Part shown: positions 1 to 64,000 of the stretch, one piece after another | Position numbering within the stretch: position 1 is the first letter of the stretch | How the letters are laid out: each line of letters opens with the position of its first letter | NCBI GenBank assembly: GCA_963817715.1 | Contig: CAWFPG010000004.1 | Span: 327,673 to 391,672, forward strand | Reading direction: 5' to 3' | Length of the DNA: 64,000 nucleotides | Source: an uncultured Gemmatimonadales bacterium | Lineage (GTDB): Bacteria; Gemmatimonadota; Gemmatimonadetes; Gemmatimonadales; GWC2-71-9 | The notes under the pieces: model-generated | Told to the model about the DNA's origin: nothing | Seen by the model: only the letters and a program-made list of their open reading frames with translations | Database searches by the model: none | Program-made: the position numbers and the translations under genes

Positions 1-2502
1 ATTGCCTACCGGACCGTCGCCGACAAGATGCCGTGGGATGCCGGGCGTCGTGCCGACGTCGACGCCGAGCAGGCGGTCATCCAGGCGCGCCTGGCCGAGT
101 TCCCGCTGGCGCGGACGCGGCCCTACTTCGATGCCCACGAGTCGAAGCAGAAGGGGACCGGCGGGCTGCTGTCGGTGACGGTCAACCCCGAGGCGTGCAA
201 GGGCTGCAACCTGTGCGTGGAGGTCTGTCCCGACGGTGCGCTGGTGACGGTGCACCAGGACCAGGACAACCTCGCCCGGCTGCGCCGCAACTGGTCGATG
301 TGGAACCACCTGCCGGACACCGACGACCGATTCGTCACGATCCACGACATCGACGAGGGGATCGGCGTGCTGCCGACCCTGCTCCTGAAGAAGGAGGCCT
401 ATCGGTCGATGGTGGGTGGCGACGGCGCCTGCATGGGCTGCGGCGAGAAGACGGCGGTGCACCTGATCGTCTCGGCGATCCACGCCCAGATGGCCCCGCG
501 AGTGCGGCGCCACGTGGCCGATCTCGATGCGCTCATCACCACCCTCGACGGCAAGGCTCGTGAGCTGCTGGCTCGGCACGCCGACCTCGACGAGGCCGCC
601 GCCGCCGACACCAGCGTGGCGGTCCCGGTCGACGACGAGGCCCATCGCGAGCTGGCGGCGCTGACCGAGTCGCTGCGGGAGCTGCGCGACCTGCGGTGGC
701 GCTACACCGAGGGACCGAGCGGCAAGGGCCGGGCGCTGATGGCGATGGCCAACTCCACCGGCTGTTCGTCGGTGTGGGGCAGCACCTATCCGTACAACCC
801 GTATCCGTTCCCCTGGGTGAACCACCTCTTCCAGGATGCGCCCTCGATCGCCATCGGGGTCTTCGAGGCCCAGATGCGCAAGATGGCCGACGGCTTCCTG
901 GCGGTGCGCCGGGCCCGGGCCATGGCCGAGGGGCGCGCGGTGAACGGACCGGCCCCGGGCGAGCACGACTCACTCGACTGGCACGAGTTCACCGATGAGG
1001 AGTTTGCGCTCTGCCCGCCGATGGTGGCGATGGGCGGCGACGGGGCGATGCTCGACATCGGCTTCCAGAACCTCTCGCGGCTGCTTGCCTCGGGGAAGCC
1101 GATCCGCGTGGTGGTGCTCGATACCCAGGTCTACTCCAACACTGGCGGACAGGCCTGCACCAGTGGCTACACCGGTCAGGTCGCCGACATGTCGGCGTTC
1201 GGCAAGGCCCAGTCGGGCAAGACCGAGGTGCGGAAGGAACTCGGCCTGCTGGCGATCGCCCACCGCGGGGTGTTCGTGCACCAGTCGTCGCAGGCGGCCG
1301 CGTCGCACATGCTGGCCGGGGTGCTGCAGGGTCTCGGCAAGCGTCGGCCGGCGGTCTTCAACATCTACACGCCGTGCCCGGTGGAGCACGGCCTCGCCGA
1401 CGACTGGTCCCAGCACGCGGCCCGGCTGTCGCTCGAGAGCCGCGCGTTCCCGTTCCTGACCTACGACCCGGACGGCGGGAGCACCATCGCGGATTGTCTC
1501 TCGCTCGAGGGTAACCCGTCGATCGAGAGTGATTGGCCGGAGTACTCGCTCACCTACGTCAACGATGATGGGGTCGAGCAGGTGATGACCCTGCCGCTGA
1601 CGATCGCCGACTGGGCCGCCACCGAGGCACGCTTCAAGCCGCAATTCAGCGACGTCCCTCGCGACGACTGGCACGACGACATGGTGCCGTTCCACGAGTA
1701 CCTGGCGCTGGCACCGGAGGATCGCGCGGGGAAGGAGCCGTTCATCCACGGTGTCACCGCGGACCGCCGCCTGCGGCGGCTCCGGGTGTCGCTGACGATC
1801 GTTGGGCTCGCGCGGGAACGACTGGAGTTCTGGTCCCAGCTCCGGCAACTCGCCGGGGTCGAGGTGGGCGACAGCGTCCGCGAGGCCGTCTCGCGCGACC
1901 TCGACGACGACTACGCCAAGCGCGAGGCAGCGCTGCGGGCCGAGTTCGAGACCAACCTGGCCGCGATGCGGGCCAGCTATCCGCGGCAGATTGCCCGGCG
2001 GTTGGTGGAGAGTCTGGTGAAGCAGGGTGGCGGGGCGGCAATCGCCGAGCTGCTCACCTCGATCCCGGGAGTGGCCGCGGCCGCTGCCGCTGGCAACGGT
2101 GCCGCGGTGGCGGAACCCGAGCCGGCAACCGTCACGGCGACTGCCGCGCCACCGGCGACTCCGACTCCGCCGCCTGAGCCGGCACCCGAACCGACCGCGA
2201 CCGCCGCTGCCCCGGCCGCGGCGACCGACGACGACGATGACGATGACGGCCTCGAGATGGAGGCGTACATCGACACGATCCGCTGCACGACGTGCAACGA
2301 GTGCACCAACCTGAACAACCGGATGTTCGCCTACAACGACGACAAGCAGGCCTACATCAAGGACCCGACGGCGGGGACCTTTCAGCAACTGGTGCTGGCC
2401 GCCGAACGCTGCCCGGTGTCGTTGATCCACCCCGGGACGCCGCTCAATCCGAAGGAGAAGGACCTCGAGAAGTGGGTCAAGCGGGCGGAGCGCTTCGCCT
2501 GA
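1..2502 (+). CDS. pyruvate:ferredoxin oxidoreductase-type 2-oxoacid oxidoreductase, 5'-truncated by the window edge, with an extra C-terminal linker and ferredoxin-like domain
   Basis: The frame of ORF 28..2502 is open from nt 1. Motifs seen: CKGCNLCVEVCP (4Fe-4S), GDGACMGCGEKT and GGDGAMLDIGFQN...YSNTGGQ (TPP domain), NSTGCSSVWG. The tail has an Ala/Pro-rich linker, a D7 run and CTTCNEC...CP. Confidence 0.85.
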   Translation: MAYRTVADKMPWDAGRRADVDAEQAVIQARLAEFPLARTRPYFDAHESKQKGTGGLLSVTVNPEACKGCNLCVEVCPDGALVTVHQDQDNLARLRRNWSMWNHLPDTDDRFVTIHDIDEGIGVLPTLLLKKEAYRSMVGGDGACMGCGEKTAVHLIVSAIHAQMAPRVRRHVADLDALITTLDGKARELLARHADLDEAAAADTSVAVPVDDEAHRELAALTESLRELRDLRWRYTEGPSGKGRALMAMANSTGCSSVWGSTYPYNPYPFPWVNHLFQDAPSIAIGVFEAQMRKMADGFLAVRRARAMAEGRAVNGPAPGEHDSLDWHEFTDEEFALCPPMVAMGGDGAMLDIGFQNLSRLLASGKPIRVVVLDTQVYSNTGGQACTSGYTGQVADMSAFGKAQSGKTEVRKELGLLAIAHRGVFVHQSSQAAASHMLAGVLQGLGKRRPAVFNIYTPCPVEHGLADDWSQHAARLSLESRAFPFLTYDPDGGSTIADCLSLEGNPSIESDWPEYSLTYVNDDGVEQVMTLPLTIADWAATEARFKPQFSDVPRDDWHDDMVPFHEYLALAPEDRAGKEPFIHGVTADRRLRRLRVSLTIVGLARERLEFWSQLRQLAGVEVGDSVREAVSRDLDDDYAKREAALRAEFETNLAAMRASYPRQIARRLVESLVKQGGGAAIAELLTSIPGVAAAAAAGNGAAVAEPEPATVTATAAPPATPTPPPEPAPEPTATAAAPAAATDDDDDDDGLEMEAYIDTIRCTTCNECTNLNNRMFAYNDDKQAYIKDPTAGTFQQLVLAAERCPVSLIHPGTPLNPKEKDLEKWVKRAERFA

Positions 2503-3824
2503 TGCGGACCGGCAAGGGGTTCCGTCATGGGGTGCATCCTCCGGAGGCCAAGGCGCTCACCAACCAGCTGCCGATCCGACGAATGCCGTACCCCGAGGAG
2601 CTGGTGCTGCCACTGCGGCAACACGCCGGCGCGCCAGCCACGCTCTGCGTCAGGGTCGGCGACCGGGTGGAGCGCGGTGACAAGGTGGGCGAGGCCGACG
2701 GCTACATCTCGGTGCCGATTCATGCCTCGGCCGCCGGCATCGTCGCCGGGGTCGAGTTGGCCCCCCATCCCGACGGCTCGATGGCGATGGCGGTGCGGAT
2801 TGCGGTCGATCCCTACGCGCCCCAGGTCCCGAGGCCCCGACTGGTGCCCCGGTGGGAGGGGCTCAGCGCCGACGAGGTGGTCGCCGCGGTGCGCGATGCC
2901 GGTGTGGTGGGAATGGGCGGTGCCGGCTTCCCGACCCACGTGAAGCTGGCGCCACCCAAGGACCAGCCCGTGCACACCTTGATCATCAATGGTGCCGAGT
3001 GCGAGCCGTACCTGACCTCGGATCACCGGACCATGGTGGAGTATCCCGAGCGGGTGCACTTCGGCATCCGGGTGATGATGCAGACGCTCGGTGTGGAGCG
3101 GGTGGTGATCGGGATCGAGCGCAACAAGCCCGATGCGGTGGCGGCACTCGAGCGGACCATGCCGGACGACCTCGACGTCACCATCCTGCCCCTCACCGTC
3201 AAGTATCCGCAGGGCGCCGAGAAGATGCTCATCCACGCGGTCACCGGGGTCGAGGTGGGCTCGGGCAAGCTGCCGGTCACCGCCGGGGTCGTGGTGCAGA
3301 ATGTCGGTTCCGCCGCCGCGATCGCCGAGGTGTTCGAGACCGGCTTGCCGCTGATCGAACGGATCGTGACGGTCACCGGCCACGGCCTGCGCAAGCCCGC
3401 CAACCTGATCGTGCCGGTGGGCACCCGACTGCGTGATCTCTTTGCCTACTGCGGCGGGCTCACCGCCGATGCCGCCGAGGTCGTGGCGGGCGGACCGATG
3501 ATGGGACTGGCACAGGCCAACCTCGACGTGCCGATCACCAAGGGCACCACCGGGGTGGTCGTGCTCGCGCGCGATGAGACCCGCGGCGAACAGGTCTACC
3601 CCTGCATTCACTGTGGCCGCTGCCTGGACTCCTGTCCGGTCTTCCTCAACCCATCGCTGCTCGGTGACCTGGCCCGGGTGGGCCGCTACGAGGCGATGGC
3701 CGAGGCGCACCTCGCCGACTGCATGCTCTGCGGCTCCTGTTCCTACGTCTGTCCCTCGAACATCCCGCTGTCGCAGCTCTTCCAGGTCGGCAAGGTGGCG
3801 CTCCGGCGGCAGCGGGCGGCATGA
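2502..3824 (+). CDS. rnfC: Rnf electron transport complex subunit C
   Basis: The ATG overlaps the PFOR stop (TGATG at 2500-2504). 441 aa with GMGGAGFPT and two ferredoxin motifs, CIHCGRCLDSCP and CMLCGSCSYVCP. Confidence 0.9.
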   Translation: MRTGKGFRHGVHPPEAKALTNQLPIRRMPYPEELVLPLRQHAGAPATLCVRVGDRVERGDKVGEADGYISVPIHASAAGIVAGVELAPHPDGSMAMAVRIAVDPYAPQVPRPRLVPRWEGLSADEVVAAVRDAGVVGMGGAGFPTHVKLAPPKDQPVHTLIINGAECEPYLTSDHRTMVEYPERVHFGIRVMMQTLGVERVVIGIERNKPDAVAALERTMPDDLDVTILPLTVKYPQGAEKMLIHAVTGVEVGSGKLPVTAGVVVQNVGSAAAIAEVFETGLPLIERIVTVTGHGLRKPANLIVPVGTRLRDLFAYCGGLTADAAEVVAGGPMMGLAQANLDVPITKGTTGVVVLARDETRGEQVYPCIHCGRCLDSCPVFLNPSLLGDLARVGRYEAMAEAHLADCMLCGSCSYVCPSNIPLSQLFQVGKVALRRQRAA

Positions 3825-4822
3825 CCATGACGACCCCTCCGCTGATCGTCACCGCATCGCCGCACCTCAAGGCACCCGACTCGACCCCGCGGATCATGTG
3901 GCACGTGGTCCTGAGCCTTGTGCCAGTGGTCGCCGTGGCGGGCTGGTTCTTCGGGGTGAGTGCCCTGCTGGTGATTGCCGCGGCCACGCTCGGGGCGCTG
4001 TTGGCCGAGCGCCTCTTCGGGCAGGGCGGCACCATCGCCGACGGGTCGGCGGTGATCACCGGGTTGTTGCTGGGGCTCTGCCTGCCGGCCGGGATGCCGC
4101 TCTGGATGGCGATGCTGGGTGGACTGGTCGGCATCGGGATCGGCAAGATCGTCTTCGGCGGATTGGGGCAGAACGTCTTCAACCCGGCGCTCGTGGGTCG
4201 CGCGTTCCTGCAGGCAGCATTCCCGGTGGCGATCACCACCTGGCCCCAGCCGGGCCAGGGGTTCTGGACCCTGGCCGGCGACACCTTCGCGTTGCCGTTC
4301 ACCCACGGCGTGACCGACGCCATCACCGAGGCGACGCCGCTCGGCCTCTTCAAGTTCGAGGGGCGCCTCACACCGGTCCCCGATCTCTTCCTCGGGAACA
4401 CCGCCGGCTCGCTGGGCGAGACCGCCGTGGTGGTGATCCTGCTCGGTGGGCTCTACCTGGCGTGGCGCGGCTACCTCAACTGGCGGATCCCCGTGAGCGT
4501 GCTGGGCAGCACCGCGCTGCTCGCCGCGGTGCTCCACCTGATGAATGCGGCCTGGCCACCAGTGCCGTTCATGCTCCTCTCCGGCGGGTTGATGCTGGGC
4601 GCGGTGTACATGGCGACCGACATGGTCACCTCGCCGGTGACCAATGCCGGTCGCTGGGTGTTCGGGGCCGGGATCGGGGTGCTGGTGGTCGTGATCCGCA
4701 TCTGGGGTGGCCTCCCGGAGGGCGTGATGTACGCCATCCTGCTGATGAACGCGACGGTGCCGTTCATCGATCGCTTCACGCAACCGCGGGTCTTCGGGAC
4801 CGGGCGGAGGGTGCGGGCATGA
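3821..4822 (+). CDS. rnfD: Rnf complex subunit D (NqrB/RnfD family membrane protein)
   Basis: 333-aa polytopic membrane protein with ATGA overlaps on both sides. DAITEATPLG resembles the RnfD/NqrB flavinylation region. The position after rnfC fits. Confidence 0.85.
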   Translation: MTMTTPPLIVTASPHLKAPDSTPRIMWHVVLSLVPVVAVAGWFFGVSALLVIAAATLGALLAERLFGQGGTIADGSAVITGLLLGLCLPAGMPLWMAMLGGLVGIGIGKIVFGGLGQNVFNPALVGRAFLQAAFPVAITTWPQPGQGFWTLAGDTFALPFTHGVTDAITEATPLGLFKFEGRLTPVPDLFLGNTAGSLGETAVVVILLGGLYLAWRGYLNWRIPVSVLGSTALLAAVLHLMNAAWPPVPFMLLSGGLMLGAVYMATDMVTSPVTNAGRWVFGAGIGVLVVVIRIWGGLPEGVMYAILLMNATVPFIDRFTQPRVFGTGRRVRA

Positions 4823-5481
4823 CGGGCCACGCGCATGGCGGGCCACCGCCGACCGAAACGCCGCCCAAGGTCTCCTCGTGGCGACTGCTGGCCACCCTGG
4901 GAATCGCCGGGGCGCTGGCCGGCGGGCTGATCGTGACCGTCTACGCCCGCACCCTGCCGACCATCGAGGCGCACCGCGCCGCCCTGGTCGAGGCGGCGGT
5001 CCGCGAGGTGCTCAAGGAGCCGGCACGCCTCGACACCCTCTATCTCGTCGATGGGGCGCTGGTCGACGCCCTCCCCGATGGCACCGATCCGCGGGGGCTC
5101 GAGCGCGCCTTCCTCGGCTATGACGCCGATGGGGCGATGGTCGGCGCGGCGGTGACCGCCGCCGAGCCAGGCTTTTCCGACGTGATCTCGCTGATCTTCG
5201 GAATCGAGCCCCGCGACGGCACCCTGCTGGGCATGAAGATTCTCGCCCACAAGGAGACGCCGGGACTCGGCGACAAGATCGATCGGCCGGCGTTCATGGG
5301 CGAATTCGCCGGGGTCCACGCGCCGCTCGAGGGAGTGAAGGGCAGCCCTGCGACGCCCAACCAGGTGCAGACGATCACCGGCGCCACCATCTCGTCGCGC
5401 GCGGTGATCCGGATCATCAACAATGCCACGCAGCGGTGGCAGCCGCTGTTGCAGGCGTACCTGCAGGGAGGCGCCCCATGA
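4819..5481 (+). CDS. rnfG: Rnf complex subunit G (FMN-binding)
   Basis: The internal ATG at 4819 overlaps the rnfD stop. It has an N-terminal TM helix and an FMN-binding domain with the TGATISSRAV flavinylation motif. Confidence 0.85.
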   Translation: MTGHAHGGPPPTETPPKVSSWRLLATLGIAGALAGGLIVTVYARTLPTIEAHRAALVEAAVREVLKEPARLDTLYLVDGALVDALPDGTDPRGLERAFLGYDADGAMVGAAVTAAEPGFSDVISLIFGIEPRDGTLLGMKILAHKETPGLGDKIDRPAFMGEFAGVHAPLEGVKGSPATPNQVQTITGATISSRAVIRIINNATQRWQPLLQAYLQGGAP

Positions 5482-6116
5482 CCGCCGCGGCGCAGCCGGC
5501 GACCTTCGACGACTTCCTCCGGGGCGTCTGGCGCGAGAACCCGGTGGTGGTGCAGATGCTGGGACTCTGTCCCACCCTGGCCGTGACCAACAGCGTGGCC
5601 AACGGCCTCGCCATGGCGGGGGCGACAGCCTTCGTGCTGCTCGGGTCGAACGTGCTCGTGGCCTCGCTCAAGAAGCTGATCCCGCACGAGGTGCGGATCA
5701 CCTCCTATGTGCTGATCATCGCGACGTTCGTGACGATCGCCGACATGCTGCTCGAGGCGACGGTGCCGACCGTGCACAAGCAGCTGGGACCATTCGTGGC
5801 GCTGATCGTCGTCAATTGCATGATTCTCGGTCGTGCCGAGGCCTTCGCGTCGCGCAACGGCGTGGTGCGCTCCGCGATCGACGCGCTGGGCACGGCCGCC
5901 GGCTTCACGGTGATCCTGGTGCTGATGAGCGCGGTGCGCGAACTGCTCGGCACCGGCGCGCTGCTGGGCGTTGACATCCTCGGTCCGCACTTCGAGCCGT
6001 GGGTGATCATGGTGCTCCCGCCGGGCGGCTTCCTGACGCTCGGTGCGCTGATGCTGGTGCTCGGGTGGCTGGCCACGCGACGGCGTCGGTCCGTCGGGGC
6101 GGGGGAGGCGGCATGA
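5478..6116 (+). CDS. rnfE: Rnf complex subunit E
   Basis: The ATG at 5478 overlaps the rnfG stop. Typical RnfE/NqrD sequence (NPVVVQMLGLCPTLAVT..., LIVVNCMILGRAEAF). Confidence 0.85.
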   Translation: MTAAAQPATFDDFLRGVWRENPVVVQMLGLCPTLAVTNSVANGLAMAGATAFVLLGSNVLVASLKKLIPHEVRITSYVLIIATFVTIADMLLEATVPTVHKQLGPFVALIVVNCMILGRAEAFASRNGVVRSAIDALGTAAGFTVILVLMSAVRELLGTGALLGVDILGPHFEPWVIMVLPPGGFLTLGALMLVLGWLATRRRRSVGAGEAA

Positions 6117-6688
6117 AGGACCTCTCCTGGATCCTGATCTCGGCGCTGCTGGTCAACAACTTCACGCTGACCCTGTTCCTCGGGCTCTGCCCGTTCTTCG
6201 GGGTCACCGGTCAGGTGTCGACGGCGTTGCGCCTCGGCGTGGCCAACATCTTCGTGATGGTGATCACCGCGCTCGCGGTCTGGCTGCTCAACGCCTACGT
6301 GCTGGTGGCGGCGCCGTTCCTGCGCATCATCGCGTTCATCGTGGTGATCGCCTCGCTGGTGCAGATCGTCGAGATGGCGATCAAGAAGATCTCGCCGGCG
6401 CTCTTCCGGGCGCTGGGGATCTACCTGCCGCTGATCACCACCAACTGTGCCATCCTGGGGTTGGCGATCTTCCAGACCAACCGCGGCTACACCCTGCTCG
6501 AGGGCCTGGCCTTCGCGCTGGGCGCCGGGCTGGGCCTCACCCTCGCGCTGGTGCTGATGGCCTCGATCCGGGAGCGCACCGAGCTGGCCGAGATCCCCGG
6601 TGCCGCCAGGGGATTCGGGCTCACGCTGATGATCGCCACCTGCCTGTCGCTCGCCTTCATGGGCTTCGCGGGGTTGGGGGCCGGATGA
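6113..6688 (+). CDS. rnfA: Rnf complex subunit A
   Basis: The ATG at 6113 overlaps the rnfE stop. Typical RnfA/NqrE sequence (LLVNNFTLTLFLGLCPFFGV, LPLITTNCAILG). Confidence 0.85.
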   Translation: MKDLSWILISALLVNNFTLTLFLGLCPFFGVTGQVSTALRLGVANIFVMVITALAVWLLNAYVLVAAPFLRIIAFIVVIASLVQIVEMAIKKISPALFRALGIYLPLITTNCAILGLAIFQTNRGYTLLEGLAFALGAGLGLTLALVLMASIRERTELAEIPGAARGFGLTLMIATCLSLAFMGFAGLGAG

Positions 6689-6828
6689 TCACCACGGCGA
6701 TCGGGATCGGCGCCGTCGCGCTGCTGTTCGTGATCTACGGAATCGTGGGCGGCCGCGGCTGCACCGGACACTGTCCCGGATGCGGCAGCGCGTGTGCCAC
6801 GTACAAGGAGGAGACTCGTGTCGGTTGA
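6685..6828 (+). CDS. small Cys-rich single-TM protein (47 aa), not in the ORF track; NqrM-like or FeoB-associated-Cys-rich-like
   Basis: The ATG at 6685 overlaps the rnfA stop (ATGA). My translation is MITTAIGIGAVALLFVIYGIVGGRGCTGHCPGCGSACATYKEETRVG, a hydrophobic helix followed by a five-Cys cluster. It lies between rnfA and apbE. Confidence 0.45.
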   Translation: MITTAIGIGAVALLFVIYGIVGGRGCTGHCPGCGSACATYKEETRVG

Positions 6829-7813
6829 TGAACGCCTGGGCCCCAGCTGGGATCGGCGCCGCTTCGTCGGGGTCGGGATCGGCCTCTTCGTGCTTGCGGG
6901 GCTGCCGCTGGCCGCCCTGCGCCGCCGCCTCATGGTGCGCCGCTCAATGCCGGTGATGGGCACCATGGCCGAGCTCACCGTGGTGCATCACGACACGCCC
7001 CTGGCCGAACGCGCGATCGACGCTGCGTTCGACGTGCTGCGGCGCGTCGAGCGGCAGATGACCCGGTTCAGCGACGGCTCGGATATCGGCCGGGCCAACC
7101 TCGCGGCCGGCCGCGAGGGCGTCGCGGTGGCCCCGGCAACCGCGACCGTGCTGGCCCGGGCGCTCGAGTGGGCCTCGGCCAGCGACGGGCGCTTCGATCC
7201 CGCCCTCGGCTCGGTCATCGAGCTGTGGGATGTGGCCGACCGACACCAGCCTCCACCGGCAGGAGCGGTGCAACCGCTCGCCGGTCGTCAGTTCTGGCGC
7301 CACGTCGACCTCGCTCGTGGTCCCCGCTCGACCGCGGTCCGGTTCACCGACCCGGGCGTGCGCCTGGATCTCGGCGGGATCGCCAAGGGGCATGGCGTGG
7401 ACCTCGCCGTGAGGGCGCTCCGCGAGGCCGGCGTGACCGACGCGATCGTCAACGTCGGTGGTGACCTCTACGCGCTGGGCGAGGCCCCCGACGGTGGCCC
7501 CTGGTCGGTCGGGATCCGCTCGCCGCACCAGGCCGATATCATGGCGGCGACGCTGAAGATCAGCGACCGCGCCGTCGCGACATCGGGCGATTATGCCCAG
7601 TTCTTCACCTGGCACGGACACCGCTATCACCACCTGATGGACCCCACCACCGCGGTGCCCCGTGGTGGTCCGCTGCACAGCGTGACGGTGCAGGCCGACC
7701 AGTGCATGGATGCCGATGCGGCGGCCACCGCCACGTTCGGATTGCCACAGGGCGAGGCCGAGCGACTGGTCCGGTCGCTGGTGTCGCGCGCCGAGGTATT
7801 GCCCCTGGCCTGA
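6818..7813 (+). CDS. apbE: FAD:protein FMN transferase ApbE (flavin transferase), Tat-like signal
   Basis: LDLGGIAKGHGVD and ATSGDY motifs. The GTG at 6818 is preceded by AAGGAGG (6805-6811). The N-terminus RRRFVGVGIGLFVLAG looks twin-arginine. The ORF track's alternative start is 6794. Confidence 0.85.
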   Translation: MSVDERLGPSWDRRRFVGVGIGLFVLAGLPLAALRRRLMVRRSMPVMGTMAELTVVHHDTPLAERAIDAAFDVLRRVERQMTRFSDGSDIGRANLAAGREGVAVAPATATVLARALEWASASDGRFDPALGSVIELWDVADRHQPPPAGAVQPLAGRQFWRHVDLARGPRSTAVRFTDPGVRLDLGGIAKGHGVDLAVRALREAGVTDAIVNVGGDLYALGEAPDGGPWSVGIRSPHQADIMAATLKISDRAVATSGDYAQFFTWHGHRYHHLMDPTTAVPRGGPLHSVTVQADQCMDADAAATATFGLPQGEAERLVRSLVSRAEVLPLA

Positions 7814-7849
7814 ACACGACAGGCCTGACGTTCTGACCCGGAGGGACCG

Positions 7850-8200
7850 ATGAAAGGCACCAAGGTCTACTGTTCCGCCTGTGACCGGCAGGTGCGCGTG
7901 ATGATCTCCGAGGCGCCGGCCCACAACGGCCAGGCGACCCTGCACGACGAGGAGGTCGTCTGCCTCGAGATTGGCGACGAGTGCACCGGGGCGATGTGCC
8001 CGATCGGTGCGGCAGCTCCCGGCTCGATGGTGGCCCGTCTGGTGCGGCTCGGCCTTCCCACCGAGGGCCTGCGAACCGTGACCGCGACCTGCCCGACCTG
8101 TGAAGCCGAGGCCGAGATGGTGCTCTATGGCGGCGGCAAGGCGGCCTGTTCGGTCTGCGGGACCTCGGCGCGCTGGGTGGCTGATCACATGGAGGCGTGA
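7850..8200 (+). CDS. hypothetical Cys-rich (zinc-ribbon-like) protein
   Basis: 116-aa ORF with CSAC, CPTC and CSVC pairs plus [14 protein letters not shown] do not recognise a family. Confidence 0.5.
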
Positions 8201-8340
8201 GCGGGCCGAGGCACGGGGCACGCGCGAGGCGGCTGCGCCAGCCCCCTCGCCCCTTTCCGCAACTGTCGCTCCGGCTTACCTTTCCGTGTCTATGCACCAA
8301 CCGCCCCCTCGCCGGGGGCTCGAGAGGGGTGATTCACGGA

Positions 8341-8532
8341 ATGTCGGAAGTCATCATCCACGATGACGAGAGCTTCGAGCGGGCACTCAAGCGCTTCAAG
8401 AAGAAGTGCGAGAAGGCGGGCATCCTTTCTGACCTTCGCAAGCATCGGCACTACGAAAAGCCGAGCGAGAAGAAGAAGCGGAAGATGAACGCGGCCCAGC
8501 GGAAGAACCGTCGTGGACGTTCCCGTGCCTGA
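8341..8532 (+). CDS. rpsU: 30S ribosomal protein S21
   Basis: The internal ATG at 8341 gives [48 protein letters not shown], which is typical of S21. Confidence 0.95.
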
Positions 8533-8965
8533 GCTCCTCGCCAGGCTGCGCAGCGACCAGGTCGCCGCACGCAAGGCTGTTGACAAGGACCGGACCCTGC
8601 TGCTGGGGACGGTCCTTGCCGCATTGAAGAACCGCGAGCTCGAAGTGTCGCGCGACCTCACCGAGGACGAGGTCGTCGAGGTGCTTCGCAAGCAGATCAA
8701 GCAGCGACAGGATTCGGTCGAGCAGTACACCAAGGCCGATCGTCCCGACCTCGCCGGGCGGGAGCAGGCCGAGCTCGACGCGCTGCGGCACTACCTTCCG
8801 CCCGAGGCCGATCCGGCCGAGATCCGGGCCGCGGCCGAGGCCGCCGTCGCCGCCGGGGCGAGTGATCTTGGCAAGCTGATGGGGCGCCTGATGGGCCAGT
8901 TCAAGGGCAAGGCCGACGGCAGGACCGTCAACCGGATCGCCCGCGAGACGCTCGGCCAGGGATGA
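8513..8965 (+). CDS. GatB/YqeY domain-containing protein
   Basis: 150 aa with a YqeY-like sequence (LKNRELEV...[17 protein letters not shown]...[17 protein letters not shown]). The start is uncertain (GTG at 8513 or 8525). Confidence 0.8.
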
Positions 8966-11333
8966 CCGCCGACGGACAGGCGGCGGCGCTCGCTTCGCTC
9001 GAGTTCGCTGCCGTCCTCGAGGTTGTCGCCGGCCGTGCGGCGGGCGAGGTCGCCGCGGCCCGGCTCCGGGCACTCTGCCCCGGCACTGATCCCCACGCCA
9101 TCACCACCGAACTCGATCGCGTCGCCGAGGTGCTCACGTTGCACCGGCGGGGCGAACGGCTCGACGTGCCCCCCGTGCCGGCGCTCCGTGGTGCACTGGC
9201 CCGACTCCGGGTCGAGGGGAGCGTGCTCGAGCTGGGGGAACTGGCCGATGTCCGCCACAGCCTTGCTGCCGGTCGGGTGATCGCCACCGAGCTGGAACGC
9301 ATCGCGGAGGCGGCTCCTCGACTCGCCGAGCTGCGGGTGCCGCCCATCGCCACCACGATCACCCGCGACCTCGATCGCGCGATCGACGACGATGGCGAGC
9401 TGCTCGACGGGGCATCGCCCGCGCTGGCCGCTGCCCGCCGGGAGGTGCACGCATCGCGTGAGCGGCTCATCAAGCGACTCGAGACGATTCTCAGGGACCT
9501 CGATGCCGCCGGGGCAGGTGCGGTCACGATGCGAGGCGGTCGCTACGTGATCCCGGTCCGCCGCGATGCGCGCCATCGCCCCGACGGGATCATCCACGAT
9601 GAGTCCGGCTCGGCGGGCACGCTGTTCATCGAGCCGACCGCGGCGATTCCGCTCGGCAATGCGCTCCGGGCGGCGATCATTGCCGAAGAGCGCGAGGTGC
9701 TCGCGGTGCTCCGCGCGCTCACCGAGGCGCTGCGACCCGAACGCGAGGCGATCGTCGCACTGCACGAGATGAGTGTGTCGGTTGACACCATCGTCGCGCG
9801 CGCCGCATGGGCGTTCGACTGCGGTGCCGAGCGACCGGAACTGACCGGCCCGGGTGGTGCCCTCGCGCTGCGCGACGCGCGGCACCCGCTGCTGCTCGCC
9901 CGCGGCGTCGACGTGGTGCCGTTCACGCTGGTGCTGGAGCCGGATGAGCGCACCCTGCTGATCTCGGGGCCCAACACCGGTGGCAAGACCGTGCTGCTCA
10001 AGACCGTGGCGCTGGCGCTGCTGCTCACCGCCAGCGGGGTGATTCCGCCGCTGGGAGCCGAATCGGCGGTGCCGTTGGTCGATCTGGTCTTCGTGGACAT
10101 CGGCGATCACCAGTCGCTGCAGGCCGACCTGTCGACCTTCTCGGCCCACGTGGCCGAGTTGCGCCGGATCCTCGACGGCGCCGATCGGACCTCGTTGGTG
10201 ATCCTCGACGAGATCGGCAGCGGCACCGATCCGGCGGAGGGCGGCGCCCTGGCAATGGCGGTGCTCGAGGAGCTCACCCGGCGCGGGGTGCTCACGATCG
10301 CCACCACCCATCTCGGCGCGCTCAAGACCCTCGCCACCGCGGTCCCCGGGGTCGTCAACGGGTCGCTGCAGTTCGACGCGGCGACGCTCTCGCCGACCTA
10401 CCGCTTCACCAAGGGGATTCCGGGTCGCTCCTACGGGATCGCGATCGCCCGGCGTCTCGGCGTGTCAGCGGCGGTGCTCGACGCTGCCGAGGCACTGGTG
10501 CCCGAGGCCGAGCGCGAACTCGACCGGTTGCTGGCCAGCGTGGAGTCGCGGGAACAGGAGCTGCGACACGACGAGCACCGAGCTGATCGAGCGGACGGTC
10601 GACGTCGATCGCCGCGAGGCCGTCGTCGCCTCCCATGAGGCCTCACAGCGGGCCCGTGAGGCCGAACTCCGCCGCGCGGAGAAGGAAGCCGAGCGGGAGC
10701 GGGCCAAGCAGGCCCGGGCCTACCTGCTCGAGGCCCGCCGTCGGGTGGAGGACGCCCTGGCCCTGGCCAAGGGGGCGGCCGACGAGGCGGCGGCCCGGGA
10801 GGCGCGCCGGTTGGTGGAAGAGGGCATCCGGGCCGAAGGCGACGTACTCGACGACGACACGGTGGAGCAGGTGGCCCAGCCCGGTCAGCTGGCGGTCGGG
10901 GATCGGGTCCGGCTCTCCACCGGGGCGGCCGGCGAGGTTGCCGAGCTCCGGGGCGACGGCCGCGTCGTGGTGCAGGTCGGGCGCCATGCGGCTGGTGGTG
11001 AAGGCAACGGCGGTCACCCGACTGGCGCCGCGGGAGGCCGCGCCGGTGGTCCGGCCGACCCCGCGACTCCCCGACGAACCGGCCCGCGAGGCCGCCTGGG
11101 AGATCGACCTGCGCGGGATGCGCGCCGACGAGGCGGAGACGGTGGTGCTGGCGGCCCTCGACGGGGCGGTGCTGGCGGAGCAGCCGCATCTGCGCATCAT
11201 TCATGGCATGGGTACCGGGGTGCTTCGGGAGGTGGTCCGCGAGCTGCTGGGTGGCGACCGGCGGGTCGCGTCGTTCGACTTTGCGCCGCGTCAGCAGGGT
11301 GGCACCGGCGTGACGATCGCGGTGCTGGCCTGA
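8962..11333 (+). pseudogene. mutS2: endonuclease MutS2 (MutS ATPase plus Smr domain), interrupted by two apparent +1 frameshifts as given
   Basis: The N-terminal and ATPase part is in the frame of 8962 (GPNTGGKT, ILDEIGSGTDP). The coiled-coil/KOW part is in the frame of 10745. The Smr domain (EIDLRGMRADEA...IIHGMGTGVLR) is in the frame of 10635..11333. The span is 2372 nt, i.e. 3n+2. Confidence 0.8.
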
Positions 11334-13142
11334 TGGCCCGGATCCCCGACGAGCTGATCGAGCAGGTCCGCGACGCGGCCGACCTGCTGGAGATCGTCCA
11401 GGAGTCGGTGCAACTCAAGCGCACCGGCAGCGACTGGCGCGGGCCGTGTCCGTTCCACGGCGGCAAGCATCGCAACTTCTCGGTGATCCCCCGCAAGAAC
11501 CTCTACTACTGCTTCGTCTGTCATGCCGCGGGCGACGTGTTCACCTGGTATCGCGAGCGCTTCGGGATGGATTATCCGAGCGCGGTCCGCGAGGTGGCGC
11601 GGCGGGTGGGCATCGTGATTCCGGAGCAGGCCGAGCGGGCCGGGCCCGATCCGCGCGAACCGTTGTTCCAGGCCTGCGATGCGGCACAGGCGTGGTACGC
11701 GCGCCAGCTGCGCGAGGCGCCCGACGCCGAGTCGGCTCGACGCTACCTGCAGGGCCGCGAGTTCTCGCTCGACGCCGCGGCGGAACACGGACTGGGCTGG
11801 GCCCCGAAGGGCGACGCCTTCCTGGCGGCGATGCGCGAGCTGGGGATCGGCGAAGCCGTGCTCGAGGAGGCGGCGCTGCTCCAGCGACGCGACGACGGCT
11901 CCTCGTTTCCGCGTTTCCGCAACCGGTTGCTCTTCCCGATCCACGATCTCCGCGGCCGCGTGGTCGGCTTCGGTGGGCGACTGCTCGGCCCCGGCGAGCC
12001 GAAGTACCTCAACTCGCCCGAGACCCCGATCTTCCACAAGGGCGAGCAGCTCTACCACATCCATGTCGCCAAGCTGGCGATCCGCAAGGCAGAGTGTGCG
12101 GTGGTGGTGGAGGGCTACTTCGACGCCCTGCGGCTCTCGCTGGTCGGCCTCGATCATGTGGTGGCGCCGCTGGGCACCGCGCTCACCGAGGCGCAGGCCA
12201 AGTTGCTGCACCGCTACACCGGTGAGGTGGTCCTCTGCTACGACTCGGACGCGGCGGGGCTCCGGGCGACCTTCCGGGCCGCCGATGCGCTCCTCGCCGA
12301 GGGGGTGCGGGTGCGGGTCGCCACGATGCCCGAGGGACGAGGATCCCGACGATGTGGCCCGGCGGGGCGGGGCCGCGGCGGTCACCGCCCTGCTCGACGA
12401 CTCGGTCGACGTGCTGGAGCGCAAGCTGCAGCTCCTCGAGCGCCACGGCTGGTTCGCCGACGTGCACAAGGCCCGCGAGGCGCTCGACCGGCTGCTGCCG
12501 ACGTTGCGAGCAGCGACCGATTCGGTGACCCGCGAGCTCTACATCTCGCGGGTGGCCGAGCGCCTCGGCATTCCCCGCGACACCGTGGCCGAGGAGACCG
12601 CCGCGGTCCGGGCCCGGCCGGCGCCGCCGCCTCCACCACCGAGGAGCCAGCCGCCGAGTCGTCCGGAGGCCCCGCTCGCCGGCGTCCCCCGGACCCCCGG
12701 CGCGTCAATCGAGCGCAAGCTCCTCCGGCTGCTGCTGCATCGTCCGGAGTGGCTGGAGCGGGCCCGAGGGGAAGTCGCGCCCGACCGCTTCGCCGTGCCG
12801 GCCTTCCGGCAGATCTACGAAGCCCTGGTGGCCCTCCCCGAAGGCGCACCGGTCGGCGATGCCCTGGCAGCGCTCGACGATCGGGGCCGTGAGGTGTGGG
12901 AACGCCTTGTCGGGGGTGGCGAGCCGGTCAGCGGGCCCGAGGCCGATCGGGAGTATGTCGGTGCCCTGGCGGCGCTTGAGGAGATGCTCGTCTTCCCCGA
13001 GATCGGGGCCGAGACGGACCCGATGGAGATGAACCGACGCTGGCGGGCGCTCAGTCCCGAGGGGCAGGCCCGATTCCAGATGTATCTTGCTACCACCCGG
13101 CGGTCGCGACGCGGCCGCGGCCGAACCGATTCCGAGGAGTGA
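11333..13142 (+). pseudogene. dnaG: DNA primase DnaG, with one apparent +1 frameshift near 12335-12338 (a sequencing error is not excluded)
   Basis: The ATG at 11333 overlaps the mutS2 stop (TGATG). The zinc ribbon (CPFHGGKHRNFSV...YYCFVCHAAGD) and TOPRIM (VVVEGYFD, LCYDSDAAG) run up to ...VATMPEG. EDPDDVARRGG and the C-terminal domain continue in the frame of ORF 11679..13142. Confidence 0.8.
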
Positions 13143-13148
13143 CACCCG

Positions 13149-13865
13149 ATGCATCCAGACCTGCCCAAGCTGCTCGAGGTCCAGGGCAAGGATCGCCGAC
13201 TTGCCGAGCTGGCAAGCAGCCTCGCCGAGCTCGAAGCCGAGCGCACGGCCCTCGACGAAGCATTGGAGGCGGCACGCCACCAGATCGATTCGGCGCGGCG
13301 AGGCCTGGAGGAGAGCGCCACCCGTCGTGACGAGCGGGCCGAGAAGCTCGAGACCCAGCGGACCCATCAGGAGCGGCGCCGTGAGCGGCTGGAGCAGGAG
13401 CGCAACCCGCGAGTGGCCGCCCAGTTGATGGCCGACGTGGAACTGGCTCGCAGCATCCTGGCGCAGGAGGAGAGCGAGTGGTTGCGGCTGGCCGAGGAAG
13501 CGACCCAGCGCGAGGCGGCGGTCGCCGCCGCCGAAGAACAGCTGGCCGTCCTCGAGAGCGAGCAGGCCGAGCAGCGCGAGACGCTGGCCCAGCAGATCGA
13601 GACCGCCACCGTCGAGCACGATGCCGCGAAGGAGGAGCGCGAGGCAGCAGCGAGCCAACTCGATCGCACCCTGCGCACCCGCTACGACCGACTGCGGAAT
13701 TCGCGCAAGACGGAAGTGCTGGTGCCGGCGAACAACGCCATCTGCACCGCCTGCTACACCGCGATCCCGCGCTCGCGCATCGGGCAGCTGCAGGCCGAAG
13801 GTCTGCTGCTCGAGGGGTGCGAGATGTGCGGTGCGCTGCTGTACATGGAGGAGGTGACGGCCTGA
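13149..13865 (+). CDS. coiled-coil C4 zinc-ribbon protein (COG1579-like)
   Basis: 238 aa: a long Glu/Arg/Ala-rich coiled coil followed by a terminal CTACYTAIP...GCEMCGALL zinc ribbon. Confidence 0.7.
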   Translation: MHPDLPKLLEVQGKDRRLAELASSLAELEAERTALDEALEAARHQIDSARRGLEESATRRDERAEKLETQRTHQERRRERLEQERNPRVAAQLMADVELARSILAQEESEWLRLAEEATQREAAVAAAEEQLAVLESEQAEQRETLAQQIETATVEHDAAKEEREAAASQLDRTLRTRYDRLRNSRKTEVLVPANNAICTACYTAIPRSRIGQLQAEGLLLEGCEMCGALLYMEEVTA

Positions 13866-13870
13866 CCGTC

Positions 13871-15595
13871 TTGCCGGGAACCCGGCTGGCGCCGACGCCG
13901 CGCTGGCGTCTCGCCCCGGTCCCCGACCGCGACGCGGCGCGTACCCTCGCCGCGGCCCTCAACCTGCCCCTGCCGCTTGCCGCCCTCCTGGTGCAGCGCG
14001 GTCATGCCACCCCGGCAGCCGCCCGTAGCTTCCTGCGTCCCGACCTCTCCACGCTCAGCGATCCAGGTCGCCTCGCCGGCATGGCCACCGCCGTCGAGAC
14101 GATCACCTCGGCCGTCACCGCCGGCGAGACCATCCTGGTCCATGGCGACTACGATGTCGACGGCCAGTGTGCCACCGCGTTGCTGGTGCGCACCCTGCAG
14201 GCCGCCGGCGCCGACGTGCATGGCTTCGTCCCGAACCGGCTGCGCGATGGCTACGACTTCGGCCCCGCGGGGCTCCGGGAGGCCGAACGACTCGGTGCCC
14301 GGCTGATCGTCACCTGCGACTGCGGCATCACCGCGGTCGAGACGGTGGCCGCGGCCCGGGAACGCGGTCTCACGGTGATCGTCACCGATCACCACCTGCC
14401 CGGTGCCACGCTGCCGCCGGCACACGCGGTGGTCGATCCGCAGCAGCCCGGCGACCGCTCCGGTCTCACCACGCTCTCGGGCACCGGGATCGCGTTCAAG
14501 CTGGCCCAGGCGCTGCAGTCGCCACTGGGGCTGCCGGAGAACTTTCCCTGGCACCTGCTCGATCTCGTGGCGCTCGCCACGATCGCCGACGTGGTGCCCC
14601 TGGTCGGCGAGAACCGGGTCCTGGTCAAGCACGGCCTGCGGCTGCTGCCGCACTCGCGGTGGCCGGGTGTCCGTGCACTGCTGGCCGCCGCCGGCGTCGA
14701 TCGCGACGAGGTCCGCGCGGGCCAGGTCGGCTTCATCGTGGCTCCACGCCTCAACGCGACCGGCCGCATCGCGGAGGCCAGCGACGGGCTTCGGCTCCTG
14801 CTGACCGACGATCCGGCCGAGGCCGAGGCGCTCGCGACACGGCTGGAAGAGCTCAATCGCAACCGGCAGGCGATCGACCAGTCGATCCTCGAGGACGCCT
14901 TGGCGGTGGTGGAGCGTGAGTTCGGCGACCCCGAGCAGCATCGCGCCATTGTGCTGGCCGGCGATGGCTGGCACCCGGGGGTGGTGGGGATCGTGGCGTC
15001 GCGCGTGGTGGAGCGGTTCGGCCGACCGACCTTCCTGATCGGGCTCGACGGCGAGACCGGCAAGGGCAGTGGACGCAGCATCGAGCACTTCGACCTGCAC
15101 GGGGCGCTGGTCGCCTGCGGCGACCTGCTCGAGCGTTTCGGTGGCCATCACATGGCGGCGGGGCTCACGATCCGTCGCGATCAGGTTGCGGCGTTTCGCG
15201 AGCGATTCAATGCGCTCACGCGCGATCGACTGCCGGTCGAGCAACTCGGCCCCGAGCAGCGAGTGGACCTCGAGCTGGCGGCCGGCGACGTGAGCGAGGA
15301 CCTCGAGCGCTGGGGCCGCCACCTGGAGCCCTGCGGGATGGGCAATCCGGCCCCGGTCTTCGGGCTCCGCCGCGCCCGTCTGGGCGGGGTCCGCACCGTG
15401 GGCAGCAATCACCTCAAGGCCACTCTCGAGGCGGAGAATCATCGGCTCGACGCCATCGCCTTCAACTGGGCCGACCGTGCCGCCACCTTCCAGGATGACC
15501 CGGTCGACGTGGCGTTCCGGCTCGAGCGCAACGAGTGGCAGGGCCGCAGCACGCTGCAGGCACGAGTGCTGGCCCTCGGGCCCAGCGACGGATGA
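13871..15595 (+). CDS. recJ: single-stranded-DNA-specific exonuclease RecJ
   Basis: DHH/DHHA1 motifs: ILVHGDYDVDGQCA, VTCDCGI, VIVTDHH, GGHHMAAG. The start is ambiguous (TTG at 13871, or GTG at 13817 or 13826). Confidence 0.85.
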   Translation: MPGTRLAPTPRWRLAPVPDRDAARTLAAALNLPLPLAALLVQRGHATPAAARSFLRPDLSTLSDPGRLAGMATAVETITSAVTAGETILVHGDYDVDGQCATALLVRTLQAAGADVHGFVPNRLRDGYDFGPAGLREAERLGARLIVTCDCGITAVETVAAARERGLTVIVTDHHLPGATLPPAHAVVDPQQPGDRSGLTTLSGTGIAFKLAQALQSPLGLPENFPWHLLDLVALATIADVVPLVGENRVLVKHGLRLLPHSRWPGVRALLAAAGVDRDEVRAGQVGFIVAPRLNATGRIAEASDGLRLLLTDDPAEAEALATRLEELNRNRQAIDQSILEDALAVVEREFGDPEQHRAIVLAGDGWHPGVVGIVASRVVERFGRPTFLIGLDGETGKGSGRSIEHFDLHGALVACGDLLERFGGHHMAAGLTIRRDQVAAFRERFNALTRDRLPVEQLGPEQRVDLELAAGDVSEDLERWGRHLEPCGMGNPAPVFGLRRARLGGVRTVGSNHLKATLEAENHRLDAIAFNWADRAATFQDDPVDVAFRLERNEWQGRSTLQARVLALGPSDG

Positions 15596-16110
15596 CCCGG
15601 ATCGTGAGCGGCACCTGGGGTGGGCGGCGCCTGATGGTGCCGCGCGACCGACGGGTGCGGCCGACCGCCGAGCGGGTCCGCGAGGCGTGGCTGGCGATCC
15701 TCACGCCCGAGCTTGCCGGGGCGCGGGTGCTCGACCTCTTTGCGGGGAGTGGCGCCCTGGGGCTCGAGGCGCTGTCGCGCGGCGCGTCGCATGCCACCTT
15801 CGTGGAGATGCATCGCGCCTCGCTCGATGCCCTGGCGGCGAACATCGCGGCGCTCGACGCCGCCCCGCACACCGTGGTGCGGCGAGGCGACGCGATGCGG
15901 TTCCTCGACACGATCGCGCCGGGCACATACGACGTGGTGCTTGCCGATCCGCCGTTCACCATCGATTTCGCGCCGCGACTGGCCGAGCGCTGGCTGGCCG
16001 CCCCGTTTGCACCGCTGCTGGCGGTGGAGCATGCTCCCAAGGTCCAGGTCGCCGGCGGCGAGACGCGCCGCTGGGGCGACGTGGCCGTCACCTTCCTCCG
16101 GGCCCCATGA
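15592..16110 (+). CDS. rsmD: 16S rRNA (guanine966-N2)-methyltransferase RsmD
   Basis: The ATG at 15592 overlaps the recJ stop. MTRIVSGTWGGRRL...RPTAERVREA...LDLFAGSGALGLEALSRGA...ADPPF. Confidence 0.8.
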   Translation: MTRIVSGTWGGRRLMVPRDRRVRPTAERVREAWLAILTPELAGARVLDLFAGSGALGLEALSRGASHATFVEMHRASLDALAANIAALDAAPHTVVRRGDAMRFLDTIAPGTYDVVLADPPFTIDFAPRLAERWLAAPFAPLLAVEHAPKVQVAGGETRRWGDVAVTFLRAP

Positions 16111-16589
16111 CGCGCATCGCCATCTATCCAGGCTCGTTCGACCCGCCGACCCGAGGCCACGAGGACCTGGCCCGGCGGGCTCTCGGCCTCTGCGACCATC
16201 TCGTGGTTGCCGTGGCGATCAATCCCGGCAAGCAGCCGCTCTTCTCGGTGGAGGAGCGCCTGCGACTCCTGCAGGTGGCGCTCGGCGACGAACCACGGAT
16301 CGAGTTCGCGTCGTTCGCCGGTCTGCTGGCCGACTTCGCCCGCGAGCGCGGCGCCACGATGGCGGTGCGCGGTCTCCGGGCCGTGAGCGACTTCGAGAAC
16401 GAGTTCCAGATGGCACTGATGAACCGTCGCCTCAATTCGCAGCTCGAGACGGTCTTCATGGTACCGGCGATCGACCTGACCTATCTGTCGTCGTCCTTGG
16501 TGCGCGAGGTGTCCCGCTTCGGTGGCAGCCTCGATGGCCTGGTGCATCCCGAGGTGGCGCGCGCCCTGGCCGATCGATTCCGCGAATGA
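16107..16589 (+). CDS. coaD: phosphopantetheine adenylyltransferase
   Basis: 160 aa with the canonical YPGSFDPPTRGHEDL ... ISSSLVRE-type motifs and an ATGA overlap with rsmD. Confidence 0.92.
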   Translation: MTRIAIYPGSFDPPTRGHEDLARRALGLCDHLVVAVAINPGKQPLFSVEERLRLLQVALGDEPRIEFASFAGLLADFARERGATMAVRGLRAVSDFENEFQMALMNRRLNSQLETVFMVPAIDLTYLSSSLVREVSRFGGSLDGLVHPEVARALADRFRE

Positions 16590-17536
16590 GCCTGCGGGAG
16601 CTGGTGCGCCGTCGGGCGGCGGGGCTGGCCGTGCGGCTGGTCTTCCCTGAGGGAGATGACCCGCGAATCATCGCCGCCGCCGGGACACTCCGGGAACTGG
16701 GGATTGCCGAGCCACGGCTCCTGGTCGCGGGCGAGCGTCCGGCCCCCGACGACCCGGCCCTTCAGGCCGCGGCCGATCTGCTCCGGGCCCGTCGTCCGGA
16801 GGCGGTGCGCGATGGACTGCATGCGCTCGATCTGGCTGCCGATCGGCTGCGCTTCGCGGCCGCGCTGGTGGCCCACGGTGAGGCCGATGGTTGTGTGGCC
16901 GGCGCCGTTGCGCCCACGGCCGAGGTGTTGCGAGCGGCGCTCTGGGCGATCGGCATGCGCGACGACCTCGGCACGGTGAGCGCGGCGATGTATCACGGCC
17001 TGCCCGATGGCCGCATCCTCACCTACACCGACGTGGCGGTGATTCCATCGCCCACCCCGGCTCAGCTCGCCGCCGCGGGGGCCGCAGCGGCCGACGATCG
17101 CCGCGCCCTGGTCGGCGACGAGCCGCGGGTGGCCTTCCTTTCGTTCAGCACCCACGGCAGCGCTGAGTGTGCCGAGACCGAGGCGGTGCGGGACGCCCTG
17201 GCACGGTTCCGGGTGCTCCGGCCCGCGGTGATCGCCGATGGCGAGTTGCAGGTCGATGCCGCGCTGGTGCCGGAGGTCGCCGCCCGCAAGTGTCCCGACT
17301 CGCCGGTCGCCGGCCGGGCCAATGTGCTGGTCTTTCCATCACTCGACGCGGCCAACATCGGCTACAAGCTCACCGAGCGGCTGGCCGGGGCCACGGCGGC
17401 CGGGCCGTTGCTGCAGGGACTGGCGCGACCGATGTCCGACCTGTCGCGCGGCGCGACACCCGATGATATTGTGGATGTGGCGGCGATGGTGGCCCTTCAG
17501 GCCGCGAATCGCCCGGGATCTCTCCAGGAGCGTTGA
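16586..17536 (+). CDS. phosphate acetyl/butyryl-transferase family protein
   Basis: 316 aa with an ATGA overlap with coaD. It shows a PTA_PTB-like sequence (FPEGDDPRII, DGELQVDAAL, ANVLVFPSLDAANIGYKL). Confidence 0.75.
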   Translation: MSLRELVRRRAAGLAVRLVFPEGDDPRIIAAAGTLRELGIAEPRLLVAGERPAPDDPALQAAADLLRARRPEAVRDGLHALDLAADRLRFAAALVAHGEADGCVAGAVAPTAEVLRAALWAIGMRDDLGTVSAAMYHGLPDGRILTYTDVAVIPSPTPAQLAAAGAAAADDRRALVGDEPRVAFLSFSTHGSAECAETEAVRDALARFRVLRPAVIADGELQVDAALVPEVAARKCPDSPVAGRANVLVFPSLDAANIGYKLTERLAGATAAGPLLQGLARPMSDLSRGATPDDIVDVAAMVALQAANRPGSLQER

Positions 17537-17877
17537 CAACGATGTCCATCACGACGACGCAATCGCCCGATGGGGTGACGATGGTGACGGTCGAGGGCCA
17601 GCTCATCGTGGCGAATCGGCAGGAACTCAAGCAGGTGATCGCCGACGCGGTCGAGGCCGGTGCCCGGAAGCTGGTGCTCGACTTTTCGGCCACCGCCTAC
17701 ATCGATTCCTCGGGCCTCGGTGCACTGGTCTCGATCAACAAGCGGGTGCGCGAGGCCGGCGGCGAGCTGCGCCTCGCGGGTCTCAACGAGGACCTGCGCT
17801 CGCTCTTCGAGCTGACCAAGCTGGACACCCTCTTCGCGATCGCGCCGACCGCGAACGAGGCTCTCGCGGGATTCTGA
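17533..17877 (+). CDS. STAS-domain anti-sigma-factor antagonist (SpoIIAA/RsbV-like)
   Basis: 114 aa; LDFSATAYIDSSGLGALV is typical of a STAS domain with a phosphorylatable Ser. Confidence 0.85.
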   Translation: MTTMSITTTQSPDGVTMVTVEGQLIVANRQELKQVIADAVEAGARKLVLDFSATAYIDSSGLGALVSINKRVREAGGELRLAGLNEDLRSLFELTKLDTLFAIAPTANEALAGF

Positions 17878-17885
17878 GACCGGCG

Positions 17886-18332
17886 ATGGGATTTGCCGCC
17901 CGGCGCATCCCGGCGCCGTCACTCGGTGCCGCCCGATTCGAGCTCGTGCTGCCCACCGACCTCGCCCTGGTCGGCGAGGCGGTCGAGGCCGTGGTCGACT
18001 GTTGTCGCGCGCAGGGCCCGCTCACCGGCCGGGCCCGGTTCCGACTCCGCACGGTCACCGCCGAGGCGATCGTCAACGCGATGACCTACGGGAATGCCAA
18101 CGACCCGGGTCGCCGGGTGCTGGTGGAGGTCGAGGTGCACCACGAACACATCGTGCTGGCGGTGGCCGATGAGGGCGACGGATTCGATCACGCCAGCGTG
18201 CGCGACCTCACCGAGGTCGAGTGCCACGAGGCCACCCGTGGTCGCGGGTTGTTCATGATCCGACGACTCGCCGAGCAGGTCGTCTTCAACGACCGAGGAA
18301 ACACCATCTGGATGACTCTGCCCCGACACTGA
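17886..18332 (+). CDS. anti-sigma regulatory factor / Ser-protein kinase (RsbW/SpoIIAB-like HATPase)
   Basis: Internal ATG at 17886. It carries EAIVNAMTYGN (N-box-like), VADEGDGF and GRGLFMIRRL motifs, directly after the STAS gene. Confidence 0.75.
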   Translation: MGFAARRIPAPSLGAARFELVLPTDLALVGEAVEAVVDCCRAQGPLTGRARFRLRTVTAEAIVNAMTYGNANDPGRRVLVEVEVHHEHIVLAVADEGDGFDHASVRDLTEVECHEATRGRGLFMIRRLAEQVVFNDRGNTIWMTLPRH

Positions 18333-18349
18333 GCACCCTGCGCGGCCTC

Positions 18350-19858
18350 GTGCCGCAGTTGGGTGCATTGGCGGGGGCGACGCTCAGGCTCTGGCGGCTC
18401 GATGGAGCCACCTGGCGGCTGCGCGCCGGCCCCGACGCCGCGGCGCCCCGGGCTCCTCGTGAGCCGGGGCAGTCGGCTGCGGCGTTTGTCGCCATTCCCG
18501 GCAGTGCCGAGCTCTACCTCGAGGTCGTCCCGCACGACGCGCGGTCCCCCGATGCCCTGGTGGCCCGGGTGCTGCCGATCGTGGCGGCCGTGCTGCACGC
18601 CGACCAGGGACAGCTGGCGCTCACCACCGAGCTGGCCGCGCGCTACGAGGAGATCGACCTGCTCTACTCGATCGGCCAATTGCTGGGGCGCTCCGAACCG
18701 GTCGAACAGGTGGCCACCCACATCCTCCGCGAGGTGAGCGCCGTGATCGGTGCCCGCCGCGCCGGCCTCCGGATTCTCGGCGACGACGGCATGCTGCAGC
18801 TCGTGGCCCTCGTCGGCGACGGCGACGACGAGATGATTCCCGACGCCGTCTCGGTCGATGCGCCGGACGACGTGGTGGTCGCGCGTGCGGTGCGCACCCG
18901 ACGGGTCCAGAGCGGGGTGCAACCCGATTGGGTCGAGGGCGAGGTGCTCGTGGTGCCGATGGTCTACGCCGCCAGCGGCCAGCCGGCACGGGTGGTGGGC
19001 ACCCTCGCCCTGGCCGACCGGGCGGGTGGTGGCCGGTTCACCCGGGAAGAGACCAAGCTGCTCGCCGCGGTCGGGACGCAGATCGGTGCCGCGATCGAGA
19101 ACGCCCGGCTCGCCGCGGCCGAGCGTGAGCAGCTCCGGGTTGCCCGCGAGCTGGAGCTCGCGCACGACCTCCAGCTCAAGCTGATGCCGACCTCTGTCGC
19201 ACTGCAGGGCGAGGCCGAGGTCGCGGTGTGGAGCCAGGCCGCCGAATCACTCGGCGGCGACTTCTACACCTTCGCCCGTCTCGGCCACGGCCGGATCGGG
19301 GTGATGCTCGGCGATGTCTCGTCGCACGGCTTCTCGGCGGCGCTCATCGCGGCGCAGGTGATGGCCGCCGCCGGCATCCATGTGAACATCGACACGTCGC
19401 CCGACGCCACACTCGCCCTGATTCGCACCTCGCTCGAGGACGAACTGGCCACCACGGAGATGTACCTCACCCTGGTCTATGCGATGTGCGATCCCGAGGC
19501 CGGCACGCTCAGCTATTCGAACGCCGGGCATCCGTATGCCTTCCGGGTGCCGCGCACCGGCGATCCGGTGCGGCTCGCGACCACCGCGCCACCGCTCGGC
19601 CTGGTGGAACACGGCGAGTTCGGGTGCGCCGTGATTCCGTGGCAGGCCGGCGAGGACCTGCTGGTGCTCTGCACCGATGGCCTCACCGACGGTGCCCGGG
19701 CCGACGGGGAGCGCTACGGCGGCGATCGGCTGCTGGCACGCCTTGCGGCGGGGCGCGAACTCGATCCGGCGGCGCTGGTGCAGTTCGTACGCGACGACCT
19801 CGACGCCTTCGGCGCTGAACGCACCGACGACTGCACCCTGCTCGTGATCCGGGTCTAG
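18350..19858 (+). CDS. GAF-domain PP2C/SpoIIE-family serine phosphatase (RsbU-like)
   Basis: A GAF-like middle region, then a SpoIIE/PP2C region (GGDFYTF...GDVSSHGFSAAL...CTDGLTD...DDCTLLVI). The start is uncertain (GTG at 18350). Confidence 0.8.
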   Translation: MPQLGALAGATLRLWRLDGATWRLRAGPDAAAPRAPREPGQSAAAFVAIPGSAELYLEVVPHDARSPDALVARVLPIVAAVLHADQGQLALTTELAARYEEIDLLYSIGQLLGRSEPVEQVATHILREVSAVIGARRAGLRILGDDGMLQLVALVGDGDDEMIPDAVSVDAPDDVVVARAVRTRRVQSGVQPDWVEGEVLVVPMVYAASGQPARVVGTLALADRAGGGRFTREETKLLAAVGTQIGAAIENARLAAAEREQLRVARELELAHDLQLKLMPTSVALQGEAEVAVWSQAAESLGGDFYTFARLGHGRIGVMLGDVSSHGFSAALIAAQVMAAAGIHVNIDTSPDATLALIRTSLEDELATTEMYLTLVYAMCDPEAGTLSYSNAGHPYAFRVPRTGDPVRLATTAPPLGLVEHGEFGCAVIPWQAGEDLLVLCTDGLTDGARADGERYGGDRLLARLAAGRELDPAALVQFVRDDLDAFGAERTDDCTLLVIRV

Positions 19859-19859
19859 G

Positions 19860-20663
19860 GTGCGCCGTGTCAAGGCGCTCGGGCAGCACTTCCTGCACGA
19901 CCCCGGGCTGCTCGCACGGATCGCCGCCGTCACCGAGGCGGCCGAGGGCGACGTGGTCCTCGAGATCGGCCCCGGCCAGGGAGGCCTCACCGCGGCGCTG
20001 CTGGATCGCGGTGCCACTGTGGTCGCGATCGAGCGTGATGCCCGGATGGGGGCCGAGCTCACACGGCGCTTTAGCGATCGGCCGTTCGCCCTGATCGAGG
20101 GCGACGCACTGGAGCTCGACTGGCCGGCATTGGTCAGGCCGTGGACCGACGTGGGGGCCACCTGGCGGGTCGCGGGGAACATCCCCTACTACATCACGTC
20201 GCCGCTGCTCGAGATGGCGCTCGCCCCGCCGATGCCCGCGTCGATTACCTACCTCGTCCAGCTCGAGGTGGCCCGCCGCCTCGCCGCGGCCCCCGGGACG
20301 AGCGAGTACGGGGCGCTCACGGTTGGCGTGACGGCGGCCGCGGCAGCGTCGCTCGCGATGACCGTCGGGCGCCGGGCCTTCTCCCCACCACCCAAGGTCG
20401 ACTCCGCAGTGGTCCATCTGGTGCCCCACGCCGATCCACCGATTGCCCCGGGGCGGATCGCCGACCTGCGCCGACTGGTGGTGTCGCTCTTCTCCTATCG
20501 CCGCAAGCGGATGCACCGTGCGGTGCGCGAGGCGCTGGGGATCGATGCCCCCGCCGCCGCCGCGCTGCTCGAGCGGGCGGCGATCGACCCCGATGTCCGG
20601 CCCGAGGGGGTGACCGTCGAGGAATTCGTGCGGCTGCTCGGGACCATAGACGATGGTCGATAG
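19860..20663 (+). CDS. rsmA: 16S rRNA (adenine1518/1519-N6)-dimethyltransferase RsmA/KsgA
   Basis: LGQHFLHD, VLEIGPGQGGLT and NIPYYITSP motifs. Confidence 0.9.
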   Translation: MRRVKALGQHFLHDPGLLARIAAVTEAAEGDVVLEIGPGQGGLTAALLDRGATVVAIERDARMGAELTRRFSDRPFALIEGDALELDWPALVRPWTDVGATWRVAGNIPYYITSPLLEMALAPPMPASITYLVQLEVARRLAAAPGTSEYGALTVGVTAAAAASLAMTVGRRAFSPPPKVDSAVVHLVPHADPPIAPGRIADLRRLVVSLFSYRRKRMHRAVREALGIDAPAAAALLERAAIDPDVRPEGVTVEEFVRLLGTIDDGR

Positions 20664-20718
20664 ACGATAGACGATAGCCGATGGACCATCGACCATCGAC
20701 CAATGACCATCGACCCCC
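20642..20718. repeat. tandem heptanucleotide array, 11 units, consensus GACSATM
   Basis: Read directly: gaccata gacgatg gtcgata gacgata gacgata gccgatg gaccatc gaccatc gaccaat gaccatc gaccccc. It starts inside the last 7 codons of rsmA (stop at 20661-20663). Confidence 0.8.
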
Positions 20719-20747
20719 GCACCGGGCCGCTTGCTTCCGGGGGCACT

Positions 20748-20765
20748 TTGTGAAACATTTCACAA
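20748..20765 (+). promoter_or_regulatory. Rex operator (ROP box) TTGTGAA-ACAT-TTCACAA
   Basis: A perfect match to the Rex-family consensus TTGTGAA-N4-TTCACAA, ending 1 nt before the rex ATG at 20767. Confidence 0.75.
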
Positions 20766-20766
20766 C

Positions 20767-21402
20767 ATGCTCCCGCGCAAGATCGCCGACTCCACGGTCC
20801 GGCGCCTGGCGATCTATCTCCGCTTCCTCGAGGAATTCCAGCAGCAGGGCCGCGACACCATCTCGTCGGAGGCGCTGGCCAACCGGGCCGGCACCACCTC
20901 GGCCCAGGTGCGGAAGGACCTCTCATTCTTCGGCTCGTTCGGCAAGCGCGGGCTGGGCTACGACGTCGACGCCCTCGCCACCAAGCTCCGCTCGATCCTG
21001 GGCCTCGGCCATCGCTATCGGGTGATCATCGTGGGTGCCGGTCGGCTCGCCGGTGCCCTGGTCCAGTATGCCGGCATCAGCGCCCGCGGCTTCCAGATCG
21101 TCGCGGTGGTCGACAAGGATCCCGCCAAGGTCAGCAGCGACACCGGCGGACTCACGATCGAGGATGTTGCGGATCTCGAGGCGATCATCCAGCGTGAAGA
21201 GGTGGAGATCGCGATCCTGGTCACCCCGGCCGACCCGGCACAGGGGTTGGTCGACCGGCTGGTTGCGGCCGGGGTCACCGCCATCCTCAACTTTGCCCCG
21301 GTGCAGTTGCACGTGCCGCCGGGGGTGGAAGTGAAGAACGTGAACCTGGCCGTCGAACTCGAGACCCTCTCCTACGCCCTCGCCCACCGGGACGAGGCGT
21401 GA
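20767..21402 (+). CDS. rex: redox-sensing transcriptional repressor Rex
   Basis: MLPRKIADSTVRRLAIYLRFL...SSEALA...QVRKDLSFFGSFGKRGLGY...VIIVGAGRLG is typical of Rex (wHTH plus Rossmann fold). Confidence 0.9.
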   Translation: MLPRKIADSTVRRLAIYLRFLEEFQQQGRDTISSEALANRAGTTSAQVRKDLSFFGSFGKRGLGYDVDALATKLRSILGLGHRYRVIIVGAGRLAGALVQYAGISARGFQIVAVVDKDPAKVSSDTGGLTIEDVADLEAIIQREEVEIAILVTPADPAQGLVDRLVAAGVTAILNFAPVQLHVPPGVEVKNVNLAVELETLSYALAHRDEA

Positions 21403-22217
21403 TCGGTCTGACCCCGCACCCCGCCGGGACCCTGATCGACAAGGCGCTCGCGCTCCTGGCCGAGGGACCGCTCGATGCCGTGGCGGTGGCGACCCGGGTG
21501 ATGGGGCTGCCGGCCGCGCCGCCAGCGGTCGCCGAGCGGCTCGCCGCGGCGCTGCTCGGTGCCGACCCACGGGTGCGCCAGCAGGCCGATGGTCGCTGGG
21601 CGCTGGTGGCCGCCGCGCAGGGCTCCCCGCTGCTCGAGGAGTGCGCCTTCGCGGTGGTCGACGTCGAGACCACCGGGATGCGCCCCGGCGACGACGACCG
21701 GATCACCGAGATCGCAGTGGTGGTGGTGCAGGGGAGCCGCCGCGAGCTGGCGTTCGAGTCGCTGGTGAATCCGCGCCGACCGATCCCCGCGCGGATCTGC
21801 GAGCTCACCGGGATCACCAACCAGATGGTGAGTACCGCACCGACCTTCGACGAGATTGCCGACGAGCTCCTGGCCGCCCTGGCGGGTCGGGTGTTCGTGG
21901 CCCACAACGCGCGCTTCGACTGGGGCTTCGTGGGGCACGAGGTGCGCCGGGCGCGCGACCTGGTGCTCGACGGCCCGCGGCTCTGCACGGTGAAGCTGGC
22001 GCGGCGACTCTATCGCGGCGAACCGAGTTACGGGCTCGATGCGCTGGCCAATCGCTTCGCGCTCGAGTTCCCGTCGCGGCACCGCGCCGCGGGCGACGCG
22101 ATGGTGACGGGCATGCTGCTTGATCGCCTGGTCGCGGCCGCGCGGGATCGCGGCGTGCGCACCCTCGCCGACCTGGAGGTGCTGCACCGCACCCCCGTGC
22201 GCGAGGTGCCGCAGTGA
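21399..22217 (+). CDS. DEDDh 3'-5' exonuclease (DNA polymerase III epsilon-like) domain protein
   Basis: FAVVDVETTG, VAHNARFDWGFV and HRAAGDA (ExoI/II/III motifs), with an N-terminal region of about 85 aa of unknown function. Confidence 0.75.
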   Translation: MIGLTPHPAGTLIDKALALLAEGPLDAVAVATRVMGLPAAPPAVAERLAAALLGADPRVRQQADGRWALVAAAQGSPLLEECAFAVVDVETTGMRPGDDDRITEIAVVVVQGSRRELAFESLVNPRRPIPARICELTGITNQMVSTAPTFDEIADELLAALAGRVFVAHNARFDWGFVGHEVRRARDLVLDGPRLCTVKLARRLYRGEPSYGLDALANRFALEFPSRHRAAGDAMVTGMLLDRLVAAARDRGVRTLADLEVLHRTPVREVPQ

Positions 22218-23107
22218 GCAGGGCAACGACGCTCAAGGTCGGCGACCTGGTGGTGCACGCCATCGAGGCAGGCCACCAGCGGCTCGACGGCGGGGCGATG
22301 TTCGGGATCGTGCCCAAGCCGCTCTGGCAACGGCGGATCGAGCCCGACGAACGCAATCGCATCACCCTGGCGATGCGGCCGTTGTTGGTGGAGCACCCCG
22401 ACGGCCTGGTGCTGATCGACACCGGGCTCGGCAACAAGGAGGCGGCCAAGTTCCACGACATCTATGGCGTGGACAATGCCGGCGCCGACGGGCGCACGAT
22501 GCTCGAGGACGCCCTCGCCGAGCTGGGCCATGCACCGGGTGATGTGAAGATCGTGGTCGACACCCATCTGCACTTCGACCATGCCGGTGGCAACACCTTC
22601 ATCGCATCGGACGACGCCGAGCGGCGCGTGCAGGCGAGTTTCCCCAATGCGCGTTACGTGATGCACCGGCGCGAGTTCGAGTACGCCACCCACGCCAACG
22701 AGCGGACCCAGGGGAGCTACTTCGACCACAACTGGCGAGTGCTGGTCGAGGAGGACCGGGTCGACTTCCGCGACGGACCGGCGGCAGAGATCGTACCGGG
22801 GATCCGGACGATGGTCACCCCGGGGCACACCCCGTGGCACTGGAGCGTGCTGCTGGAGAGCGAGGGGGAGGCGCTCCTCTACCCAGCTGACACCGTCCCG
22901 ACGGCGGCCCACCTGCCGCTGCCATGGATCATGGGCTACGACGTGGAGCCGCTCCGCACCCTGGAGAGCAAGCGGGCGCTCTACACCCGCGGCGTCGCCG
23001 AGGGGTGGCGGGTGGTCTTCGAGCACGACGCCCGGGTGGTGGGCGGGCGGCTGGTGGAGGGCGAGAAGGGGATCGAGCTGGATGAGGTGGTGCGGGTGGG
23101 AGACTAG
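22214..23107 (+). CDS. MBL-fold metallo-hydrolase
   Basis: 297 aa with the THLHFDHAGG metal-binding motif. Confidence 0.8.
   Translation: MSRATTLKVGDLVVHAIEAGHQRLDGGAMFGIVPKPLWQRRIEPDERNRITLAMRPLLVEHPDGLVLIDTGLGNKEAAKFHDIYGVDNAGADGRTMLEDALAELGHAPGDVKIVVDTHLHFDHAGGNTFIASDDAERRVQASFPNARYVMHRREFEYATHANERTQGSYFDHNWRVLVEEDRVDFRDGPAAEIVPGIRTMVTPGHTPWHWSVLLESEGEALLYPADTVPTAAHLPLPWIMGYDVEPLRTLESKRALYTRGVAEGWRVVFEHDARVVGGRLVEGEKGIELDEVVRVGD
22997..23107 (+). repeat. direct repeat copy A (the in-frame 3' end of the MBL gene)
   Basis: These 111 nt recur at 24289-24399 with about 8 mismatches by hand alignment. Both copies end in ...gtgcgggtgggagactag. Confidence 0.85.
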
Positions 23108-23925
23108 CCGGATCCCGGCTCGAGCGTCACGTCTGCTGGACGCGGCACGACACCGCCCGGGGCGCCGAAGTGCGGCACGAGACCCTGGGCGGCCAGCGTT
23201 CGACCGGCATCGGGCATCACGAAGCACTGCTCCGTGCTGGACCAGTAGAGACACCCCGCTTCCGCGGCCGGGCGCTCGTTGGCAAACCGCTCGGCATCGT
23301 CCAGGGCGGCCAGCCAGGTCGACTTGGCGGCAGGGACGTCGAACGGCGTCGCCAGGTGCAGTCGACCGAACTCCTCCGGACGGTATCGCCCGCGACGCTT
23401 GAGCAGTTCGAGCAACGAAAGCGGAGTGAAGCCCGGGTCCTTGCCGACGGCGGCCCACACCAGGCCGGCGAGTGGCAGCACCTGCCGGTGTACGTACAGG
23501 ATGTCCACGAAGTCGCGGGGCTCGTCACGGCCCGCCAGGGCGAGCGCCTTGTTGATTGCCAGATCGACCGGGTCGAGCAGCAGTCCGCCGAGGGGATCAC
23601 GCACCAGCGGCATGAAGCGCCAGGCCGAGTCGTGGGCCCAGTCGATTCGAGTCGAGGCTGTGTCGCGACGGACCACTGCCCGGACGAATCCCGGGAGGCT
23701 CTGTTCGATCTCGACGACGAAGCCCGATGCTTCGAGCCTGCTCCGGTCCGTCGTGAATGTGCGGGCGACCCGCTCCTCGGAATCGTGAAAGAAATCGAGG
23801 TCGTCGCTGTAGCGCGAGCTGTGCGGCGCGAAATGCATCGCCGCTCCGCCGGCGAGATAGCGCTCGTCGGTGGGCGCGGCGGCGAGGGTCGCCAGCAACT
23901 CCTTCTGGAATCGGGTCAGCGGCAC
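23104..23925 (-). CDS. nucleotidyltransferase AbiEii/AbiGii-family toxin (type IV TA, DUF1814-like)
   Basis: 273 aa. SRYSDDLDFFH and DPVDLAINKALALAGR...PRDFVDI resemble AbiEii NTase motifs. Confidence 0.7.
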   Translation of the reverse strand: MPLTRFQKELLATLAAAPTDERYLAGGAAMHFAPHSSRYSDDLDFFHDSEERVARTFTTDRSRLEASGFVVEIEQSLPGFVRAVVRRDTASTRIDWAHDSAWRFMPLVRDPLGGLLLDPVDLAINKALALAGRDEPRDFVDILYVHRQVLPLAGLVWAAVGKDPGFTPLSLLELLKRRGRYRPEEFGRLHLATPFDVPAAKSTWLAALDDAERFANERPAAEAGCLYWSSTEQCFVMPDAGRTLAAQGLVPHFGAPGGVVPRPADVTLEPGSG

Positions 23926-24179
23926 AGCCGCTCCGCCAGCCGCCAGGCGGTCCGGTCGCCGTGCTTGCGAAGCTGCTCGGCGACCCAGGCCACGTCGTCG
24001 CGTCCGATCGCCAGGTCGGGGCGATACGACCAGAAGCAGGTCGCGTGGTAGCGGCGATAGGCACGCCGTGCCTCGCGGACCTTGACCATCCGGCGAGCCG
24101 TGTCGGGATCGAGCACGCGGCGGCTCTTGCGCCCGCCGCGGGCGCCGATCGTGGCGAGGTAGGTGCGGACATCGTTCAT
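23916..24179 (-). CDS. small basic protein (87 aa), putative cognate antitoxin or regulator of the AbiEii-like toxin
   Basis: It lies upstream of the toxin gene and overlaps it by 10 nt. The N-terminus is basic (GARGGRKSRR). It is not a canonical-length AbiEi. Confidence 0.5.
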   Translation of the reverse strand: MNDVRTYLATIGARGGRKSRRVLDPDTARRMVKVREARRAYRRYHATCFWSYRPDLAIGRDDVAWVAEQLRKHGDRTAWRLAERLCR

Positions 24180-24185
24180 GACATC

Positions 24186-24214
24186 AACGTATCCGGCTTA
24201 TGATGTAAAGTCAA
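24186..24214 (-). promoter_or_regulatory. candidate sigma-70-type promoter for the TA operon (possibly leaderless)
   Basis: The minus strand reads TTGACT-17 nt-TACGTT, and the -10 element ends 6 nt before the ATG at 24179. It lies in the only AT-rich patch nearby, next to an AATAGTAATAGT tandem hexamer. Confidence 0.3.
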
Positions 24215-24288
24215 TAGTAATAGTTGTTTAGCTTGGACATGCCGAGCTGCGCTGGCTGGAGGCCTGGGGAATCTCTCCTCTCGGCCTT

Positions 24289-24399
24289 GCCGAGGGATGG
24301 CGGGTGGTCTTCGAGCACGACGCCCGGGTGGTCGGCGGTCGGCTGGTGGAGGGCGAGAAGTGCGTCGCGCTGGACGAGGTGGTGCGGGTGGGAGACTAG
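24289..24399 (+). repeat. direct repeat copy B (displaced relic of the MBL gene's 3' end)
   Basis: It translates to AEGWRVVFEHDARVVGGRLVEGEKCVALDEVVRVGD*, against AEGWRVVFEHDARVVGGRLVEGEKGIELDEVVRVGD* for copy A. It has no upstream coding continuation. Confidence 0.85.
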
Positions 24400-24499
24400 G
24401 CTTCGTCAGTCCGACGATGGCTCAAGGTAGGACCCTGCCGATTTCGGGCGCGGTGCTTTGTAACAGTCCATCTCCGAATTGCTTGAAGTGAAGTTGCTA

Positions 24500-24510
24500 T
24501 CCCCCCCCCC
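24500..24510. repeat. homopolymeric C11 tract
   Basis: I counted 11 consecutive C, about 150 nt upstream of the lipoprotein gene start at 24660, in a lower-GC intergenic region. Confidence 0.9.
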
Positions 24511-24659
24511 CAGAATGAGTTGCGGGCCTACTAGGAATAACCCCAGGGGGTCCTGGGGCTTGCTCCCCAGTTCGCAATTCTGCACGTATGAATCGCGATC
24601 GTGCGGATACGCGGTCGTGACTCGTGAGGCGGTAGATCAGGTCTCGTGACTCGAGAGTC

Positions 24660-25802
24660 ATGATGCTCGGCTCGATGGATGTACCCCACAGCGTTGGGCT
24701 GCTTCTCCTCGTGGGGCTCGCGGGATGCGCCGCGCGTGGCGACGCGCCCGGGGACTCGAACATTTCCCCATCCAGCCCGGTGGTGATGCCGACTCTCGAG
24801 CGAGTCGCCTTCAAGCCCGACACGGGGAGTTCTCCATTCGGCAAGGTGCCGATCGCCGCAGATCCGAGCGGGGGCATCTACTACTACGGTCGCACCAACG
24901 GCACCCAATTGTTGACCCGGCTGGATTCGTCCGGAACGGCCATCGCCCGGTTTGGGAGCGCGGGCGCTGGCCCGGGCGAACTCTCTGGCGCCGGGGTGCT
25001 GTTGTCCAGCGGTGACACCCTGGCAGTCTACGATACGCGGAAAGCTGCCCTCGTCCTGTTCGGACCAGCCGGCGGAGTTCGTGGGGAGTTCAGGCTTGAA
25101 GCGCTCGGCTTCCCCTTGGCACTTGATGGTGACCGACTATTCACGAGTGATCTGGACGCGCCGCTGAGACACGAGCCTCCCGCCATTGTCGAGAGTCGTC
25201 TCGGCTCAGACTCCAGCTCGATCTTCCTGGGGGAAGGGGATCGGGCCTTCGTTGACGCAATTGTCCCCGATCCCTCGAGTTCCCCCAGTCATCTGCCTAT
25301 ACCGGTATTCACTGTTCGTGGAACACGGAGCGCGATCGGCAACCCACGCACGGGCAGGGTCACGGTCTGGGATGGGGCAGCGTCCTTTACGCTCCGACCT
25401 CCTGGCGAGGCGCCGAAGCGAGGTCCGCGTGGGCTTGAGGAAACGCGGGCGGCGCTCGAGGCGAGCCTGAACCAGTTGACCCCAGCAGGGCCGGCGAGGT
25501 CTCGCAGGAACACGGTGCTCCGCGAGCGTCTCGACACGCTGGCACGGGAGCAGCTTCCATGGTTCCTCTGGCCCGGGCTTCAGTTCGACGACCACGGACG
25601 ACTGTGGATCTTCAGCGACCGCGATGATTCTACCAGCGTGGATGTCTTCGCCGGCGAACGTCACCTCGGCCGATTGACACTGCCATGCTACCACCCTGAC
25701 AAGTGGGTTTCGCTCACTACCGGTTGGTTGGCGCTCCAGTGCAAAGGTGATCCCGAGGCCGATGTCCCCTATGAGCTGCAGCTATACCGCGTGGAGGGCT
25801 GA
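24660..25802 (+). CDS. hypothetical lipoprotein (possible beta-propeller)
   Basis: The signal peptide has the lipobox LLLVGLAGC. It is 380 aa with repetitive Gly/Asp-rich strand-like segments. No family recognised. Confidence 0.55.
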   Translation: MMLGSMDVPHSVGLLLLVGLAGCAARGDAPGDSNISPSSPVVMPTLERVAFKPDTGSSPFGKVPIAADPSGGIYYYGRTNGTQLLTRLDSSGTAIARFGSAGAGPGELSGAGVLLSSGDTLAVYDTRKAALVLFGPAGGVRGEFRLEALGFPLALDGDRLFTSDLDAPLRHEPPAIVESRLGSDSSSIFLGEGDRAFVDAIVPDPSSSPSHLPIPVFTVRGTRSAIGNPRTGRVTVWDGAASFTLRPPGEAPKRGPRGLEETRAALEASLNQLTPAGPARSRRNTVLRERLDTLAREQLPWFLWPGLQFDDHGRLWIFSDRDDSTSVDVFAGERHLGRLTLPCYHPDKWVSLTTGWLALQCKGDPEADVPYELQLYRVEG

Positions 25803-25897
25803 GGCGCTGCGACCCGCCTTGCCGGGTCCCGGCATCGGGCCCACGTTGGGAGGACATCCATCCGCCCCTCTCCCCACCCTCTGTCCTGCGAGGTCCC

Positions 25898-26350
25898 GTG
25901 CGCATTCCCCACCTCATCACCCTGCTGGCGGTAGTCGCCGCCCCAGCGATTGCCGCCGCCCAGGACAACAGGCCAGCCAACCCGCTCCCCACTCAGGTCG
26001 CCGCCAGCTTCCTGGAGAACGCCTCCAACGGTGACCTCGAGGCGGCCGCAGTGCTCCTCGCCCCCACCTTCGAGATCGACCACGTGATGGGCCGCCGGTT
26101 CGTGCAGCCCCAGACGCGTGAGGGGATGCTCAAGGCGTTCCAGGCCGCGCCGAAGCGCCGCTTCGAGGTGCTGGCCCAGGTGGCCGACGGCCCGTTCGTG
26201 CTGCAGAAGGTCCGCCCGATCGCCCCTGACGGGACCGCCGGCCCCAGCACCATGTGGATGTTCGAGGTCAAGGGCGACCAGATCATTGGCCTCTGGCACT
26301 TCGACGCGTCCTCGACGATGGCGGCCCGGACCGAGGCGGCCGGGCCCTGA
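25898..26350 (+). CDS. secreted NTF2/SnoaL-like fold protein (hypothetical)
   Basis: 150 aa with the signal peptide MRIPHLITLLAVVAAPAIAAAQ. Its size and pattern suggest an NTF2-like fold, but the assignment is weak. Confidence 0.5.
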   Translation: MRIPHLITLLAVVAAPAIAAAQDNRPANPLPTQVAASFLENASNGDLEAAAVLLAPTFEIDHVMGRRFVQPQTREGMLKAFQAAPKRRFEVLAQVADGPFVLQKVRPIAPDGTAGPSTMWMFEVKGDQIIGLWHFDASSTMAARTEAAGP

Positions 26351-26366
26351 ATCCCCGGCAAGGCAC

Positions 26367-26395
26367 TTGACCGGCAGCCCCGCTCCGGCTAGGTT
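26367..26395 (+). promoter_or_regulatory. candidate sigma-70 promoter of the infC-rpmI-rplT operon
   Basis: TTGACC (26367-26372), a 17-nt spacer, then TAGGTT (26390-26395). Confidence 0.4.
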
Positions 26396-26510
26396 GCCCC
26401 CGTTCCAAGAGAGCGGGATATCCGCTCCACCCCGAGCCAGCACCACGGGCAACCGGGTCCCAAGAGACATAAGCATCCAGCCCCACGGGGCTGCGGTGCA
26501 CCTCTTCGGA

Positions 26511-26543
26511 CACCCCGCCCCAATCGGCGGGGTGTTCGTGTTT
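26511..26543 (+). terminator. hairpin plus T-rich tail inside the infC leader (candidate attenuator)
   Basis: caccccgcc / ccaatc / ggcggggtg followed by ttcgtgttt. It lies between the candidate promoter and the infC start. Confidence 0.4.
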
Positions 26544-26602
26544 CAGGCCCAGACGAAAGGACCGAGCCACTGTCCAGTTTCGATCGCGAACGGCGCGTAC
26601 GG

Positions 26603-27091
26603 GTGAACCGGCAGATTCGCATCTCGCCGGTTCGGGTGGTGACCGCGGAAGGTGAGCAGCTCGGGGTGTTGCCGGTGGACGAAGCGCTGGCCGCAGCCCA
26701 GGAACGGGGACTCGACCTGGTCGAGGTGGCGCCGATGGCTCGGCCGCCCGTGGTCAAGATCATGGACTACGGCAAGTTCAAGTTCGAGGAAGCCAAGGCC
26801 GCGCGGGCGGCGAAGAAGAAGCAGCACGTGATTCACCTCAAGGAGGTGAAGTACCGCCCGGGGATCGATGACCACGACTTCGACTTCAAGACGCGCCACG
26901 CCCGGGAGTTCCTGGGCGACGGCAACAAGGTGAAGGTGACGATGATGTTCCGCGGCCGGCAGATGGCCCATCCCGAGCTCGGCCGTGCCGTGCTCGACCG
27001 GGTCGCCGGAGAGCTGGCGGACATCGGCAAGGTCGAGCAGGAGGCGAAGCTCGACGGCCGCAACATGATCATGGTGCTCGCGCCGAAGTAG
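26603..27091 (+). CDS. infC: translation initiation factor IF-3
   Basis: [30 protein letters not shown] and [19 protein letters not shown] are canonical IF-3 sequences. GTG start. Confidence 0.92.
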
Positions 27092-27120
27092 GCCGGGCGG
27101 GACGGGAGCTGGAGAGACAG

Positions 27121-27315
27121 ATGCCCAAGATGAAGACCAAGCGGGCGGCGGCGAAGCGGTTCACGCTGACCGGGACCGGCAAGATCAAGCGCAACAAGGC
27201 GAACCATCGCCACATCCTCACCAAGAAGGCGCAGGCCCGGAAGAACAAGCTGGGCAAGTCGACCCTGGTGAGCTCGGCGGACTACCCGCGCACCATCAAG
27301 CTGCTGCAGGGCTGA
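27121..27315 (+). CDS. rpmI: 50S ribosomal protein L35
   Basis: [24 protein letters not shown]... Confidence 0.95.
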
Positions 27316-27328
27316 GGAGAACGCACCC

Positions 27329-27682
27329 ATGTCTCGCGTGAAGAACGGCGTGGCGCACCACGCTCGCAAGAAGAAGATCATGGCTGCCGCCAAGGGTGGC
27401 GTCGGCGCCCGCAGCAAGCTCTACAAGGCCGCCAAGGAGAACGTCGAGCGCGGCCTGGCCTACGCCTACCGCGACCGGCGCAAGAAGAAGGGCGATTTCC
27501 GCCGGCTCTGGATCACCCGAATCGGCGCGGCGGCCCGGATGCACGAGCTGTCGTACTCGCGGATGATGGCGGGGCTCAAGAAGGCCGGCGTCGAGATCAA
27601 CCGGAAGGTCCTCGCCGACCTCGCCGTGCGCGACGCAGATGCCTTCGCCAAGCTGGCTGAGGTGGCGAAGGCCCAGCAGTAG
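27329..27682 (+). CDS. rplT: 50S ribosomal protein L20
   Basis: [17 protein letters not shown]...[19 protein letters not shown]... Confidence 0.95.
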
Positions 27683-27691
27683 GGGGCGGCC

Positions 27692-28750
27692 GTGGCCGAT
27701 CCCACCGACCTCGGGGCGCTCCACGCCCGACTCGCCGCGGTGGCCTCGCTCGACGCGGCCGCGCTCGATGCCGAGGAGATCGCGGTCCTGGGCCGCAAGC
27801 AGGGTGAACTGACCGCCCGCCTCAAGGCACTCACCTCGATTCCCGTCGAGGAGCGCCGCAAGGCGGGCGCGTCGTTGAACGCCCTCAAGCAGGAGTTCGA
27901 GGCCGCCTTCGCGGTGCGCCGCCGCGAGCTGGCTCGCGGCGCCAAGGCCGCCGAGCAGGCCGGCCTCGATCTCACCATGCCGGGTCGTCCCCGCTGGGTC
28001 GGCTCGCGCCACCCGGTCACCCTGGTCGTCGACGAGATCGTCGAGATCTTCCGTGGGCTCGGCTTCAGCGTGGCGCTCGGTCCCGAGGTGGAGACCGAGG
28101 AGCTCAACTTCCACGCCCTCAACTTCCCGCCCGACCACCCGGCGATGGACATGCACGACACCCTCTATCTCGACCAGGGGGATGCGGTGCCCGACGACGG
28201 GCAGCGCCTGCTGCTGCGCACCCACACCTCACCGGTGCAGATCCGGGTGATGCGCGAGGGGCCGCCGCCCTACCGGGTGGTGATTCCCGGTGTGGTCTAT
28301 CGCAACGACCCGTTCGACCCGTCGCACGCACCGGGCTTCGCGCAGATCGAGGGGCTGGCCGTCGACGAGGGGATCACCTTCGCCGACCTCAAGGCGACCC
28401 TCTCCCATTTCGCCCGTCGCTTCCTCGGGCCCGACACCACGGTCCGCTTCCGGCCCTCGTTCTTTCCGTTCACCGAGCCATCGGCCGAGATGGATGTCGG
28501 CTGCACGCTCTGTGGCGGCGCCGGCTGTGGCCCCTGCAAGGGCACCGGCTGGATGGAGATCCTCGGCTGCGGCATGGTGCACGAGCAGGTGCTCCGCAAC
28601 TGCGACCTCGATCCCGAACGGTGGACCGGCTGGGCGTTCGGCATGGGCCCCGGCCGGATCGCGATGCAGCGCTTCGGGCTCACCGACATCCGGCTGCTGT
28701 ACGGTGGCGACATGCGCTTCCTCGAGCAGTTCGGCGGGCTGGCAGGATGA
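27692..28750 (+). CDS. pheS: phenylalanine--tRNA ligase alpha subunit
   Basis: 352 aa with HPAMDMHDT, LLRTHTSPVQIR and FRPSFFPFTEPSAEMDV motifs. Confidence 0.95.
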   Translation: MADPTDLGALHARLAAVASLDAAALDAEEIAVLGRKQGELTARLKALTSIPVEERRKAGASLNALKQEFEAAFAVRRRELARGAKAAEQAGLDLTMPGRPRWVGSRHPVTLVVDEIVEIFRGLGFSVALGPEVETEELNFHALNFPPDHPAMDMHDTLYLDQGDAVPDDGQRLLLRTHTSPVQIRVMREGPPPYRVVIPGVVYRNDPFDPSHAPGFAQIEGLAVDEGITFADLKATLSHFARRFLGPDTTVRFRPSFFPFTEPSAEMDVGCTLCGGAGCGPCKGTGWMEILGCGMVHEQVLRNCDLDPERWTGWAFGMGPGRIAMQRFGLTDIRLLYGGDMRFLEQFGGLAG

Positions 28751-31119
28751 AGGCGTCGCGCCGCTGGCTCGAGGCGTTCCTGCGCCGGCCTCTCGACCCC
28801 CGTGAGGTGGCCGATCGCCTCGGCATGCTCGGCGCCCCCGTCGATGCGATCGAGCCGGTGGGCAAGGAGCTCGAACCGTTCGTGGTCGGGCTGGTCACCG
28901 AGGTGCGCCCGCATCCCGATGCCGACAAGCTGCGCGTCACCTCCGTCGACGACGGCAGTGGCACGCCACTGCAGGTGATCTGTGGCGCCCCCAACGTGAC
29001 CGCCGGCCATCGCTACCCGTTCGCCCGGCTCGGCACCGCCATGCCGGACGGCATGGTGATCGCGCGGCGCAAGCTCCGCGGCCAGGTCTCCGAGGGGATG
29101 CTCTGTTCGGCGCGCGAACTGGGGTTGGGCACCGATCACGACGGGATCCACACGCTCGACACCGACGCCGCGCCGGGCACCCCGCTGCTCGACGTGCTCG
29201 AGCTCGGCGATGACCGGTTCGACATCGACATCACCCCCAATCGTCCCGACCTGCTCTGCCACAAGGGCATCGCCCGCGAGCTGGGGATCGCGTACGACAT
29301 CCCGTTTCGACTGCCGGCGATTCCCGGCGAGGCGACGGTCGATCTTCCCGCGCCGCCGCGCTATGCCGACGAGGCAACGGTCGGCGGGGTGCGGCTGGCG
29401 ATCATCGATCGAGCCGGCTGCGGTCGCTTCCTCGGCGCGATGATTCGCGGCGTGACGATCGGCCCCTCGCCCCGGTGGCTGGTCGAGCGGCTCGAATCGG
29501 TCGGCCTCCGCAGCATCAGCAACGTGGTCGACGTGACCAACTACGTGATGCTCGAGCTCAACCAGCCGATGCACGCCTACGACGCGGCGACCCTCGCAGG
29601 GCCGGCGGTGATCGTGCGCGCCGCGCGGGCAGGCGGCGAAACCCTCCTGACCCTCGACGGCCAGTCGCGCGAGGTGCCGGAGGGTACGCTGCTGATCGCC
29701 GACGCCGAGCGGGCAATCGGCATCGCGGGCGTGATGGGCGGTGCCGACACCGAGGTGAGCGACACCACCAGCGACATCTTCCTCGAATGCGCCTGGTTCG
29801 ATCCGCGCCGGGTGCGTGCCGCGCGGCGGGCCGCCGGCCTCTCGACCGACGCATCGCAGCGCTTCGAGCGGGGCACCGATCGCTGGGGCGCCGTCGAGGC
29901 CTTCCGCCGGGCGGTGCGACTCCTGGTCACCGTTGCTGGTGGCACCGTCGAGGCGACCGCCGATTGCGTCCCGAATCCCGGCAACCCGCCGCGGGTCTTC
30001 GTCCGGCCGGGACGGGTGGCGCAGGTGCTGGGCGTGGAGCTGGACTGGCCCGAGATCGAGCGGTGCCTGGTGGCGATCGGTGCCACCGTGGTGAGCAAGC
30101 CCGCCGACGGTCGCATCGCCGTCGACGTGCCCGGCTGGCGACCCGACCTCGTGGCCGAGATCGACCTGATCGAGGAGATCGCCCGGGTGCACGGCTACGA
30201 CAACATCCCCACCGAACTGGCACCGTTCCGGCCCGGCGCCAGGGCCGATGATCCGGCGTGGGGCGCGGCCGAGCGGGTGCGGGGTGGGCTGGCGGCGCTG
30301 GGACTGCGCGAGGTGGTGACGCTCGCGATGCGGACCGAGACCGATGATGCCGCCCCGGTGATCCTCAATCCGGTCTCCGCCGATCACGCCCGGCTCCGCT
30401 CCGCGCTGCTGCCGGGACTGGTCGAGCAGGTGGAGGCGAACTGGGCGGTGCACACGCGCGACATCCGCCTCTTCGAGGTCGGGACCGTGTTCCGGGGCAA
30501 CGGTGCCGAGCGTCCCGGCGAGGCGCTCGAGGCGGCATTCGTGGTGAGCGGTGCCCGGCAGCCGGCCCACTGGAGCGGTGGCGGCGACGCAACCTGGGAT
30601 CGTTGGGACGCGCGCTGGATCTTCGAACGTCTCGTCGCTCTGGCGGATCCCTCCGCCACGGTCCAAGTTGAGGAGGGCCGTTGGGTGGCGCGATCAGCCG
30701 CCGGCGACGCCCTGGGCTGGTGCGGCGAGGTGGAGGCCGACTCGCCGCCGTGGGCGGCACCGCTCTTCGGGGGCTGCATGCAGGTGGCCACCATGGTGGC
30801 CGAGCAATCGGTCTTCCGACCGTTGCCGCAACACCCGGCGGTCAGCCGTGACCTTGCCCTCCTGCTCGGCGCTGCCAGGACCGTGGCCGAGGTCACGACC
30901 CTGATCGGCGAGCGCGGGGCGCGGCACGCACTCGAGTCGGTGACAGTGGTCGATGAATTCCGCGGTGCCGGACTGCCCGAGGGTCGCCGCAGCGTGGCGC
31001 TGCGACTGGTGTTCCGCGCCGCCGATCGCACCCTCACCGACGGCGAGGTCGACAAGGCCGTCGGTCGACTGGTCTCGATGCTGGAGCGGGAGCTTGACGT
31101 CACCCTACGCACGACCTGA
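28747..31119 (+). CDS. pheT: phenylalanine--tRNA ligase beta subunit
   Basis: The ATG at 28747 overlaps the pheS stop. MKASRRWLEAF, the tRNA-binding domain (KLRVTSVDDG...ICGAPN) and B3/4, B5 and FDX-ACB-like regions. Confidence 0.95.
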   Translation: MKASRRWLEAFLRRPLDPREVADRLGMLGAPVDAIEPVGKELEPFVVGLVTEVRPHPDADKLRVTSVDDGSGTPLQVICGAPNVTAGHRYPFARLGTAMPDGMVIARRKLRGQVSEGMLCSARELGLGTDHDGIHTLDTDAAPGTPLLDVLELGDDRFDIDITPNRPDLLCHKGIARELGIAYDIPFRLPAIPGEATVDLPAPPRYADEATVGGVRLAIIDRAGCGRFLGAMIRGVTIGPSPRWLVERLESVGLRSISNVVDVTNYVMLELNQPMHAYDAATLAGPAVIVRAARAGGETLLTLDGQSREVPEGTLLIADAERAIGIAGVMGGADTEVSDTTSDIFLECAWFDPRRVRAARRAAGLSTDASQRFERGTDRWGAVEAFRRAVRLLVTVAGGTVEATADCVPNPGNPPRVFVRPGRVAQVLGVELDWPEIERCLVAIGATVVSKPADGRIAVDVPGWRPDLVAEIDLIEEIARVHGYDNIPTELAPFRPGARADDPAWGAAERVRGGLAALGLREVVTLAMRTETDDAAPVILNPVSADHARLRSALLPGLVEQVEANWAVHTRDIRLFEVGTVFRGNGAERPGEALEAAFVVSGARQPAHWSGGGDATWDRWDARWIFERLVALADPSATVQVEEGRWVARSAAGDALGWCGEVEADSPPWAAPLFGGCMQVATMVAEQSVFRPLPQHPAVSRDLALLLGAARTVAEVTTLIGERGARHALESVTVVDEFRGAGLPEGRRSVALRLVFRAADRTLTDGEVDKAVGRLVSMLERELDVTLRTT

Positions 31120-31147
31120 CCTCGCCGCGCTCGATGAACTCGAGCGT

Positions 31148-31408
31148 GTGGTGACCCACCTGGCCGACGAGCTTGGCGGCTGGCGCCGTCGCTGCCTGAA
31201 GGCCGAGGCGGAGCTCGAGTCGGTGAAGGGCAAGGGAGGGATGGTGCCGGGCGACGAGCTGGTGCGGCTCCGCAGCCGACTGCTCGACCTCGAGCGCGAG
31301 AACCTCGAACTCGAGACCCGATTGGATCGTGCCCGGGAGATGCTCTCCCGGCTGCAGCAACGGCTGGCGTTCGTGGCCGAGGCCTCCGGCGATGAGGGGA
31401 ACGGATGA
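31148..31408 (+). CDS. small coiled-coil protein upstream of zapA (ZapB-like, hypothetical)
   Basis: An 86-aa heptad-rich ORF (LKAEAELESV...LDLERENLELETRLDRAREML). Its stop overlaps the zapA ATG (ATGA). The GTG start is uncertain. Confidence 0.4.
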   Translation: MVTHLADELGGWRRRCLKAEAELESVKGKGGMVPGDELVRLRSRLLDLERENLELETRLDRAREMLSRLQQRLAFVAEASGDEGNG

Positions 31409-31716
31409 GCGCCAAGGAATCGGTCCGGGTCACCGTGGGTGGCGAGGAGCTCGTGGTTCGCTCCGAGCTGCCGGCCGAGTACACCCGCGAGGTGGCAGCG
31501 CACTTCGACGATGCGCTGCGCCAGATCCGGGCGATGATGCCGTCGATCGAGGCCCAGAAGGCTGCCATCCTCGCCGGCCTGGCGGTGACCGACGAGCTGT
31601 TCCGGGCGCGCCGCACCGACGCGGAGATGGCCACCCGTGTCCGTGCGCTCGCCGATGATCTTGCGCGTCTGCTGCCGCCCGCCAAGCGCGGGTCGCGAGG
31701 CGGCGCGACCGACTGA
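31405..31716 (+). CDS. zapA: cell division protein ZapA
   Basis: 103 aa. VRVTVGGEELVVRSE...AAILAGLAVTDEL is typical of ZapA, and the pheT-zapA-rny context fits. Confidence 0.8.
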   Translation: MSAKESVRVTVGGEELVVRSELPAEYTREVAAHFDDALRQIRAMMPSIEAQKAAILAGLAVTDELFRARRTDAEMATRVRALADDLARLLPPAKRGSRGGATD

Positions 31717-31755
31717 CCGCAACCCGGCGCCCCGCGCCGGTGAGGGGATAGATCG

Positions 31756-33336
31756 ATGGACCTCTCTCCCGCAGTCGCGGGCGTTCTTGGCGCCGCACTC
31801 GGTCTCGGGCTCGGCGTCCTGGCCTGGAGCCTCGTGCAGGCCTCGCGCGGCCGCTCGCTGCGTGCCCTCACCGAGCAGGCCCGGAGCGACGCCGCGTCGC
31901 TCCGCTCCACCGCCGAGCACGAGGCGGTCCACGAACGCGAGCGACAGCTCTCCCTGGCCCGCGAGGAAACCGCGACGCTCCGCCGTGAGGCAGCCGAGGA
32001 ACTCGGCCGACGGCGCGGCGACATCGAGAAGCTCGAGCAGCGGATTGCCGAGCGGGAGCAGCGACTGGTCGAACGCGAGGAGCGGCTCCGCGCCGACGAG
32101 GCCGGACTCGTCGAGCAGCGCGACCGCCTCAGCGGGCGCGATGCAGCGCTCCGGGCGCGCGACGCCGAGCTGACCGAAGCCCGGGCCGAGATCGAGCGTC
32201 GCCTCGAGGTGGTGGCGGGACTCAGCGCCGAGGAGGCTCGCCGCCAGGTGCGTCAGGAGGTGGAGGACGAGGCGCGCTCCGGAGCACAGGCGCTTGCCCG
32301 CCAGATCCGGGATCAGGCCCAGCGCGAGGCCGAGCGCGACGCCCGCCGGATCATCGCCATCGCCACCCAGCGGCTCGCGGCCGAGCACACCGCCGAATCG
32401 ACTGTGGCTGCGGTGGCGCTGCCGAGCGACGAGATGAAGGGGCGGATCATCGGGCGCGAGGGTCGCAACATCCGCGCATTCGAGCTGGCCACCGGGGTCG
32501 ATGTGATCATCGACGACACGCCCGACACGGTGGTCGTGTCGTGCTTCGACCCGATTCGCCGCGAAATCGCCCGCCGGGCCCTGGAGGCGCTGGTCGAGGA
32601 CGGCCGGATCCACCCGGGCCGGATCGAGGAACTGGTCGAGAAGACGCGCGCCTCGCTCGATGGTGAGCTCACCGAGTTGGGGGAGCGCGCCGCCTACGAG
32701 CTGGAGGTGCACGGACTGCATGCCGAACTGGTGAAGTTGGTGGGCCGGATGCGGTACCGGACCTCCTACGGCCAGAACCTCTATGAGCACTCCAAGGAGG
32801 TCGCCTGGCTCGCCGGGATGATGGCCGCCGAGCTGCACCTCGACGTGGCGCTGGCACGGCGGGGCGGCCTGCTGCACGACGTCGGCAAGGTCCTCACTCA
32901 CGAGCAGGAGGGGACCCACGTGCAACTCGGCGTCGAGGTGGCCCGCCGCTGGGGCGAGACGCCCCCCGTGCTGAACGCCATCGAGGCCCACCACGACGAC
33001 GTGCCCCACGAGAGCAGCGAGTCGGTGCTGGTGCAGGCCGCCGATGCGATCAGTGGCTCGCGCCCCGGTGCCCGGCGCGAGGCGTTCGAGAGTTACATGA
33101 AGCGCCTGCGCCGCCTCGAGGAGATCGCCGACAGTTACCCCGGCGTCGAGAAGACCACCGTGATCCAGGCCGGCCGCGAGGTGCGGGTGATCGTCAAGCC
33201 CGACGACGTAACCGACGACGCTGCCCAGGCGCTCTCCGAGACCATCGCCCGTCGCTTTGAACAGGAACTCCAATACCCGGGACAGATTCGCGTGACCGTG
33301 ATCCGAGAGACCCGCGCCACGGATGTGGCCAAGTGA
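31756..33336 (+). CDS. rny: ribonuclease Y
   Basis: N-terminal TM helix, coiled coil, KH domain ([17 protein letters not shown]) and HD domain (LLHDVGK...IEAHHDD). Confidence 0.92.
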
Positions 33337-34223
33337 CCGCCCGCCTGCTCGACGGCAAGGCCATCGCCGCCGACATCCGTCGCGAGGTGGCCGAGCGCTG
33401 CGCCGCACTCACGCACCGGGGCATCGTCCCCGGCCTCACCGTGGTGCTGGTGGGCGACGACCCCGCCTCGCAGATGTACGTGCGCTCGAAGGGGAAGGCG
33501 TGCCGCGAGGCCGGGATGCGCTCCGAGACGATCCTCCTGCCGGCCGACGTGCCCGCAGCCGACCTGCTGGCGGTGATCGACCGGCTCAATGCCGATGCCG
33601 ACACCCACGGCATCCTGGTGCAGACGCCGTTGCCGTCGCACATCGATCCCGACCAGGTGATGCGGCGCATCGATCCGCTCAAGGACGTCGACGGCTTCCA
33701 TCCGATGAACGTCGGCAAGCTGGTGCTCGGCGATCCCACCGCGTTCCGCCCAGCGACGCCGGCCGGCATCCAGGAGATCCTGCGGCGCTCGGGGATCGCC
33801 ACCCGCGGCGCCCGTGCGGTGATCGTCGGTCGCTCCACGATTGTCGGTCGGCCGATGGCCAACCTGCTGATGCAGTCAGGTGAGGGCGGCGATGCAACGG
33901 TCACCGTCTGCCACTCGCGGACCCGCGACCTGCCGGCGATCTGTCGGGAGGCCGACATCCTGGTCGTGGCGATCGGGCGAGCCGACTTCATCGCGGCCGA
34001 CGGGGTCAAGCCCGGCGCCACCGTGATCGACGTCGGCATCAACCGGGTGCCCGACGAAGCGGCCCCCAAGGGCTACCGTGTGGTCGGCGACGTCGCCTTC
34101 GACGCCGTCAGCGAGATCGCCGGGGCGATCACCCCGGTGCCCGGTGGGGTCGGGCCAATGACCATCGCCATGGTGCTCAGCAACACCCTCCAGGCCGTCT
34201 CGCTGCAGCAGGGCGACGCGTGA
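33333..34223 (+). CDS. folD: bifunctional methylenetetrahydrofolate dehydrogenase/methenyl-THF cyclohydrolase
   Basis: [43 protein letters not shown] and PGGVGPMT motifs. Confidence 0.95.
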
Positions 34224-35482
34224 GCGGACCCGACGGGGCCTGGACTGTCCAGCGACTCTCCCGGACCCTCAAGGAGCGGGTCGAGTCGGACTTCCCGGCC
34301 ATCTGGGTGCGGGGCGAACTGGTCGGCGTCAAGCGCTACCCGTCGGGGCACTGGTACTTCGCGCTCCGCGACGAGCTTGCCAAGGTCGACTGCACCCTCT
34401 GGAGGTCGGCCGCGGCACGGTTGCGCGCGCCCCTCGAGGAGGGAAGCGAGGTCTTCGCGCTGGGTACCCCGAGCGTGTGGGAGGAGCGCACTGCGCTCCG
34501 CTTCAACGTGGTGCAGGTGCTGCCGGCTTCCGCGGTCGGCGCGGCAGCCCAGCAGGTGGAGCAGGTCAAGAAGCGACTGCTCGCCGACGGGCTCCTCGAT
34601 CCGGCCCGCAAGCGGCCGCTGCCGCCCTATCCGTCGCGCATCGCGGTGATCACCTCGGTGGCCGGTGCCGCGGTGCGCGATGTCATCACCGTGGCCCGCC
34701 GCCGCTGGCCGGGCGTGGAGCTGCTGGTGATCGGGGCCGCGGTGCAGGGCGACAACGCGCCGACCGAGCTGGTCGACGCGCTGGAGACCGTGGGACGGCT
34801 GGCCGCGATCGACTGCTGCATCGTCGGCCGCGGGGGCGGGTCGAAGGAGGACCTGGCGGCCTTCAACGACGAGGCCGTCTGTCGCGCGATCGCCGCGTGT
34901 CCGGTGCCGGTGATCAGCGCGGTCGGCCACGAAGTCGATGTCACCCTGGCCGACCTGGTCGCCGACGTTCGCGCGGCCACCCCGTCGCAGGCCGCCGAGT
35001 TCGCCCTCCCGGATCGGCAGGAAGTGGTGGCCCGCCTCGATGGTATCGCAACGGCACTGGAGCGCACCACTCGCGATCGACTGGCGCGCCGCACCGAGCG
35101 ACTGGAGCGAACCCGCGAACGGATGGGCAACGCCCTGCTGGCTCGACTCCGCACCGCCGAGCGGCGGCTCCAGGGGGCCTCGGCGCGGCTGGCGCCCGGC
35201 CTCGAGCGGCAGGTGCGGCGTCCCCGTGAACGACTCGCCAGGGTGGCCGACCGGCTGCGGCCGGCTCTCGACCGCCGGGTCGCCATCGCGCGGGCCGACA
35301 CCGAGCGACTCGCGGCTGCCCTGCACGCCCTGTCACCGCTCCGGGTGCTCGGCCGTGGCTATGCCGTGCCCCGCGATCCTGAAGGTCGGCTGCTCCGCCG
35401 GGTCGCCGACTTCGTCCCGGGAGCGCACTTCACCCTCAACGTGAGCGACGGCACGGTTGCCGCGCGTGTGGAGGAACGATGA
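34220..35482 (+). CDS. xseA: exodeoxyribonuclease VII large subunit
   Basis: 420 aa with an OB-fold N-terminus (VRGELVGVKRYPSGHWYFALRD), RGGGSKEDL and ISAVGHEVD. Confidence 0.9.
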   Translation: MSGPDGAWTVQRLSRTLKERVESDFPAIWVRGELVGVKRYPSGHWYFALRDELAKVDCTLWRSAAARLRAPLEEGSEVFALGTPSVWEERTALRFNVVQVLPASAVGAAAQQVEQVKKRLLADGLLDPARKRPLPPYPSRIAVITSVAGAAVRDVITVARRRWPGVELLVIGAAVQGDNAPTELVDALETVGRLAAIDCCIVGRGGGSKEDLAAFNDEAVCRAIAACPVPVISAVGHEVDVTLADLVADVRAATPSQAAEFALPDRQEVVARLDGIATALERTTRDRLARRTERLERTRERMGNALLARLRTAERRLQGASARLAPGLERQVRRPRERLARVADRLRPALDRRVAIARADTERLAAALHALSPLRVLGRGYAVPRDPEGRLLRRVADFVPGAHFTLNVSDGTVAARVEER

Positions 35483-35706
35483 GCGACACCCCGAACCTCG
35501 CCGATGACCTGACTCGGCTCGAGGAGATCGTGCGCCGGCTGGAGGACAACGACCTCGCCCTGGAGGAGGCCCTGGCGCTTTTCGAGGAAGGCGTCGGCCG
35601 GCTCAAGAGCGCCCAGGGCCGTCTCGGGCAGGCGGAGACCCGGGTGATGCAGGTGCTTCGTGAGGCGGGCAGCGACAAACCCAGGGTCGAACCGCTGGAT
35701 GGCTGA
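35479..35706 (+). CDS. xseB: exodeoxyribonuclease VII small subunit
   Basis: 75 aa; LEEIVRRLEDNDLALEEALALFEEGV is typical, with an ATGA overlap with xseA. Confidence 0.85.
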   Translation: MSDTPNLADDLTRLEEIVRRLEDNDLALEEALALFEEGVGRLKSAQGRLGQAETRVMQVLREAGSDKPRVEPLDG

Positions 35707-36613
35707 GCCGCTCGCCGACGCCCCTCCCGCGATCCTCGACGAGGCGCGTCGCGCCATCGATGCGCGCCTCGACGCGGTCGCCGAGCGCATGGCGATCGAA
35801 CATCCCGGCCGACTCGGCGAGGCACTCGGGTATGCCCTCCGATCGCCAGGGAAGCGGGTCCGTCCGGCCCTGCTGATGGCGGCGTTCCGCGCGGCAGGTG
35901 GCGAGGCGGAGGTCGATGTCTCGGGGTTGGCCACCGCCGTCGAGATCGTACACACCTATTCGCTGGTGCACGACGACCTGCCGTGCATGGACGACGACGA
36001 CCTCCGCCGGGGTCGGCCGACCACCCACGTCGCCTACGACGTCCCGACCGCCACCATGGTGGGCCTCCTCCTCGTGCCGGTGGCGGCCGAGGAACTCTCG
36101 CTGGCCGGGCGCGAGCTCGGGCTCGACGCCGCGGTGATCGGTCGGCTGGCGGCGGAGCTGTTCGAGGCCGGGGGAATCCGCGGCATGGTCGGTGGCCAGT
36201 GGCGCGATCTCGAGGCCGAGGGCAAGACCCTCGACCTGCCGGCCCTGATGGAGGTGCATCGTGGCAAGACCGGTGCGTTGATCGCCGCCTCGGTGGTGCT
36301 GGGCGGGATCGCTGCCGGCGCCGATGGGGGGCTCGAGGAAGCGCTGCGGTGCTTCGGGCGCGAGGTCGGCCTCGCCTTCCAGGTCGCCGACGACGTTCTC
36401 GATGCCACGGCCACCTCGCACCAACTCGGCAAGACCGCCGGCAAGGATGCCGAGGTGGCGAAGAGCACCTACGTCGGGCTCCTCGGCGTCGACGGGGCGC
36501 GTCAGGAGGCCGAACGACACCGTCGGCTGGCCCTCGAGGCGCTCGACGGCGAGGGGCTCGCCAGCGGGACGCTGGCCACCCTGGCGCGGTATATTGTGAC
36601 ACGGAGCTCGTGA
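35699..36613 (+). CDS. polyprenyl (farnesyl/geranylgeranyl) diphosphate synthase
   Basis: Two Asp-rich motifs, LVHDDLPCMDDDDLRRG and FQVADDVLD. The ATG at 35699 overlaps the end of xseB. Confidence 0.85.
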   Translation: MAEPLADAPPAILDEARRAIDARLDAVAERMAIEHPGRLGEALGYALRSPGKRVRPALLMAAFRAAGGEAEVDVSGLATAVEIVHTYSLVHDDLPCMDDDDLRRGRPTTHVAYDVPTATMVGLLLVPVAAEELSLAGRELGLDAAVIGRLAAELFEAGGIRGMVGGQWRDLEAEGKTLDLPALMEVHRGKTGALIAASVVLGGIAAGADGGLEEALRCFGREVGLAFQVADDVLDATATSHQLGKTAGKDAEVAKSTYVGLLGVDGARQEAERHRRLALEALDGEGLASGTLATLARYIVTRSS

Positions 36614-36694
36614 GGCCCGCCTGACGGTCCGATGCCGCCGGGAGCAACACCTCCCGTCGAGTTCCCACTTTTCATTCCTGCGCGCGGAGCGCCG

Positions 36695-38584
36695 ATGTCC
36701 CTCCTCGAACAGATTCAGGGTCCCCAGGACCTCAAGCGGCTCTCCCGTGAGCAGCTTCCGGAGCTGGCGCAGGAGGTCCGCGACCGATTGATCGAGTGCG
36801 TCTCGGTCACCGGTGGCCATATCGGCGCCTCGCTCGGCGTGGTCGAGCTGGCGATCGCCCTGCTCTACGAGTTCGACTCGCCCACCGACAAGGTGCTCTG
36901 GGACGTGGGCCACCAGGCCTACGCCTGGAAGCTGCTCACCGGTCGGAACGAACGGTTCGGCACGCTGCGCACCGAGGGCGGCATCTCCGGCTTCCTGCGG
37001 CGCGACGAGTCGCCGCACGATCACTTCGGGGCCGGTCACGCAGGCACCGCGATGTCGGCCGCCCTCGGGATGGCGACCGCCCGCGACCTGCAGGGCGGGA
37101 CCAACAAGGTGGTGGCCGTCGTCGGCGACGGGGCGCTCACCTGCGGCCTGTCGTACGAGGGGATGAACAACGGCGGGCACTCCGACCGCGACGTCATCCT
37201 GATCGTCAACGACAACGGCATGAGCATCTCGCCCAACGTCGGGGCGATCAGCAAGCTGCTCGGCAGGATCGTGGCCGATCCCCGCACCGACCGGCTGCGC
37301 GAGCGGATCAAGAAGGTCACCTTCAAGCTCGGCGATGTCTTCGGTGACAGCGTGGTGTCGCTGGCACGCAACGTCGAGGAGTCGGTCAAGAACCTCTTCA
37401 GCGAGGGGATGCTCTTCGAGGAGCTCGGCTTCCGCTATTTCGGTCCGATCGACGGCCACGACCTCGACAAGCTCTGCCAGACGCTGGCGCACGTCCGCGG
37501 GCTCGGCGGACCGCGGGTGATCCACGTGCTGACCACCAAGGGGAAGGGCTTCTCGTTCGCCGAGGCGAACCGCGAGAAGTGGCACGGACTGGCCGCCTAC
37601 GACCCGGTCACCGGCGAGGCGCGCAAGAAGCCGAGCGGGCCGCCGACCTGGACCCAGGTCTTCGGCGACTCGCTCTCGGCGCTCGGCGAGGAGCGCGACG
37701 ACTTCGTCGCGATCACTGCCGCGATGCCGAGCGGCTCGGGCACCGCGATCTTCCAGAAGCACTTCCCGAAGCGGTTCTTCGACGTCGGCATCGCCGAGGG
37801 ACACGCGGTAACCTTTGCCGGCGGCCTCGCGACCCAGGGTATCCGGCCGGTCGTGGCGATCTACTCCACGTTCCTGCAGCGCGCCTACGACAACATCATC
37901 CACGACATCGCGGTGCAGCAGTTGCCGGTGACCTTCTGCATGGATCGCGCGGGGCTGGTGGGCGAGGACGGCCAGACCCACATGGGCCTCTACGACATCG
38001 CCTACATGCTGGCGGTGCCGGGGATGACGGTGACCGCGCCCAAGGACGGCGACGAACTGGTGGGGTTGCTGCGGACCGCCCTCGACCACGACGGCCCGTT
38101 CTCGACCCGCTATCCGCGGGACAAGGCGCCCACGGATCCCAATCCGGTGGGCAGCGTGCCAGCGGTGCCCTACGGCACCTGGGAACTGCTCCGGCCCGGC
38201 ACCGAGGTGGCGATTCTGGGTACCGGGACGATGGTGCTGCCGGCCCTCGCCGCCGCCGAGCAGCTCGCCGCGGAGGGCATCGACGCGGCCGCGGTCAATG
38301 CCCGGTTCCTCAAGCCGCTCGACGAGGCGATGCTCGCCTCGCTGCTGGAGCACTGCCGGCTGGTCGTCACGGTCGAGGAGGGCACCGTGGTCAACGGCTT
38401 CGGCGCGATGCTCGCGGCCCGGTTGGAGCGGTCCCACCCGGCGGTACGGGTGCTTGCGATGGGCGTGCCGGACCAGCTGATGCCGCAGGCCCCGCGGGCC
38501 CGCCAGCTGGCGATGTTCGGCCTCACCCCGGAGGGGATCGCCGAGCAGGTGCGCGCCGCGCGTCGCGAGCCGGCCGTGCGCTGA
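36695..38584 (+). CDS. dxs: 1-deoxy-D-xylulose-5-phosphate synthase
   Basis: TGGHIGASLGVVEL, WDVGHQAY, GDGALTCG and DVGIAEGHAVTFAGGLA motifs. Confidence 0.95.
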   Translation: MSLLEQIQGPQDLKRLSREQLPELAQEVRDRLIECVSVTGGHIGASLGVVELAIALLYEFDSPTDKVLWDVGHQAYAWKLLTGRNERFGTLRTEGGISGFLRRDESPHDHFGAGHAGTAMSAALGMATARDLQGGTNKVVAVVGDGALTCGLSYEGMNNGGHSDRDVILIVNDNGMSISPNVGAISKLLGRIVADPRTDRLRERIKKVTFKLGDVFGDSVVSLARNVEESVKNLFSEGMLFEELGFRYFGPIDGHDLDKLCQTLAHVRGLGGPRVIHVLTTKGKGFSFAEANREKWHGLAAYDPVTGEARKKPSGPPTWTQVFGDSLSALGEERDDFVAITAAMPSGSGTAIFQKHFPKRFFDVGIAEGHAVTFAGGLATQGIRPVVAIYSTFLQRAYDNIIHDIAVQQLPVTFCMDRAGLVGEDGQTHMGLYDIAYMLAVPGMTVTAPKDGDELVGLLRTALDHDGPFSTRYPRDKAPTDPNPVGSVPAVPYGTWELLRPGTEVAILGTGTMVLPALAAAEQLAAEGIDAAAVNARFLKPLDEAMLASLLEHCRLVVTVEEGTVVNGFGAMLAARLERSHPAVRVLAMGVPDQLMPQAPRARQLAMFGLTPEGIAEQVRAARREPAVR

Positions 38585-38585
38585 C

Positions 38586-39452
38586 GTGACGCTGCGCGTC
38601 GGCATCATCGCCAATCCCCGCTACCCCGATCTCGGCGGGATGCTGCGCGAGGCCGTGGGCGGCATGACCGCGCGCGGCTGGAGCGTGGCCGCCGACGCGG
38701 AGCTCGGTGAGGCGCTCGAGCATCCGTTCCATCCCTTCGATCCGGCCGAGCTCGACCTGCTGGTCACCTTCGGCGGCGACGGCACCCTGCTGCGAGGCGC
38801 CCGGCGCCTGGACGGCCGCCCGGTGCCGGTGCTGGGCGTCAACTTTGGCCGGATCGGCTTCCTCACTGCCGTGTCTCGCGACCGTGCCGGTGAGGCGCTG
38901 GACCTCTTCGCGGCCGGGCACTACACCCTCTCGTCGCGCACCACGCTGCTGGGCACCGTCGGACCGATCGAGGGTGGCGGCGAGGAGATTGTCACCGCGC
39001 TCAACGACGTGGTGCTGCACAAGGGCGGGGTTGCGCGGGTGGTGCGCTTCCAGCTCAGCATCGATGGCGAGGTCGTCGGACCGGTCTCGGCCGACGGCCT
39101 GGTGGTCGCGTCGCCCACCGGCTCGACAGCCTATTCGATGAGTGCCGGCGGCCCGGTGGTGGTGCCCTCGATCGACGCGATGCTGGTGACGCCGATCTGC
39201 GCCCACTCGCTGTCGATCCGTCCGGTGGTGCTCCCCGGCACGGCGACCGTCAGGATCGAGCCGCTCGATCCCCATCCCCACGACCTGCTGGTGTCGTACG
39301 ACGGTCAGCAGACCCGCGCGCTGGGGCCGGAGCAGGGGCTCACCGTCCGGGTCGGTCCCGATCGGGTGGTGCTGGTGCGCTTCCCGGGCTTCGGGTTCTT
39401 TGCCAGGCTGCGCGAGAAGCTCCACTGGGGCGATCTCTCGGGCCGCGAATAG
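38586..39452 (+). CDS. nadK: NAD+ kinase
   Basis: FGGDGTLL, NFGRIGFL and SPTGSTAYSMSAGGP motifs. Confidence 0.9.
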   Translation: MTLRVGIIANPRYPDLGGMLREAVGGMTARGWSVAADAELGEALEHPFHPFDPAELDLLVTFGGDGTLLRGARRLDGRPVPVLGVNFGRIGFLTAVSRDRAGEALDLFAAGHYTLSSRTTLLGTVGPIEGGGEEIVTALNDVVLHKGGVARVVRFQLSIDGEVVGPVSADGLVVASPTGSTAYSMSAGGPVVVPSIDAMLVTPICAHSLSIRPVVLPGTATVRIEPLDPHPHDLLVSYDGQQTRALGPEQGLTVRVGPDRVVLVRFPGFGFFARLREKLHWGDLSGRE

Positions 39453-41114
39453 ATGCTGCGCTCGCTGCGAGTCCGCGACCTCGCCACGGTCGCCGACGTG
39501 ACCCTCGAGCTGGGCCCCGGCCTCAATGTCCTCACCGGGGAGACCGGGGCGGGGAAGTCGATGCTGGTCGACGCCCTGGCGCTGCTGCTGGGGGATCGCG
39601 CCGATCGGGCGGCGGTGCGGCCGGGTGCCAGCCGCCTGATGATCGAGGGGGAATTCGATGGCCACGGCACGGGCCTGGCAGCGCTGCTGGTCGAGGCCGG
39701 GCTCGACGTCGAGGACCGGCTGGTCGTCCGGCGCGAGGTGAGCGCCGAGGGCCGATCCCGCGCATGGGTCAACGGGTCGCCAGCCACGATCGGTACCCTG
39801 GCAACGCTCGCCACTGCTCTCGCTGATCTCCACGGCCAGCACCAGACGATCGAGCTCGCCCACGGCGACGTGCAGCGCGACCTGCTCGACGCCTGGGCCG
39901 ACGCCGGTCTGCTGGCCACGGCGGTGGCCGACGCGCATCGCGAACTCGGCACCATCCGGGAGGAAGCCGACGCCTTGGTCAGCCGCCGTGACGAGGCGGT
40001 CCGTCGTGCCGACTGGCTGCGTCACGTGGTCAGTGAGATCGATGAGGCGAGGCCGGTGCTCGGCGAGGACGCCGCCCTCGCCGAGGAGTCCAACCGGCTC
40101 GCTCAGGCCGGAACCCTCGGTGAGCAGGCCCGCGAGATCGCCGAGTTGCTCGATGCCGACCAGCTCGGCGTCAGGAACCGACTCGGCAAGGTGGCGCGTG
40201 CGATTGATCATCTCGCCCGCCTCGACCCCCCGGTGACCGAATGGCGCGCCCTGCTCGACTCCGCCTGGGCGGGGCTCGACGAACTGGCCCGACTCGCCGC
40301 CGACTATGCCGACACCGTCGCGGAGGATCCCGACCGGCTGGCCACGCTCGAGCGACGGCGCGACCTGCTGCAATCGCTGGTGCGCAAGCACGGCGGCTCG
40401 CTCGAGTCGGTGCTCGACACCCGCCGTGAGGCTGCCGAAGAGCTCGACCTCATCGATCGCGCCGCGCTCGACCTGGGGGGGCTCGAACGGCGCATCGCGA
40501 CCGCCACGGCTCGACTCACGGCTCGCGCCGTCGAGCTCAGTGCCAGCCGTGTCGAGGCGGCGGAGCGACTCGCGGGTGAGGTCTCCCGACTCCTGCCCGG
40601 GCTCGGGATGCCGGGGGCCACCTTCCTGGTGGTGCTGCACCCGCTCGAGACCATCGCGGTCAGCGGTGCCGAAAGCGTGCGCTTCCTGGCGCAGCTCAAC
40701 CCCGGCATGACGGCCCGCCCGATCTCCACGGCGGCATCGGGGGGCGAACTCTCGCGGTTGATGCTGGCGCTGAAGGTGGTGCTTGCCCGGCACGACAACA
40801 CGCCGACCCTGGTCTTCGACGAGATCGACCAGGGGATCGGCGGCGAGACCGGCAGCCAGATCGCCGCCGCACTCGAGCGCGTCGCCGTGCGCCATCAGGT
40901 GCTGGTGATCACCCACCTGCCGCAGATCGCCTCGCGGGCCGATCGCCACGTGCGCGTGGCCAAGGGCACCCGCGGTGGCGTGGCCACCAGCGATGTGACG
41001 ATCCTCCACGGCGAGGACCGCATCATCGAGGTGGCCCGGATGCTTGGCGACCCCGATGACGATCACGCGCGGCGGCTAGCGACTGCGATGGCGCGAAAGG
41101 CGGCAAGTCGGTAG
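39453..41114 (+). CDS. recN: DNA repair protein RecN
   Basis: The N-terminus has LTGETGAGKS, followed by a long coiled coil, then SGGELSRLMLALK and VFDEIDQGIGG. Confidence 0.92.
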   Translation: MLRSLRVRDLATVADVTLELGPGLNVLTGETGAGKSMLVDALALLLGDRADRAAVRPGASRLMIEGEFDGHGTGLAALLVEAGLDVEDRLVVRREVSAEGRSRAWVNGSPATIGTLATLATALADLHGQHQTIELAHGDVQRDLLDAWADAGLLATAVADAHRELGTIREEADALVSRRDEAVRRADWLRHVVSEIDEARPVLGEDAALAEESNRLAQAGTLGEQAREIAELLDADQLGVRNRLGKVARAIDHLARLDPPVTEWRALLDSAWAGLDELARLAADYADTVAEDPDRLATLERRRDLLQSLVRKHGGSLESVLDTRREAAEELDLIDRAALDLGGLERRIATATARLTARAVELSASRVEAAERLAGEVSRLLPGLGMPGATFLVVLHPLETIAVSGAESVRFLAQLNPGMTARPISTAASGGELSRLMLALKVVLARHDNTPTLVFDEIDQGIGGETGSQIAAALERVAVRHQVLVITHLPQIASRADRHVRVAKGTRGGVATSDVTILHGEDRIIEVARMLGDPDDDHARRLATAMARKAASR

Positions 41115-41140
41115 GCGACGGCCAACAGCAGCACGTGATC

Positions 41141-41171
41141 GAGGCCGGCTCCCCGTTCGGAGGCCGGCCTC
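41141..41171. terminator. hairpin between the convergent recN and outer-membrane protein genes
   Basis: gaggccgg ... ccggcctc forms an 8-bp stem. There is no clear T-run. Confidence 0.35.
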
Positions 41172-41191
41172 TCGTGCGATCAACGATCACC

Positions 41192-42733
41192 TCACCACAA
41201 CTTCTTGTATACCCTGAACCAGAGTCGCGTGGTCAATGCCACCGGTACCAGACCGGAGCCACTCGCCACCGTGCGCTCGATCGCGAGTCCGGCCTCGACC
41301 GGCATCCGGCGCTCGCCGTCGCGTCGGGTGCCGTCGTGGGCATAGCTCATCCCGAGGCCCACCCGCACCGCACTGGCGGCGGTGCCGTCGCCCATGGTCG
41401 CAACGTCGCCGCCGAACGGCGCGGCCTGGTCACCGGGGAGCGACCAGCGGTCCGTGCCGCGGTGAAACCACTGTACCGAGCCGGCGATGGCCAGGCGGTC
41501 GGCGAGTCGCCAGTAGGGCCGTGCCGTGAGGGTCAGCACGTCGCCGGGATTCCAGCGGAGTGATGCCAGCCGGGTGACCGGGAGGAGAAACTCGTCGCGG
41601 CGACCGATGCGCGCCTCCCGGGTGCCCGCCAACTGGCTCCGCCAATCGGCCGATGCGCGCACGCCGACCCGACCCCGACCGGTCTCGACGGTGCCTCGCA
41701 CGCGCAGGTCGAGCTGCCCATCGCCGGTGCCCGGATCGCGCAGGTGATCGGCACGGGGTGGTGTCCCGGTCGGCAGCACCGCGCTGCCGGTGAACCAGGC
41801 CCCGAACCAGCTGCGACGCTCCGCCGAGCTGCGCGACGCGAGGTGCCAGGTGACGCCCAGCTCGATGTCGCCGAGGCCGACCAGCGGCTGCTCGTCGAAG
41901 GTGGCCAGGTTGAACGCGTCGGAGGCAGTGAGCAGCGCGTCGAATTCGCTTTCGGTGATCGCCGCCGAGGGCAGTGCCAGCCCACCGGTCGGGGCAGCCA
42001 CGCCGAGCTCGTTGCCGAATCGGTCATGGTAGTCGGCTGCGGTCGCCAGTAGCGCGCTGCCGTCGGGTGAGTCGCCCAGTGGCAGCACCGGCGAGGCGCT
42101 GCTGGGGTTGACCAGCAGGGCGGCGACGGCGTCGTGAAACGCCGCGCCCTCCTGCACGGTCCTGGTGGCGAGCGCCAGGAGGTCGGGCGACTGATCGAAG
42201 TCGCCGGCGCTGATCCGGCCGGCGACGGCATCGAGCGACGCCTGGAACTGGTCGAGGTACGCACCACTCGACTGGTTGCCGAGCAGCGCCGGGTTGAGGC
42301 CAAGGGTGGCGTTGCTCACGTCGGGGGTGAGCTTCGCCTCGGTGCGCGCCGAGACGATCGGGAGCGAGGCGAAGATGGTGAGCCGGTCGGTCACCCCCAC
42401 GGCCAGGCCGATGGTGCCGACATTGCGCTGGCGCATCAACTGGGCGTCGAGAGCGCCCAGCGATCCACCGCTGGCCGGGGTACCCAGGATCGTCGTCAGG
42501 CGCTGCTCGAGGTCGGCCACCACTGGAGCCGCGGAGGCGGTGAGGGCCGCGGCGGCGACCGGATCGCCGAACGCACGCCGACTGCCGTCGGCGTACTCCT
42601 CCGACGCGGGACTGAAGCCACCGCCGAATGCAATGCGCAGGGTGCCCCGCGGGGCGGTGAGGTAGGGAAGCTGGCCCGCGAGCGGGGCGGTCGCCAGCAG
42701 CAGGCCGAGGGCGGGAAGGAGGCGGCGCATCAT
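41192..42733 (-). CDS. hypothetical outer-membrane beta-barrel protein
   Basis: Start at ATGATG (42733). It has the signal peptide MMRRLLPALGLLLATAPLAGQ, alternating strand-like segments and a C-terminal aromatic signature ...RLWFRVYKKLW. Confidence 0.55.
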   Translation of the reverse strand: MMRRLLPALGLLLATAPLAGQLPYLTAPRGTLRIAFGGGFSPASEEYADGSRRAFGDPVAAAALTASAAPVVADLEQRLTTILGTPASGGSLGALDAQLMRQRNVGTIGLAVGVTDRLTIFASLPIVSARTEAKLTPDVSNATLGLNPALLGNQSSGAYLDQFQASLDAVAGRISAGDFDQSPDLLALATRTVQEGAAFHDAVAALLVNPSSASPVLPLGDSPDGSALLATAADYHDRFGNELGVAAPTGGLALPSAAITESEFDALLTASDAFNLATFDEQPLVGLGDIELGVTWHLASRSSAERRSWFGAWFTGSAVLPTGTPPRADHLRDPGTGDGQLDLRVRGTVETGRGRVGVRASADWRSQLAGTREARIGRRDEFLLPVTRLASLRWNPGDVLTLTARPYWRLADRLAIAGSVQWFHRGTDRWSLPGDQAAPFGGDVATMGDGTAASAVRVGLGMSYAHDGTRRDGERRMPVEAGLAIERTVASGSGLVPVALTTRLWFRVYKKLW

Positions 42734-42770
42734 CGCACCAAAGGTAGCCGAGCCCGGTGGAATGTCGCGA

Positions 42771-42786
42771 TGGCATGATATTGGCA
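42771..42786 (+). promoter_or_regulatory. sigma-54-type (-24/-12) promoter candidate upstream of the first pilin-like gene
   Basis: TGGCATG-ATAT-TGGCA compared with the consensus TGGCACG-N4-TTGCW. GG and GC are correctly spaced, with two mismatches. It lies 87 nt upstream of the ATG at 42873. Confidence 0.5.
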
Positions 42787-42872
42787 AGCTGCTGTGCCCC
42801 TTGGGCCAAGCGCCGCCGGGCCTCGCCGGCCAGGGGCCACCACGATCACCGGGCGATGCACGGGAGAACGCG

Positions 42873-43322
42873 ATGCCCCGTCGGAACGGATTCACCATCA
42901 TCGAGCTGCTTGTCGTCATCACGATCATCGGCATCCTCGCGTCGATCGCGTTGCCACGCTACGCCTATCTCAAACAGCGCGCCTACCTTGCCGCCGTGAA
43001 GAGTGATCTCCACAATCTGGTGACCGCCCAGGAAGCCTTCTACGCGAGCAACGACGACTACGCCGGCTCGATCGCGCCCGGCAACAGCGACGTCCCGGGG
43101 AAGCGCGGAGCCGGCGCGGTGGCCTTCCAGTTCAGCCCCGGTGTCCGACTCGTTCGGATGCGCTATCGATACAACCGTCGGCGGGGGCAGGGCTGGAACG
43201 CGGTGGTCCGGCACCTGCAGATCAAGGATCGATCGACGGATCGCTGCGGGATCTATATCGGGTCGGATCGGTACTCGCCGAATCGGGCGGTGACCTCGCC
43301 CGGAGCGGTCGCCTGCTGGTAG
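42873..43322 (+). CDS. type IV pilin-like protein (prepilin-type N-terminal cleavage/methylation domain), copy 1
   Basis: MPRRNG|FTIIELLVVITIIGILASIALPRY is a class III signal with Glu5. It has a C-terminal Cys pair (C...ACW). Confidence 0.8.
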   Translation: MPRRNGFTIIELLVVITIIGILASIALPRYAYLKQRAYLAAVKSDLHNLVTAQEAFYASNDDYAGSIAPGNSDVPGKRGAGAVAFQFSPGVRLVRMRYRYNRRRGQGWNAVVRHLQIKDRSTDRCGIYIGSDRYSPNRAVTSPGAVACW

Positions 43323-43323
43323 G

Positions 43324-43782
43324 TCAGCGGCGCAACACGTCGAGCGAGCGACCCAGGAACGAATCGGCATCCATCGCGCTCGAGAGTCGCAGCGTCTGCC
43401 CCTGAAGCTCCCCGGTCAGCACGTAGCCGGACCCGTCGGGTCGCCAGTCGACGCCCTCATCGACCGGGCCAGCCTCGGCGAGGGAGCCAGGCAGCCTCCC
43501 GTGCTCTTCGGTGAACCCCTCGACCCGTCCCCGCTCCAGATACAGGGTGAATCGCAGCGCGGCCTCGCGTCGATCAGCGCTCAACACGCTGTCGGTGGCC
43601 GGGCCGAAGATCCACCCCGGTCGCGCGATCCAGATGTAGCCCAGGAAGCCCCAGCCGAGTGCCAGCGCCAGGACAGCCCGCCTGTTGCGGGGGGGCGGGA
43701 CCGGCCGCACGGCGGGGTCCTCGGCAGGCAAGACCTCCCGGACCGCCTCGTAAAGCGCCTCGCGGCGCTGCTGTTCGTTCAT
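43324..43782 (-). CDS. single-TM protein of unknown family, pilin-partner paralogue 1
   Basis: Starts MNEQQRREALYEAVREV, then a TM helix (AVLALALGWGFLGYIWIA), LRFTLYLERGRVEGFTEEHGRLPGSLAEAG and a C-terminal DADSFLGRSLDVLRR. Its stop is 1 nt from the stop of pilin copy 1. Confidence 0.55.
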   Translation of the reverse strand: MNEQQRREALYEAVREVLPAEDPAVRPVPPPRNRRAVLALALGWGFLGYIWIARPGWIFGPATDSVLSADRREAALRFTLYLERGRVEGFTEEHGRLPGSLAEAGPVDEGVDWRPDGSGYVLTGELQGQTLRLSSAMDADSFLGRSLDVLRR

Positions 43783-43892
43783 GTCGCCTCCCGGGTCGTC
43801 GCCGCCGGTGGATCTACCGACTACCGGGGCCAACCTTGCAAGAGGCGGACCGCCAGCATCCTGGCCCAAATGTTGTCATATTGAGAACGCGG

Positions 43893-43975
43893 GCTCGGGT
43901 GGCGGAATGGCAGACGCAGGGGTCTTAAACACCCCGGGGGGCGACCCCGTGCGGGTTCGAGTCCCGCCCTGAGCA
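43893..43975 (+). tRNA. tRNA-Leu (anticodon UAA), class II with a long variable arm
   Basis: Hand-folded: acceptor GCTCGGG/CCTGAGC, D-arm GCGGAATGGCAGACGC, anticodon arm GGGGT-CTTAAAC-ACCCC, a 15-nt variable arm, T-arm GCGGG-TTCGAGT-CCCGC and discriminator A. CCA is not encoded. Confidence 0.92.
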
Positions 43976-44002
43976 TGCTTCCTGTCTCACTCCGGAGCGA
44001 CC

Positions 44003-44446
44003 ATGCGGGATCGGCGGGGCTTCACCCTCATTGAACTGCTGGCGGTGGTGACGATCATCGGCATCCTGGCGTCGATGGCGGTGCCGCGCTACGCCTATCT
44101 GAAGCAGCGGGCCTTCATCGCGTCGATGATCTCCGACCTGCACAACCTGATCTCGGCCGAGGAGGCTTTCTATTCGGTGAACGGCGACTACGCAGGCGGA
44201 ATCACTCCCGGCGCCGAGGTCCCCGGCACCGGGGGCGCGGGCCGGGCGACGCTGATTCCGAGTCCCGGCGTATCGATCACGGTCACTTGGCACTACAGTG
44301 ACTCGAACGGCGAGGGATGGAGCGCAGTGGCAACCCATCCCGGAGTGACCGACCCGAACCGTGATCAATGCGGAGTGTTCATGGGCAATGTGAGCTACTC
44401 GCCCAGCGCCTCGGTGACCCAGCCGGGTGTGATCACCTGTTACTGA
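44003..44446 (+). CDS. type IV pilin-like protein (prepilin-type N-terminal domain), copy 2
   Basis: MRDRRG|FTLIELLAVVTIIGILASMAVPRY. It is paralogous to copy 1 along its whole length and ends with a C-terminal Cys pair (...ITCY). Confidence 0.8.
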   Translation: MRDRRGFTLIELLAVVTIIGILASMAVPRYAYLKQRAFIASMISDLHNLISAEEAFYSVNGDYAGGITPGAEVPGTGGAGRATLIPSPGVSITVTWHYSDSNGEGWSAVATHPGVTDPNRDQCGVFMGNVSYSPSASVTQPGVITCY

Positions 44447-44458
44447 GCACCGCGCCAC

Positions 44459-44938
44459 TCATTCGCGCAGCACCGTCAGGGCGTTGCCGAGGAAGCTGTC
44501 GGCGTCGGCCCGGGAGGGCAGCTGGAGTTCGAGGCTGCCGTACCGTCCGCTCAGCACGTAGCCCTCGTCGGTGCGCTGCCAACTGACGCTGTCTTCGACC
44601 ATCCCGGCCTGGGCGAGTGAGGTGGGCAACCGGCCCCGGCGGGCGACGTACTCCTCGACGCGGCGCCGCTGCAGGTACATCGCGAAGCGGAGGGTCGCCT
44701 CCTGCTTCGCCGGCGAGAGTGTCACGGGTGCCGAGGGGCCGAAGAAGAACTCGGGGCGGGAGGACCAGAGCCACGCGATGACGAGCCAACCAAGCACGGT
44801 CACGAGCACCAACAACCGGATCCGTTCGCGCCGCTGGCCGTGGCGCGCCGTGCGCGCCTCGGCCGGGGTCGGCTCTCGCCCGGCAACCGCATCACGGACC
44901 GCCTCCTCGAGCTGCCGCCGTCGTTCCGCCTCGTTCAT
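44459..44938 (-). CDS. single-TM protein of unknown family, pilin-partner paralogue 2
   Basis: Starts MNEAERRRQLEEAVRDAV, then a TM helix, LRFAMYLQRRRVEEYVARRGRLPTSLAQAG and a C-terminal ADADSFLGNALTVLRE. ATG at 44938. Confidence 0.55.
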   Translation of the reverse strand: MNEAERRRQLEEAVRDAVAGREPTPAEARTARHGQRRERIRLLVLVTVLGWLVIAWLWSSRPEFFFGPSAPVTLSPAKQEATLRFAMYLQRRRVEEYVARRGRLPTSLAQAGMVEDSVSWQRTDEGYVLSGRYGSLELQLPSRADADSFLGNALTVLRE

Positions 44939-44992
44939 CGCTCCCTCCCCGGGGATTGCGGTGCGGTCCCGTTCGTCCGAGACTCCGGTCCC

Positions 44993-45400
44993 ATGACCGA
45001 TCCCGCGCCGCGCATCATCTGGACCTTCCGGCTCAAACTGGCCACCGGCCTCGCGGTGTTCGTGCTGCTTGTCATGGTGATCCGGGCCCGCGCGGAGCGC
45101 ACCGGGATCGCCGCACGACGCGCTGCGTTGCGCGGAGCCCTGCAAGAGCTGGTCACGCTCCAGCAGGACCGCTATGCCTTCTCCGGGCGGTTTGCCACGA
45201 CCCTCGATTCACTCGCCGACTGGGTGCCTCCACCTGGCGTGGTGGTCAGGTTCACGGCCGATGACGACCAGGACTGGCGAGCCATCGCCACCGATCCTGA
45301 CCTTTCCGTACCACCGCGAACCTGCGGCGTCTACCTGGGGCGGCCCGAGAGCGCGCCGCATCGCGCGGTCGTGGAGGAAGGCGTCCCAGCCTGCTGGTAG
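44993..45400 (+). CDS. degenerate pilin-like protein, copy 3 (no G/FTxxE cleavage motif)
   Basis: 135 aa with one N-terminal hydrophobic helix (LATGLAVFVLLVMVI). The C-terminal part aligns with copies 1 and 2 (WRAIATDP...CGVYLG...GVPACW). Confidence 0.5.
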   Translation: MTDPAPRIIWTFRLKLATGLAVFVLLVMVIRARAERTGIAARRAALRGALQELVTLQQDRYAFSGRFATTLDSLADWVPPPGVVVRFTADDDQDWRAIATDPDLSVPPRTCGVYLGRPESAPHRAVVEEGVPACW

Positions 45401-45415
45401 CGTGCTGCGCGTCGG

Positions 45416-46183
45416 TCAGTCTCTCTTCCGCAATATCGTGAGGCTGTTGCCGAGGAAGGAATCGACGGCCATGCGATCGGTCAACCGCAAGGTGGTCTCA
45501 CCGATGGTCGCCGCGAGCGTGTAGCTCCGTTCGCCGGTCGCCTCCAGCCGGATCGCTTCGTCGCGCACCCCGGCCTCGCCAGGGAACGACGGCAGCCGCC
45601 CCGTGCGGGCAAGGAAGTCGTCGGTCCGGTGGCGTGCCAGCCAGAGGCCGTAGCGCATCGACGGTTCGGACATCGCGGCGGGAGTGGTGAACGGCGCCGC
45701 CTTCGGTGGGCGAAGGAACGCCGGTGGGCTGAGCAGCACGAGCACCACCAGCAACCACCCGATCGAGGCGGCGGCGAGCCACGGCGGATCGGGGATCGGG
45801 CGCGGCGGGATGGCCCGACGCTCGGTCTGGCGCCGTTCGGCCTGGCGACGTTCCTCGCGCTCGAGCACCGTCTGGTGCGCGTCGGCGAGGAGTTGGCCAA
45901 GCTCGGGATCACCCTCGGCTCCCCACATCGTTTCGCTCGGTGCCTGATCGAGCGGCTCGTCGGTGGTGGTGTCGCCCGGCATGATTGCCGTTCCCTCGGG
46001 GTCCGGCCCCAGCTCCGGTCCCTGCTCCAGTTCCGGTTCCGGCACGGCCTCGGCCATGGGCGCCGCCTTCGGCTCGGCCTTCGGCTTTGCCTTCGCCTTG
46101 GGCTTGGCCTTTGGCTTGGCCTTCGCCTTGGCGTTGGTGCGCCGCGTGGGGCGCTTCCGGTCCTCAGGCTTGTCGGGGGGCAT
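45416..46183 (-). CDS. single-TM protein, pilin-partner paralogue 3, with an N-terminal Lys/Ala/Pro-repeat extension
   Basis: The C-terminal half is paralogous to the other two (…FLARTGRLPSFPGEAG…MAVDSFLGNSLTILRKRD). The N-terminus carries AKAKAKPKAKPKAKAKPKAEPKA. The start is uncertain (46183 or 46057). Confidence 0.5.
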   Translation of the reverse strand: MPPDKPEDRKRPTRRTNAKAKAKPKAKPKAKAKPKAEPKAAPMAEAVPEPELEQGPELGPDPEGTAIMPGDTTTDEPLDQAPSETMWGAEGDPELGQLLADAHQTVLEREERRQAERRQTERRAIPPRPIPDPPWLAAASIGWLLVVLVLLSPPAFLRPPKAAPFTTPAAMSEPSMRYGLWLARHRTDDFLARTGRLPSFPGEAGVRDEAIRLEATGERSYTLAATIGETTLRLTDRMAVDSFLGNSLTILRKRD

Positions 46184-46550
46184 TGCCGGCGAGCGCGTCG
46201 GCGACCTGCTCGGGAAAGAGGCGAATGTCGATCGGCTTGGTGATGTAGCCATCGAAGCCGGCGTCGAGCGCCTTGTCCCGGTCGCCGGCCATTGCATGGG
46301 CTGTCAGGGCGACCACCGCGAGGTCGGCGAACGCCGAGGCGCGCAGTTCGGCCAGGAGGGCGAAGCCGTCCTTGCCCGGCATCTGGATGTCCATCAGCAC
46401 GAGGTCGGGACGCTGGCCCTCGATGGTGGCGAACAGCTCCTCGCCCCCGGGCAGCCCGGTCACGGCGTGCCCCTTCAGCTCGAGCAGGGTGCGGAACAGC
46501 TTCATGTTGTCGGGGCTGTCCTCGACGATCAGGATGTTCGCCACGGTCAC
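46164..46550 (-). CDS. stand-alone response regulator receiver protein (CheY-like)
   Basis: 128 aa with ILIVEDS, LVLMDIQMPG, ALTAHA and YITKP, a complete REC signature. The GTG start overlaps the upstream stop (GTGA). Confidence 0.85.
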   Translation of the reverse strand: MTVANILIVEDSPDNMKLFRTLLELKGHAVTGLPGGEELFATIEGQRPDLVLMDIQMPGKDGFALLAELRASAFADLAVVALTAHAMAGDRDKALDAGFDGYITKPIDIRLFPEQVADALAGNAPRQA

Positions 46551-48697
46551 TCCATCTGGTTGCGCTTGAGCACGGCCTTGACCCGAGCCACCAGTGAACG
46601 GGGTTGGACGGGCTTGGTGAGGAAGTCCTGGGCGCCGAGTTCGAGCGCCTCCAGCTCGGTGTCGTCGGTACGGGCGGTGAGCATGATCACCGGGATCTGG
46701 CTCAGGCTCACCCGAGCCCGCATCTCCTCGAGCACGCCGATGCCTGTGAGGTTCGGCATGTCCTGATCCAGGATCACGAGGTCGACCACCTTGGTGTCGA
46801 GGGCCTCAAGCGTTTCGAGTCCATCAGTTGCCTCGTGGATGGTGAACCCTTCGCGCTCCAGCACGGTGCGAAGCAACCGGCGCATCGCCGAGTCGTCGTC
46901 GGCGAGCAGGATCCCGGGCTCACCATCGCCGCCATCGCGCGCCTTGCCCTTGGCCGGCGGTGCCGGTGCGGTCGGGGCTGCGTCGGCGGGCAGCTGGAGT
47001 TGGGTCTCACCGAGCACCCGGTGGATCTCGTCGAAGGAGGTCATCCCGCGCCAGTAGCGGTCCAGGCCGCTCTCCCAGAGGGTGCGCATGCCGTACGGAC
47101 GCGAGGCCTCGATCAGCTCGCCAAGCGGGGCGCCGGCCTCGACCAACCGTGGCACTTTGCCCTCGATCGGGAACATCTCCATCACCGCAAGGCGCCCCTT
47201 GAAGCCGGTACCGCCGCAGTGCTTGCACCCGGGGGCCTGCCGTGGCTCGAACGGCCCCTCGTACCCTTCTGGTGGGCGCGCCTCCTCGGGCACCGCCTCG
47301 GGAGGCACCGGCTCGGCGCAGCGCTCGCAGAGACGTCGCACCAGGCGCTGGGCCATGATCCCCTTGATCACCGAGCCGATCTTGAACGAATCGACGCCCA
47401 TGTCGCGGAGGCGGGTGACCGCCGAGACGGCGTCGTTGGTGTGCAGCGTGGAGAAGACGAAGTGGCCGGTGAGGCCCGCCTGGATCGCGATCGTGGCGGT
47501 ATCGAGATCGCGGATCTCGCCGACCAGGACGATGTCGGGATCCTGACGCAGCACCGACCGCAGGGCGGTCGCGAAGGTGAAGCCCTGTGCCTCGTTGACC
47601 TGCATCTGGGAGATGCCGTCCACGTCGTACTCGACCGGGTCCTCGACCGTGACGATGTTGACCTTGCCGGTCTTGAGGTGATTGAGCACGGCATAGAGCG
47701 TCGTCGTCTTGCCGGAGCCGGTCGGCCCGGTGACGAGCAGCATCCCCTCGCGATGCCCCAGGATGCGCATCAGCACCTCTTCCTCCTCGGGCGGGAGGGC
47801 GAGGTCGGGGATCGAGGTCTTGAGGTTGCTCTTGTTCAGGATCCGGATGACCAGCTTCTCGCCACGCCGTGCCACCGGCGCGGTGGCCACCCGGAGGTCG
47901 ACCACGGAACCATCCACGCGAGCCGTCGAGCGACCATCCTGCGGCGTCATCGAATTGGTCACGTCGAGCCCGGCAACGATCTTCACGCGCCGCACCAGCG
48001 ACGGCCCGGCCGCCTCGGGCAGCCGCATCACCTCGCGGAGGATGCCGTCGACGCGATACCGGACGATGATCTCGTGGGACTCGAGTTCCGAGTGGATGTC
48101 GCTGGCCCCGGCCCGCACCGAGTCGGTGATCAGGGCGTCCACCAGCTTGGCCATCGGGGCGTCGAAGGCCGGGTCGCGATCCTGGCCCTCCGGTCCCTTC
48201 CCCTCGATGTCGAGTGCCGGGGCAGGGGCCAGCCCGAGCAGCAGGCGGTTGATCTTGTTCTCTGGCCGGTAGAATTCGTCGAGCTTCTCCGCGATCTCGA
48301 CCGGCGATCCCATCGCGTACTTGACCTGCCGCCCGGCCACGAACTCGAGTTCCTGCTCCGCGGTGAGGTCGCGAGGGTCGCTGGTCGCCACCGTGAGCGA
48401 GCGTTCGTCGAGGGCGATCGGCACCACCTGGTGCTTGCGGGCGATCGACTCCGGCACCATGCCGGCCGCATGCTTGTCGGCCGTGGCGACCGTCGCGATC
48501 GGAAGCCGGAACCGCTTGGCCAGCGCGGCCACCAGGTCGGCGTCGGTCACCAGCCCGGCGTCGACGACGGCCTGCCACAGGGTCGGCGATCCGCCGCCAG
48601 CGAGCATCGCGAGCCTGGTCTCATCGGCGAGCCCGAGTTCGATCAGGTACGCGCCGAGCCAGGCGTCGGGGAACGGAGTGGGACCGGGAGGCGTCAT
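46547..48697 (-). CDS. GspE/PilB-family type II/IV secretion ATPase with N-terminal T2SSE_N-like domain and C-terminal receiver (REC) domain
   Basis: ATG at 48697. It has Walker A (VTGPTGSGKTTT), GEIRDLDTA, STLHTN, a tetra-Cys motif (CERC...CKHCGGTG), and a C-terminal REC domain (LLADDD...LVILDQDMP...MLTA...LTKP). Confidence 0.85.
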   Translation of the reverse strand: MTPPGPTPFPDAWLGAYLIELGLADETRLAMLAGGGSPTLWQAVVDAGLVTDADLVAALAKRFRLPIATVATADKHAAGMVPESIARKHQVVPIALDERSLTVATSDPRDLTAEQELEFVAGRQVKYAMGSPVEIAEKLDEFYRPENKINRLLLGLAPAPALDIEGKGPEGQDRDPAFDAPMAKLVDALITDSVRAGASDIHSELESHEIIVRYRVDGILREVMRLPEAAGPSLVRRVKIVAGLDVTNSMTPQDGRSTARVDGSVVDLRVATAPVARRGEKLVIRILNKSNLKTSIPDLALPPEEEEVLMRILGHREGMLLVTGPTGSGKTTTLYAVLNHLKTGKVNIVTVEDPVEYDVDGISQMQVNEAQGFTFATALRSVLRQDPDIVLVGEIRDLDTATIAIQAGLTGHFVFSTLHTNDAVSAVTRLRDMGVDSFKIGSVIKGIMAQRLVRRLCERCAEPVPPEAVPEEARPPEGYEGPFEPRQAPGCKHCGGTGFKGRLAVMEMFPIEGKVPRLVEAGAPLGELIEASRPYGMRTLWESGLDRYWRGMTSFDEIHRVLGETQLQLPADAAPTAPAPPAKGKARDGGDGEPGILLADDDSAMRRLLRTVLEREGFTIHEATDGLETLEALDTKVVDLVILDQDMPNLTGIGVLEEMRARVSLSQIPVIMLTARTDDTELEALELGAQDFLTKPVQPRSLVARVKAVLKRNQME

Positions 48698-48820
48698 CGG
48701 CCTTCCTGTGCGAATCGGGTGAACACCCTGGAAAAGTGGCTGTTGTTCGCGGCAGCCGAAAAAGATACGATTCCGCGGCTCGTTTGCATCCTGCGTCCCT
48801 CGTCTCTGGAGTCCCGCGGC

Positions 48821-50092
48821 GTGTCCCGCTCCGCCTCGGTCACCGGTGGTAGCCATCGTGTCCCCGGTGACAAGTCGATCACCCATCGCGCCCTGATGCT
48901 GGCGGCGCTTGCCCAGGGTCGCTCTCGGCTCACGGGCGCATTGACCGCGCTCGATGCCCGCTCGACCGCCAGGGTCCTTCGGCAACTCGGCGCACGCATC
49001 TCCCCCCTGCGCGAGGGAGCCGTGGTCACCATCGAGGGGAACGGGGGATTCACCCAGCCATCTGGCACCCTTCACTGCGGCAATTCCGGGACCACAGCTC
49101 GACTCCTCCTCGGACTCCTTGCCGGGCAGCCAGTTGAGGCCCGGTTGAACGGCGACAAGTCGTTGCGGCATAGGCCTATGGCTCGGGTCACCGATCCACT
49201 TCGGGCGATGGGGGCCTTGATCACCACCCGGGACGGCCACCTACCACTCACCATCGGTGGGGGGCGTCTTCGGCCCCTCCACTGGCGGATGCCAGTGGCC
49301 TCGGCACAGGTCAAGAGTGCCCTACTGCTGGCCGGGGCCGCCGCCGGTGTTCCGGTCACCCTGGAAGAGCCAGCCCCCAGCCGGGACCACACCGAGCGCC
49401 TCCTCACCAGTCTCGGCCACACTGTCACCAGGACCCAGCGGGGACTCACCTTCGAGCCGACCGGCACCTTCCGGCCCCTCGATCTCGCCATCCCCGGTGA
49501 TCCCTCCTCGGCAGCCTTCCTGGTGGGCGCTGCCCTCCTCGGCCGGCAGGGACTGGTGCGGATCGCCGCAGTTGGCTGCAATCCGAGTCGGATCGGCTAT
49601 CTGGAGGTGCTGGGGAGGATGGGGGCGGCGGTCGCGGTCGAGCCGCTGGCGACTGCGGGCGAGCCGGTGGCCGATCTGCTGGCGGGTCCCGCTCGGCTTC
49701 GGGCCGTCCGGGTCACGGCCACCGAGATCCCGGCGATCATCGACGAGGTGCCGATCCTCGCCGCCCTGGCCGCCCGGGCCGAGGGCGAGTCGCGCTTCAG
49801 TGGACTGGCCGAGCTCCGGGTCAAGGAGAGTGACCGATTGGAACTGCTGGCGACCAACCTCCGGTCGGTCGGGGTCGAGGCGGTGGCCGATGGCGACGAT
49901 CTGGTGGTCGTCGGGACCGACCGGTCGCTCACTGGCCTCGTCCGAACCGAGGGGGACCACCGGATCGCCATGGCGTTCGCCGTGCTGGACCGGGACCGGG
50001 CCATCACGATCGACGATCCCGGCTGTGCCGCGGTCTCGTTCCCGGGCTTCTGGACCACGCTTGCCGCGGTGCGCCGCGAGGTCGACCGGTGA
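48821..50092 (+). CDS. aroA: 3-phosphoshikimate 1-carboxyvinyltransferase (EPSP synthase)
   Basis: VPGDKSITHRALMLAA, CGNSGTTARLL, LRHRPM and RVKESDRL motifs. The GTG start at 48821 is tentative. This is only the last third of the 1162-aa ORF. Confidence 0.9.
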   Translation: MSRSASVTGGSHRVPGDKSITHRALMLAALAQGRSRLTGALTALDARSTARVLRQLGARISPLREGAVVTIEGNGGFTQPSGTLHCGNSGTTARLLLGLLAGQPVEARLNGDKSLRHRPMARVTDPLRAMGALITTRDGHLPLTIGGGRLRPLHWRMPVASAQVKSALLLAGAAAGVPVTLEEPAPSRDHTERLLTSLGHTVTRTQRGLTFEPTGTFRPLDLAIPGDPSSAAFLVGAALLGRQGLVRIAAVGCNPSRIGYLEVLGRMGAAVAVEPLATAGEPVADLLAGPARLRAVRVTATEIPAIIDEVPILAALAARAEGESRFSGLAELRVKESDRLELLATNLRSVGVEAVADGDDLVVVGTDRSLTGLVRTEGDHRIAMAFAVLDRDRAITIDDPGCAAVSFPGFWTTLAAVRREVDR

Positions 50093-50772
50093 GCGGCCGC
50101 CTGCCGGTGGTGGCGATCGATGGCCCGGCGGCCTCCGGGAAGTCGAGCACCGCCCAGGCCGTGGCCGAGCAGCTGGGGCTGGTCCATATCGATTCGGGGG
50201 CACTCTATCGCACCGCCACGCTGCTCGGGATCCGGGCAGGGGCGACCACCGCCGACGGCGTGGTGGCCGCAGCGGATCGGGGCCAGGTGGCCCTGGTCCG
50301 TCGGGGGATCAGCCTCGCGGTGACGATCGGCGGCGAGCCCGCCGAGCCGGCGATCCGGGCGCCCGAGGTGACGGCCAGGGTGTCGGAGGTCGCGGCGATG
50401 CCGGCGGTCCGGGCCTGGGTCGACCAGCGGCTGCGGGCGGCGGTGTCGGCGTGGGGCGGGGGGGTGATGGACGGCCGGGACATCGGGACGGTGGTCTTCC
50501 CAGACGCGGCGCTCAAGGTCTTCCTCACCGCCACACCGGAGGCCCGGGCGGGCCGACGGCTGGCCCAGGATGGCCGGGACGGCGATGCCGAGACGGTGGC
50601 CCGTGAGGCTGGAGCCCTGGCTGCCCGCGACCGTCTGGACGCCGGTCGGGAGGTGGCTCCGCTCCGTCAGGCCCACGACGCGCTGGTGCTCGACACCACC
50701 GGGCTGGGGTTCGCCGAGCAGGTGGCGACGATCGTCGGGTGGGCGCGGGACCGCGGCTTGTCAGCGACCTGA
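50089..50772 (+). CDS. cmk: cytidylate kinase
   Basis: VAIDGPAASGKSSTA, GRDIGTVVFPDA and KVFLTA motifs. Confidence 0.92.
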   Translation: MSGRLPVVAIDGPAASGKSSTAQAVAEQLGLVHIDSGALYRTATLLGIRAGATTADGVVAAADRGQVALVRRGISLAVTIGGEPAEPAIRAPEVTARVSEVAAMPAVRAWVDQRLRAAVSAWGGGVMDGRDIGTVVFPDAALKVFLTATPEARAGRRLAQDGRDGDAETVAREAGALAARDRLDAGREVAPLRQAHDALVLDTTGLGFAEQVATIVGWARDRGLSAT

Positions 50773-50879
50773 CCACCGGGTATCCTTGAGGGCTGGTCCG
50801 CAAATAGGCGGACCTCCCAAGAGGATTCACCCTCAACCCGCGGCCCCCCGCGCGGCGACTTGCCACCCGCAGGATTCCC

Positions 50880-52868
50880 ATGTCCGAGACCGAGACCCCC
50901 CCGACCGCCCCCGAAACCACCGGGGACGACTCCGTGTCGCCTGTCAAGAACGAGTCGGCGACCGCTTCCGAGACTGATTCGGCGACCGCTTCCACGAAGG
51001 AGTCGGCCACCGCCTCCGAGGACGCGCCGGCGACCGCCACCGAGAGTGAGCCGGTGGCGACCGCCGTCGAAGAGCCCGAGGCGGAGACCGTCGACGAGCC
51101 GGTGTTCGCCATGGCCGATGTCCCGGGGATGCCGTTTGCCACGGTGACCGGGTTGCGCGTCCGCCCCGACCTCTACGACGACGAGTACTCGGACGACGAG
51201 TACGAGGCGATGCTGGAGCTGTACGAGGGGACGATGTCGCAGATCGCCGAGGGCGAGATCGTCAAGTCCAAGGTGCTGCGCGTCACCGACAACGCCGTGA
51301 TCCTCGACGTCGGCTTCAAGTCGGAGGGGTCGGTCCCGCTCGACGAGTTCAAGGATCCCCAGAATCTCCAGGTCGGCGACGAGGTCGAGGTCTTCCTCGA
51401 GCATCTCGAGGACCAGGAGGGCGCGGTCGTCCTGTCAAAGAAGAAGGCCGACTTCATGCGCGTCTGGGAGAAGATCCGCCAGGCGCATGAGAACGACCAG
51501 CCGGTCGAGGGCACCCTGATGAAGAAGATCAAGGGTGGCGTGGTGGTGAACCTGATGGGCGTCGATGCGTTCCTGCCCGGTTCCCAGATCGCGTTGCGGC
51601 GGGTGCCCAACATCGATGAGCTTCTCGGCTCGACCTACGAGTTCAAGATCATCAAGCTCAACAAGCGGCGGCGAAACATCGTCGTCTCGCGCCGGGTGAT
51701 CCTCGAGACCGAGCGCGCCGGCAAGCGCGAGAAGCTGATGAAGGAGCTCGAGGTGGGCCAGGTCCGGAAGGGCGTGGTCAAGAACATCACCGACTTCGGC
51801 GCCTTCATCGATCTCGGCGGTGTGGACGGCCTGCTGCACATCACCGACATGTCCTACGGTCGCGTCTCGCACCCGAGCGAGCTCGTCACGATCGGCAACG
51901 AGGTCGAGGTCAAGATCCTCGACATCGACTGGCAGCGCGAGCGGATCTCGCTCGGCATGAAGCAGCTGCAGAGCTACCCCTGGAAGGACGTCGCCGTGCG
52001 CTACCCGGTCGGCGCCCGGGTCCAGGGCAAGGTCGTCTCGATCACCAACTACGGCGCCTTCGTGGAGCTGGAGCCGGGGATCGAGGGCCTGGTCCACATC
52101 TCGGAGATGAGCTGGACGCGCAACGTCCGCCACCCGTCGAAGATCGTCTCCATCGGCGAGACGATCGAGGCGGTGGTGCTCAAGGTCGACGAGGGCGAGG
52201 AGAAGATCTCGCTCGGCATGAAGCAGACCGAGCAGGATCCGTGGATGGTGCTGCCGCTGAAGTACCCGGTTGGCACCCGGATCAGTGGCAAGGTCCGCAA
52301 CCTCACCTCCTTCGGTGCCTTCGTCGAGATCGAGCCCGGCATCGACGGCCTGATCCACATCTCCGACATGTCGTGGACCAAGCGGGTCCAGCATCCGTCG
52401 GAAGTGGTCAAGAAGGGCGACACCGTCGACGTCATCATCCTCAACATCGATGCTGACAACAAGCGGATCTCGCTGGGCCTCAAGCAGGCCACCGACGACC
52501 CGTGGCTCACCATCGGCGAGACGCTGCCGGTGGGCACCGAGCGGCGCGCCACCGTGCTCCGGCCGGTGGACAAGGGCATCGTGGTCGATCTCGGCGACGA
52601 CATCGAGGGCTTCGCCCCCGTGTCGCAGATGGGAATCGGTCCGGACCAGCAGCCCGAGGACGCGGTGGTCGAGGGACAGCAGGTGATTGCCAAGGTCCTC
52701 GAGGTCGACCCCATTCACCACCGGGTGGTGGTCGCGATCATCGAGTATCCCGAGGACGGCATCCCGTCGCCCGAGGAAGTGGCTGCCGCCAAGGCCGCGG
52801 CCGAGGCCAAGGCCGCCGAGGCCAAGGCCTCGGAGGCCGAGGACGACGAGGAGAGCAGCGACGCCTGA
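50880..52868 (+). CDS. rpsA: 30S ribosomal protein S1 (six S1 domains) with a possible ~100-aa acidic N-terminal extension
   Basis: Repeated S1-domain signatures (GxVxGxV...FGAFV(E/D)L..G(I/V)(E/D)GL(V/I)HIS(E/D)MS). The N-terminus contains SATAS three times. The true start is uncertain. Confidence 0.92.
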   Translation: MSETETPPTAPETTGDDSVSPVKNESATASETDSATASTKESATASEDAPATATESEPVATAVEEPEAETVDEPVFAMADVPGMPFATVTGLRVRPDLYDDEYSDDEYEAMLELYEGTMSQIAEGEIVKSKVLRVTDNAVILDVGFKSEGSVPLDEFKDPQNLQVGDEVEVFLEHLEDQEGAVVLSKKKADFMRVWEKIRQAHENDQPVEGTLMKKIKGGVVVNLMGVDAFLPGSQIALRRVPNIDELLGSTYEFKIIKLNKRRRNIVVSRRVILETERAGKREKLMKELEVGQVRKGVVKNITDFGAFIDLGGVDGLLHITDMSYGRVSHPSELVTIGNEVEVKILDIDWQRERISLGMKQLQSYPWKDVAVRYPVGARVQGKVVSITNYGAFVELEPGIEGLVHISEMSWTRNVRHPSKIVSIGETIEAVVLKVDEGEEKISLGMKQTEQDPWMVLPLKYPVGTRISGKVRNLTSFGAFVEIEPGIDGLIHISDMSWTKRVQHPSEVVKKGDTVDVIILNIDADNKRISLGLKQATDDPWLTIGETLPVGTERRATVLRPVDKGIVVDLGDDIEGFAPVSQMGIGPDQQPEDAVVEGQQVIAKVLEVDPIHHRVVVAIIEYPEDGIPSPEEVAAAKAAAEAKAAEAKASEAEDDEESSDA

Positions 52869-52890
52869 GTGCGGCGCGCCAGCGCGACGG

Positions 52891-52923
52891 GAAGGGCCGC
52901 CTCCAGCATGGAGGCGGCCCTTC
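52891..52923 (+). terminator. rpsA terminator hairpin
   Basis: A perfect 14-bp stem, gaagggccgcctcc / agcat / ggaggcggcccttc, 23 nt after the rpsA stop. The T-tail is weak. Confidence 0.6.
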
Positions 52924-52956
52924 TCGCGTGGCGGCCACGGCCAGCGGTCCCCCGCG

Positions 52957-53012
<56 letters not shown>

Positions 53013-53023
53013 AGCTTTCTCCC

Positions 53024-54577
53024 ATGACCGACATCGACGCTCGCCTCGCCGACCTGCATCACCGCCAGGCGCTGGCCGAAGAGGGTGGCGGCGCCGCCCG
53101 GGTCGCGGCGCAGCACAAGAAGGGGAAGCTCACCGCCCGCGAACGGCTCGACCTGCTCCTCGATCCTGGGAGCTTCGTCGAGCTCGACCGGTTCGTGGTG
53201 CATCGTGCCACCGGCTTCGGGATCGAGGCCGAGAAGCCGCTCGGCGACGGGGTGGTGACCGGGTGGGGCCGGATCGACGACCGGTTGGTCTATGTCTACT
53301 CCCAGGACTTCACGGTGTTCGGTGGCTCATTGTCCGAGACCCACGCCGCCAAGATCTGCAAGGTGATGGATCTCGCGGTCCGCAACGGTGCCCCGGTGAT
53401 CGGCCTCAACGACTCGGGCGGCGCCCGGATCCAGGAGGGGGTCGCCTCGCTCGGCGGCTACGCCGACATCTTCCTGCGCAACACACTGGCCAGCGGCGTC
53501 GTGCCGCAGATCTCCGCGGTGCTCGGACCCTGTGCTGGTGGCGCGGTCTACTCGCCGGCGATCACCGACTTCGTCTTCATGGTGCGCGGCACTTCATACA
53601 TGTTCGTGACCGGTCCCAACGTGGTGAAGACGGTGACCCACGAGGAGGTCACCTTCGAGGAGCTCGGCGGTGCCGACACCCATGCTGGCACCAGCGGGGT
53701 GGCCCACTTCGTCCACGACTCCGAGGCGGAGACGCTGCAGGCGATCCGCGCGCTGGTCGGCTATCTCCCCGCCAACAACCTCGACGACGCCCCGCGCGGT
53801 CCGCTCGATGATCCCGCCGACCGCCGCGAGGAGCGACTGCTCAGCGTGCTGCCGGCCAGCGCCAGCACGCCCTACGACATGCACGAGGTGCTCCGCGCGG
53901 TCGTCGACCACGGCGAGTTCCTCGAGGTGATGGCTCCGTTCGCCGGCAACATCCTCACCGGCTTCGCGCGGCTCGGCGGCCGGTCGGTCGGCGTGATCGC
54001 CAACCAGCCCGCGATTCTCGCCGGGGTGCTCGACATCAATGCCAGCGTGAAGGGGGCCCGCTTCATCCGGTTCTGCGATGCGTTCAACATCCCGCTGGTC
54101 ACCTTCGAGGATGTGCCGGGGTTCCTCCCCGGCGTGGCGCAGGAGCACGGCGGCATCATCCGCCACGGTGCCAAGCTGCTCTACGCCTACTGCGAGGCGA
54201 CCGTCCCCAAGCTCACGGTCATCACCCGCAAGGCCTACGGCGGGGCCTACGACGTGATGAGCTCGAAGCACATCCGGGGCGACGTCAACCTCGCCTGGCC
54301 GACCGCCGAGATCGCGGTGATGGGACCGAAGGGGGCGGTCGAGATTCTCTACCGCAACGAGATCGCGGCATCCGACGATCCGGCGGGTGAGGTGACCCGC
54401 CGGACCGACGAGTACACTGCCGCCTTCGCCAACCCCTATCAGGCCGCCGGTCGGGGCTACGTCGACGACGTGATCGATCCCCGCGACACCCGGCCCCGGC
54501 TGATCGACGCCCTGGCGACGCTGGCCGGGAAGCGCGACAGCAATCCCCCCCGGAAGCACGGCTGCATCCCGCTCTGA
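53024..54577 (+). CDS. acyl-CoA carboxylase carboxyltransferase (beta) subunit, propionyl-CoA/methylmalonyl-CoA type
   Basis: 517 aa with [35 protein letters not shown] and [11 protein letters not shown] motifs. Confidence 0.9.
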
Positions 54578-54658
54578 GTGGTGTTCCCCCCCGGGGGGCG
54601 AATCGTTACCTTTGAGGATGCCCCTCCACCCGCCCTCCCGGCGTCGGTAAGGTCTCGC

Positions 54659-55675
54659 ATGCTCCGTTCACGCCCTCACCTCTTCGGTCTTCTCGGTGTC
54701 CTTGCCGTGGCGATGCCCATCGCCGCCCAGCAGGTACCCGTGGTGCGGCCGATCTCGGCGGGGAAGACGGCGATGTCGCTGGCCGAGGCGCTGCTCCGCG
54801 ACGGTCGTCGCAAGGACGCGGCCGATGTACTTGGCCGCTGGCTCTCGGAGCACCCCACCGACGGACGGGCCTGGCACTACCTCGGCCGGATCCACCTGGC
54901 CGACGCCCAGCGCTGGCACCGCGCCGGCCATGAGGGCGATCCCGACGGTGGCATGCTGCTCGAGTTCGCCGGCGCGGCGTTCGAGCAGGCGCAGCACCTG
55001 CTGGCCGACAGCGGCACCGTCTATCGGGTCCTTGTCGGTGCCGAACGGGCGACGATCAGGGTCGAGACCGACGGCTGGGACGCCCTCCAGACGATGAACT
55101 TCACCCCCGAGGAACTGCCACTTCCGCCGGTCCTCGCCGAACTCGGCGACAACCTGCTGGAGAGTTGCCCCTCGAACGGTGTGCTGGTCACCGGGTCGAT
55201 GGTCGAGCTGGCTGCGGTGTGGGGGGCCTGGCTTCTGGACCGGGTCCACCATGCCGACCAGATCCTCCTCCGGCCCGACATGTACGCCTGGGATGCGCGC
55301 TATCGAGTCCGGATGGCGGCCGCGATGGGTGTCCCGATCGACCTGCCACTCCCCGAGGCGCTGATCGAGGTCTCCAACCACCGGCCGCTCTGCCTGACAC
55401 CGGCGGTCGATTCGGTCACCGCCCCGGCACTCGCGTGGCGCCCGGTCCGGCTGGTGCTCGCTGTCGGTGTCGATCATGCCCCACCGGCCGACAGTGGGGT
55501 ATTGAGCGTGCATCAGCTGGCGATCACCGGCCTGGCGGGTTCGGTCTGGAGCGAGGCGGCTCGCGACGTCTACGACCTCGCCGCGAGGCGCAACCGCGAA
55601 CTCTGCCACACCCTCCTCGCCGGTGGCGACCTGACGCCCAACCTCCCCGCGATCGCCTCCTGCCCGAAAGAGTGA
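54659..55675 (+). CDS. hypothetical secreted protein
   Basis: Signal peptide MLRSRPHLFGLLGVLAVAMPIAAQQ and one TPR-like stretch. No family recognised. The alternative start is the GTG at 54578. Confidence 0.5.
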   Translation: MLRSRPHLFGLLGVLAVAMPIAAQQVPVVRPISAGKTAMSLAEALLRDGRRKDAADVLGRWLSEHPTDGRAWHYLGRIHLADAQRWHRAGHEGDPDGGMLLEFAGAAFEQAQHLLADSGTVYRVLVGAERATIRVETDGWDALQTMNFTPEELPLPPVLAELGDNLLESCPSNGVLVTGSMVELAAVWGAWLLDRVHHADQILLRPDMYAWDARYRVRMAAAMGVPIDLPLPEALIEVSNHRPLCLTPAVDSVTAPALAWRPVRLVLAVGVDHAPPADSGVLSVHQLAITGLAGSVWSEAARDVYDLAARRNRELCHTLLAGGDLTPNLPAIASCPKE

Positions 55676-57171
55676 TCCGCCGGGTCCTGGTAGCCAATCG
55701 GGGCGAGATCGCCCTGCGCATCATTCGCGCCTGTCACGATGAGGGACTCGACGCGGTGGCCGTCTACAGCGATGCCGACCGCGATGCGCCCTTCGTGCGC
55801 CAGGCCGACTTCGCGGTGCGGCTGGGGCCGCCCACCCCCGCCGAGAGTTACCTTCGCATCGACGCGCTGCTCGAGGCGGCAGGGCGACATGGCGCCGATG
55901 CGGTGCATCCCGGCTACGGTTTCCTCGCCGAGCGGGCGGCCTTCGCCCGAGCGGTGGAGGAGGCCGGCCTCGCCTGGATCGGCCCTCCCTCCTCGGCGAT
56001 CGACGCCATGGGTGACAAGACCTCCGCCCGTCGGCTGATGGCCGAAGCGGGGGTGCCGATCGTGCCGGGTGGGGTCGCCCCGCTCACCGAACCGGCTGAA
56101 GCCGCCACCCTCGCCGATTCGATCGGCTACCCGGTGCTGGTCAAGGCGGCCGCCGGTGGTGGGGGGAAGGGGATGCGCGTGGTGCACGAACCGGGCGACC
56201 TCACCGCCGCGCTCGAGTCGGCCACCCGCGAGGCGGAGAAGGCGTTCGGCGACGGCAGCGTCTACCTCGAGAAGTTCATCGAACAGCCCCGCCACGTGGA
56301 GATCCAGGTCCTCGCCGATGCCGAGCGCACCATCCACCTCGGCGAGCGCGAATGCTCGATCCAGCGACGTCACCAGAAGCTGCTCGAGGAGGCGCCGTCG
56401 GTGGCGGTCGATGCTGCCCTCCGCGCCCGGATGGGTGAGGCGGCGGTCGCCGCGGCCCGGGCGGTCGACTACCGTGGTGCCGGCACCTGTGAGTTCCTGC
56501 TCGCGGCCGACGGCAGCTTCTTCTTCCTCGAGATGAACACCCGCATCCAGGTCGAGCACCCGGTGACCGAACTGGTCTACGGCGTCGATCTGGTGCGCGA
56601 GCAACTGCGGATTGCGGCCGGCAAGTCGATGACGGTTCCCGACCACCCACTCGAGCCGCGCGGCTGGGCAATCGAGTGCCGGATCACCAGCGAGGATCCC
56701 GCCAACGGCCTGCTGCCCAGTGCCGGTCGGATTCGCTGGCTGCGCGCCCCATCGGGTCCCGGCGTGCGCTGGGATGCCGGGATCGAGACCGGCAGCGAGG
56801 TGACACTGTACTACGACTCGATGCTGGCCAAGCTGATCGCCAGCGGGGCCACGCGGCAGGCGGCGATCGAGGCGATGGAGCGCGCCCTGGAGGAACTCAC
56901 CATCGTCGGCGTCGCGACCAACATCGCGTTCCACCGTGCCTTGCTGGCCGATGCCGACTTCCGTCGCGGTGCGATCGACATCCAGTTCCTCGAGCGTCGC
57001 CCCGACCTGCTCGCGCCGGCCGACGACGAGGCCACAGTGCGGCGGTTGGCGATCACCGCCGCCCTCCTCGAGGATGAGCGTCGCCAGAGCCGCCGGATCC
57101 GGATGGCGCCGACCGATGGTGAGGCCACCACGCGCTGGCGCGACGCGGCCCGGCACGACACCCGGCGGTGA
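55672..57171 (+). CDS. accC: biotin carboxylase subunit of acetyl/propionyl-CoA carboxylase
   Basis: The GTG at 55672 overlaps the upstream stop. RVLVANRGEIALRIIRAC, HPGYGFLAE, MGDK, KAAAGGGGKGMR and EMNTRIQVEHPVTE motifs. Confidence 0.92.
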   Translation: MIRRVLVANRGEIALRIIRACHDEGLDAVAVYSDADRDAPFVRQADFAVRLGPPTPAESYLRIDALLEAAGRHGADAVHPGYGFLAERAAFARAVEEAGLAWIGPPSSAIDAMGDKTSARRLMAEAGVPIVPGGVAPLTEPAEAATLADSIGYPVLVKAAAGGGGKGMRVVHEPGDLTAALESATREAEKAFGDGSVYLEKFIEQPRHVEIQVLADAERTIHLGERECSIQRRHQKLLEEAPSVAVDAALRARMGEAAVAAARAVDYRGAGTCEFLLAADGSFFFLEMNTRIQVEHPVTELVYGVDLVREQLRIAAGKSMTVPDHPLEPRGWAIECRITSEDPANGLLPSAGRIRWLRAPSGPGVRWDAGIETGSEVTLYYDSMLAKLIASGATRQAAIEAMERALEELTIVGVATNIAFHRALLADADFRRGAIDIQFLERRPDLLAPADDEATVRRLAITAALLEDERRQSRRIRMAPTDGEATTRWRDAARHDTRR

Positions 57172-58409
57172 GCGACGCGGCAACCGTAGCGATCCGGGGA
57201 ATCGCCGCCGGTGGAGACGGGGTGGGCTCCCTGGACGACGGCCGTACCGTGTTCGTGCCGCGCACCGCCCCGGGCGACCGGGTCACCGTTCAGAACATCC
57301 GCCTCCACGCCCGTTTCGCCCGCGCCGATCTCGCCGACATCGTCGAACCCGGCCCCGGACGGGTCGAACCGCCATGCCCCCACTATCTCGCCGACCGCTG
57401 CGGCGGCTGCCAACTGATGCATCTCGCGCTGCCGGCGCAGCATGCAGCCAAGCGGCGGATCGTCGGCGACGCCCTGCGGCGGATCGGCAAGCTGACCGTC
57501 GACGATCCCGATATCGTCGCCGCGCCGGAGCCGCTGGGCTATCGTGGCAAGGTCACCCTTGCGGTCCGGGGATCCGCGATCGGCTTCCACCGGCTCGGCG
57601 AGGCCGGGCGGGTGTTCGAGGTGACGCGCTGCCTGCTGCTGGAGTCCGGGCTCGACGCGTTGCATCAGGGCGTGCGCGCCGCGCGCCGACTCCTGCCGCC
57701 CGAGACCGAGCAGCTGGTGCTGCGTCGCGATGCCGAGGGCGGACGGCACGTCATCGTCCGCGGTGGGACCCAGGCCTGGGAGGGTGGCCGTGAGCTGCAC
57801 GCGCAGCTCGGCGAGGGGGTGGTGGTCTGGTGGCAGCCGACCGATGGAGCCGCCCGGGTGGTGGCAGGGAGCGACGAGCCCTGGCCAGCAACGGTCTTCG
57901 AGCAGGTCAACCCGGCGGTGGGCCGCCTGGTGCGACGACGGGCCGTCGATGCGCTGGTGGCCGGGGGTGAAGTTTCCGACCGTGGCGAGACAGCCGTGGT
58001 GGCGTGGGACCTCTACGCAGGGATCGGCGAGGCCACCACGATGCTGGCGGCACATGGCCTGGCGGTCACCAGTGTCGAGCGCGATCCGCGTGCCGTCGAG
58101 CTGGCGCTCCGCCGCGGTCCCCCGGGGCCGACCCGACTGGCCGGCGACGTGGCCGATCGGCTCGGTCGGCTCCCCCGCCCGGCGCTGGTGCTCACCAATC
58201 CGCCTCGCAGCGGCATGGCAGCCTCGGTCACGGCAGCCCTTGCGCGGAGCGGGGCCGTTCGCCTTGTGTACGTGTCTTGTGATCCCGGTACGCTGGCTCG
58301 CGACCTCCGCCGGCTCGGCGATCGTTTCCGCCTGCTCCATCTCAGCGCGTTCGACCAGTTCCCCCAGACGGCGCACCTCGAGTGTGTCGCCACCCTGGAG
58401 CCGTCATGA
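57168..58409 (+). CDS. RumA/RlmD-family 23S rRNA (uracil-5)-methyltransferase
   Basis: TRAM-like N-terminus, Fe-S Cys motif (CPHYLADRCGGCQLMH), SAM-binding fold (DLYAGIGE), NPPRSG and VYVSCDPGTLARD. Confidence 0.8.
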   Translation: MSDAATVAIRGIAAGGDGVGSLDDGRTVFVPRTAPGDRVTVQNIRLHARFARADLADIVEPGPGRVEPPCPHYLADRCGGCQLMHLALPAQHAAKRRIVGDALRRIGKLTVDDPDIVAAPEPLGYRGKVTLAVRGSAIGFHRLGEAGRVFEVTRCLLLESGLDALHQGVRAARRLLPPETEQLVLRRDAEGGRHVIVRGGTQAWEGGRELHAQLGEGVVVWWQPTDGAARVVAGSDEPWPATVFEQVNPAVGRLVRRRAVDALVAGGEVSDRGETAVVAWDLYAGIGEATTMLAAHGLAVTSVERDPRAVELALRRGPPGPTRLAGDVADRLGRLPRPALVLTNPPRSGMAASVTAALARSGAVRLVYVSCDPGTLARDLRRLGDRFRLLHLSAFDQFPQTAHLECVATLEPS

Positions 58410-58918
58410 AGTACTTCGTCACCGTGGGTGAGCGTGAGCTCGAGGTGACGGTCGATGGTGATCACGTCGCGCTCGATGGCGAGGTCGTCGCCGCGCGACT
58501 CGAAGCCGTCGACGGCACCCCGCAGGTGGTGCTGCACCTCGATGGTCGGCGTCACGTGATCGCGGTGGCTGGCCGCGACGCCGAAGGTTGGACCCTCGTC
58601 GAGCGGGGCGCTGTCAGCACCGTCGCCGCGATCGACGAGCGTACCCGGCATATCCGGTCGCTGGCCGGCAGCGACCGGGCCGGTGCCAGCGGTGGCGTGG
58701 TCAAGGCGCCGATGCCGGGGCTCGTGGTGCGGTTGCTGGTGGAGCAGGGCGATCTGGTGCGGGCCGGGCAGGGGCTGGTGGTTCTCGAGGCGATGAAGAT
58801 GGAGAACGAGCTCAAGGCTCCGGCCGACGGCGTGGTGACGGCGATCAGTGCCACCGTGGGAGCGGCGGTCGACAAGGGCGCGGTCCTGGTGGAGCTTGGC
58901 CCGAGGGAGGCGGCGTGA
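58406..58918 (+). CDS. biotin carboxyl carrier (biotin/lipoyl attachment) protein
   Basis: The ATG at 58406 overlaps the upstream stop. It has the C-terminal biotinylation motif LEAMKMENEL. Confidence 0.85.
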   Translation: MKYFVTVGERELEVTVDGDHVALDGEVVAARLEAVDGTPQVVLHLDGRRHVIAVAGRDAEGWTLVERGAVSTVAAIDERTRHIRSLAGSDRAGASGGVVKAPMPGLVVRLLVEQGDLVRAGQGLVVLEAMKMENELKAPADGVVTAISATVGAAVDKGAVLVELGPREAA

Positions 58919-59364
58919 GCATTCCCCCGGCCATCGGCTGGCGAACCGTGCCATGCGGTGTGGCGCTGCTGGCTCTGGTCCTGCTCACGGCACCGGCGTC
59001 GCTGGGCGCCCAGATGGCGGCCCAGGGCGCCGATCGGCTGGCGAGCTTCTCGGTCCCCGCCGCCTGTACCGACTCGACGCCGCTGCCACCCAACATCGAA
59101 CTCGATCGCGAATTCCGCTCCGCCACCCCGCGGGCCATCGTGGTGCCACCGCTCGATCCGGCCCCGCCGCCCCGTGGCTCGCTGGCCGTGCATTTCTTCG
59201 TCTCGGCGCGTGGCGCCGTCGATTCAGTGCGGATCGTCGGCAGCGCCGCCGAGGCGTACCGCCAGGCGCTGCGCGACCGGATGCTGGCGCACACCTTCTG
59301 GCCGGCGGTCTATCGCGATTGTGCCGTGCCATCCCGCGTTGCCATCGAATTCTTCTTTCCGTGA
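58915..59364 (+). CDS. hypothetical secreted protein with a TonB-C-like C-terminus
   Basis: The GTG at 58915 overlaps the upstream stop. It has a signal-like helix, and the C-terminus (LAVHFFVSARGAVDSVRIV...AVPSRVAIEFFF) resembles the TonB_C fold pattern. Weak call. Confidence 0.4.
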   Translation: MSIPPAIGWRTVPCGVALLALVLLTAPASLGAQMAAQGADRLASFSVPAACTDSTPLPPNIELDREFRSATPRAIVVPPLDPAPPPRGSLAVHFFVSARGAVDSVRIVGSAAEAYRQALRDRMLAHTFWPAVYRDCAVPSRVAIEFFFP

Positions 59365-59369
59365 GCCCC

Positions 59370-61044
59370 ATGCATCCCCGACATCTCTTCGTCACCGTCC
59401 TGCTGCTCGCCGCGTGCGCGGCACCTCATCACGATGTCCTGATTCGCGGCGGCACCGTCTACGACGGTACCGGAGCGCCGGGTCGGCTCGCCGACGTGGC
59501 GATCGACGGTGACAGCATCGTGGCGGTCGGCGATCTCGGCCGGGCCACCGCCGATCAGGAGGTCGATGCCACCGGCCTGATCGTGGCACCGGGATTCATC
59601 AACACGCTGAGTCATTCCGAGGTCTCCCTGCTGATCGACCCGGCATCGCAGAGCGACCTCCGGCAGGGGGTCACCCTCGAACTGCTGGGCGAAAGTTCGA
59701 TGGGTCCGCTCAACGAGCGGATGCGGCAGTCGATGCGCGCCCAGCAGGGCGACCTCCGCTACGACGTGACGTGGGCGACGCTGGGTGGATACCTCGACAC
59801 GCTCGCCAGTCGGGGGATCGCCACCAACGTCGCCTCGTTCGTCGGCGAGGGGACCATTCGCGACTACGTGATGGGCCTGGTTGCCCGGTCGCCGACCGCC
59901 GACGAACTCGCGGCGATGGAGCAGCAGGTCGATCTCGCGATGCGCGAGGGGGCGCTGGGACTCACCACGGCACTCATCTACGCGCCCGAGACCTTCGCCT
60001 CGACCGGCGAGCTGATCGCGCTCTCGAAGGTCGCGGCTCGGTACGGTGGGGTGTACGCCGCCCACATCCGCAGCGAGGGGGCCCGGCTCCTCCCGGCGAT
60101 CGACGAGACGATCACCATTGGCGACTCGGCCGGGTTGCCGGTGCACATCTATCACCTGAAGTCGGCCGGCGCGGCCAACTGGCCGATGCTCGACACGGCG
60201 ATCGCCACGGTCGACTCGGCTCGCGCCGCGGGCGACGCGATCACCGCCGACATGTACACCTACACGGCCGGCGCCACCGGCTTCGATGCCGCGATGCCGC
60301 CATGGGTGCAGGAGGGCGGCATCGACGAGTGGGTGCGGCGACTGCGCGACCCCGCGATCCGTCGCCGGGTCATCGCGGAGATGAAGCAACCCTCCGAGGA
60401 GTGGGAGTCGCTCTACCTGGCGGCGGGTTCACCGAAGCTGGTGCTGCTGCTTTCGTTCCGGACCGACTCGCTCAAGCCGTTGATCGGCCGCACGTTGGCC
60501 TCGGTGGCGGCGGAGCGGCATCAGTCGCCCGAGGAGACGATCATCGACCTGGTGATCCACGATCACTCGCGCGTCGGTGTCGCCTATCAGCTGATGTCGG
60601 AGGACAACGTCCGCAAGCAGATCGCCCTGCCCTGGGTGATGTTCGGGTCCGATGCGGCATCGATGGCACCCGAGGGGCCGTTCCTCAAGTCGCATCCCGC
60701 ATCCGCGCGCCTACGGCAACGTGGCGCGGTTGCTGGGTCGCTACGTGGAGGGCGAGAAGCTGATCCCGCTCGAGGAGGCGATCCGTCGCCTCACCACTCT
60801 CCCGGCGACCACCTTCCACCTGGCGCGGCGTGGGACGTTGGCGCCTGGGTACCTCGCCGACGTGGTGGTTCTCGACCCGAAGTCGATCGTCGACCACGCC
60901 ACCTTCGAGGATCCCCACCAGTTCGCGACCGGGGTGACCGAGGTCTTCGTCAACGGGGTGGAGGTGCTTCGCGGCGGCGAGCCGACCGGGGCCACGCCGG
61001 GCCGCATCGTGCGCGGCCCGGGATGGCAGCCGGGCAGCGACTAG
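59370..61044 (+). pseudogene. N-acyl-D-amino-acid deacylase (D-aminoacylase family amidohydrolase), frameshifted by a 7-bp tandem duplication
   Basis: MHPRHLF... signal, DVLIRGGTVYDGTG and GFINTLSHS continue to ...FLKSHP in the frame of ORF 58848. HPRAYGNVARLLGRYV...VFVNGV continues in the frame of ORF 60652..61044. Confidence 0.8.
60691..60704 (+). repeat. perfect 7-bp tandem duplication CGCATCC-CGCATCC
   Basis: Read directly at aagt-cgcatcc-cgcatcc-gcgcgcc. Deleting one unit restores ...KSHPRAYGN... in a single frame. Confidence 0.9.
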
Positions 61045-61841
61045 CCGAGCACCGCGACGACGTACGATCCGACCACCAGCAACCAGATCGCCACGTACAC
61101 CGGCACGAACCGCTGCCGCCACGAGAGGATCTCGGGGTGGGTGATCGGCTTGCCCTGGAACTTGCCGCGCGGCACGTGGAGCCGGAAGAAGGTCTTGTAG
61201 CTCTCGGTGGTGGCGATGGTGAAGCCGATGGCGCAGAGCGTCACCAGCAACAGCCGGTCGGTGAGCACCGTCATCGCCGCCGCGAATGCCGCCGCCATCG
61301 CCGGGCTCCGGAAGAACTTGAGCGTCTCGAATCCCTCCAGCGGGGCGTCCTTCCAGGCGCCGCCGAAGGCGCTGATCCAGCCGAACGCGCTGGCGATGAG
61401 CACCGTCGCGACCCATGGCAGCGCGATGTCGCTCGCATCGACGCGGCTCACGCCGTACACCACGGCGATCAGGATCGTCACGTAGCAGGCGCCGACCAGC
61501 AGGCGGGCACCGTAGCTCCGCACCGGCTTGCCGAAGACCGAGAGTTGCATCGGGATGAAGTACTTCGACTGGTCCTCGATCCGGATGAAGGTCTTGTAGA
61601 CCTCGGCCAGTGCTCGCTCGATCGCATACGTGGTGCCGAAGAGCACCACCCAGTCGCCCGGTCCGGCAAGCGGCAGGCTCAGCCAGCGCACCGCCAGCGG
61701 CGCGGCCACCGTGGCGACCAGCATGCTGCGCACGAAGGTGGCCCAGGTGAATCCCTCGTGCGGGGCGTCCTTGTACATCCCCCAGATCGAGGCGTGAGTG
61801 CCCGCCAGCAGTCCGATCACGATCGCCATCGCCAACGTCAT
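61041..61841 (-). CDS. polytopic membrane protein of unknown family with an internal duplication
   Basis: 266 aa with two repeats, each carrying (Y/W)KDAP(H/L)EGF (WGMYKDAPHEGFTWATFVRS and GGAWKDAPLEGFETLKFFRS). Its ATG overlaps the upstream stop (ATGA). Confidence 0.55.
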   Translation of the reverse strand: MTLAMAIVIGLLAGTHASIWGMYKDAPHEGFTWATFVRSMLVATVAAPLAVRWLSLPLAGPGDWVVLFGTTYAIERALAEVYKTFIRIEDQSKYFIPMQLSVFGKPVRSYGARLLVGACYVTILIAVVYGVSRVDASDIALPWVATVLIASAFGWISAFGGAWKDAPLEGFETLKFFRSPAMAAAFAAAMTVLTDRLLLVTLCAIGFTIATTESYKTFFRLHVPRGKFQGKPITHPEILSWRQRFVPVYVAIWLLVVGSYVVAVLG

Positions 61842-62809
61842 GATTCCTCCGAAGCGGCCGGCGGATCCGCCGGCCGGTGACAGGCCTCGACCAGCGCCAG
61901 GTCCCGACGCGCCAGCGCCAGGGTCATCGACGGCTCGCGTCCCTGCCGCAAGGCCGCCACGAAATCGGTGAACATCGCCCGGAAACCGCTGATGTCGCGG
62001 AAGCCCGGGAAGTGCAGTCGCGCGCGCCGTCCGGATACCCGCACGAAGAGGCCGTTCGACTCGAACGCGATCACCCCCTCGGTGCCGTAGAGGTGCGACA
62101 TCCGGAGCCCCTTGAGCGGCGTCGGTACCTCCCACGAGTGCGCCAATGAGCCGACCGCCCCACCCTCGAACTCGGCGGTGAGCAGCGTGGTCCGCTCCGG
62201 GGTGCCGGGGTCGCCGGCCACCAGTCCGCGGACGCCGGTGATCGCCGGGCCGAGTGAGGCGAAGAAGTGGACCCAGTGGATGCCGCCTTCCCAGAGCGCG
62301 CCGTGCATCCCGGGACGGTCGAGCCATGGCGGTGCCGCCTGATGCTTGACGGCATCGATTTGCACCAAGCGAAGATCGCCGATTACCTGCTCGGCGAGCA
62401 GACGCTGCAGGGTGCGGAGCAGCGGGCGGTAGTGGTAGTTCTCCGCGACCAGCACCCGGCGTCCCGCCGAGGCGGCCGCCGCTGCCACCTCATCGGCCTC
62501 GGCCACGGTCAGGAAGGCGGGCTTCTCCACGATCACGTCCTTGCCCGCAGCCAGTGCCGCCAGGGTGAGTCGGTGGTGCGAATCGGGCGGTGTCACGACC
62601 ACGACCGTCGTCACGCCCGGATCGGCGATCGCCGCCTGGTAGCTGTCGAATGTCCCGGCGCCGCCGAGGCGACGGTTGAAATCGGCGGCGCGGGCCGGGT
62701 CGCGGCTGGCATACATCCGGCGCACGTCCGGCATGCCGCGGAGGGTGCGGGAGTGCCGTTCGGCGATCCGGCCGCAGCCGAGGAAGGCGAAGGTGAGCGT
62801 GTCCGGCAT
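61838..62809 (-). CDS. Gfo/Idh/MocA-family oxidoreductase
   Basis: 323 aa with an N-terminal Rossmann fold (FAFLGCGRIAERH) and EKP (VIVEKPAF), typical of the family. Confidence 0.8.
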   Translation of the reverse strand: MPDTLTFAFLGCGRIAERHSRTLRGMPDVRRMYASRDPARAADFNRRLGGAGTFDSYQAAIADPGVTTVVVVTPPDSHHRLTLAALAAGKDVIVEKPAFLTVAEADEVAAAAASAGRRVLVAENYHYRPLLRTLQRLLAEQVIGDLRLVQIDAVKHQAAPPWLDRPGMHGALWEGGIHWVHFFASLGPAITGVRGLVAGDPGTPERTTLLTAEFEGGAVGSLAHSWEVPTPLKGLRMSHLYGTEGVIAFESNGLFVRVSGRRARLHFPGFRDISGFRAMFTDFVAALRQGREPSMTLALARRDLALVEACHRPADPPAASEES

Positions 62810-62816
62810 CAGCGCC

Positions 62817-64000
62817 TCAGGAATTGCCGCTCGCCACGCGCTGGGCGAGCCGATCGGCGGCGCGCAGCGCGTTGGCGGCGATGGTCAGGCTGGGGTTCAC
62901 GCCGGCGGAGCGGGGCAGGGCGCTGCCGTCGACCACCAGCAGGTTGTCGATGCCGCGGAAGCGGCTGTCGCCGTCGAGTGGTGCGGTGGTGGGATCGGGC
63001 CCCATCCGTACGGTGCCGAGCGCGTGCGACCAGGTGTCGATCACGTGGCGATAGACGAACCAGGCCCCCGCCCGACGGAGCACGCGGCGGGCGGTCCCGC
63101 GCAGCACGGCCGTGGCGTCGAGGTCGCGCTGGCTGTAGCGGTGCTCGATCACCAGCCGCGGCATGCCGTCGCGGTCGTGCCCGCCGTCGAGGCGCACCCG
63201 GTTGGTGGCCTGGGGCTGGTCCTCGGCGATCACCAGCAGTCCCGTCAGGTGGCTCACCAGTCCGGCCAGCGGCTTGAGTGGTCCCGGCAATCCGTCGCGC
63301 GCGAGCGAGACCGGCGGGGTGGGGAGCTGCTGCAACGCGCCGAGCGGTCCGCTCGGCCCCCCGCCGGCCGGGTCGCCGAGGTAGAGATCGTGAATCCCGA
63401 GCTGTTTGTGGAAGCGCTGCTCTGGATCGGGCCGGCGCCGGAAGAAGCCCAGCAGGATCTCGTTCTTGTGTCGCATCAGGTAGCGACCCACATGGTCACC
63501 GGCCGGATTGTGCTCGGCGAGTCCCGAGGCGAGCAGCAGGTGCGGCGTGGCGAGTGCCCCGGCAGCGAGGACAACCCACGGCGTCTCGAACCGGACTGGA
63601 GTGCCATGTCGTCGGTCGGTGCCCACGGCCACCACGACCCGACCGTCGGTCACCTCGAGACCGGTGATCACCGTCTCCGGGCGCAGATCGAGCCCGCGCG
63701 CCAGGAGCGGGCGGATCACCGTGGTGGCGAGGTCGTTCTTGGCCTCGATGGCACAGGCGAAACCATCGCAGGTCGGGCACGCGATGCAGGTGGTCCGGCC
63801 CGGGCGCTCGCCGGTGTTGATGGCCAGCGGCAGCGGGAAGGGGGTGAGGCCCTCGGCCCGGGCGGCCGCCGCGATTCGCTCCGAGACCGGGGCCAGCGGC
63901 AACGGGTCGGCCGGGAACGGCCCGCTGCGCGGCGGCTCGGTCGGGTCGATGCCGGCCTGGCCGGCCACCCCGATCAGCGTCTCGGCCTTGGCGTAGTAGG
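62817..64000 (-). CDS. GMC-family flavoprotein oxidoreductase, with its N-terminal part beyond the window edge
   Basis: C-terminal GMC features (CIACPTCDGFACAIEAKND, HALGTVRMG, VVDGSALPRSAGVNP). The reading frame remains open to nt 64000. Confidence 0.8.
   Translation of the reverse strand, partial: YYAKAETLIGVAGQAGIDPTEPPRSGPFPADPLPLAPVSERIAAAARAEGLTPFPLPLAINTGERPGRTTCIACPTCDGFACAIEAKNDLATTVIRPLLARGLDLRPETVITGLEVTDGRVVVAVGTDRRHGTPVRFETPWVVLAAGALATPHLLLASGLAEHNPAGDHVGRYLMRHKNEILLGFFRRRPDPEQRFHKQLGIHDLYLGDPAGGGPSGPLGALQQLPTPPVSLARDGLPGPLKPLAGLVSHLTGLLVIAEDQPQATNRVRLDGGHDRDGMPRLVIEHRYSQRDLDATAVLRGTARRVLRRAGAWFVYRHVIDTWSHALGTVRMGPDPTTAPLDGDSRFRGIDNLLVVDGSALPRSAGVNPSLTIAANALRAADRLAQRVASGNS

Follow-up and report, generated by a model that had tools for sequence, protein, structure and literature searches.

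A GspE/PilB-type motor ATPase that carries a complete receiver domain at its C-terminus, and whose N-terminal domain has lost the c-di-GMP-binding motif of its MshEN homologues, is encoded in a soil bacterium that belongs to the order Gemmatimonadales, within a gene module that also contains type IV pilins. The gene lies in a 64,000-nucleotide stretch of DNA, which we refer to as the window. The reading that we favour, an assembly ATPase that takes its input from phosphorylation of the receiver instead of from c-di-GMP and serves the adjacent pilins through a machine shared with the rest of the genome, is in its entirety probable. Pilus extension motors are known to be controlled by c-di-GMP (for MshE, PilF and PilB-PilZ-FimX), by small GTPases and by receivers acting in trans. 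With the receiver built into the motor, two-component control over a type IV filament ATPase would become directly testable at the level of the protein.

The motor ATPase and its fused receiver

Profile matches and a 111-sequence family alignment define the architecture (Table 1). All core motifs of a GspE ATPase could be located, as the preliminary description had reported: Walker A (residues 324-333), Asp box (351-357), Walker B (386-397) and His box (410-421), together with a tetra-Cys motif (CxxC at 457-460 and 491-494). The C-terminal receiver, reported there as complete, has the acidic residues DDD (600-602), the acceptor D644 in VILDQDMP, T674, F692 and K695, and its best matches are OmpR/PhoB-like. 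Pfam recognizes T2SSE and Response_reg, and MshEN in its C-terminal half only. The motif columns of ATPase and receiver are at least 95% conserved among the 111 aligned relatives, which share 57-88% identity; D601/D602, D644, T674, F692 and K695 of the receiver do not vary in the alignments. The start codon is ATG and is preceded by GGAAGG.

Table 1. Features of the module and domains of the motor ATPase (positions in the window; residues are those of the ATPase)
Feature	Position	Strand	Evidence or remark
Outer-membrane beta-barrel, secreted, 513 aa, helical insert, FapF/COG4313-like	41192..42733	-	AF2, Foldseek, synteny
Type IV pilin 1	42873..43322	+	Pfam N_methyl, E 6.6e-9
X3, paralogue of X1 and X2	43324..43782	-	
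Type IV pilin 2, prepilin motif RRGFTLIELL	44003..44446	+	Pfam N_methyl, E 1.7e-9
X2, membrane protein	44459..44938	-	AF2 model, pLDDT 91.5
Pilin-like paralogue 3	44993..45400	+	Lacks the G/FTLIE prepilin motif; no N_methyl Pfam match
X1, pairs with pilin-like 3; spans the membrane once, family unnamed	45416..46183	-	
Stand-alone single-domain receiver, 128 aa, translationally coupled to the ATPase	46164..46550	-	Response_reg, E 3e-27
ATPase-REC, 716 aa, GspE/PilB-type (MshEN-like / T2SSE / REC)	46547..48697	-	ORF, Pfam, 111-sequence family alignment
Receiver domain, residues 596-707	46577..46912	-	Pfam PF00072 (E 6e-31; 107.3 bits, cut-off 30.2) and signature residues
Linker, Ala/Pro-rich, poorly conserved, residues 561-595	46913..47017	-	No conserved columns in family alignment
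T2SSE ATPase core, residues 179-560	47018..48163	-	Pfam PF00437 (E 4e-118; 394.6 bits, cut-off 24.9) and motifs
MshEN_C / T2SSE_N1 subdomain, residues 74-146	48260..48478	-	Pfam PF05157 (62.8 bits; profile positions 14-87 of 90, the MshEN_C/N1 half only)
MshEN_N-like four-helix region, degenerate, residues 13-62	48512..48661	-	Alignment to PilF/PilB/MshE chains

Because the ATPase motifs and the receiver residues are conserved, direct control of the motor by phosphorylation, as first proposed, is well supported at the level of sequence and is the most economical reading. The protein is predicted to be an active hexameric assembly ATPase of the PilB/GspE type, and its regulatory input would be phosphorylation of Asp644 in the flexibly tethered receiver, not c-di-GMP. 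It has the same N1 subdomain, N2 and C-terminal ATPase core and tetra-Cys zinc motif as the PilB, GspE and MshE ATPases, including those of Geobacter (5tsg, 5zfr), Myxococcus (PilB, 3jc8) and Thermus (PilF, 6f8l), and its N1 subdomain aligns to the PilB N-domains of 5zfr, 5tsg and 3jc8. It differs from PilB and GspE in the extra C-terminal receiver, in scores below the NCBIfam equivalog cut-offs (487.4 against 675.65 for PilB TIGR02538; 489.5 against 630.25 for GspE TIGR02533), and in not being encoded with PilC/PilT or gsp genes.

The concern that the architecture might be common and already characterised held in its first part only. The family is present in 67 of the 67 sampled genomes of the host's bacterial family, and among the top 150 clusters at 50% identity no fewer than 112 are C-terminal-REC ATPases; we found no studies of such ATPases in the literature. 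E-values do not reliably separate aroA-linked orthologues from NUDIX-linked paralogues, which are counted together. In family f2, 27 of 67 sampled genomes carry the module. With the family so widely spread, in the sampled genomes and in many further clusters at the 50% level, one biochemical study would serve to annotate a large number of proteins that at present carry the labels 'PilB' or 'TadA'. Fusion of a receiver to T2SSE in cis is itself on record: Supplementary Table 4 of Wang et al. 2016 (PMC5013675) lists REC-MshEN-T2SSE proteins such as Geobacter metallireducens Gmet_3473, not known to have been characterised, whose receiver is N-terminal and not C-terminal (residues 596-707) as here. 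Among the entries of that table that we examined, MshEN-T2SSE-cNMPbind is present and MshEN-T2SSE-REC is absent.

The N-terminal domain and c-di-GMP

Two N-terminal segments (residues 13-34 and 39-61) had been likened to the tandem motif of MshEN domains; they are homologous to it, but do not match it. Wang et al. 2016 define a strict motif, RLGxx(L/V/I)(L/V/I)xxG(L/V/I)(L/V/I)xxxxLxxxLxxQ, in two tandem 24-residue copies with a 5-residue spacer, and a relaxed form, [RKPN]hGxxhhxx[GAS]hhxxxxhxxxhxx[QNKRYWST]. The c-di-GMP input suggested by the likeness is not borne out, as both segments fail even the relaxed form and key positions are substituted. In an alignment to PilF, PilB and MshE chains, W13 occupies the Arg position of motif I and T39-L40-W41 the Arg-Leu-Gly positions of motif II; compared with an MshEN receptor, then, the first-position Arg is replaced by Trp in one motif and by Thr in the other, and the third-position Gly of motif II by Trp. 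Each motif has also lost its terminal Gln, the positions being taken by G36 and R62, and the spacer between the motifs is 2 residues instead of 5.

Changes at these positions have known consequences. In the GSPII-A domain of Thermus PilF, Ser39 (for Arg) and Ala41 (for Gly) block c-di-GMP binding (PMC12002112), and T39 and W41 of our ATPase occupy the same places. In published mutagenesis, Ser-for-Arg, Ala-for-Gly and His- or Arg-for-Gln substitutions at these positions abolish or weaken binding (PMC12002112; PMC5013675). On paper, the N-terminal domain resembles the non-binding GSPII-A domain of PilF (PMC12002112). Its frame is nonetheless kept: the hydrophobic scaffold and the turn glycines G22 and G48 of MshEN_N are present, and the succession of N-terminal helical hairpins and N1 subdomain seen in Vibrio cholerae MshE (5htl; PMC5013675) has its homologue here. 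Judged from these residues, the domain appears to have retained its fold and its N1 docking subdomain and to have lost the canonical c-di-GMP pocket. D11, W13 and W41 are invariant in the family alignment (n=111), and since Trp is invariant at two former ligand-contact positions, the domain is under selection for some function; it could have a non-canonical ligand.

It is conceivable that the motor integrates two inputs, phosphorylation at the receiver and c-di-GMP at the MshEN-like domain. The homology and the retained scaffold with its two glycines speak for this, a Trp might in principle stack on guanine as Arg does, and the tandem motif is intact in 5 of 109 cluster representatives of REC-fused relatives. 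We regard such dual input as decidedly unlikely, however, given residues at the blocking positions of GSPII-A, the loss of both Gln residues, the shortened spacer and the failure of both halves against the relaxed motif, which a regular-expression search did not find even as a single copy in any of 120 ATPase-REC family members, our protein included among those without a match. The genome offers an internal comparison in this respect. Its canonical PilB (C5:329.5-331.3 kb) has a perfect tandem MshEN motif; an intermediate ATPase (C11) retains both RLG triplets and a spacer of five residues, but neither of the terminal Gln residues; and two receiver-fused ATPases have a worn-out pocket.

The conserved module and the shared filament machine

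Throughout the Gemmatimonadales the ATPase belongs to a conserved module that comprises ATPase-REC, the small receiver, one to three pairs of an X protein and a type IV pilin, and an outer-membrane barrel that resembles FapF, and the order cmk-aroA, module, recN is found in about 75 of 80 loci. As this places the pilins inside a conserved housekeeping synteny block, their adjacency is no proof of a functional link. Between positions 42700 and 48950, sigma-70 promoters and intrinsic terminators were not found above shuffled expectation.

The X proteins pair one-to-one with the pilins and duplicate together with them. X1 has an N-terminus rich in Lys, Ala and Pro. X2 matched no Pfam family and is predicted by AF2 to consist of a cytoplasmic helix, a transmembrane helix, and a periplasmic helix with a three-stranded sheet; its best fold match, a weak one, is the type IV pilin 4d40 (prob 0.93, E 0.26), and hhalign gave no significant relation between X2 and the pilins of the module (probability 0.2). 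The model of the barrel (pLDDT 92.6, pTM 0.83) matches FapF in Foldseek (5o67 and 5o65, E 4e-12 to 1e-10, TMt about 0.7) and also 4rl8. The barrel is conserved next to the module; a functional link between the two is putative.

Platform, alignment-complex and secretin genes are absent from the module in about 80 loci. In the genome (93.6% complete), PilC, the secretin and the prepilin peptidase are each encoded once, none of them near the module, and its only T2SSF gene lies at C5:332.6-333.6 kb, beside the canonical pilB-pilT. T2SSF is nearly universal in the order (148 of 151 sampled genomes, often in single copy), so its co-occurrence with the ATPase is uninformative. We infer that the motor would most likely serve the private pilins encoded beside it, each of which has an X membrane protein as its partner. 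To do so it would dock onto the one machine that the genome provides, with its single PilC platform, prepilin peptidase and secretin, so that a specific signal would switch this alternative filament on or off post-translationally.

The lack of a dedicated platform gene can also be read differently, in that a PilB-type motor could act on a non-filament target, such as export through the FapF-like barrel or a membrane task of the X proteins. The barrel gene is conserved alongside, and a polypeptide export channel is among the best structural matches of its product. Moreover, the second REC-fused ATPase of the genome adjoins a NUDIX hydrolase gene, to which it is coupled, and has no pilus genes nearby; the two paralogue clades are sisters in an ATPase-core tree whose sample is biased towards our protein, with FastTree supports, and which serves only to establish this relation. 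Against this, the ATPase is accompanied by true prepilins whose cleavage motifs are intact, and in some relatives the barrel lies apart from the module, with unrelated genes in between. To our knowledge, every known T2SSE assembly ATPase works through a GspF/PilC platform, and the genome has one. It is therefore unlikely that the ATPase powers something other than a type IV filament via PilC. More radically, the five conserved genes might by themselves make up a minimal filament or export system, gated by phosphorylation, that uses neither PilC nor a secretin; X would be the platform or adaptor in the membrane to which the Trp-marked N-domain of the motor binds, and the 12-strand-type barrel the outer-membrane exit, an arrangement that we hold to be highly improbable.

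The stand-alone receiver and the phosphodonor

The GTGA overlap of a second receiver gene with the stop of the ATPase gene, noted in the preliminary description, is real. Across 80 related loci this receiver, with the residues E10/D11, D54, T83, Y102 and K105, almost always lies directly behind the ATPase or near it, and it is the better conserved of the two (94% against 88%). The label 'CheY-like' is apt for its fold but not for its identity, as the best CheY model reaches 53 bits against a cut-off of 200; its top matches are the receiver regions of hybrid kinases, and inspection of the module, short of a systematic annotation, showed no che genes next to it.

As stated earlier, no histidine kinase lies in the window, where the sole HATPase_c match is an RsbW-like anti-sigma Ser kinase (18042-18326) adjoining a GAF-PP2C phosphatase; about 80 related loci likewise have no cognate kinase near the module. 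Genome-wide there are 36 HATPase_c matches, non-kinases such as the RsbW-like Ser kinase included, and three Hpt-containing proteins. The co-translated small receiver would most likely be fed by the same remotely encoded phosphodonor as the fused one, and may serve as a phosphate sink, a relay partner or a second binder of the motor.

The fused receiver might also not gate the motor at all, and instead act in localisation or docking, as a phosphate sink, or in a relay with its output elsewhere, leaving the ATPase constitutive. The unconserved 35-residue linker suggests a loose tether, the neighbouring small receiver resembles the relay receivers of hybrid kinases, the Hpt-containing proteins would suit a relay, and REC domains of the FimX type act in localisation (PMC11656802). 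Yet the acidic pocket, acceptor Asp, Thr, Lys and aromatic switch residue are conserved family-wide, which argues for a classical phospho-switch, and the fusion has been retained through duplication and across a large clade; we consider a non-gating receiver improbable.

For a receiver that gates the motor, there are parallels in trans. The REC-only protein DrdR of Xanthomonas binds PilB and stimulates the PilB/PilT ATPase (PMC13507683), and, like DrdR, the PatA-type regulators of Synechocystis (bioRxiv 2021.06.11.447907) and PilG/PilH of Pseudomonas aeruginosa are receivers that act on PilB, not on transcription. All of these are separate proteins, whereas here one receiver is fused to the motor and a second is co-translated with it. 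The true start of the latter may be a second GTG, 6 nt downstream of the first, which has a better-spaced GGAG.

Architecture of ATPase-REC and its companion receiver

The Pfam domains, the motif residues and the gene overlap confirm what the preliminary description of this DNA had read from the sequence alone: a GspE/PilB-type ATPase that ends in a complete receiver (REC) domain (hereafter ATPase-REC), followed by a stand-alone receiver gene that overlaps its stop. MshEN, T2SSE and Response_reg are all matched, every motif residue could be located (see table), and the ATPase core has two CxxC pairs; that the architecture is as first read is virtually certain. ATPase-REC belongs to the T2SSE superfamily; with scores under both cut-offs, it is neither a PilB nor a GspE equivalog. 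Across 111 aligned relatives, conservation reaches 95% or more in the catalytic motifs and at all receiver signature residues, and the 35-residue linker is not conserved. As far as residues can tell, these data show an intact motor and an intact, strongly conserved receiver on a flexible tether.

The small receiver has its own signature residues (E10/D11, D54, T83, Y102, K105), and its best matches are hybrid-kinase receivers. It is translationally coupled to ATPase-REC, its GTG start being read as part of a GTGA overlap; a second GTG lies two codons downstream, where a GGAG is better placed. Across 80 related loci (tblastn) its conservation exceeds that of every other module gene, with 94% where ATPase-REC has 88%.

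Features of the ATPase-REC module and related genes (window coordinates unless a contig or residues are named)
Feature	Position	Strand	Details
ATPase-REC ORF	46547-48697	minus	716 aa, ATG start, GGAAGG 5' of start
MshEN (PF05157)	residues 74-146		62.8 bits, profile positions 14-87 of 90 only (Pfam)
T2SSE (PF00437)	residues 179-560		E 4e-118 (Pfam)
Response_reg (PF00072)	residues 596-707		E 6e-31 (Pfam)
Walker A	residues 324-333		ATPase-REC
Asp box	residues 351-357		ATPase-REC
Walker B	residues 386-397		ATPase-REC
His box	residues 410-421		ATPase-REC
Fused receiver signature	D600-602, D644, T674, F692, K695		D644 acceptor, F692 switch
Small receiver	46164-46550	minus	128 aa, complete single-domain REC, E 3e-27
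Three tandem pilin(+)/X(-) pairs	42873-46183		convergent, stop codons 1-15 nt apart, almost no spacer
X1 N-terminal repeat	46057-46183	minus	Lys/Ala/Pro-rich
tRNA-Leu(UAA)	43893-43975	plus	between pairs 1 and 2, 27 nt upstream of pilin 2
Secreted barrel protein	41192-42733	minus	513 aa, conserved, no Pfam family
RsbW-like kinase and phosphatase genes	17238-19858	plus
Second REC-fused ATPase	C5:513532-515766 (L002, its locus, 973-3207)		744 aa, MshEN-like/T2SSE/REC, DxWL...LW N-terminus
Fourth PilB/GspE-size ATPase	C11:134878-136638	minus	without receiver

The N-terminal domain and c-di-GMP

Two N-terminal segments had been likened to the tandem c-di-GMP-binding motifs of MshEN domains, and the motor was thought possibly to be under c-di-GMP control. 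The likeness is one of homology: in HMMER alignments, D-A-W13-L-G of ATPase-REC lies opposite D-K-R-L-G in Thermus PilF, and its T39-L40-W41 opposite R-L-G in Geobacter PilB. The pocket residues, however, are gone. Motif I has Trp where position 1 should be Arg. Motif II has Thr at that position and Trp in place of the position-3 Gly; Gly36 and Arg62 stand where the two motifs would end in Gln, and the spacer between the motifs has 2 residues rather than the 5 of MshEN. The relaxed search motif of Wang et al. (PMC5013675) finds not one copy in ATPase-REC or in 120 family members; in the genome's canonical PilB, encoded beside pilT and pilC, it occurs twice in tandem. [quoted passage not shown] Having failed the motif test, it does not count as an MshEN-type c-di-GMP receptor. 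Together with the comparison to GSPII-A, this failure makes canonical c-di-GMP binding very unlikely, and such binding has very probably been lost. D11, W13 and W41 are invariant across the family, and the DxWL signature recurs in about one third of distant REC-fused representatives and in the genome's second REC-fused ATPase. Judged by sequence, the N-terminal substitutions are no random decay.

Spread and ancestry of the fusion

The best relatives of the window (G+C about 70%) are all named as Gemmatimonadota/Gemmatimonadales. A word-indexed search gave, among the matches listed, at least 120 clusters related to ATPase-REC at 57-88% identity, nearly all with MshEN, T2SSE and Response_reg (a few shorter or partial entries are without PF05157 or PF00072). 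With one genome per species scanned, 217 proteins related to the C-terminal part were recovered, nearly all of them from Gemmatimonadales. Such a protein is present in 111 of 151 sampled genomes of this order, including 67/67 in the window's own family, 16/16 in a second and only 27/67 in a third. When 1.84 billion cluster representatives were searched exhaustively without a profile, at least 112 of the 150 best-ranked proteins (34-61% identity) had the order ATPase then REC, one of them named as Elusimicrobia; in nature, then, this architecture is common. Fourteen of the 150 best representatives (including P0127, P0128, P0130, P0132 and P0133) have two complete T2SSE cores in tandem, at about 1000 aa.

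REC-MshEN-T2SSE and MshEN-T2SSE-cNMPbind appear in the portion of Supplementary Table 4 consulted (Wang et al. 2016, PMC5013675), and MshEN-T2SSE-REC was not found there; in the catalogued receiver fusion the receiver is N-terminal, unlike that of ATPase-REC. A 2024 review of PilB regulation (PMC11656802) lacks the words "fused" and "receiver" and names REC domains for FimX only, and our full-text literature search found no study of a C-terminal-REC ATPase. This type is common in sequence databases, yet unstudied.

The genome encodes four PilB/GspE-size ATPases. No pilus genes lie near the second REC-fused ATPase; a NUDIX hydrolase ORF overlaps its end (L002 ~3200-3685), followed by ArsD/ArsA-like genes. 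In an approximate ATPase-core tree built on a biased sample, the two clades of REC-fused paralogues group as sisters (support 0.955) inside a clade with a receiver on 46 of 59 tips, which argues that the fusion is older than the duplication. The C11 ATPase nests among receiver-fused proteins in the same tree and may have lost its receiver secondarily; it keeps RLG twice and the 5-residue spacer, and both terminal Gln are gone.

Gene neighbourhood and possible phospho-control

To the right of ATPase-REC, divergently, lie aroA, cmk and rpsA; to the left, beyond the small receiver, are three paralogous single-pass membrane proteins on the minus strand (X1-X3), each converging on a plus-strand pilin gene, then the barrel gene and recN. 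The prepilin motif is intact in two of the pilins and absent in one. About 75 of 80 related loci (tblastn) keep the order cmk-aroA, ATPase-REC, REC, one to three X + pilin pairs, barrel, recN, with the pilin convergent or, in some lineages, co-directional relative to X. Extra copies of X always come with extra copies of the pilin, suggesting that each X has one pilin as its partner.

Thirteen prepilin-motif genes lie in four places in the genome (93.6% complete), which has just a single copy each of PilC, secretin and prepilin peptidase, all three on another contig. The module clearly has private pilins and no private platform. It is possible, if somewhat doubtful, that ATPase-REC works through this single PilC/PilD/secretin machine, where it would assemble the neighbouring pilins.

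Phospho-control of ATPase-REC is probable from its sequence. A remote kinase may phosphorylate D644, which could alter hexamer assembly, ATP turnover or docking, and the small receiver might compete for the phosphoryl group or relay it. Three Hpt proteins are encoded in the genome. Among experimental precedents the closest is the receiver-only DrdR of Xanthomonas, which binds PilB and PilT and raises the ATPase activity of both (PMC13507683); the receiver is separate there, and ATPase-REC looks like a covalent version. The preliminary description had seen no histidine kinase in the window, and this holds, the only HATPase_c match being an RsbW-like serine kinase; the 80 related loci have none either. 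The RsbW-like anti-sigma kinase precedes a GAF-PP2C (RsbU/SpoIIE-like) phosphatase, and the pair forms a partner-switching module rather than a two-component kinase.

The barrel protein has a confident predicted model (pLDDT 92.6, pTM 0.83) of an outer-membrane beta-barrel with a helical insert of about 120 residues; in structure it comes closest to the FapF amyloid-export channel and the COG4313 channel. Unrelated genes part it from the module in one relative, and we thus take its link to the module as unproven. X2 has no family in Pfam, and profile comparison with the module pilins was negative. Its confident predicted model (pLDDT 91.5) places one helix in the cytoplasm, one across the membrane and a third in the periplasm, where it packs on three strands, and the best PDB match is a weak one to a type IV pilin (probability 0.93, E 0.26). 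The start of X1 overlaps the final 20 nt of the small receiver gene, and its N-terminus carries a repeat, KAKAKPKAKPKAKAKPKAEPKA, which X2 and X3 lack.
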